Of a stretch of DNA of 17,559 nucleotides, positions 1-17,559 are shown one piece after another (positions within the stretch are counted from its first letter, which is position 1; every line of letters begins with the position of its first letter). The notes beneath the pieces were generated by a model. It had not been told where the DNA came from. It was given only the letters and a program-made list of their open reading frames with translations, and made no database searches. The stretch spans positions 1-17,559 of the forward strand of contig CBFGJZ010000031.1 of NCBI GenBank assembly GCA_965649215.1, read 5' to 3'. Made by a program: the position numbers and the translations under genes. The stretch comes from a candidate division WOR-3 bacterium (GTDB lineage: Bacteria; Hydrothermota; Tepidihabitantia; Tepidihabitantales; CAIPLT01).

Positions 1-676
1 TAAACTTAACAAAGGCAGGTCTTGGATAATACATCATTACGATTACGAGTCCATCGACTAACTCATGATATAAAACCCCAAACGTAAAAAAGATTAATAG
101 CCACCATCTTTTACCAAGCCCATACCAATGATAAAACCCTAATCCGACTAAAGCGCCGATAATTGCGTGAAGTTGAATTGCGTAAGCGCGCTCCCAGACC
201 GTGTACCAGGTGGTAAAATACATAAACAGGTTAATGCCAAAAATCCGATTGAGCACTGGGATATAGCCAATGATTGACAAAAAGAGTGCTTCGCCAATGC
301 CATAACAGAGACCAACCCAATAACCAAAAATTGTCGCGCTAATTTTAGAGGTAAAAATCGCCCTGCCATCTTCACGCGCAATTGTAATGAAGATAATAAT
401 CACAAGCAGTTTGGCAAGGGTTTCCCAGAAATTATTATCCATCTGGACAACACCCAGAACAAACCAGAATTTATTGTAAGCAATGACCATTGCCTTTTCC
501 CAGTGTTTACGAAATAAGAAAGCCGGGAAAAAGATAAAGGCAATAAAGCCCGTTAATGACCACAACCAAGCAGAGATTTTGTCTAACAGTGATCGTTTTC
601 TAAAGATTGTCCAATATAATGTCGGTACAATAATACCGATACCAACAAATAAAATTAAGGAAGGTAGTATTGTCAA
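1..676 (-). CDS. YhfC/PrsW-like glutamic-type intramembrane protease (runs off the left edge, 3'-truncated)
   Basis: Not in the ORF track because it has no stop in the window. Manual translation from TTG at 676 is open to position 2: MTILPSLILFVGIGIIVPTLYW...FWETLAK...GYWVGLCYGIGEA...WERAYAIQLHAIIG...LYHELVDG... Multiple hydrophobic segments, with motifs in the order expected for YhfC/PrsW (ExxxK, GxGE, ER..H, H..D). Start codon uncertain. Confidence 0.7.
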   Translation of the reverse strand, partial: MTILPSLILFVGIGIIVPTLYWTIFRKRSLLDKISAWLWSLTGFIAFIFFPAFLFRKHWEKAMVIAYNKFWFVLGVVQMDNNFWETLAKLLVIIIFITIAREDGRAIFTSKISATIFGYWVGLCYGIGEALFLSIIGYIPVLNRIFGINLFMYFTTWYTVWERAYAIQLHAIIGALVGLGFYHWYGLGKRWWLLIFFTFGVLYHELVDGLVIVMMYYPRPAFVKF

Positions 677-688
677 AAGCTTATAGAA

Positions 689-1168
689 TTATTCCTTTTC
701 TGCCCATTCTTTAAGTTTGCGTTTAATCTTTTCCTCAATTTTTTTACCGATTTCTTCCCATTCTTTTTTCTTATCTTCGTTTTCAGATTCTTCAACCCAA
801 GCTTTGACACCTTCGCGGATTTTTTCTTCGATTTTATCTTCCAGAGCTTGCCATTCGTATTTTTTTGCCTTTCGGCTCTTTTGGATTTTGACACCGCCTC
901 CGATTGAAATAAACAAGCCTAATACAAATCCGAGATTATAAGGCCAACCTGTATTATTTATTTCATAGATTTTGACTGTATTTGTAAAAAGGCTGATTAT
1001 AAAAGTTATGACAACAATAATGCCATGCCAAAGACCTGCCCAAAAGCCCGCTGGTTTTGAGCCTTCAATGTTTGGATCCCACCGATAATTACCAGGCGCA
1101 CAAGTTAAAAATCCAATGATAATAATAACTCCTACTATCAACCACAGGTAATTTTTATTTTTTAACAT
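689..1168 (-). CDS. Hypothetical membrane protein with a charged, duplicated C-terminal helical repeat
   Basis: Strong SD (AGGAGG) before the ATG. N-terminal hydrophobic segment, then PAGFWAGLWHG and YEINNTGWPYNLGF segments with two further TM helices. Tail has two similar units: EWQALEDKIEEKIREGVKAW and EWEEIGKKIEEKIKRKLKEW. Confidence 0.8.
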   Translation of the reverse strand: MLKNKNYLWLIVGVIIIIGFLTCAPGNYRWDPNIEGSKPAGFWAGLWHGIIVVITFIISLFTNTVKIYEINNTGWPYNLGFVLGLFISIGGGVKIQKSRKAKKYEWQALEDKIEEKIREGVKAWVEESENEDKKKEWEEIGKKIEEKIKRKLKEWAEKE

Positions 1169-1200
1169 AATACCTCCTTCCTTGATTTATTCACACTCTA

Positions 1201-1228
1201 ATTATAGATGAATTATATTACTAGTCAA
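1201..1228 (-). promoter_or_regulatory. Sigma70-type promoter for the 689..1168 gene
   Basis: Minus strand TTGACT (1228-1223), 16 bp spacer, TATAAT (1206-1201), upstream of the SD and ATG at 1168. Confidence 0.6.
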
Positions 1229-1241
1229 TAAAAATTGTTAA

Positions 1242-1817
1242 CTATTCTTTTCTAAATATGACAAACGACTGGTCTGCTAAAAAGTCAAAGCGGTTTGAGA
1301 TAACAAAACCGCAGCGAATTAAGGTGTTAACAATTTCGGCCTCAGGGGTATGATGGCGTCCGCGATGAAAGAGGCGGAAAAAGAAAGGCCGTGGTTTATT
1401 ATACTCAATGATGGCAATTCGGCCATGTGGTTTGAGATATTTTTTTAAGCGCGCAAAATATTTAATCGGTTCGGGCAGATGATGATAAACATTTCTTAAA
1501 AACATTAAGTCAATGCTATGTTCAGTTAGGCCAATGTCATCATTCTTTACTAAAACTGCTTCCACATTTTTTAAACCACGAGCTTGAATTTGGTTTTTAA
1601 TATATTCAACATAGGAACTTTCCGTGTCTAAGGCATAAACCTTGCCGGTTTCAGTTACTTTTTGAGCGAATTCAAAGGTATAAAAACCGCCGCCCGCACC
1701 AATGTCAGCGATAATATCGCCGGGTTTGATCCCTAGACTTTTAATCACTTCTTGTGGTTTATATTTAACGGAAGCAGCTTTTTTATTAAATTGTTCTGGT
1801 TTTGACTTTTTTGACAT
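1242..1817 (-). CDS. Class I SAM-dependent methyltransferase
   Basis: Motif I IADIGAGGG, acidic VYALD, and post-II/III motifs DLMFLRNVYHHL and LKPHGRIAIIEY. Confidence 0.9.
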   Translation of the reverse strand: MSKKSKPEQFNKKAASVKYKPQEVIKSLGIKPGDIIADIGAGGGFYTFEFAQKVTETGKVYALDTESSYVEYIKNQIQARGLKNVEAVLVKNDDIGLTEHSIDLMFLRNVYHHLPEPIKYFARLKKYLKPHGRIAIIEYNKPRPFFFRLFHRGRHHTPEAEIVNTLIRCGFVISNRFDFLADQSFVIFRKE

Positions 1818-1827
1818 ACTTACCTTT

Positions 1828-2676
1828 CTATTTTTTTAGCCAGAGATTTTTTGCTTCTGGGCTTTTTTGGCGTTCTATTAAAGTTATTGCATCTTTAGAG
1901 CAGGCAGCGCGACAAACACCGCACCCGAAACATTTTGCTGGATTAATATAAACTTTTTGATTTGAAGAAGAATAGAAAATCGCGGAAAATTGACACTGCC
2001 GAATACATTGCTTACAACCAGTACATAAATCCCAGTTGACCTCACAAATATATTCCGCACGAAAGTAATAAGAAGGTCCCTTATTGACAATATAATTGCG
2101 ATAAGCCAGACAATCATAATCGCAATTACACATACCAACAATAAATGGAGTAACGCCGGTCCAAATCGAATGTACCAATCCTTCTTGGTCAAACCTACGA
2201 AAGAGTTTTTTGGCATCGTCTTTAGTAAGTACTTCAAAAGAGGAGTCGGGTTCAGTCCCTTTTGTACCTAAAGGTCCAACGGAAACGCCAAAACAATAGC
2301 GCTCATTTGGTTTACTTGTCGTCCAATAACGACAGCCACAAGGAAATCGAGTAATATTATTAACTAAATCAATTACTTGTTCAACATCTTCAATGGGTAA
2401 AACCTGACCAAAATGTTCGACTTTAGTTTCGTAAATAATCTCTTCTTCAGTCTTAGGGACGGTCGATGATTTTAATATGTTGGGTAAATCTCCTGCAGGT
2501 TTTGTGTGAAAAGTGAAAGATCGATAGAAATTAATTATCCAATGACGACGAGTCTTGGTGCCAACAATTGCTTGTTGTTCCGGGGTTAGTTCTTCAGTTA
2601 GAAGTTCGCGGGAATAATTTTTCATCTGCAAATACCATTTTTTGCCTTCGCCATGCTTTTCACAAAATTCACACAT
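1828..2676 (-). CDS. 4Fe-4S dicluster (ferredoxin-domain) protein with additional Cys motifs
   Basis: Two CxxCxxCxxxC motifs (CTGCKQCIRQC, CFGCGVCRAAC), plus N-terminal CEFCxxH, CGCR..YC and CNCDYDC. Confidence 0.85.
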   Translation of the reverse strand: MCEFCEKHGEGKKWYLQMKNYSRELLTEELTPEQQAIVGTKTRRHWIINFYRSFTFHTKPAGDLPNILKSSTVPKTEEEIIYETKVEHFGQVLPIEDVEQVIDLVNNITRFPCGCRYWTTSKPNERYCFGVSVGPLGTKGTEPDSSFEVLTKDDAKKLFRRFDQEGLVHSIWTGVTPFIVGMCNCDYDCLAYRNYIVNKGPSYYFRAEYICEVNWDLCTGCKQCIRQCQFSAIFYSSSNQKVYINPAKCFGCGVCRAACSKDAITLIERQKSPEAKNLWLKK

Positions 2677-2741
2677 AGTTTAATGTCCTTGTGTTACACT
2701 TGTTCGGTTTGTTTTTTATCATAATTAACCCTTACCATAAT

Positions 2742-2769
2742 AAAATAACCATATAATTGGAGATGTCAA
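2742..2769 (-). promoter_or_regulatory. Possible sigma70 promoter for the Fe-S protein/methyltransferase pair
   Basis: Perfect TTGACA (2769-2764), 16 bp spacer, weak -10 TATTTT (2747-2742). Confidence 0.35.
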
Positions 2770-2940
2770 GCACAAATATTGGTTACTGGAAAGTTCTTTA
2801 ATAATCAAATTATTGTTGATAACATAATTAATATTATTGTTTGAGAAGAATTAAGTACTACGATTGAGGGGGAATAAAATGAATTGAAAGGTATATTCGT
2901 AGAAATAAGACTTTTAGCTGTTCTAATAACGGTTTTAATA

Positions 2941-2977
2941 ATAAAGTAGCCGCAGATTTGTAGTCTGCGGCTATTTT
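2941..2977 (-). terminator. Intrinsic terminator of the AAA+ ATPase gene (possibly bidirectional)
   Basis: Perfect 10-bp stem TAGCCGCAGA (2947-2956) / TCTGCGGCTA (2964-2973), 7-nt loop, T-rich tails on both strands, 13 bp past the ATPase stop. Confidence 0.8.
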
Positions 2978-2986
2978 GGTTAGTAA

Positions 2987-4468
2987 TTAGATTTTAAAAC
3001 CGATGGGTTTTGCCTGACAGAAACTATCTTGGGTTTCTTGTTTTATAAAGAAGAGTAAGTCGGCTTGGGAAATGGGACGGTTATTTTTGGCACATTTTAT
3101 TACAGTTTTTAAAATAACATTCTTGATTTTTCCGCCCACAATGGCATATTTAGCTAGTTCTTCAAACGAAACATCTGAGCTTAAGTAGGAACAGTCTTTT
3201 AAGAACATATGCCATATTTTTATTCTTGCTTCAAAAGATGGCAGGTCAAATTTAAGTTTTAATAATAGCCGTCGTTCAAATGCCTTATCAAAAATGACTT
3301 CCCGATTAGTGGTTAATATTATCAAGGATTTAGTTCTTTCTAATTTTTGCATTAATAGGTTAGTTAAGTTGTTATGCATACGATCTGCACTATGAGATTC
3401 TTCAATTCTTTTGGCAAATAAGGCATCCGCTTCGTCAAACAAGAGTACACAATCGTGATACTCTGCTTCTTCAAAACATCGTACGAGATTTTGTTGCGAC
3501 TGACCCACCCAATTACTTAATATTTTATCATAATTGACAATACCAATTTTCTTGCCTAGTTGTTTCGCGATTGCTTCAGCGGTAGCAGTTTTACCTGTGC
3601 CGGGTGGCCCATAAAAGAGCATAGCTACAGCTCGTCCATAAGGAATTTTGTCTTTTAAACCATATTTTTCATATACTTCTTCGCCGTATTGGTATTGCCA
3701 AAGAGCATCTTCAATGCTCATTTTGATGGTTGGGTTTAAAATGATATTATCAAAAGTTAATTCGGGTTTTTTTAGGTAAATCAGGTTAGATTCTGAATAT
3801 TCGTTGTCTTCTTCAAATGTATTATCAGTAATGCCGCTAATAAGTTTAAATGCTTTGATAGAGATTTGATAGGTTTTTTCAAAAGGCAACTTTTTTTCTG
3901 GTCCAAATGAAGTTTTTACCTCGACAATTAATTTTGATTTAAAAAGTTGACCATTGGTTTCAAGTAACGGACTTTGCTTGATCGGGTCTGTCTTATTAAT
4001 GTAGCCAGCAATATTTAATAAAGTAATTCCATAAATTTTTTTACTTTTGAGACGATGAAAATAAAGTAAAGCAAGAATTATGCGTTCGGCTTGCTCAAGT
4101 TTGTATTCATTGCATATTTTTTCAAATAAAATTTCTCCATTAATATTTGTTGCGTCTAATATTATATCTTGTAGTTGTTTTTTAAAAATATCCTCTTTTA
4201 TTTCAAAATAAGGTTCTTTTTTATAAAAATCAAAATCAGGGAGCGTGTTCAAAAAGCGAGCTTTGGGACCTTTGTATCCGCGGGGGTCAATAACTCCAAC
4301 CGGCACATATGATAATAATGTTTTAGGAAACTCATTAAAATTTTTGAGATAGCACTCGCAGAGCTTTTTTAAGACATACATATAATGTGAATTTAACGTA
4401 TCAATATCCTTTTGTGCTGGAGCGGCATTGTGATTGTTTTGGTTTTTTCTACAATTTTTTTCTTGCAT
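2987..4468 (-). CDS. AAA+ ATPase (SpoVK-like classical AAA domain with an uncharacterised N-terminal region)
   Basis: Walker A GPPGTGKT, Walker B LLFDEAD, sensor I TTN, arginine finger AFERR, C-terminal PIGF motif; SD AAGGAG upstream. Confidence 0.88.
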   Translation of the reverse strand: MQEKNCRKNQNNHNAAPAQKDIDTLNSHYMYVLKKLCECYLKNFNEFPKTLLSYVPVGVIDPRGYKGPKARFLNTLPDFDFYKKEPYFEIKEDIFKKQLQDIILDATNINGEILFEKICNEYKLEQAERIILALLYFHRLKSKKIYGITLLNIAGYINKTDPIKQSPLLETNGQLFKSKLIVEVKTSFGPEKKLPFEKTYQISIKAFKLISGITDNTFEEDNEYSESNLIYLKKPELTFDNIILNPTIKMSIEDALWQYQYGEEVYEKYGLKDKIPYGRAVAMLFYGPPGTGKTATAEAIAKQLGKKIGIVNYDKILSNWVGQSQQNLVRCFEEAEYHDCVLLFDEADALFAKRIEESHSADRMHNNLTNLLMQKLERTKSLIILTTNREVIFDKAFERRLLLKLKFDLPSFEARIKIWHMFLKDCSYLSSDVSFEELAKYAIVGGKIKNVILKTVIKCAKNNRPISQADLLFFIKQETQDSFCQAKPIGFKI

Positions 4469-4612
4469 AAGTATTTATACTCCTTTTTATTTAATAAAGA
4501 AGCATAAAGTATATGCCTCTCTTAATATAATGATACTTTTATCCCTAAAAATCAGATAAAACTTTTTATTTTTAGAGCAAAAATTAAGATTTTAGTACCA
4601 TACGTCCTCCTT

Positions 4613-4650
4613 CCACTATATATAGTGGTGGTTTTCACAAATATTAGTTG
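4613..4650. promoter_or_regulatory. Perfect 16-bp palindrome plus a weaker second copy 22 bp away (NrdR-box-like pair)
   Basis: CCACTATATATAGTGG at 4613-4628 is a perfect palindrome resembling the NrdR consensus acaCwAtATaTwGtgt. TCACAAATATTAGTTG at 4635-4650 is a partial match. Confidence 0.4.
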
Positions 4651-4840
4651 TTTTTAATACTTATTTTTTAATACGCACAAGTATTTTTTCGGCGATTTGT
4701 CGGAAAGAAACTCTCTGCAGATGTAAAAATTAACACAAAAATGTCCTCTCATTATATTTAATTAGACATTGAAATATGGAAATGGATACAAAAAACTTAT
4801 TATTTTTTTATATTTAAGCTTCAACTTGTAGTTAAGACAA

Positions 4841-4860
4841 ATGTTACAACTTTGTAACAT
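4841..4860. promoter_or_regulatory. Operator-like inverted repeat
   Basis: ATGTTACAA-CT-TTGTAACAT: perfect 9-bp arms with a 2-bp spacer, in the divergent intergenic region. Confidence 0.45.
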
Positions 4861-5180
4861 AATTTTGAAGAAGAAATATTTAATAACTAACTACTAATCA
4901 ATGAGTAACAGTAAAAACTGATTTTTAAGGGGAAGTACCCCCTCTACCTTGTGTATTTTAATATATAAACGGTCTTACGGTTTTATTTTGAAACTGTGGT
5001 AATGAGTTTAATTTAGTCGATCTTAAAGTAAGACCTTAAAAACGCAACTGAAACTGCGATAGATTATGATGTAAAGAAGTAAAAGTAAGCCCAGATAGAA
5101 TTTTTGTTATGTAGTTACAGGATACACGAAATTTGTGATCAGGATTGGATAAAAAAATGGTTACTAGGATGATAAAATAA

Positions 5181-5209
5181 TTGAAAAAGTTAAGCGGGTT
5201 TTGTATAAT
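5181..5209 (+). promoter_or_regulatory. Sigma70 promoter of mutM, probably giving a leaderless transcript
   Basis: TTGAAA (5181-5186), 17 bp spacer, TATAAT (5204-5209). ATG at 5217 follows after 7 nt with no SD. Confidence 0.7.
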
Positions 5210-5216
5210 TTCATTT

Positions 5217-6053
5217 ATGCCAGAGTTACCAGAAGTAGAGACAATTAAGCGAGAATTGAAACCGCATCTTATTAATAAAAAAGTGCTTAAAGTAAAGATT
5301 CAACGTAAAGATATTATTGGCTATCCATCAGCCGAGGAGTTTATTAAAGGTATTCAGGGCAAGACCATTACAAAATTGGTGCGTAAAGGTAAGTATTTGA
5401 TATTTGAATTAGATAATGATAAGGTAATGGTTATTCACTTAAGACTGTCAGGTCAGTTGTTGATATGGCATAAGAATAACGGTTCAGCACCAAAACACGA
5501 ACGGATTCGTTTTTTCTTATCCGATAATAAAGTGTTAAGTTTTGTTGAACCCAGAGTCTTGGGTCGTGCTTATTTAGTGTCCAAAGATAATTATCCTGAT
5601 GTATTAGGTGGCTTAAAAGAATTAGGTTTAGAACCAATTGACAAGCAATTTGATTTTGATTATTTGTATTCAAAATTAAAAGGGCGTAAAGCGCCTATTA
5701 AGCATCTCTTGTTAGATCAATCAATTGCCGCTGGTGTTGGTAATATTTATTCGGACGAAGCATTGTTTTTAGCCAAAATTCATCCATTACAAAGAGCTAA
5801 CCGATTGACTCGTAAAGATATTAAAAATATCGTGAAGAGTTTAAAGACGGTTATTAAAGCCGGTATCAAATCAAAAGGCACAAGTGTATCTGATTATTTA
5901 AGACCCGATGGCCGAGAAGGTAAATATCAGTTCTGTTCGTATGTTTTTAACCGAGAAGGTGAGATGTGTCGTAAATGTAAAACAATTATTGAATATAAGA
6001 AAATTGGTAACAGAAGAACAAGATTTTGTCCAAAATGTCAACGCAAGAAATAA
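5217..6053 (+). CDS. mutM: Formamidopyrimidine-DNA glycosylase / AP lyase
   Basis: Catalytic N-terminus MPELPEVE fixes the start at 5217 rather than 5181. RKGKYL, H2TH motif GVGNIYSDEALF, and C-terminal zinc finger CRKC...FCPKCQ. Confidence 0.97.
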   Translation: MPELPEVETIKRELKPHLINKKVLKVKIQRKDIIGYPSAEEFIKGIQGKTITKLVRKGKYLIFELDNDKVMVIHLRLSGQLLIWHKNNGSAPKHERIRFFLSDNKVLSFVEPRVLGRAYLVSKDNYPDVLGGLKELGLEPIDKQFDFDYLYSKLKGRKAPIKHLLLDQSIAAGVGNIYSDEALFLAKIHPLQRANRLTRKDIKNIVKSLKTVIKAGIKSKGTSVSDYLRPDGREGKYQFCSYVFNREGEMCRKCKTIIEYKKIGNRRTRFCPKCQRKK

Positions 6054-6084
6054 CGTTTGAAGAGTCAAAGTGTTAAAATTTACC

Positions 6085-6954
6085 ATGCCAGTAATTATTA
6101 TTAATGGTGGAGCAGGTAAGATTAAGAACCCACAAGCACATCGCCGTGGTATAAAAAAAGCATTAGCAATTGGTTGGACGATATTGATAAACGGTGGGAG
6201 TGCTTTAGATGCGGTTTGTGAATCGGTTAGATATATGGAAGATAGCGCGATTTTTAATTGTGGCAGTGGTTCTTGTTTAACCTTAGATGGTAAAGTTGAA
6301 ATGGATGCATCGGTAATGTGTGGGGACGGAAAATTCGGCGCGGTCGGCGCAATTGAGGGGGTAAAAAATCCGATTCTGGTCGCCCGCAAAGTTATGGAAG
6401 AAACTGATCATCTTTTACTGGTTGGTAAGGGTGCTAGTCAATTTGCTTTTAAAATGGGCTTTCCTAAATACCAACATATTTCTGAAATGCAAAAGCAAAG
6501 ATTAGCAAAACTTCTCAAAAAGAAACAATCTCCTTATTTCCCAAAATTGGACAAGTATTTAAAATTAGGCACGGTCGGAGCAGTTGCTTTAGACAATGAT
6601 AATACTCTTGCGGTTGCAAATTCAACTGGGGGAATATTAGGGAAACTCGCCGGTCGGATTGGCGATACACCGATTTTCGGCGCGGGTGTTTTTGCATCTT
6701 CGGATGGTGCGGTCGCAGCCACTGGTCATGGCGAAGCAATTGTAAGATTATGCTTGTCAAAATATGTTGTTGAACTCATGTCTAAAACGAAAGCACAAGA
6801 GGCAATAAAACAAGGAATAAAATTAGCAACTCAATATAAGGTTTTATGCGGATTGATTGGATTAGACTGCCACGGCAATATTGGTTATGGTTATACAACT
6901 CAAACAATGTCATGGGGCTATCTTGATCGCAATGGTAAAATGAGGATATTTTAG
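6085..6954 (+). CDS. iaaA: Isoaspartyl peptidase / L-asparaginase (Ntn hydrolase)
   Basis: NGGAG, EDSAIFNCGSG, EMDASVM, autocleavage motif GTVGAVA, STGG, GRIGDTP, ATGHGE. Start probably ATG 6085 (ORF track uses GTG 6070). Confidence 0.92.
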   Translation: MPVIIINGGAGKIKNPQAHRRGIKKALAIGWTILINGGSALDAVCESVRYMEDSAIFNCGSGSCLTLDGKVEMDASVMCGDGKFGAVGAIEGVKNPILVARKVMEETDHLLLVGKGASQFAFKMGFPKYQHISEMQKQRLAKLLKKKQSPYFPKLDKYLKLGTVGAVALDNDNTLAVANSTGGILGKLAGRIGDTPIFGAGVFASSDGAVAATGHGEAIVRLCLSKYVVELMSKTKAQEAIKQGIKLATQYKVLCGLIGLDCHGNIGYGYTTQTMSWGYLDRNGKMRIF

Positions 6955-6966
6955 CACTCGAAAGTC

Positions 6967-6995
6967 TTGACATAGCAATTATTTTTCATTATAGT
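6967..6995 (+). promoter_or_regulatory. Sigma70 promoter upstream of the DJ-1/PfpI gene
   Basis: TTGACA (6967-6972), 17 bp spacer, TATAGT (6990-6995). Confidence 0.75.
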
Positions 6996-7020
6996 AAAGA
7001 TTAGACTCAAGAGAGAAACC

Positions 7021-7707
7021 ATGAAAAAGTTATTTCTCATTATCTTAATAAGTATTATTGTTTTTAGTTGCAAGAGAACAGAAAGTTCAAATATGACGAG
7101 CGATGTGATTTATGGTAAAACACTGGATAAATTATTAAAAGATACTATTCTGCCCATAAAGGATTCGAGTGAAATTAAGCATTTTGTGATGGTAATTGCA
7201 CCCCGTGCTTTTCGAGATGAAGAGTTTAAGATTCCTTATGAATATCTGACGGGTTTAGGGCATAAAATCAAAGTCGCTTCCCGGGATACAATTCTTGCGA
7301 CCGGACTACTAGGACTGGCTTTAAAACCACAAATAACAGTTAAAGAGATCGATACCCTTGCGTTTGATGGTATGATTTTGGTTGGTGGCACGGGCGCCGC
7401 TATTTATTGGGATGATTTGCTTCTGCATCAAATGATTCGTCACTTTAGTCAGCGACCCCACAAATTAATTGCGGCGATCTGTTTGGCTCCGATTACCTTA
7501 GCCCGCGCCGGTATTTTAACCAATAAAAAAGCGACAGTTTTCAAAGACCGATTTACGCTCAATGAATTTAAACAGAAACAAGTTTTATATGTAGAAAGCG
7601 GTGTGGTGATAAGCGGGAATGTTATTACTGCCGCTTCGCCACAGGATGCAGATAAATTTGCTAAAGCGATTGCGCTTAAGGCAATGAGATTAAAATCTCA
7701 ATTATAA
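7021..7707 (+). CDS. DJ-1/PfpI family protein with a predicted lipoprotein signal peptide
   Basis: FRDEE, LVGGTG, nucleophile elbow AAICLAP, LARAGIL, GNVITA. N-terminus MKK, hydrophobic stretch, then VFSC lipobox-like motif. Confidence 0.88.
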   Translation: MKKLFLIILISIIVFSCKRTESSNMTSDVIYGKTLDKLLKDTILPIKDSSEIKHFVMVIAPRAFRDEEFKIPYEYLTGLGHKIKVASRDTILATGLLGLALKPQITVKEIDTLAFDGMILVGGTGAAIYWDDLLLHQMIRHFSQRPHKLIAAICLAPITLARAGILTNKKATVFKDRFTLNEFKQKQVLYVESGVVISGNVITAASPQDADKFAKAIALKAMRLKSQL

Positions 7708-7736
7708 CGAGATTTTTTAGAAAATTATAATTTTCA

Positions 7737-8174
7737 ATGAGGACGGTGCTACAGCGAGTTAAAAACGCTTCGGTTTTTGTAGATGGCAATGAGATTAGTA
7801 AAATCAATACTGGGTTTTTATGTTTTTTGGGCGTGCACAAAGATGACCAAGCCGAGCAATGCTGGGAATTAGCAAAGAAAATTGCTCATTTAAGAGTTTT
7901 TGAAGATAACAATGGCAAAATGAATTTATCAATTATGCAAATTAAGGGTGAAATCTTAGTAGTATCGCAATTTACTCTTTACGCTGATTGCGAAGGTGGC
8001 AATCGACCATCGTTTAGTAAAGCGATGGAAGCAGGAACTGCGGAACAATTATACAAGCAATTTGTACAAGCATTAAGAGATTTAGGCATTAATACACAAA
8101 CCGGCAAGTTTGGTGCGAAAATGGATGTGATGCTAACCAATGATGGACCGGTAACAATTATTTTAGAAGCATAA
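7737..8174 (+). CDS. dtd: D-aminoacyl-tRNA deacylase
   Basis: MRTVLQRV, SQFTL, GNRPSF and NDGPVT signature motifs. Confidence 0.97.
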   Translation: MRTVLQRVKNASVFVDGNEISKINTGFLCFLGVHKDDQAEQCWELAKKIAHLRVFEDNNGKMNLSIMQIKGEILVVSQFTLYADCEGGNRPSFSKAMEAGTAEQLYKQFVQALRDLGINTQTGKFGAKMDVMLTNDGPVTIILEA

Positions 8175-8214
8175 TTAGGATGAAATTATTTATATAAGGA
8201 GAAACTAAATAATT

Positions 8215-9123
8215 ATGATTAGAAGTATGACTGGTGTTGGTCGAGCCGAAAGCTTATTAGCCGGCAAAAAGACCAAAGTGGTTGTCGAAGTACGCTCAGC
8301 CAATCATAAATATTTAGAAGTTAATATGAAATTGCCAAACGTGCTGAGTGGCTATGAGAATCAAATTAAAGAATTAATCAGCAGTAAAATTAATCGCGGC
8401 TCAATCCAATTGTCGATTACGATTCAAGGTGCTAACGATGAGTTAAATCAAAGCCGTCTTAAATTTAATCGCACTTTAAGTTTAGATTATGAACTTTTAG
8501 CCAATCTGATTGATTTAGCAAAACAATTAAAGAGACGATATAAGTTAAGCGGTGATTTGGATGTCAATACGGTCTTGACTTATCCAGGTATGATTGTTGC
8601 AGTTCGTGCTGATGAGCAAGAAAAACAGAAAAACATTTGGTTACGGACCAAACAAGCCATTAACAAAGCTTTGGATGTACTAAACAATATGAAAAAAGAA
8701 GAAGGCGCTTTCTTATATCAGGATTTCATGCGACGCATCCAACGGATCTCGCAATTACTAAAAAATATTGAAGTGCGTAGCAATACGCTGCGTCGGCAGG
8801 TTCAAGAGAAGGCATTAGTCAATTATGTAAATCCGTCGGAGCATAATAGTGAGGCAAGTAATAATCAAGAGTTACTGGGTGCATCGCGTGCGACTGCTGA
8901 AGAAGTAGTCCGACTGAATAGTCATATCAGTTCTTTTCTGCGGACAATCAGCGGCCGAGCCACCAAAAGCGTGGGCCGAAGGTTAGAGTTTATTTTAGCC
9001 GAGATGCTTAGAGAAATTGAAACTATTTTAGCCAAAGGACGCGATACGCAGATCAGCCGGGATGGCATTCAAATTAAAGAAGAGATCGATGCTTTAAGAG
9101 AACAGGTTAGAAATGTTGAATAA
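8215..9123 (+). CDS. yicC: YicC/YloC family endoribonuclease
   Basis: MIRSMTGVG, EVRSANHKYLE, EEVVRLNSH, VGRRLEF, REQVRNVE; usual position upstream of gmk. Confidence 0.93.
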   Translation: MIRSMTGVGRAESLLAGKKTKVVVEVRSANHKYLEVNMKLPNVLSGYENQIKELISSKINRGSIQLSITIQGANDELNQSRLKFNRTLSLDYELLANLIDLAKQLKRRYKLSGDLDVNTVLTYPGMIVAVRADEQEKQKNIWLRTKQAINKALDVLNNMKKEEGAFLYQDFMRRIQRISQLLKNIEVRSNTLRRQVQEKALVNYVNPSEHNSEASNNQELLGASRATAEEVVRLNSHISSFLRTISGRATKSVGRRLEFILAEMLREIETILAKGRDTQISRDGIQIKEEIDALREQVRNVE

Positions 9124-9736
9124 TAAATTGTTGAGAAAAGGATATTATAAGCCAAAAATATTTGTTTTGGCATCGCCATCCGCTGCCGGCAAAACCACTT
9201 TGTGTTATGCGGCTGTAAAGAGAGATAAAAATATCTGGTATTCGGTCTCAGCGACAACTCGAGCTAAACGGCCTCATGAAAAAAACGGACGGGAGTATTA
9301 TTTTATCAGCGAAGAGAAGTTTCAAGAATGGGAAAAACAAGGAGAACTTTTAGAAACAACCGAAATCTATAATGCTAAATATGGCACACCGAAACAACCT
9401 TTACTCAACAAACTGAAGCGTGGCAAAGATGTGATTTTAGATTTAGACTTGGCTGGTGTCAAAGCGCTCAAGCGATTTTATCCTTATACGGTGAGCATTT
9501 ATATTATTCCGCCTTCTTTAAGGACACTTTGGCAGCGGTTAAAAAATCGCAGCCAAAGCAGTTCGGATAAAATTCATGACCGTTTTCAAAAAGCCAGTGC
9601 GGAAATCAACTATGTGTTTGAACAGATTGAAAAGAAAAAACCATTAATTGATTATGTAATTATCAATAATAAGTTAGAAACGGCGATTGCCGATTTAATG
9701 GCAATCATTCGTGCCGAACGATTAAAGGTTTTATAA
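9113..9736 (+). CDS. gmk: Guanylate kinase
   Basis: P-loop SPSAAGKTT, SVSATTRAKRPHEKNGREYYF, YGTP, IIPPS, DYVIINN; yicC-gmk-rpoZ-coaBC synteny. Confidence 0.95.
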   Translation: MLNNKLLRKGYYKPKIFVLASPSAAGKTTLCYAAVKRDKNIWYSVSATTRAKRPHEKNGREYYFISEEKFQEWEKQGELLETTEIYNAKYGTPKQPLLNKLKRGKDVILDLDLAGVKALKRFYPYTVSIYIIPPSLRTLWQRLKNRSQSSSDKIHDRFQKASAEINYVFEQIEKKKPLIDYVIINNKLETAIADLMAIIRAERLKVL

Positions 9737-9775
9737 TGAAGATATTAATATTAAAAAGAGAAAGAAAGGAGTTAT

Positions 9776-10225
9776 ATGAAGTTTATAGAATTAGAAAAAA
9801 TCTTTGAGAAAATTCCTAATAAATATTTAGCAATTGTTTTAGCCGCCAAAGAAGTACGGCGAGTTGCAGAACTTCGTAAGGCTGCGCAAGCACAGGCCGC
9901 AGAAAATATGGCCGAGAGTGCGATTGAAGAAATCAAACCGGTTACGAATCTTGAGGTTACGCCCAAGAAAAGAGGACGTAAAAGCAAAAGAGAAATTAGC
10001 GGGATGGTGGAAACAATAAAAATTTCGTCAAGTGAAGCACCAAAACCAGTTTCGGAAAGTGAACCCATCGCCGAAGTCGATGTTGAAATTGGAAGCGATA
10101 AAACGATTAGTGCAGTCGCTGCGGAAAAGAGCGAAGAAAATCCTTACATTGCGGCTCTAAAAAAGATCTTAAAGAAATATGATTTTACGAAACCAAAAGA
10201 TAAAACAGAAATAGGCAAAAATTAA
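9776..10225 (+). CDS. rpoZ: RNA polymerase omega subunit with a long internal low-complexity insertion
   Basis: N-terminal IPNKYLAIVLAAKEVRR matches omega; the last omega helix equivalent appears at ENPYIAALKKI. Lies between gmk and coaBC; SD AAGGAG. Confidence 0.8.
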   Translation: MKFIELEKIFEKIPNKYLAIVLAAKEVRRVAELRKAAQAQAAENMAESAIEEIKPVTNLEVTPKKRGRKSKREISGMVETIKISSSEAPKPVSESEPIAEVDVEIGSDKTISAVAAEKSEENPYIAALKKILKKYDFTKPKDKTEIGKN

Positions 10226-10228
10226 TAA

Positions 10229-11410
10229 GTGAACACTCAGAATAAGCTAATTTTAGGAATCACGGGCAGCATTGCTGCGTATAAGTCATTAGATTTACTG
10301 CGGGCTTTACAAAGACAAGGATATGATGTTTGGGTGGTGATGACCAAGCATGCGGAAAGATTTGTCAGTCCTTTATCATTTGAAACTTTATCTCATCATC
10401 CTGTTTTTACGGACATGTTTAGTCAAGCGACGACAATACCCCTCCATATTGATTTAACCAAAGATGTGAAAGCAGTACTTATTGCTCCAGCTACTGCAAA
10501 TATTATTGCGAAAGCAGCGAGTGGTATTGCTGATGATTTGCTTTCGACCATTATTCTTTCATCCGAAGCACCGCTTATTTTTGTGCCGGCAATGAATTAT
10601 CGAATGTGGCAAGCCTTGGTTACCCAAAAGAACATTGCCTATCTTAAGTCAATTGGCAGTTATTTTATTGAACCAGAGACAGGTGAGTTAGCCTGCCAAG
10701 AGATTGGCAAAGGCCATTTTCCTGCCCTTGATGTAATTCTTAGCGAATTAGCTAAAATCTTATTATCAAAACAATCCTTAGCGGGCAAGAAGATAGTTGT
10801 GACTGCGGGCCGAACCGAAGAAGCGATCGATCCGATTCGGGTTTTAACTAATCGTGCTAGTGGTCGACTGGGAGTCTTAATTGCACAAGCTTTAGAAAAA
10901 GCAGGAGCTAAAGTTATCTTAGTTGCCGCCAATCTAAATGTTGATTTGCCTTTTTTAGCTAAAACTATCAAAGTTATCTCGACCGATGAGATGCTTAAAG
11001 TGTTATTAAATGAAATGAGTGATGCGGATGCTTTAGTGATGACAGCCGCGGTAAGTGATTTTAGCCCAAGTCAAGTAAGTTCCCATAAGAGAAAAGATCA
11101 AGAAATTAGTTTGAAATTAAGACGCACACCGGATATTCTAAAAGCGATCCGCAAAAAATATCCTGATAAGTATTTAATTGGCTTTTCCGTTGATACCCAT
11201 AATCAACTACAATCCGCGCAACGCAAGTTAACAGAAAAAAAACTTAATCTCATTATCGCCAATCCCGTTGATACGATCGGCAGTGAATATATCCAGCCCA
11301 CTTTAATCTTTACCGACCGCAAGCAAAAGCTCGAACGACTGACGAAACAGCAATTCAGTGAAAAATTAGTAAGTATTATTAGTCAAGAGTTGGGTTATGA
11401 AAAACAATAA
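10229..11410 (+). CDS. coaBC: Bifunctional phosphopantothenoylcysteine decarboxylase / phosphopantothenate-cysteine ligase
   Basis: GITGSIAAYK, APATANIIAK, PAMNYRMW, GELAC, TAGRTEEAIDPIRVLTNRASG, AAVSDF. GTG start. Confidence 0.96.
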   Translation: MNTQNKLILGITGSIAAYKSLDLLRALQRQGYDVWVVMTKHAERFVSPLSFETLSHHPVFTDMFSQATTIPLHIDLTKDVKAVLIAPATANIIAKAASGIADDLLSTIILSSEAPLIFVPAMNYRMWQALVTQKNIAYLKSIGSYFIEPETGELACQEIGKGHFPALDVILSELAKILLSKQSLAGKKIVVTAGRTEEAIDPIRVLTNRASGRLGVLIAQALEKAGAKVILVAANLNVDLPFLAKTIKVISTDEMLKVLLNEMSDADALVMTAAVSDFSPSQVSSHKRKDQEISLKLRRTPDILKAIRKKYPDKYLIGFSVDTHNQLQSAQRKLTEKKLNLIIANPVDTIGSEYIQPTLIFTDRKQKLERLTKQQFSEKLVSIISQELGYEKQ

Positions 11411-12797
11411 GAATGAAGTAAATATTAGCGAAAAGACACCGCCCCAAGCCAATGAAGTGGAACAGGCAGTATTAGGGGCAATGCTTTTAGAACCCGAAGC
11501 CGTAGTTTGTGCTTTAGAGTATTTAGATGCGTCGTGCTTTTATTTAAATAGTCATAAGAAAATCTTTCAGGCTTTGAGTAATCTTTTTGAACGCAATGTA
11601 GCGATTGATGTTCTGACCGCGGCCGAAGAGTTAAATCGGATGCAGGAATTAGAAAACATTGGTGGCCGAGAATATCTTTCGACTTTAGTAGAATTAGTGG
11701 AGACAACTGCAAATATTGAAGAACATTGTAAATTAGTGTTAGAAAAGGCAGTGCAGCGAAAACTGATTCAAACCGCAACTCAGATTGTCTCGGAAAGTTA
11801 TTCGTCAACTGTAACCGCCGATGAATTATTAGACCGAGCCGAGCATCTCATCTTTGAGATTAAAGAAAGAAAGCTGCGTCGGGGCTTGGTCGCGATGAAA
11901 GATTTATTCATGCCATTGGTTAAAAAGATTGAAGATCGGTTTTCAGATCGAGAACCTCTAACAAGGGGTTTAAAGACGGGTTTTGACCGTTTAGATGAGT
12001 TAACCAGTGGTTTTCAACAAGGGGATTTAATTATTATTGCGGGACGACCAACCACTGGCAAAACATCATTGGCACTAAACATTGCAACTAATGTAACTAA
12101 AGAATATGATCGACCAGTGGCGATTTTCTCTTTAGAAATGACGACCGAAACTTTAATCGAACGAATTATCTGTTCAGAGGCAGGAATTCCATTTCAAACG
12201 ATTCGCAGCGGTAAACTATCCAGGACGCAATGGAACAGATTGTCGGTTGTTGCTGATTATTTAAAGCGTCTACCCATCTATATTGATGATTCGGCGTCCT
12301 TAAAAGTGCTTGAAATCAAAGCCAAAGCACGACGCTTAAAAGCAGAAAGTGATTTGGCAATGATTATCATTGATTATATCCAACTCTGTGAACCGAGTGT
12401 GCGGCTACCGCAGAGGACTCGGCAACAGGAAATTTCGGATATTTCCCGAGCATTAAAAGGATTGGCCAAAGAGCTTAATGTGGCGGTGGTTGCGTTATCC
12501 CAACTTTCGCGTATGCCTGAACGCAGAGAAGACAAACGGCCACAACTTGCTGACTTACGCGAATCTGGAGCGATTGAACAAGATGCAGATATGGTGTTAA
12601 TGTTATATCGGCCAGAGGTTTATTTGGAAAATCGGGATAAACCTGAATTACAAGGTTATGCCGAACTGAATATAGCTAAACAACGTAATGGACCAACCGA
12701 TATAGTGAAATTAACTTATCGTAAAGAGATTATGAAGTTTGAAAATTATATCCCAGAGCCGTCCGTGCCATTACCTGACTTTGAAGATGAATTCTAA
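11397..12797 (+). CDS. dnaB: Replicative DNA helicase
   Basis: PPQ..E.EQAVLG, Walker A GRPTTGKT, FSLEM, IDYIQL, LSQLSR, DLRESGAIEQDAD, AKQRNGP. No intein visible. Confidence 0.98.
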   Translation: MKNNKNEVNISEKTPPQANEVEQAVLGAMLLEPEAVVCALEYLDASCFYLNSHKKIFQALSNLFERNVAIDVLTAAEELNRMQELENIGGREYLSTLVELVETTANIEEHCKLVLEKAVQRKLIQTATQIVSESYSSTVTADELLDRAEHLIFEIKERKLRRGLVAMKDLFMPLVKKIEDRFSDREPLTRGLKTGFDRLDELTSGFQQGDLIIIAGRPTTGKTSLALNIATNVTKEYDRPVAIFSLEMTTETLIERIICSEAGIPFQTIRSGKLSRTQWNRLSVVADYLKRLPIYIDDSASLKVLEIKAKARRLKAESDLAMIIIDYIQLCEPSVRLPQRTRQQEISDISRALKGLAKELNVAVVALSQLSRMPERREDKRPQLADLRESGAIEQDADMVLMLYRPEVYLENRDKPELQGYAELNIAKQRNGPTDIVKLTYRKEIMKFENYIPEPSVPLPDFEDEF

Positions 12798-12839
12798 ACT
12801 GAAATGACAAGGGCAATAATTAAATTAGGATAATTATTT

Positions 12840-14225
12840 ATGGCAAAAGCAAGCAAAACGGTTTATGTTTGTCAGAACTGTGGTAGCGAAAGTGCAAAAT
12901 GGTTAGGTCGGTGTCCCTCGTGTGGTAGTTGGAATAGTTTAGTAGAAGAGTTAAAAACAAAAAGCCAAGCCACAAAAAAATCAAGCAAGGCAGTGTTCCA
13001 GGCCGTGTCAATCAGTAATGTGCCGTTAGTAGGTAAATTGCGCCGTCCGACGAATATTAGAGAATTAGACCAAGTTTTGGGCGGTGGTATTGTCAGTGGT
13101 TCCATTATTTTAATTGGTGGTGAACCGGGCATTGGCAAGTCAACTCTAACCTTACAAATTGCTGACCAGATGAGCCGACAGAGTAAAGATAATATTCTCT
13201 ATGTTTCGGGTGAAGAGTCGTTAGAACAGATTAAATTAAGAGCAGAGCGGTTGGCTATTAAAAGCGAACAGATTTATCTTTTAGCGGAAAATCTTTTAGA
13301 AAATATTCTGATGCAGATTGATTTGCTAAAACCCAGTCTGGTGATTATTGATTCAATTCAGACAATTTATTCGGAAAAGTTGGTGTCGAGTCCTGGCAGT
13401 GTTGGTCAGGTGCGCGAGTGCACGGCAGAAATTTTACGAGCCATTAAAAGTAAAGGCGAAGCAGCCCCGGCCGTGATAATCGTTGGTCATATTACTAAAT
13501 TTGGTGCGATTGCTGGTCCGAAAACATTAGAACATATTGTTGATGTGGTGTTATATTTTGAAGGTGACAAATTTGGTCAATATCGGATTTTACGAGCCAG
13601 CAAGAACCGATTTGGCTCGACCCAAGAGATTGGTATCTTTGAAATGGCAGAGCATGGCTTGGTTGGTGTTGAGAGTCCTTCCTTGCTTTTTTTATCTCAA
13701 AACCAAAGGCAAGAAGAGACCCCGCGAGTTGGTTCAGTAGTGATTGCGACGATTGAAGGTACTCGTCCAATACTCTTAGAAATTCAAGCCCTAACCGCAC
13801 CAAGTTATTATACTTATCCGCAAAGGGTGAGCACAGGTTTTGATTTACGCAGGTTAGCCATGCTCTTGTGTGTGTTAGAACGGCATGCGGATTTTAATAT
13901 CGGCAATCATGATATCTTTGTTAATATAAGCGGTGGTTTAAAGATTAATGAGAGTGGAGCCGATTTAGGGGTTTGTGTTGCGATTGCATCGTCATTCCGC
14001 AATAAACCCATTAACGCTAAAACTGCAGTTATCGGCGAAGTCTCATTAGCGGGTGAAATCCGAGCGGTTAGTCAAATGAAAAATCGTTTCAATGAGTGTG
14101 TAAAATTAGGGATCAAGACGATTGTAGCACCACATACCAACCAAATCGATAAGAAAGATAAAAAGTTTGAGATTTTTAGTGCGGGAAATATTAATCAGGC
14201 ATTAGAAATTTTAGGTATTAAGTAA
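12840..14225 (+). CDS. radA: DNA repair protein RadA/Sms
   Basis: Zn finger CQNC...CPSC, Walker A GEPGIGKST, DSIQT, KNRFG motif, Lon-like C-terminal domain GEVSLAGEIR. Confidence 0.98.
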   Translation: MAKASKTVYVCQNCGSESAKWLGRCPSCGSWNSLVEELKTKSQATKKSSKAVFQAVSISNVPLVGKLRRPTNIRELDQVLGGGIVSGSIILIGGEPGIGKSTLTLQIADQMSRQSKDNILYVSGEESLEQIKLRAERLAIKSEQIYLLAENLLENILMQIDLLKPSLVIIDSIQTIYSEKLVSSPGSVGQVRECTAEILRAIKSKGEAAPAVIIVGHITKFGAIAGPKTLEHIVDVVLYFEGDKFGQYRILRASKNRFGSTQEIGIFEMAEHGLVGVESPSLLFLSQNQRQEETPRVGSVVIATIEGTRPILLEIQALTAPSYYTYPQRVSTGFDLRRLAMLLCVLERHADFNIGNHDIFVNISGGLKINESGADLGVCVAIASSFRNKPINAKTAVIGEVSLAGEIRAVSQMKNRFNECVKLGIKTIVAPHTNQIDKKDKKFEIFSAGNINQALEILGIK

Positions 14226-14333
14226 TGAAAATTAAAACCACGCAAAATCAGTATCCGGTTAATAGAGGTCTCAAAACTAATCAACTATTAATTAACACAA
14301 GAAGCGTGGTTAGAAGTGTAAAGGAGTATTAAT

Positions 14334-14948
14334 ATGTTGTTTAGAAAAAAAGAAAAGACTTATATTTTAGATGAACAGAGTTTAAGCAATAGCCGTTGTA
14401 CCCCATTAATTGAAAAAGGTATTTTTCAAGGTCAGTTTCTCTTAATGCGTCAACCAATCTATGAAGTAATTCCTGCCAATGTCAGTCGCGATGAGTTGAT
14501 TGAAAAAAGAATTAAAGAAAATATCGAGCGGATTAAAAAAGCCAGCAGCAATAAAGTTAAAATCTATGAAGAGCAGTTAAACAAAAATGACTTTCTAAAA
14601 CTGGCTCAAAAACATAAAGCAACTATCATTGTTTCAACAAACGACACTTATAATTTACTGGCGAGCAGTCTTAACGAGCACCATAAAGATGTTAAGATTA
14701 TTAATCTTAATGAACTTTATGAAATCTTAAAGCCCGATTATCTGCCGGGTTCAGAGTTCAAGGTGATTGTTTCTAAAAAAGGCAAAGAAGAAGACGAAGG
14801 CATTGGTTATTTAGAAGGCGGTATCAAAGTTGTCATCAGTGGTGGCGCAAAAGCAATGGGTAAAGAGATTGAAGTTATAGTCCAAGGTTCAATTGAGACT
14901 AATGTTGGTAAGCTAATCTTTGCCCGACCTAAGTATCAAGAAATGTAA
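14334..14948 (+). CDS. PIN-like/TRAM domain protein (YacL-like, lacking the N-terminal membrane region)
   Basis: C-terminal INLNELYEILKP..LPG...GKEEDEGIGYLEGGIKVVI...ETNVGKLIFA matches the YacL TRAM region; located downstream of radA as in the known radA-yacL synteny; SD AAGGAG. Confidence 0.8.
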   Translation: MLFRKKEKTYILDEQSLSNSRCTPLIEKGIFQGQFLLMRQPIYEVIPANVSRDELIEKRIKENIERIKKASSNKVKIYEEQLNKNDFLKLAQKHKATIIVSTNDTYNLLASSLNEHHKDVKIINLNELYEILKPDYLPGSEFKVIVSKKGKEEDEGIGYLEGGIKVVISGGAKAMGKEIEVIVQGSIETNVGKLIFARPKYQEM

Positions 14949-14996
14949 AATAAAAAGATTATTTTACTAAAAAAATACTCGTACCTACATTACACT

Positions 14997-15121
14997 CCTT
15001 CGCAATGACAAAAGTGAGAAGACTGTCGGTAAGATTGCTTCGGTCGCTTTGCTCCCTCGCAAAGACATAATACAAGGTGTCATTGCGAGCGAATGAAATG
15101 AGCGTGGCAATCTTGCCGACC
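14997..15121. repeat. REP/REPIN-like palindromic element between convergent genes
   Basis: Inverted halves GTCGGTAAGATTGC...CTCGCAAAGACA / TGTCATTGCGAG...GCAATCTTGCCGAC form a long hairpin (15025-15120). A partial end TCGCAATGACA lies near 15000. Confidence 0.85.
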
Positions 15122-15152
15122 GTAATTAAAATATAAAGGAATTGGGTTATTT

Positions 15153-16067
15153 TTACGATGCAGTCACTTCCAGCATTCTTTGTAATGCTTGTCGAGCTTT
15201 CAGGGCTATGGGTTCGGGCACTAAAATCTCATTGGTTTCATTTTCCAAGACATCTAAAACTTTTTCTAAAGTGGTCTTTTTCATATTAACACAGATGGCA
15301 GTTCGTTTTAAGGGATAACAGATTTTTTCCGGATAATCATACTTAATCCGATTGCACATACCTGCTTCAGTGCCCAAAACAATTTCAGGATACTCTTTGG
15401 CTAATTTAACCATCCCACTGGTGGACGCGACAAAATCGGCAATTTTAGTCACTTCGCTCAAGCATTCAGGATGGACAATAATCTTTGCATTGGGATAATC
15501 ATTACGGGCTTTGATAACATCCTGGGCTGTGAAATATAAAGCGTGGACATAACAAAACCCCTCCCAAGCAATAAGTTCTCTTTGAGTTTGGTCCTGCACA
15601 TACGCAGCCAGATTTTTATCAGGCACAAATAAGATTTTTTGTGCCTTGGGAATAGAATTGACGACTTTGACCGCATTGGCAGAAGTGCAACAGATATCAG
15701 ATTCGGCTTTAACATCCGCAGGGGTATTGACATAAGCAACGACCACCACATCACCCAGTTCTTTTTTCTTCTGCACCAATGCTTCAGCGACAATCATATC
15801 TGCCATTTCACAACCCGCATTCTTATCAGGCAGTAAGACTTTGGCCGTGGGGTTTAGGATTTTAGCGGTTTCTGCCATAAAATGCACTCCGCAGAAGACA
15901 ATAATGTTAGCTTGGGTGCTTTGGGCTTTTTGGGATAAATCGAGCGAATCGCCAATAAAATCAGCAATCTCATAGAGTTCAGGTCGTTGATAATTATGGA
16001 CTAAGATGACTGCGTTCTTGGCCTGTTTTAAGGAGAGAATCTTTTCAATCAATAATTTATCTTCCAT
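15153..16067 (-). CDS. nadA: Quinolinate synthase A
   Basis: [66 protein letters not shown]. Confidence 0.98.
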
Positions 16068-16073
16068 ATAATC

Positions 16074-16114
16074 TTTTGCTTATCACATTATAAGCAAAAT
16101 CTTATAAAATACAA
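16074..16114 (-). promoter_or_regulatory. nadA promoter overlapped by a 10-bp inverted repeat (candidate operator)
   Basis: TTGTAT (16114-16109), 16 bp spacer, TATAAT (16092-16087). Inverted repeat TTTTGCTTAT-N6-ATAAGCAAAA spans 16074-16099 and covers the -10. Confidence 0.55.
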
Positions 16115-16153
16115 GAAGTAAGACTTTTGCTAATATTTTGCGTCATTGTTCAT

Positions 16154-16350
16154 TGTCATTGCGAGACTATGAAGCAGTCATGGTAATTTTGCCAACACCC
16201 CTTCCCGTCATTGCGAGCGAATGAAATGAGCGTGGCAATCTTGCATACGGCAACAAGATGAGATTGCTTCGTCGCTTTGCTCCTCGCAAAGACATAATAC
16301 AAAGTGTCATTGCGAGCGAATGAAATGAGCGTGGCAATCTTACCGACAGT
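16154..16350. repeat. Cluster of the same REP/REPIN-like family (three forward halves, one reverse half)
   Basis: GTCATTGCGAG starts near 16155 (degenerate), 16207 and 16306; reverse half AGATTGCTTCGTCGCTTTGCTCCTCGCAAAGACA at 16261. 16261-16347 matches 15032-15120 with two substitutions and two single-base indels. Confidence 0.88.
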
Positions 16351-16406
16351 AAAAATTAAAATAAAAATCTTTAATATCTCAAAATCCAAGCGGTCTGTTT
16401 AACCTT

Positions 16407-16622
16407 ATAGGTTATCATCTCGGTTATCTTAAAGGACACCTATTAGGTGACCTATAGGGTAGCCCCCGGGCTCACCTTTTAGGTGACCTGCGGGCTTAAT
16501 TATGAGATAACTTATTAGGTCGCTAATTAGGTTATCTATTATGATAATCAGTAAGTTAGATAAGAGATGACTTGACAGGTTATCTAAATGATAAACAAGT
16601 AGGTGATAAAGAAGGTTAAGTG
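16407..16622. repeat. Degenerate 12-bp-period array, about 18 units, consensus near TTAGGT(T/G)A(T/C)CTA
   Basis: In-phase units include ATAGGTTATCAT, CTCGGTTATCTT, AAAGGACACCTA, TTAGGTGACCTA, TTAGGTGACCTG, TTAGGTCGCTAA, TTAGGTTATCTA, ACAGGTTATCTA, GTAGGTGATAAA. No indels are needed to keep phase. Confidence 0.75.
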
Positions 16623-16636
16623 GGCTCCCACAATTA

Positions 16637-16746
16637 TTTTTTTTTGCGAAAGAGGTTTTCAAACTTGAAAGGGCAAGTGCGAAATTTACCGTCAAGAACA
16701 AACGCATCACGCTTTATGCCTTAACATATAGCGTCAAGCGTTATCT
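16637..16746. repeat. Degenerate terminal copy of the 99-bp unit
   Basis: 16651-16685 matches 16761-16795 at 29 of 35 positions ungapped, followed by decayed heptamers (ACGCATC ACGCTTT ... TAGCGTC AAGCGTT). Confidence 0.65.
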
Positions 16747-17234
16747 ATCCCTTTTTCATCAGGGTTTTTCAAAGTCGAAAGTGCAAATGCGAAATGCGAA
16801 ACCAAACTTGCATTATTTGGGATATTTTGATTTCACGGTTTTTGCACTTGATATAAAAATAGCAAGCAGTTGATGTGCCTCATCCATCAAATCCTTCAAA
16901 CGAGGTGTTGGCACAAGACTGGATTCAGCAATAAGTTCAAGCCAATAAATTGTCTCATCGGCTTCTTGTTCACAAATACCAATTTTAGCAATAAAGTCCG
17001 CTTTTGACCTCGCTCTTTTTGCTTCACGATAATTTGCACCGATTGAAGTACCTGATTTCATTATCTGATAGCCGATAACATTAGCTTCAGGTGTTTTGGG
17101 CAAAGATGCAACTAATTTTATAATTCTTAAGGCAAACTGTTTTGTCCGTTCCGCTAAATCTATATGATTCATTTCACCTCCTATTATTTCATTTATCATG
17201 TCGCGATTCACAATTCGCGATTCGCGTTTGTTTA
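16747..17234. mobile_element. 'Filled' repeat unit: left arm + four-helix-bundle gene + right arm (putative cassette; mobility is inferred)
   Basis: 16747-16806 matches the first 60 bp of the 99-bp unit with one mismatch. 17201-17234 has the same 4 heptamers + 6 nt geometry as the unit's right arm. Confidence 0.55.
16813..17172 (-). CDS. Four-helix bundle protein (23S rRNA intervening-sequence protein / bAvd-like fold), 119 aa
   Basis: DLAERTKQFALRIIKL, QIMKSGTSIGANYREA, SKADFIAKIGICEQEADETIYWLELI. SD AGGAGGTG just before ATG 17172; the ORF-track start at 17247 lies within the repeat. Confidence 0.93.
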   Translation of the reverse strand: MNHIDLAERTKQFALRIIKLVASLPKTPEANVIGYQIMKSGTSIGANYREAKRARSKADFIAKIGICEQEADETIYWLELIAESSLVPTPRLKDLMDEAHQLLAIFISSAKTVKSKYPK

Positions 17235-17559
17235 ATCCCTTTTTCATCAGGGTTTTTCAAAGTCGAAAGTGCAAATGCGAAATGCGGAACCAAAGACTTT
17301 CGCGTTCCGCGTTTAGCATTTCGCGTTTACTACATCCCTTTTTCATCAGGGTTTTTCAAAGTCGAAAGTGCAAATGCGAAATGCGGAACCAAAGACTTTC
17401 GCGTTCCGCGTTTAGCATTTCGCGTTTACTACATCCCTTTTTCATCAGGGTTTTTCAAAGTCGAAAGTGCAAATGCGAAATGCGGAACCAAAGACTTTCG
17501 CGTTCCGCGTTTAGCATTTCGCGTTTACTACATCCCTTTTTCATCAGGGTTTTTCAAAG
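17235..17559. repeat. Tandem array of identical 99-bp palindromic units (3 full copies plus a partial copy, running off the window)
   Basis: Units start at 17235, 17334, 17433 and 17532: ATCCCTTTTTCATCAGGGTTTTTCAAAGTCGAAAGTGCAAATGCGAAATGCGGAACCAAAGACTTTCGCGTTCCGCGTTTAGCATTTCGCGTTTACTAC. Confidence 0.97.

Follow-up and report, generated by a model that had tools for sequence, protein, structure and literature searches.

A 23S rRNA IVP-family gene and gene-less units share heptamer arms in a tandem array: a candidate selfish module outside rRNA

In this work we analyzed a 17,559-nt stretch of DNA (the window) in which a gene of the 23S rRNA IVP family lies within an array of palindromic units. 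The gene-bearing unit consists of a PF05635/TIGR02436 gene, its ribosome-binding site, and little else, enclosed between inverted heptamer arrays. Comparison with homologous loci indicates that this arm-gene-arm anatomy is the usual one for the family across many phyla, and alignments of Nostoc plasmids indicate that the module there is a discrete unit, present in four unrelated contexts and twice within genes that are intact elsewhere. We lean toward the view that the locus represents a small selfish module, present in one copy with the gene and several without, which resembles an rRNA intervening sequence (IVS) and lies outside rRNA; RNase III would process its arms, and the encoded protein would propagate it.

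RESULTS

Tandem Repeats Finder placed the array at positions 17221 to 17559 (period 99, 3.4 copies, 98% matches, score 650). Three complete units without a gene, E1 (17235-17333), E2 (17334-17432), and E3 (17433-17531), are identical in all 99 of 99 columns, and each is made up of a linker, a left arm, a 5-nt centre, and a right arm that together fold as a hairpin; the centre holds no recognisable gene remnant. The start of a further unit (17532-17559; linker plus 3 nt) ends with the window, so the array extends past the window end and the unit count is a lower bound. The 60-nt linker plus left arm is present at 16747, 17235, 17334, and 17433, and a lag-7 periodic run is detected in the left-arm part of the units.

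The copy at 16747 belongs to the filled unit and matches the three array copies at 59 of 60 positions (98%). This unit opens with a 25-nt linker (16747-16771) that contains a 4-bp mini-hairpin, seen in every fold that we computed, followed by a left arm of five heptamers (16772-16806), which lies downstream of the gene. The gene itself occupies 16813-17172 on the minus strand and encodes 119 amino acids; it is preceded by a 28-nt leader (17173-17200, minus strand) with a Shine-Dalgarno sequence (GGAGG) immediately before the ATG, the leader terminating in GGAGGTGAA ahead of that codon. The right arm (17201-17234), upstream of the gene, is built from variant heptamers. Left arms of the filled and empty units are identical at 34 of 35 positions, and the right arms, 34 nt in each case, at 22 of 34. 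The 394 bp between the arms comprise 6 nt past the stop codon, the ORF, and the leader, and nothing else. The original prediction, made from the letters of the window, had placed the gene within one unit of a palindromic array, with a 59/60 identical linker and left arm, a 394-bp replacement of the centre holding little beyond the gene and its Shine-Dalgarno sequence, and a right arm of unchanged geometry and different heptamers; our analysis reproduced all of these features.

Beyond the filled unit, at 16637-16746, lies a decayed unit with linker-like, left-arm-like, and right-arm-like parts and an 11-nt insert, and the gene is therefore inside the array and not at its edge. The linker and left arm of the decayed unit match the reference copy at 63% identity, the whole unit shares 58 invariant columns of 99 with E1 to E3, and its folding is weak (z, -1.9). 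This unit was absent from the earlier listing of the locus.

The 25-nt linker finds no explanation in our preferred reading. A 23-nt stretch of it had no exact match in genome_contigs, a collection without the source genome and its near relatives, and when the open frame running through the array was translated and used as a protein query, none of 1692 candidates scored. The motif CCYTGATG, common to this linker and to one other array-bearing locus (L043), was considered as a general motif and was found downstream of the gene in just 2 of 79 genes. The minus-strand linker contains CUGAUGA, but a hammerhead ribozyme at this position was ruled out by Rfam, which gave no match of any kind, rRNA included, at the gathering threshold across the whole window and chance-level matches alone, far under gathering, when run in E-value mode on 16100-17559. 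The array is not a CRISPR array: whole 99-bp units are identical, so there are no unique spacers between repeats, and the best Rfam CRISPR repeat match scored 20.4 bits, below the gathering score of 48. The neighbours of the element in the window are protein-coding genes, and the 19 ORFs of the window that were scanned contain no reverse transcriptase, transposase, or integrase domain. The prediction that the window lacks rRNA, reverse transcriptase, and transposase was accordingly upheld.

The 119-aa protein matches PF05635 (E = 3.9e-19; 69.3 bits against a cut-off of 33.8) and TIGR02436 (92.2 bits against a cut-off of 24). Its AlphaFold2 model (pLDDT 93.3) has four predicted helices (residues 6-23, 28-52, 57-83, and 89-115), and Foldseek matched the protein to 2rld (TM 0.83), 2gsc (TM ~0.8), and the Avd structure 4dwl (TM 0.74), as well as to Avd inside DGR ribonucleoprotein structures. 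A profile of the protein matches 2rld at an E value of 8e-31; identity is 38% to 2rld and 13% to Avd. Profile searches, model, and structural matches thus agree with the predicted assignment to the IVP family, with an Avd-like four-helix bundle. Avd is a pentamer, and the crystal entries 2rld and 2gsc contain five chains each, as expected of an Avd-like pentamer. No nuclease or recombinase domain was recognisable by Pfam, NCBIfam, PADLOC, or Foldseek, and PADLOC returned no defence-system match. The family is large, a single-sequence search yielding 12,598 clusters (50% identity) at an E value of ≤0.001 and 4,480 at ≤1e-10. The closest relatives are 76 to 81% identical. Many homologues lie on contigs of 0.5 to 2 kb, which suggests that such loci break assemblies. 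In the text of a 2024 preprint, the family was still termed functionally uncharacterised (10.1101/2024.02.27.582315).

Heptamer runs proved to be a general feature of the flanks of these genes. We scanned genome_contigs, where 594 of the 598 candidate stretches listed encode a relative, and retained the best 80 loci, which span at least 15 named phyla. Among 78 homologous loci, 64 have a run upstream of the gene, 62 have one downstream, and 55 have both; 7 have neither, and in 4 of these 7, whose flanks were inspected by eye, the runs had been missed by the threshold. Best-window lag-7 identity in the 120-nt flanks averaged 0.71 upstream and 0.66 downstream, versus 0.39 in 395 control windows, while other lags gave 0.39 to 0.45 and lag 14 gave 0.6. 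The arms lie close to the coding sequence, at a median of 27.5 nt ahead of the start and 11 nt past the stop. Homologues lacking inverted heptamer flanks, which the original prediction had named as evidence against itself, are therefore not what we found; such flanks are typical of the family and stand on both sides of the gene in 55 of 78 loci. Our literature searches, which covered articles apart from their supplementary tables, found no paper in which inverted heptamer arms are tied to the family at large.

The two arms of a locus are related to each other. In 21 of 55 loci, the upstream and downstream consensus heptamers are exact reverse complements, and in a further 17 they are one base away from being so, compared with 1.2% and 7.2%, respectively, for mismatched locus pairs; 46 of 75 loci had an inverted alignment score above the 95th percentile for mismatched pairs. 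Sequence comparison of this kind indicates that the two arms of one locus evolve in concert. The arms also have a preferred order (G-rich first in 54 loci, C-rich first in 9, ties in 8), and GA occurs within the heptamer in 63 of 71 cases, versus 38% expected. Mapped onto the protein tree, heptamer class required 37 changes, a value as low as which was seen in 2 of 500 label shuffles (mean, 43.5), and host phylum required 34, compared with 51 after shuffling (0 of 500 shuffles). The weak heptamer signal and the strong phylum signal argue against two things: a tight specificity of protein for heptamer and frequent transfer from phylum to phylum.

Folding of the window's units gave a mixed picture. 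The empty unit folds well as DNA or RNA on either strand (z, -3.2 to -3.9; equalled by 0 to 1 of 200 shuffles), and the arm-versus-arm duplex is stable in both the empty unit (-28.9 kcal/mol; z, -4.5; 0 of 300 shuffles) and the filled unit (-23.1 kcal/mol; z, -3.5; 0 of 300 shuffles). In the minimum-energy fold of the entire 488-nt filled unit, however, no pairing between the two arms is seen. Few arms in the set are less complementary than those of the filled unit, which have an inverted score of 19, close to the control median of 16 (median for the set, 33), and whose consensus heptamers disagree at 3 of 7 positions; the filled unit of the window is thus a weak example of the inverted-arm anatomy. 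G-U wobble asymmetry among stem mismatches, examined as a test of which RNA strand folds, gave no signal (91 versus 92, with 340 transversions). There is no G-U excess on either strand, and therefore nothing specific to RNA pairing over inverted repeats at the DNA level. The suggestion that selection acts on structure consequently holds only in part: it is favoured by the concerted change of the arms within a locus but finds no echo in the stem mismatches or in the low score of the window's own arms.

Gene-less hairpins were also found elsewhere. Of 64 inverted heptamer-run pairs, 47 enclose an IVP gene (43 identified by script and 4 mis-scored by it), and 10, in 9 loci, lie no more than 100 nt apart with no gene between them, although two of these loci (L011 and L051) are doubtful. 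One further inverted pair is separated by 193 nt, and 6 long-range pairs, the interiors of which were outside the scan, are read as arms of different hairpins. Some gene-less hairpins are kilobases distant from any IVP gene. In L043, a 111-bp array (2.4 copies, 95% identity) adjoins the gene, and its empty units retain the final 18 nt of the ORF exactly; they are therefore deletion derivatives of a filled unit and not empty sites. In another locus (L008), 288-bp tandem copies consist of half of the gene and one arm. The predicted coexistence of filled and empty hairpins thus extends to other genomes.

Nostoc plasmids allowed presence and absence to be compared. An arm-gene-arm module of ~465 bp is found in them in four unrelated contexts; five copies are 84 to 87% identical at the nucleotide level to L081, with homology that begins and stops at the arms and with flanks that are unrelated. 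In one case the module substitutes for ~300 nt of an ORF of 138 aa that is intact in two other plasmids, and in another it takes the place of ~330 nt in a gene for a DNA cytosine methyltransferase; a further plasmid has this gene intact, with a single heptamer copy at the left junction. The two junction pairs show no target-site duplication, and microhomology amounted to a few bases at most; both replacements could reflect passive illegitimate recombination. One copy (L088) carries an extra 26-nt segment in both arms, in inverted orientation. Solo matches of the Nostoc arm (L090 to L092) were considered as empty hairpins and rejected, since they are direct heptamer runs without a gene. The proposed check for precise gain or loss therefore had a positive outcome, in that a homologous module is present or absent with boundaries at the arms. 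Arm-bounded presence and absence, together with the four plasmid contexts, fit the proposed pairing of autonomous and non-autonomous elements.

As regards transcription, 65 of 75 loci have the gene and its upstream neighbour on the same strand (baseline, 188 of 264; p = 0.002), and 51 of 73 have the gene co-directional with both neighbours (versus 55%; p = 0.013), while co-orientation with the downstream neighbour was nonsignificant (p = 0.10); the excess is modest. Median gaps to the neighbours are 82 and 66 nt. When 16000-17559 was scanned, nothing resembling a promoter was found on the minus strand of 17173-17559, which takes in the array and the DNA ahead of the gene, and the whole stretch gave no terminator-like site; the loop between the arms leaves no space for an internal promoter.

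DISCUSSION

We suggest the following course of events for this locus. The 99-bp units may be non-autonomous derivatives of the gene-bearing unit that were multiplied in place by slippage or by unequal recombination between the repeated arms and linkers, and this multiplication would have been recent because three units are identical. The module presumably lacks a promoter of its own and would be transcribed by read-through out of the upstream gene. In the read-through transcript the arms may pair, and by analogy with rRNA IVSs, RNase III may cut the stem; such a cut would release a small mRNA and uncouple it from its neighbours. The protein, as an Avd-like nucleic-acid-binding protein, may in turn act on the heptamer arms and so maintain or copy the module. 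The RNase III step and the action of the protein on the arms are the least secure parts of this explanation.

Other explanations deserve consideration. The heptamer hairpins could be host repeats, REP/BIME-like or STRR-like, which serve as stabilisers, terminators, or protein sites and arise by slippage, with IVP genes simply lodging there. Solo direct heptamer runs in Nostoc plasmids, hairpins situated kilobases from any IVP gene, and the single heptamer at the left junction of the intact methyltransferase gene are all in keeping with this idea, as are the inverted heptamer pairs of Xanthomonas, described with the gene unmentioned in the main text (PMC4692102), and the paired tandem repeats of Geobacter, interpreted in that paper as global-regulator sites (PMC2700814). 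We nevertheless consider it unlikely, given that the arms move with the gene (arms and gene are common to five copies in four contexts, whereas the flanks are not), that they adjoin the start and stop codons in most of 78 loci, that the extra 26-nt segment of L088 is inverted in both arms, and that the array contains no terminator-like site. A more prosaic possibility, to which we attach a low probability, is that the array is partly an artefact and that the true locus has one or two hairpin units around which the assembler looped at a contig end. A k-mer size of 99 is commonly used in assembly and equals the period observed here; moreover, the array is cut at the extreme end of the window, three of its units are identical, and many homologues are on very short contigs, as if such loci were prone to break assemblies. 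Against this, the unit has internal structure, with heptamer arms that are related to, yet distinct from, those of the filled unit; on the other side of the gene the linker and left arm are found again, with a single mismatch, and a decayed unit lies beyond them; and L043 has a similar array. An artefact could change how many units are counted, but empty units would still exist.

The original prediction had also raised the idea of gene-capture cassettes, that is, an integron-like array in which the linker is a recombination site, the units move as small circles, and the gene is captured cargo. The regular unit boundaries, the identical linker, and the presence of a single filled unit among empty ones are what such an array would look like, and the read-through C-terminal tail of one relative best matches the window's linker and left arm (tblastn; weak E values of 0.3 and 1.6). 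The 19 ORFs of the window include no integrase or other recombinase, however, and no pair fitting the attC core-site consensus, RYYYAAC...GTTRRRY, was found 40 to 140 nt apart on either strand of 16601-17559. Only IVP genes were seen between arms (47 of 64 pairs, the interiors of the 6 long-range pairs lying outside the scan), the Nostoc units have their boundaries at the arms and possess no linker, and the empty units of L043 hold a gene remnant and hence are deletions. The cassette reading is thus without support, and we regard it as very improbable. Even harder to sustain is the notion of a DGR remnant, in which an Avd gene would have been left without its reverse transcriptase, with the repeats as debris of template and variable repeats. 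The fold does resemble that of Avd, both in 4dwl (TM 0.74) and within DGR ribonucleoprotein structures, and PF05635 is given as the commonest Pfam family around DGRs (PMC10053308). But the window has no reverse transcriptase, the protein is nearer to the non-DGR structures 2rld (38% identity, TM 0.83) and 2gsc than to Avd (13%), and the repeats are short palindromic heptamer arrays; a repeat search of 14900-17559 found no template/variable pair. The same anatomy, in addition, is seen in 78 loci picked regardless of DGRs and unscanned for reverse transcriptases. We give this last explanation almost no credence.

A small selfish module, the reading that we prefer, has counterparts among known systems. 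ORF-less rRNA IVS hairpins exist and parallel the window's empty units, and the 23S rRNA IVSs of Leptospira and Coxiella involve the same protein family as the window gene. The account of the Coxiella IVS in PMC4990558 describes RNase III cutting the stem of terminal inverted repeats and tandem heptameric repeats, variable in copy number among strains, directly upstream of the ORF, and it treats ORF-bearing 23S rRNA IVSs as selfish or possibly mobile. The window element is similar in having its ORF in the loop of a terminal-inverted-repeat stem with heptamers upstream, and stem-capable inverted repeats do surround the ORF, as judged from the arm duplex (-23.1 kcal/mol), although the arms are unpaired in the whole-unit fold. 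Unlike these IVSs, it contains no rRNA, is not inserted in a 23S rRNA helix, and is situated between protein-coding genes; its tandem empty units and 25-nt linker are, moreover, features that we did not meet in descriptions of rRNA IVSs.

The locus also shares properties with RAYT/REPIN systems, namely, a single gene between inverted short repeats, gene-less inverted doublets that may be non-autonomous, and a chromosomal position among housekeeping genes. RAYTs, however, are HUH/Y1 transposases, while the window protein is a 119-aa four-helix bundle that has no nuclease domain and no other Pfam or NCBIfam match. The window's arms are heptamer arrays, whereas a REP is a single palindrome, and its empty units are, as far as is visible, tandem and not dispersed. 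With MITEs, the empty units have in common that they are short, non-coding, and bounded by terminal inverted repeats, as seen for E1 to E3 in the window. Internal deletion from a gene-bearing parent, a further trait of MITEs, was seen solely in L043. They differ from MITEs in that no target-site duplication (two Nostoc junction pairs) and no transposase were found and in that they are tandem rather than dispersed. Avd resembles the window protein in its four-helix-bundle fold (TM 0.74 to 4dwl), but identity is 13%, and there was no reverse transcriptase among the 19 scanned ORFs of the window and no template/variable repeat pair in 14900-17559.

Heptamer tandem repeats are not in themselves unusual in bacteria. 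The STRR of cyanobacteria are of this type, and solo runs of the Nostoc module's heptamer are found on Nostoc plasmids. Tandem GGGAATC heptamers in Xanthomonas are described as intergenic and often arranged in convergent pairs on opposite strands with variable spacing (PMC4692102), and paired tandem repeats of Geobacter metallireducens are likewise often convergent on opposite strands, with variable spacing (PMC2700814). The main texts of these two papers differ from our findings in drawing no link to a four-helix-bundle gene, and the terms "helix bundle," "four-helix," and "S23" do not occur in them.

These findings have practical consequences, in that IVP loci disrupt short-read assemblies and may get called as CRISPR-like arrays. 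In this regard, 23S rRNA IVP is listed among the abbreviations in a figure panel on proteins scored for CRISPR association (PMC10910872). More broadly, the family gains a concrete, testable biology, that of a selfish module with defined ends, and is tied to two long-standing questions, namely, how rRNA intervening sequences arose and what heptamer tandem repeats signify. One further and decidedly tentative idea is that a very widespread, so far unrecognised class of bacterial mobile elements ends in heptamer arrays and has IVP proteins as its trans-acting factor. If this is true, a single framework would cover rRNA IVSs, the intergenic modules with their empty derivatives, and at least part of the heptamer repeats; STRR-type repeats and the inverted pairs of Xanthomonas and Geobacter would be partly explained, and the Avd of DGRs would be a domesticated relative of the IVP trans-acting factor.

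Results

Together with the gene, a tandem repeat with a period of 99 bp (17221-17559; 3.4 copies, 98% matches) occupies the final 900 bases of the window. Three empty units (17235-17333, 17334-17432 and 17433-17531) are the same at all 99 positions, and a further unit, following 17531, is interrupted by the window end. Each unit is built of a 25-nt linker (with a 4-bp mini-hairpin inside) and two arms, a left one of 35 nt made up of heptamers and a right one of 34 nt, around a 5-nt centre; on folding it gives an imperfect hairpin of about 24 bp (z of -3.2 to -3.9 as DNA or RNA on both strands, with 0 to 1 of 200 shuffles equally stable). The linker and left arm of the filled unit (16747-16806) differ from the array copies by 1 mismatch in 60; its 34-nt right arm lies 394 bp beyond the left arm and is identical to the array right arm at 22 of 34 positions. 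Between the arms lie 6 nt, a minus-strand ORF of 119 codons (16813-17172) for an intervening-sequence protein (IVP), and a 28-nt leader with a terminal Shine-Dalgarno sequence. A decayed unit, absent from the original prediction, is found at 16637-16746 (63% identity in linker and left arm; 58 of 99 columns invariant over the entire unit), so that array units stand on either side of the gene-bearing one. The original prediction had described the array and filled unit correctly.

The two arms of the filled unit pair when isolated (-23.1 kcal/mol; 0 of 300 shuffles equal this), and arm-arm pairing is absent from the fold of the entire filled unit. By the standards of its family this is a weak member, with an inverted score of 19 (family median, 33; control median, 16) and arms whose consensus heptamers disagree at 3 of 7 positions. 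A 23-mer from the linker had no exact match in a GTDB set of one genome per species, outside which the host's own genome lies. A protein search with the frame left open through the array likewise gave no match; for the read-through tail of a 76%-identical relative, the best matches were the window linker and left arm, at weak E values of 0.3 and 1.6.

A second, unrelated palindromic family, with the core GTCATTGCGAG and an inverted partner, lies on both sides of nadA (14988-15125 and 16154-16350). The core has 8 matches in the window with at most one mismatch (0.27 expected), one of which, at 8748, is unrelated, and it is present in just 2 of 89 fetched loci. Between the two repeat families, a stretch rich in short repeated words (16385-16625) has a minus-strand RNA fold of -61.9 kcal/mol (z of -4.25; 0 of 200 shuffles); an overlapping 93-aa ORF (16429-16710, minus strand) matched nothing in Pfam or NCBIfam.

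The window protein matches PF05635 (69.3 bits; cut-off, 33.8) and TIGR02436, "four helix bundle protein" (92.2 bits; cut-off, 24). Its AlphaFold2 model, built from 29 sequences, has four helices and a pLDDT of 93.3, and superimposes on 2rld, a Bacteroides protein of the "S23 ribosomal protein family" (TM 0.83, 38% identity), on 2gsc from Xanthomonas (TM about 0.8) and on 4dwl, the Avd protein of the Bordetella phage retroelement (TM 0.74, 13% identity). No PADLOC defence family matched it. The other genes of the window are chromosomal housekeeping genes (fpg, asparaginase, DJ-1, dtd, yicC, gmk, coaBC, dnaB, radA and nadA), and our scans agree with the earlier statement that the window holds no rRNA, reverse transcriptase or transposase; no integrase was found in it either. 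The nearest named relatives of the RadA protein belong to candidate division WOR-3 (63% identity), which makes the host an uncultured bacterium that probably falls in that group or close to it. Elsewhere in the window, on the minus strand, an AAA ATPase (2987-4468) matches the IetA defence protein (E of 1.6e-36) and a methyltransferase (1242-1817) matches the "mad2" model (E of 5.6e-17). With the 4Fe-4S protein that lies between them, they may form a small defence island (1242-4468).

A profile scan of genome contigs confirmed at least 594 relatives, and the best 80 loci (50 to 64% identity; at least 15 phyla named in record titles) were retained, yielding 78 homologous genes for flank comparison. 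Mean best-window identity at lag 7 was 0.71 in upstream and 0.66 in downstream flanks, whereas the 395 control windows taken in those loci averaged 0.39; the other lags from 4 to 11 gave 0.39 to 0.45. A lack of inverted heptamer flanks at homologous genes, which the original prediction had raised as a point that would count against it, was not what we observed: heptamer runs stood upstream of 64 of the 78 genes, downstream of 62 and on both sides of 55. Seven genes had neither run, and in all four of these whose flanks were inspected by eye, inverted heptamer-like sequence was present. Of the 55 loci with both runs, 21 have upstream and downstream consensus heptamers that are exact reverse complements, and 17 have heptamers one base short of this (1.2% and 7.2%, respectively, when arms were paired between different loci). 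When the upstream flank was locally aligned with the reverse-complemented downstream flank, 46 of 75 loci scored above the 95th percentile for mismatched pairs. Arms lie at a median of 27.5 nt ahead of the start codon and 11 nt past the stop. Read towards the gene, they are G-rich in 54 loci and C-rich in 9, with 8 ties, and GA is present in 63 of 71 heptamers (38% expected). The arm-gene-arm architecture is therefore general in the family, although the specific sequence in the window was not seen elsewhere in the collections searched.

In three Acidobacteriota loci (L013, L014 and L028; around 3900-4000), the upstream arm begins directly after sequence ending ...CCTCCGCCA, resembling the 3' end of a tRNA or tmRNA gene. 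These loci and L034 share the conserved coding sequence that follows, and this suggests an old insertion site common to all four.

By script, the 80 loci and the window contained 64 inverted pairs of like heptamer runs no more than 2 kb apart. An IVP gene was enclosed by 43, and by 4 more (in L007, L050, L053 and L074) whose ORF reads into the arm. Ten pairs, from 9 loci, were gene-less with arms at most 100 nt apart, those of L011 and L051 being doubtful because both runs were typed as G-rich; one pair had a 193-nt gap, and the other six are long-range and were read as arms belonging to different hairpins. Within the 58 pairs with a gap below about 400 nt, we found no gene other than IVP.

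The clearest parallel to the window array is an Anaerolineales locus (L043, partly masked), where a 111-bp tandem array (2.4 copies, 95%) begins 158 nt downstream of the IVP gene. Its unit comprises the gene's upstream arm, the exact last 18 nt of the ORF, the downstream arm and a linker; these empty units are internal-deletion derivatives of a filled unit. At a second locus (L008, 4136-5690, partly N-masked), a full IVP gene precedes tandem 288-bp copies that join its C-terminal half to the downstream heptamer arm, and at a third (L080) the arms lie in higher-order tandem repeats on both sides. Evidently such loci amplify readily in tandem where they stand, and this is the simplest explanation of the three identical units in the window. 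Many of the closest homologues of the window protein lie on contigs just 0.5 to 2 kb long, consistent with short-read assemblies breaking at repeated arms; assembled metagenomes probably understate how common the family and its arrays are.

Relatives occur in 31 plasmid records, mostly from Nostoc. In Nostoc punctiforme pNPUN02, one heptamer stands in four perfect copies on one side of the IVP gene, and its complement in four copies on the other. A 138-aa ORF is intact at the orthologous site in two other plasmids and wholly absent from a fourth; in pNPUN02 its first 66 nt and last ~55 nt are left, with the module (arm, gene and inverted arm) in place of about 300 nt. These remnants carry no annotation. 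In pNPM1 and p057_G, a module (87% DNA identity) stands in place of about 330 nt of a DNA cytosine methyltransferase gene that is intact, with a single heptamer copy at the left junction, in pC052_C; the "hypothetical proteins" annotated either side of the IVP gene in pNPM1 are the two halves of the disrupted gene. Disrupted-gene remains lie at 2378-2450 and 2906-2965 of one fetched Nostoc plasmid locus (L081) and at 411-641 and 1029-1307 of another (L085). Two more copies sit in other contexts, and in an alignment of all five, homology runs from upstream arm to downstream arm with unrelated flanks, giving four contexts. Both Nostoc events are replacements with microhomology of at most a few bases, and no target-site duplication was seen in either. 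These cases show the module to be a discrete unit copied into new places, which does not by itself establish a mechanism or a role for the protein.

In one of the five Nostoc copies (L088; 540-700 and 1010-1060), both arms contain an extra 26-nt non-heptamer segment, inverted and with one mismatch; some process of copying or selection thus keeps the two arms matched. Three other loci (L090, L091 and L092; around 250-290 in each) carry solo direct runs of 4 to 5 copies of the Nostoc module heptamer, with neither an inverted partner nor a gene in the surrounding 250 nt, so single arms or independent heptamer repeats exist too.

Discussion

The loop of the filled unit leaves no space for a promoter, and scanning the minus strand ahead of the gene and through the array revealed none. 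Of 264 adjacent gene pairs elsewhere in the homologous loci, 188 are co-directional; family members share the direction of their upstream neighbour more often, in 65 of 75 loci (p = 0.002). The downstream neighbour runs the same way in 61 of 76 (p = 0.10), and both neighbours do so in 51 of 73 (against 55%; p = 0.013). Median gaps to the two neighbours are 82 and 66 nt. The pattern is in keeping with a module that relies on read-through transcription, like the rRNA intervening sequence (IVS). In the account given of the Coxiella IVS, RNase III cleaves within the terminal-inverted-repeat stem, and tandem heptameric repeats of strain-variable number lie directly upstream of the ORF (PMC4990558). 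Given the read-through fit and this likeness, the best reading is an IVS-type module outside rRNA, which would be transcribed by read-through and whose arms, by analogy, may be processed in the transcript.

This reading is tempered by two results. Stem mismatches do not point to selection on RNA pairing itself (G-U type, 91 on the sense and 92 on the antisense strand; 340 transversions). Similarity between the arms could equally be maintained at the level of DNA, or the arms could be oriented arrays of candidate binding sites. On a tree of 72 proteins, heptamer class changes 37 times (shuffled-label mean, 43.5; 2 of 500 as low) and host phylum 34 times (against 51; 0 of 500 as low). Heptamers change quickly and show no tight link to protein sequence; inheritance of the genes runs mostly within phyla.

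The original prediction offered an autonomous/non-autonomous pair or a gene-capture cassette array. The former is supported by analogy and the latter is not supported. An integron-like cassette array is unlikely, since the window has no integrase, no attC-type sites were found in 16601-17559, the close inverted pairs carry only IVP genes as cargo and the empty units of the Anaerolineales locus carry a gene remnant. It is possible that the heptamer hairpins are generated by the host and that the gene merely lodges in them, as the solo runs and the hairpins distant from any gene would allow; the five Nostoc copies, in which gene and arms travel together, argue against this.

The fold shared with Avd raises the idea of a retroelement remnant, which is unlikely given that the window lacks a reverse transcriptase and that its protein is much nearer to non-retroelement members of the family. 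An assembly artefact could have altered the copy number at the contig end, but it is unable to produce the unit itself, with its far-side copy of linker and arm, distinct arms and decayed neighbour.

Pieces of this arrangement have appeared in print. A description of inverted GGGAATC heptamer pairs in Xanthomonas makes no mention there of this protein family (PMC4692102), and for the Geobacter metallireducens genome, tandem repeats of seven or eight nucleotides, paired across opposite strands, are listed as putative regulator sites (PMC2700814). A survey of diversity-generating retroelements notes PF05635 as Avd-like (PMC10053308), 23S rRNA IVP is among the abbreviations in a figure panel on proteins scored for CRISPR association (PMC10910872), and a 2024 preprint calls the domain functionally uncharacterised (10.1101/2024.02.27.582315). 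We found no publication that makes the general link between the IVP family, inverted heptamer arms and gene-less hairpin arrays; supplements might hold one. We classify the locus as a module of the rRNA-IVS type that lies in intergenic DNA and is accompanied by an array of empty copies. It belongs to a family of at least 12,598 clusters at 50% identity, and the generality of the arrangement, together with the evidence of module movement, makes the locus worth pursuing.
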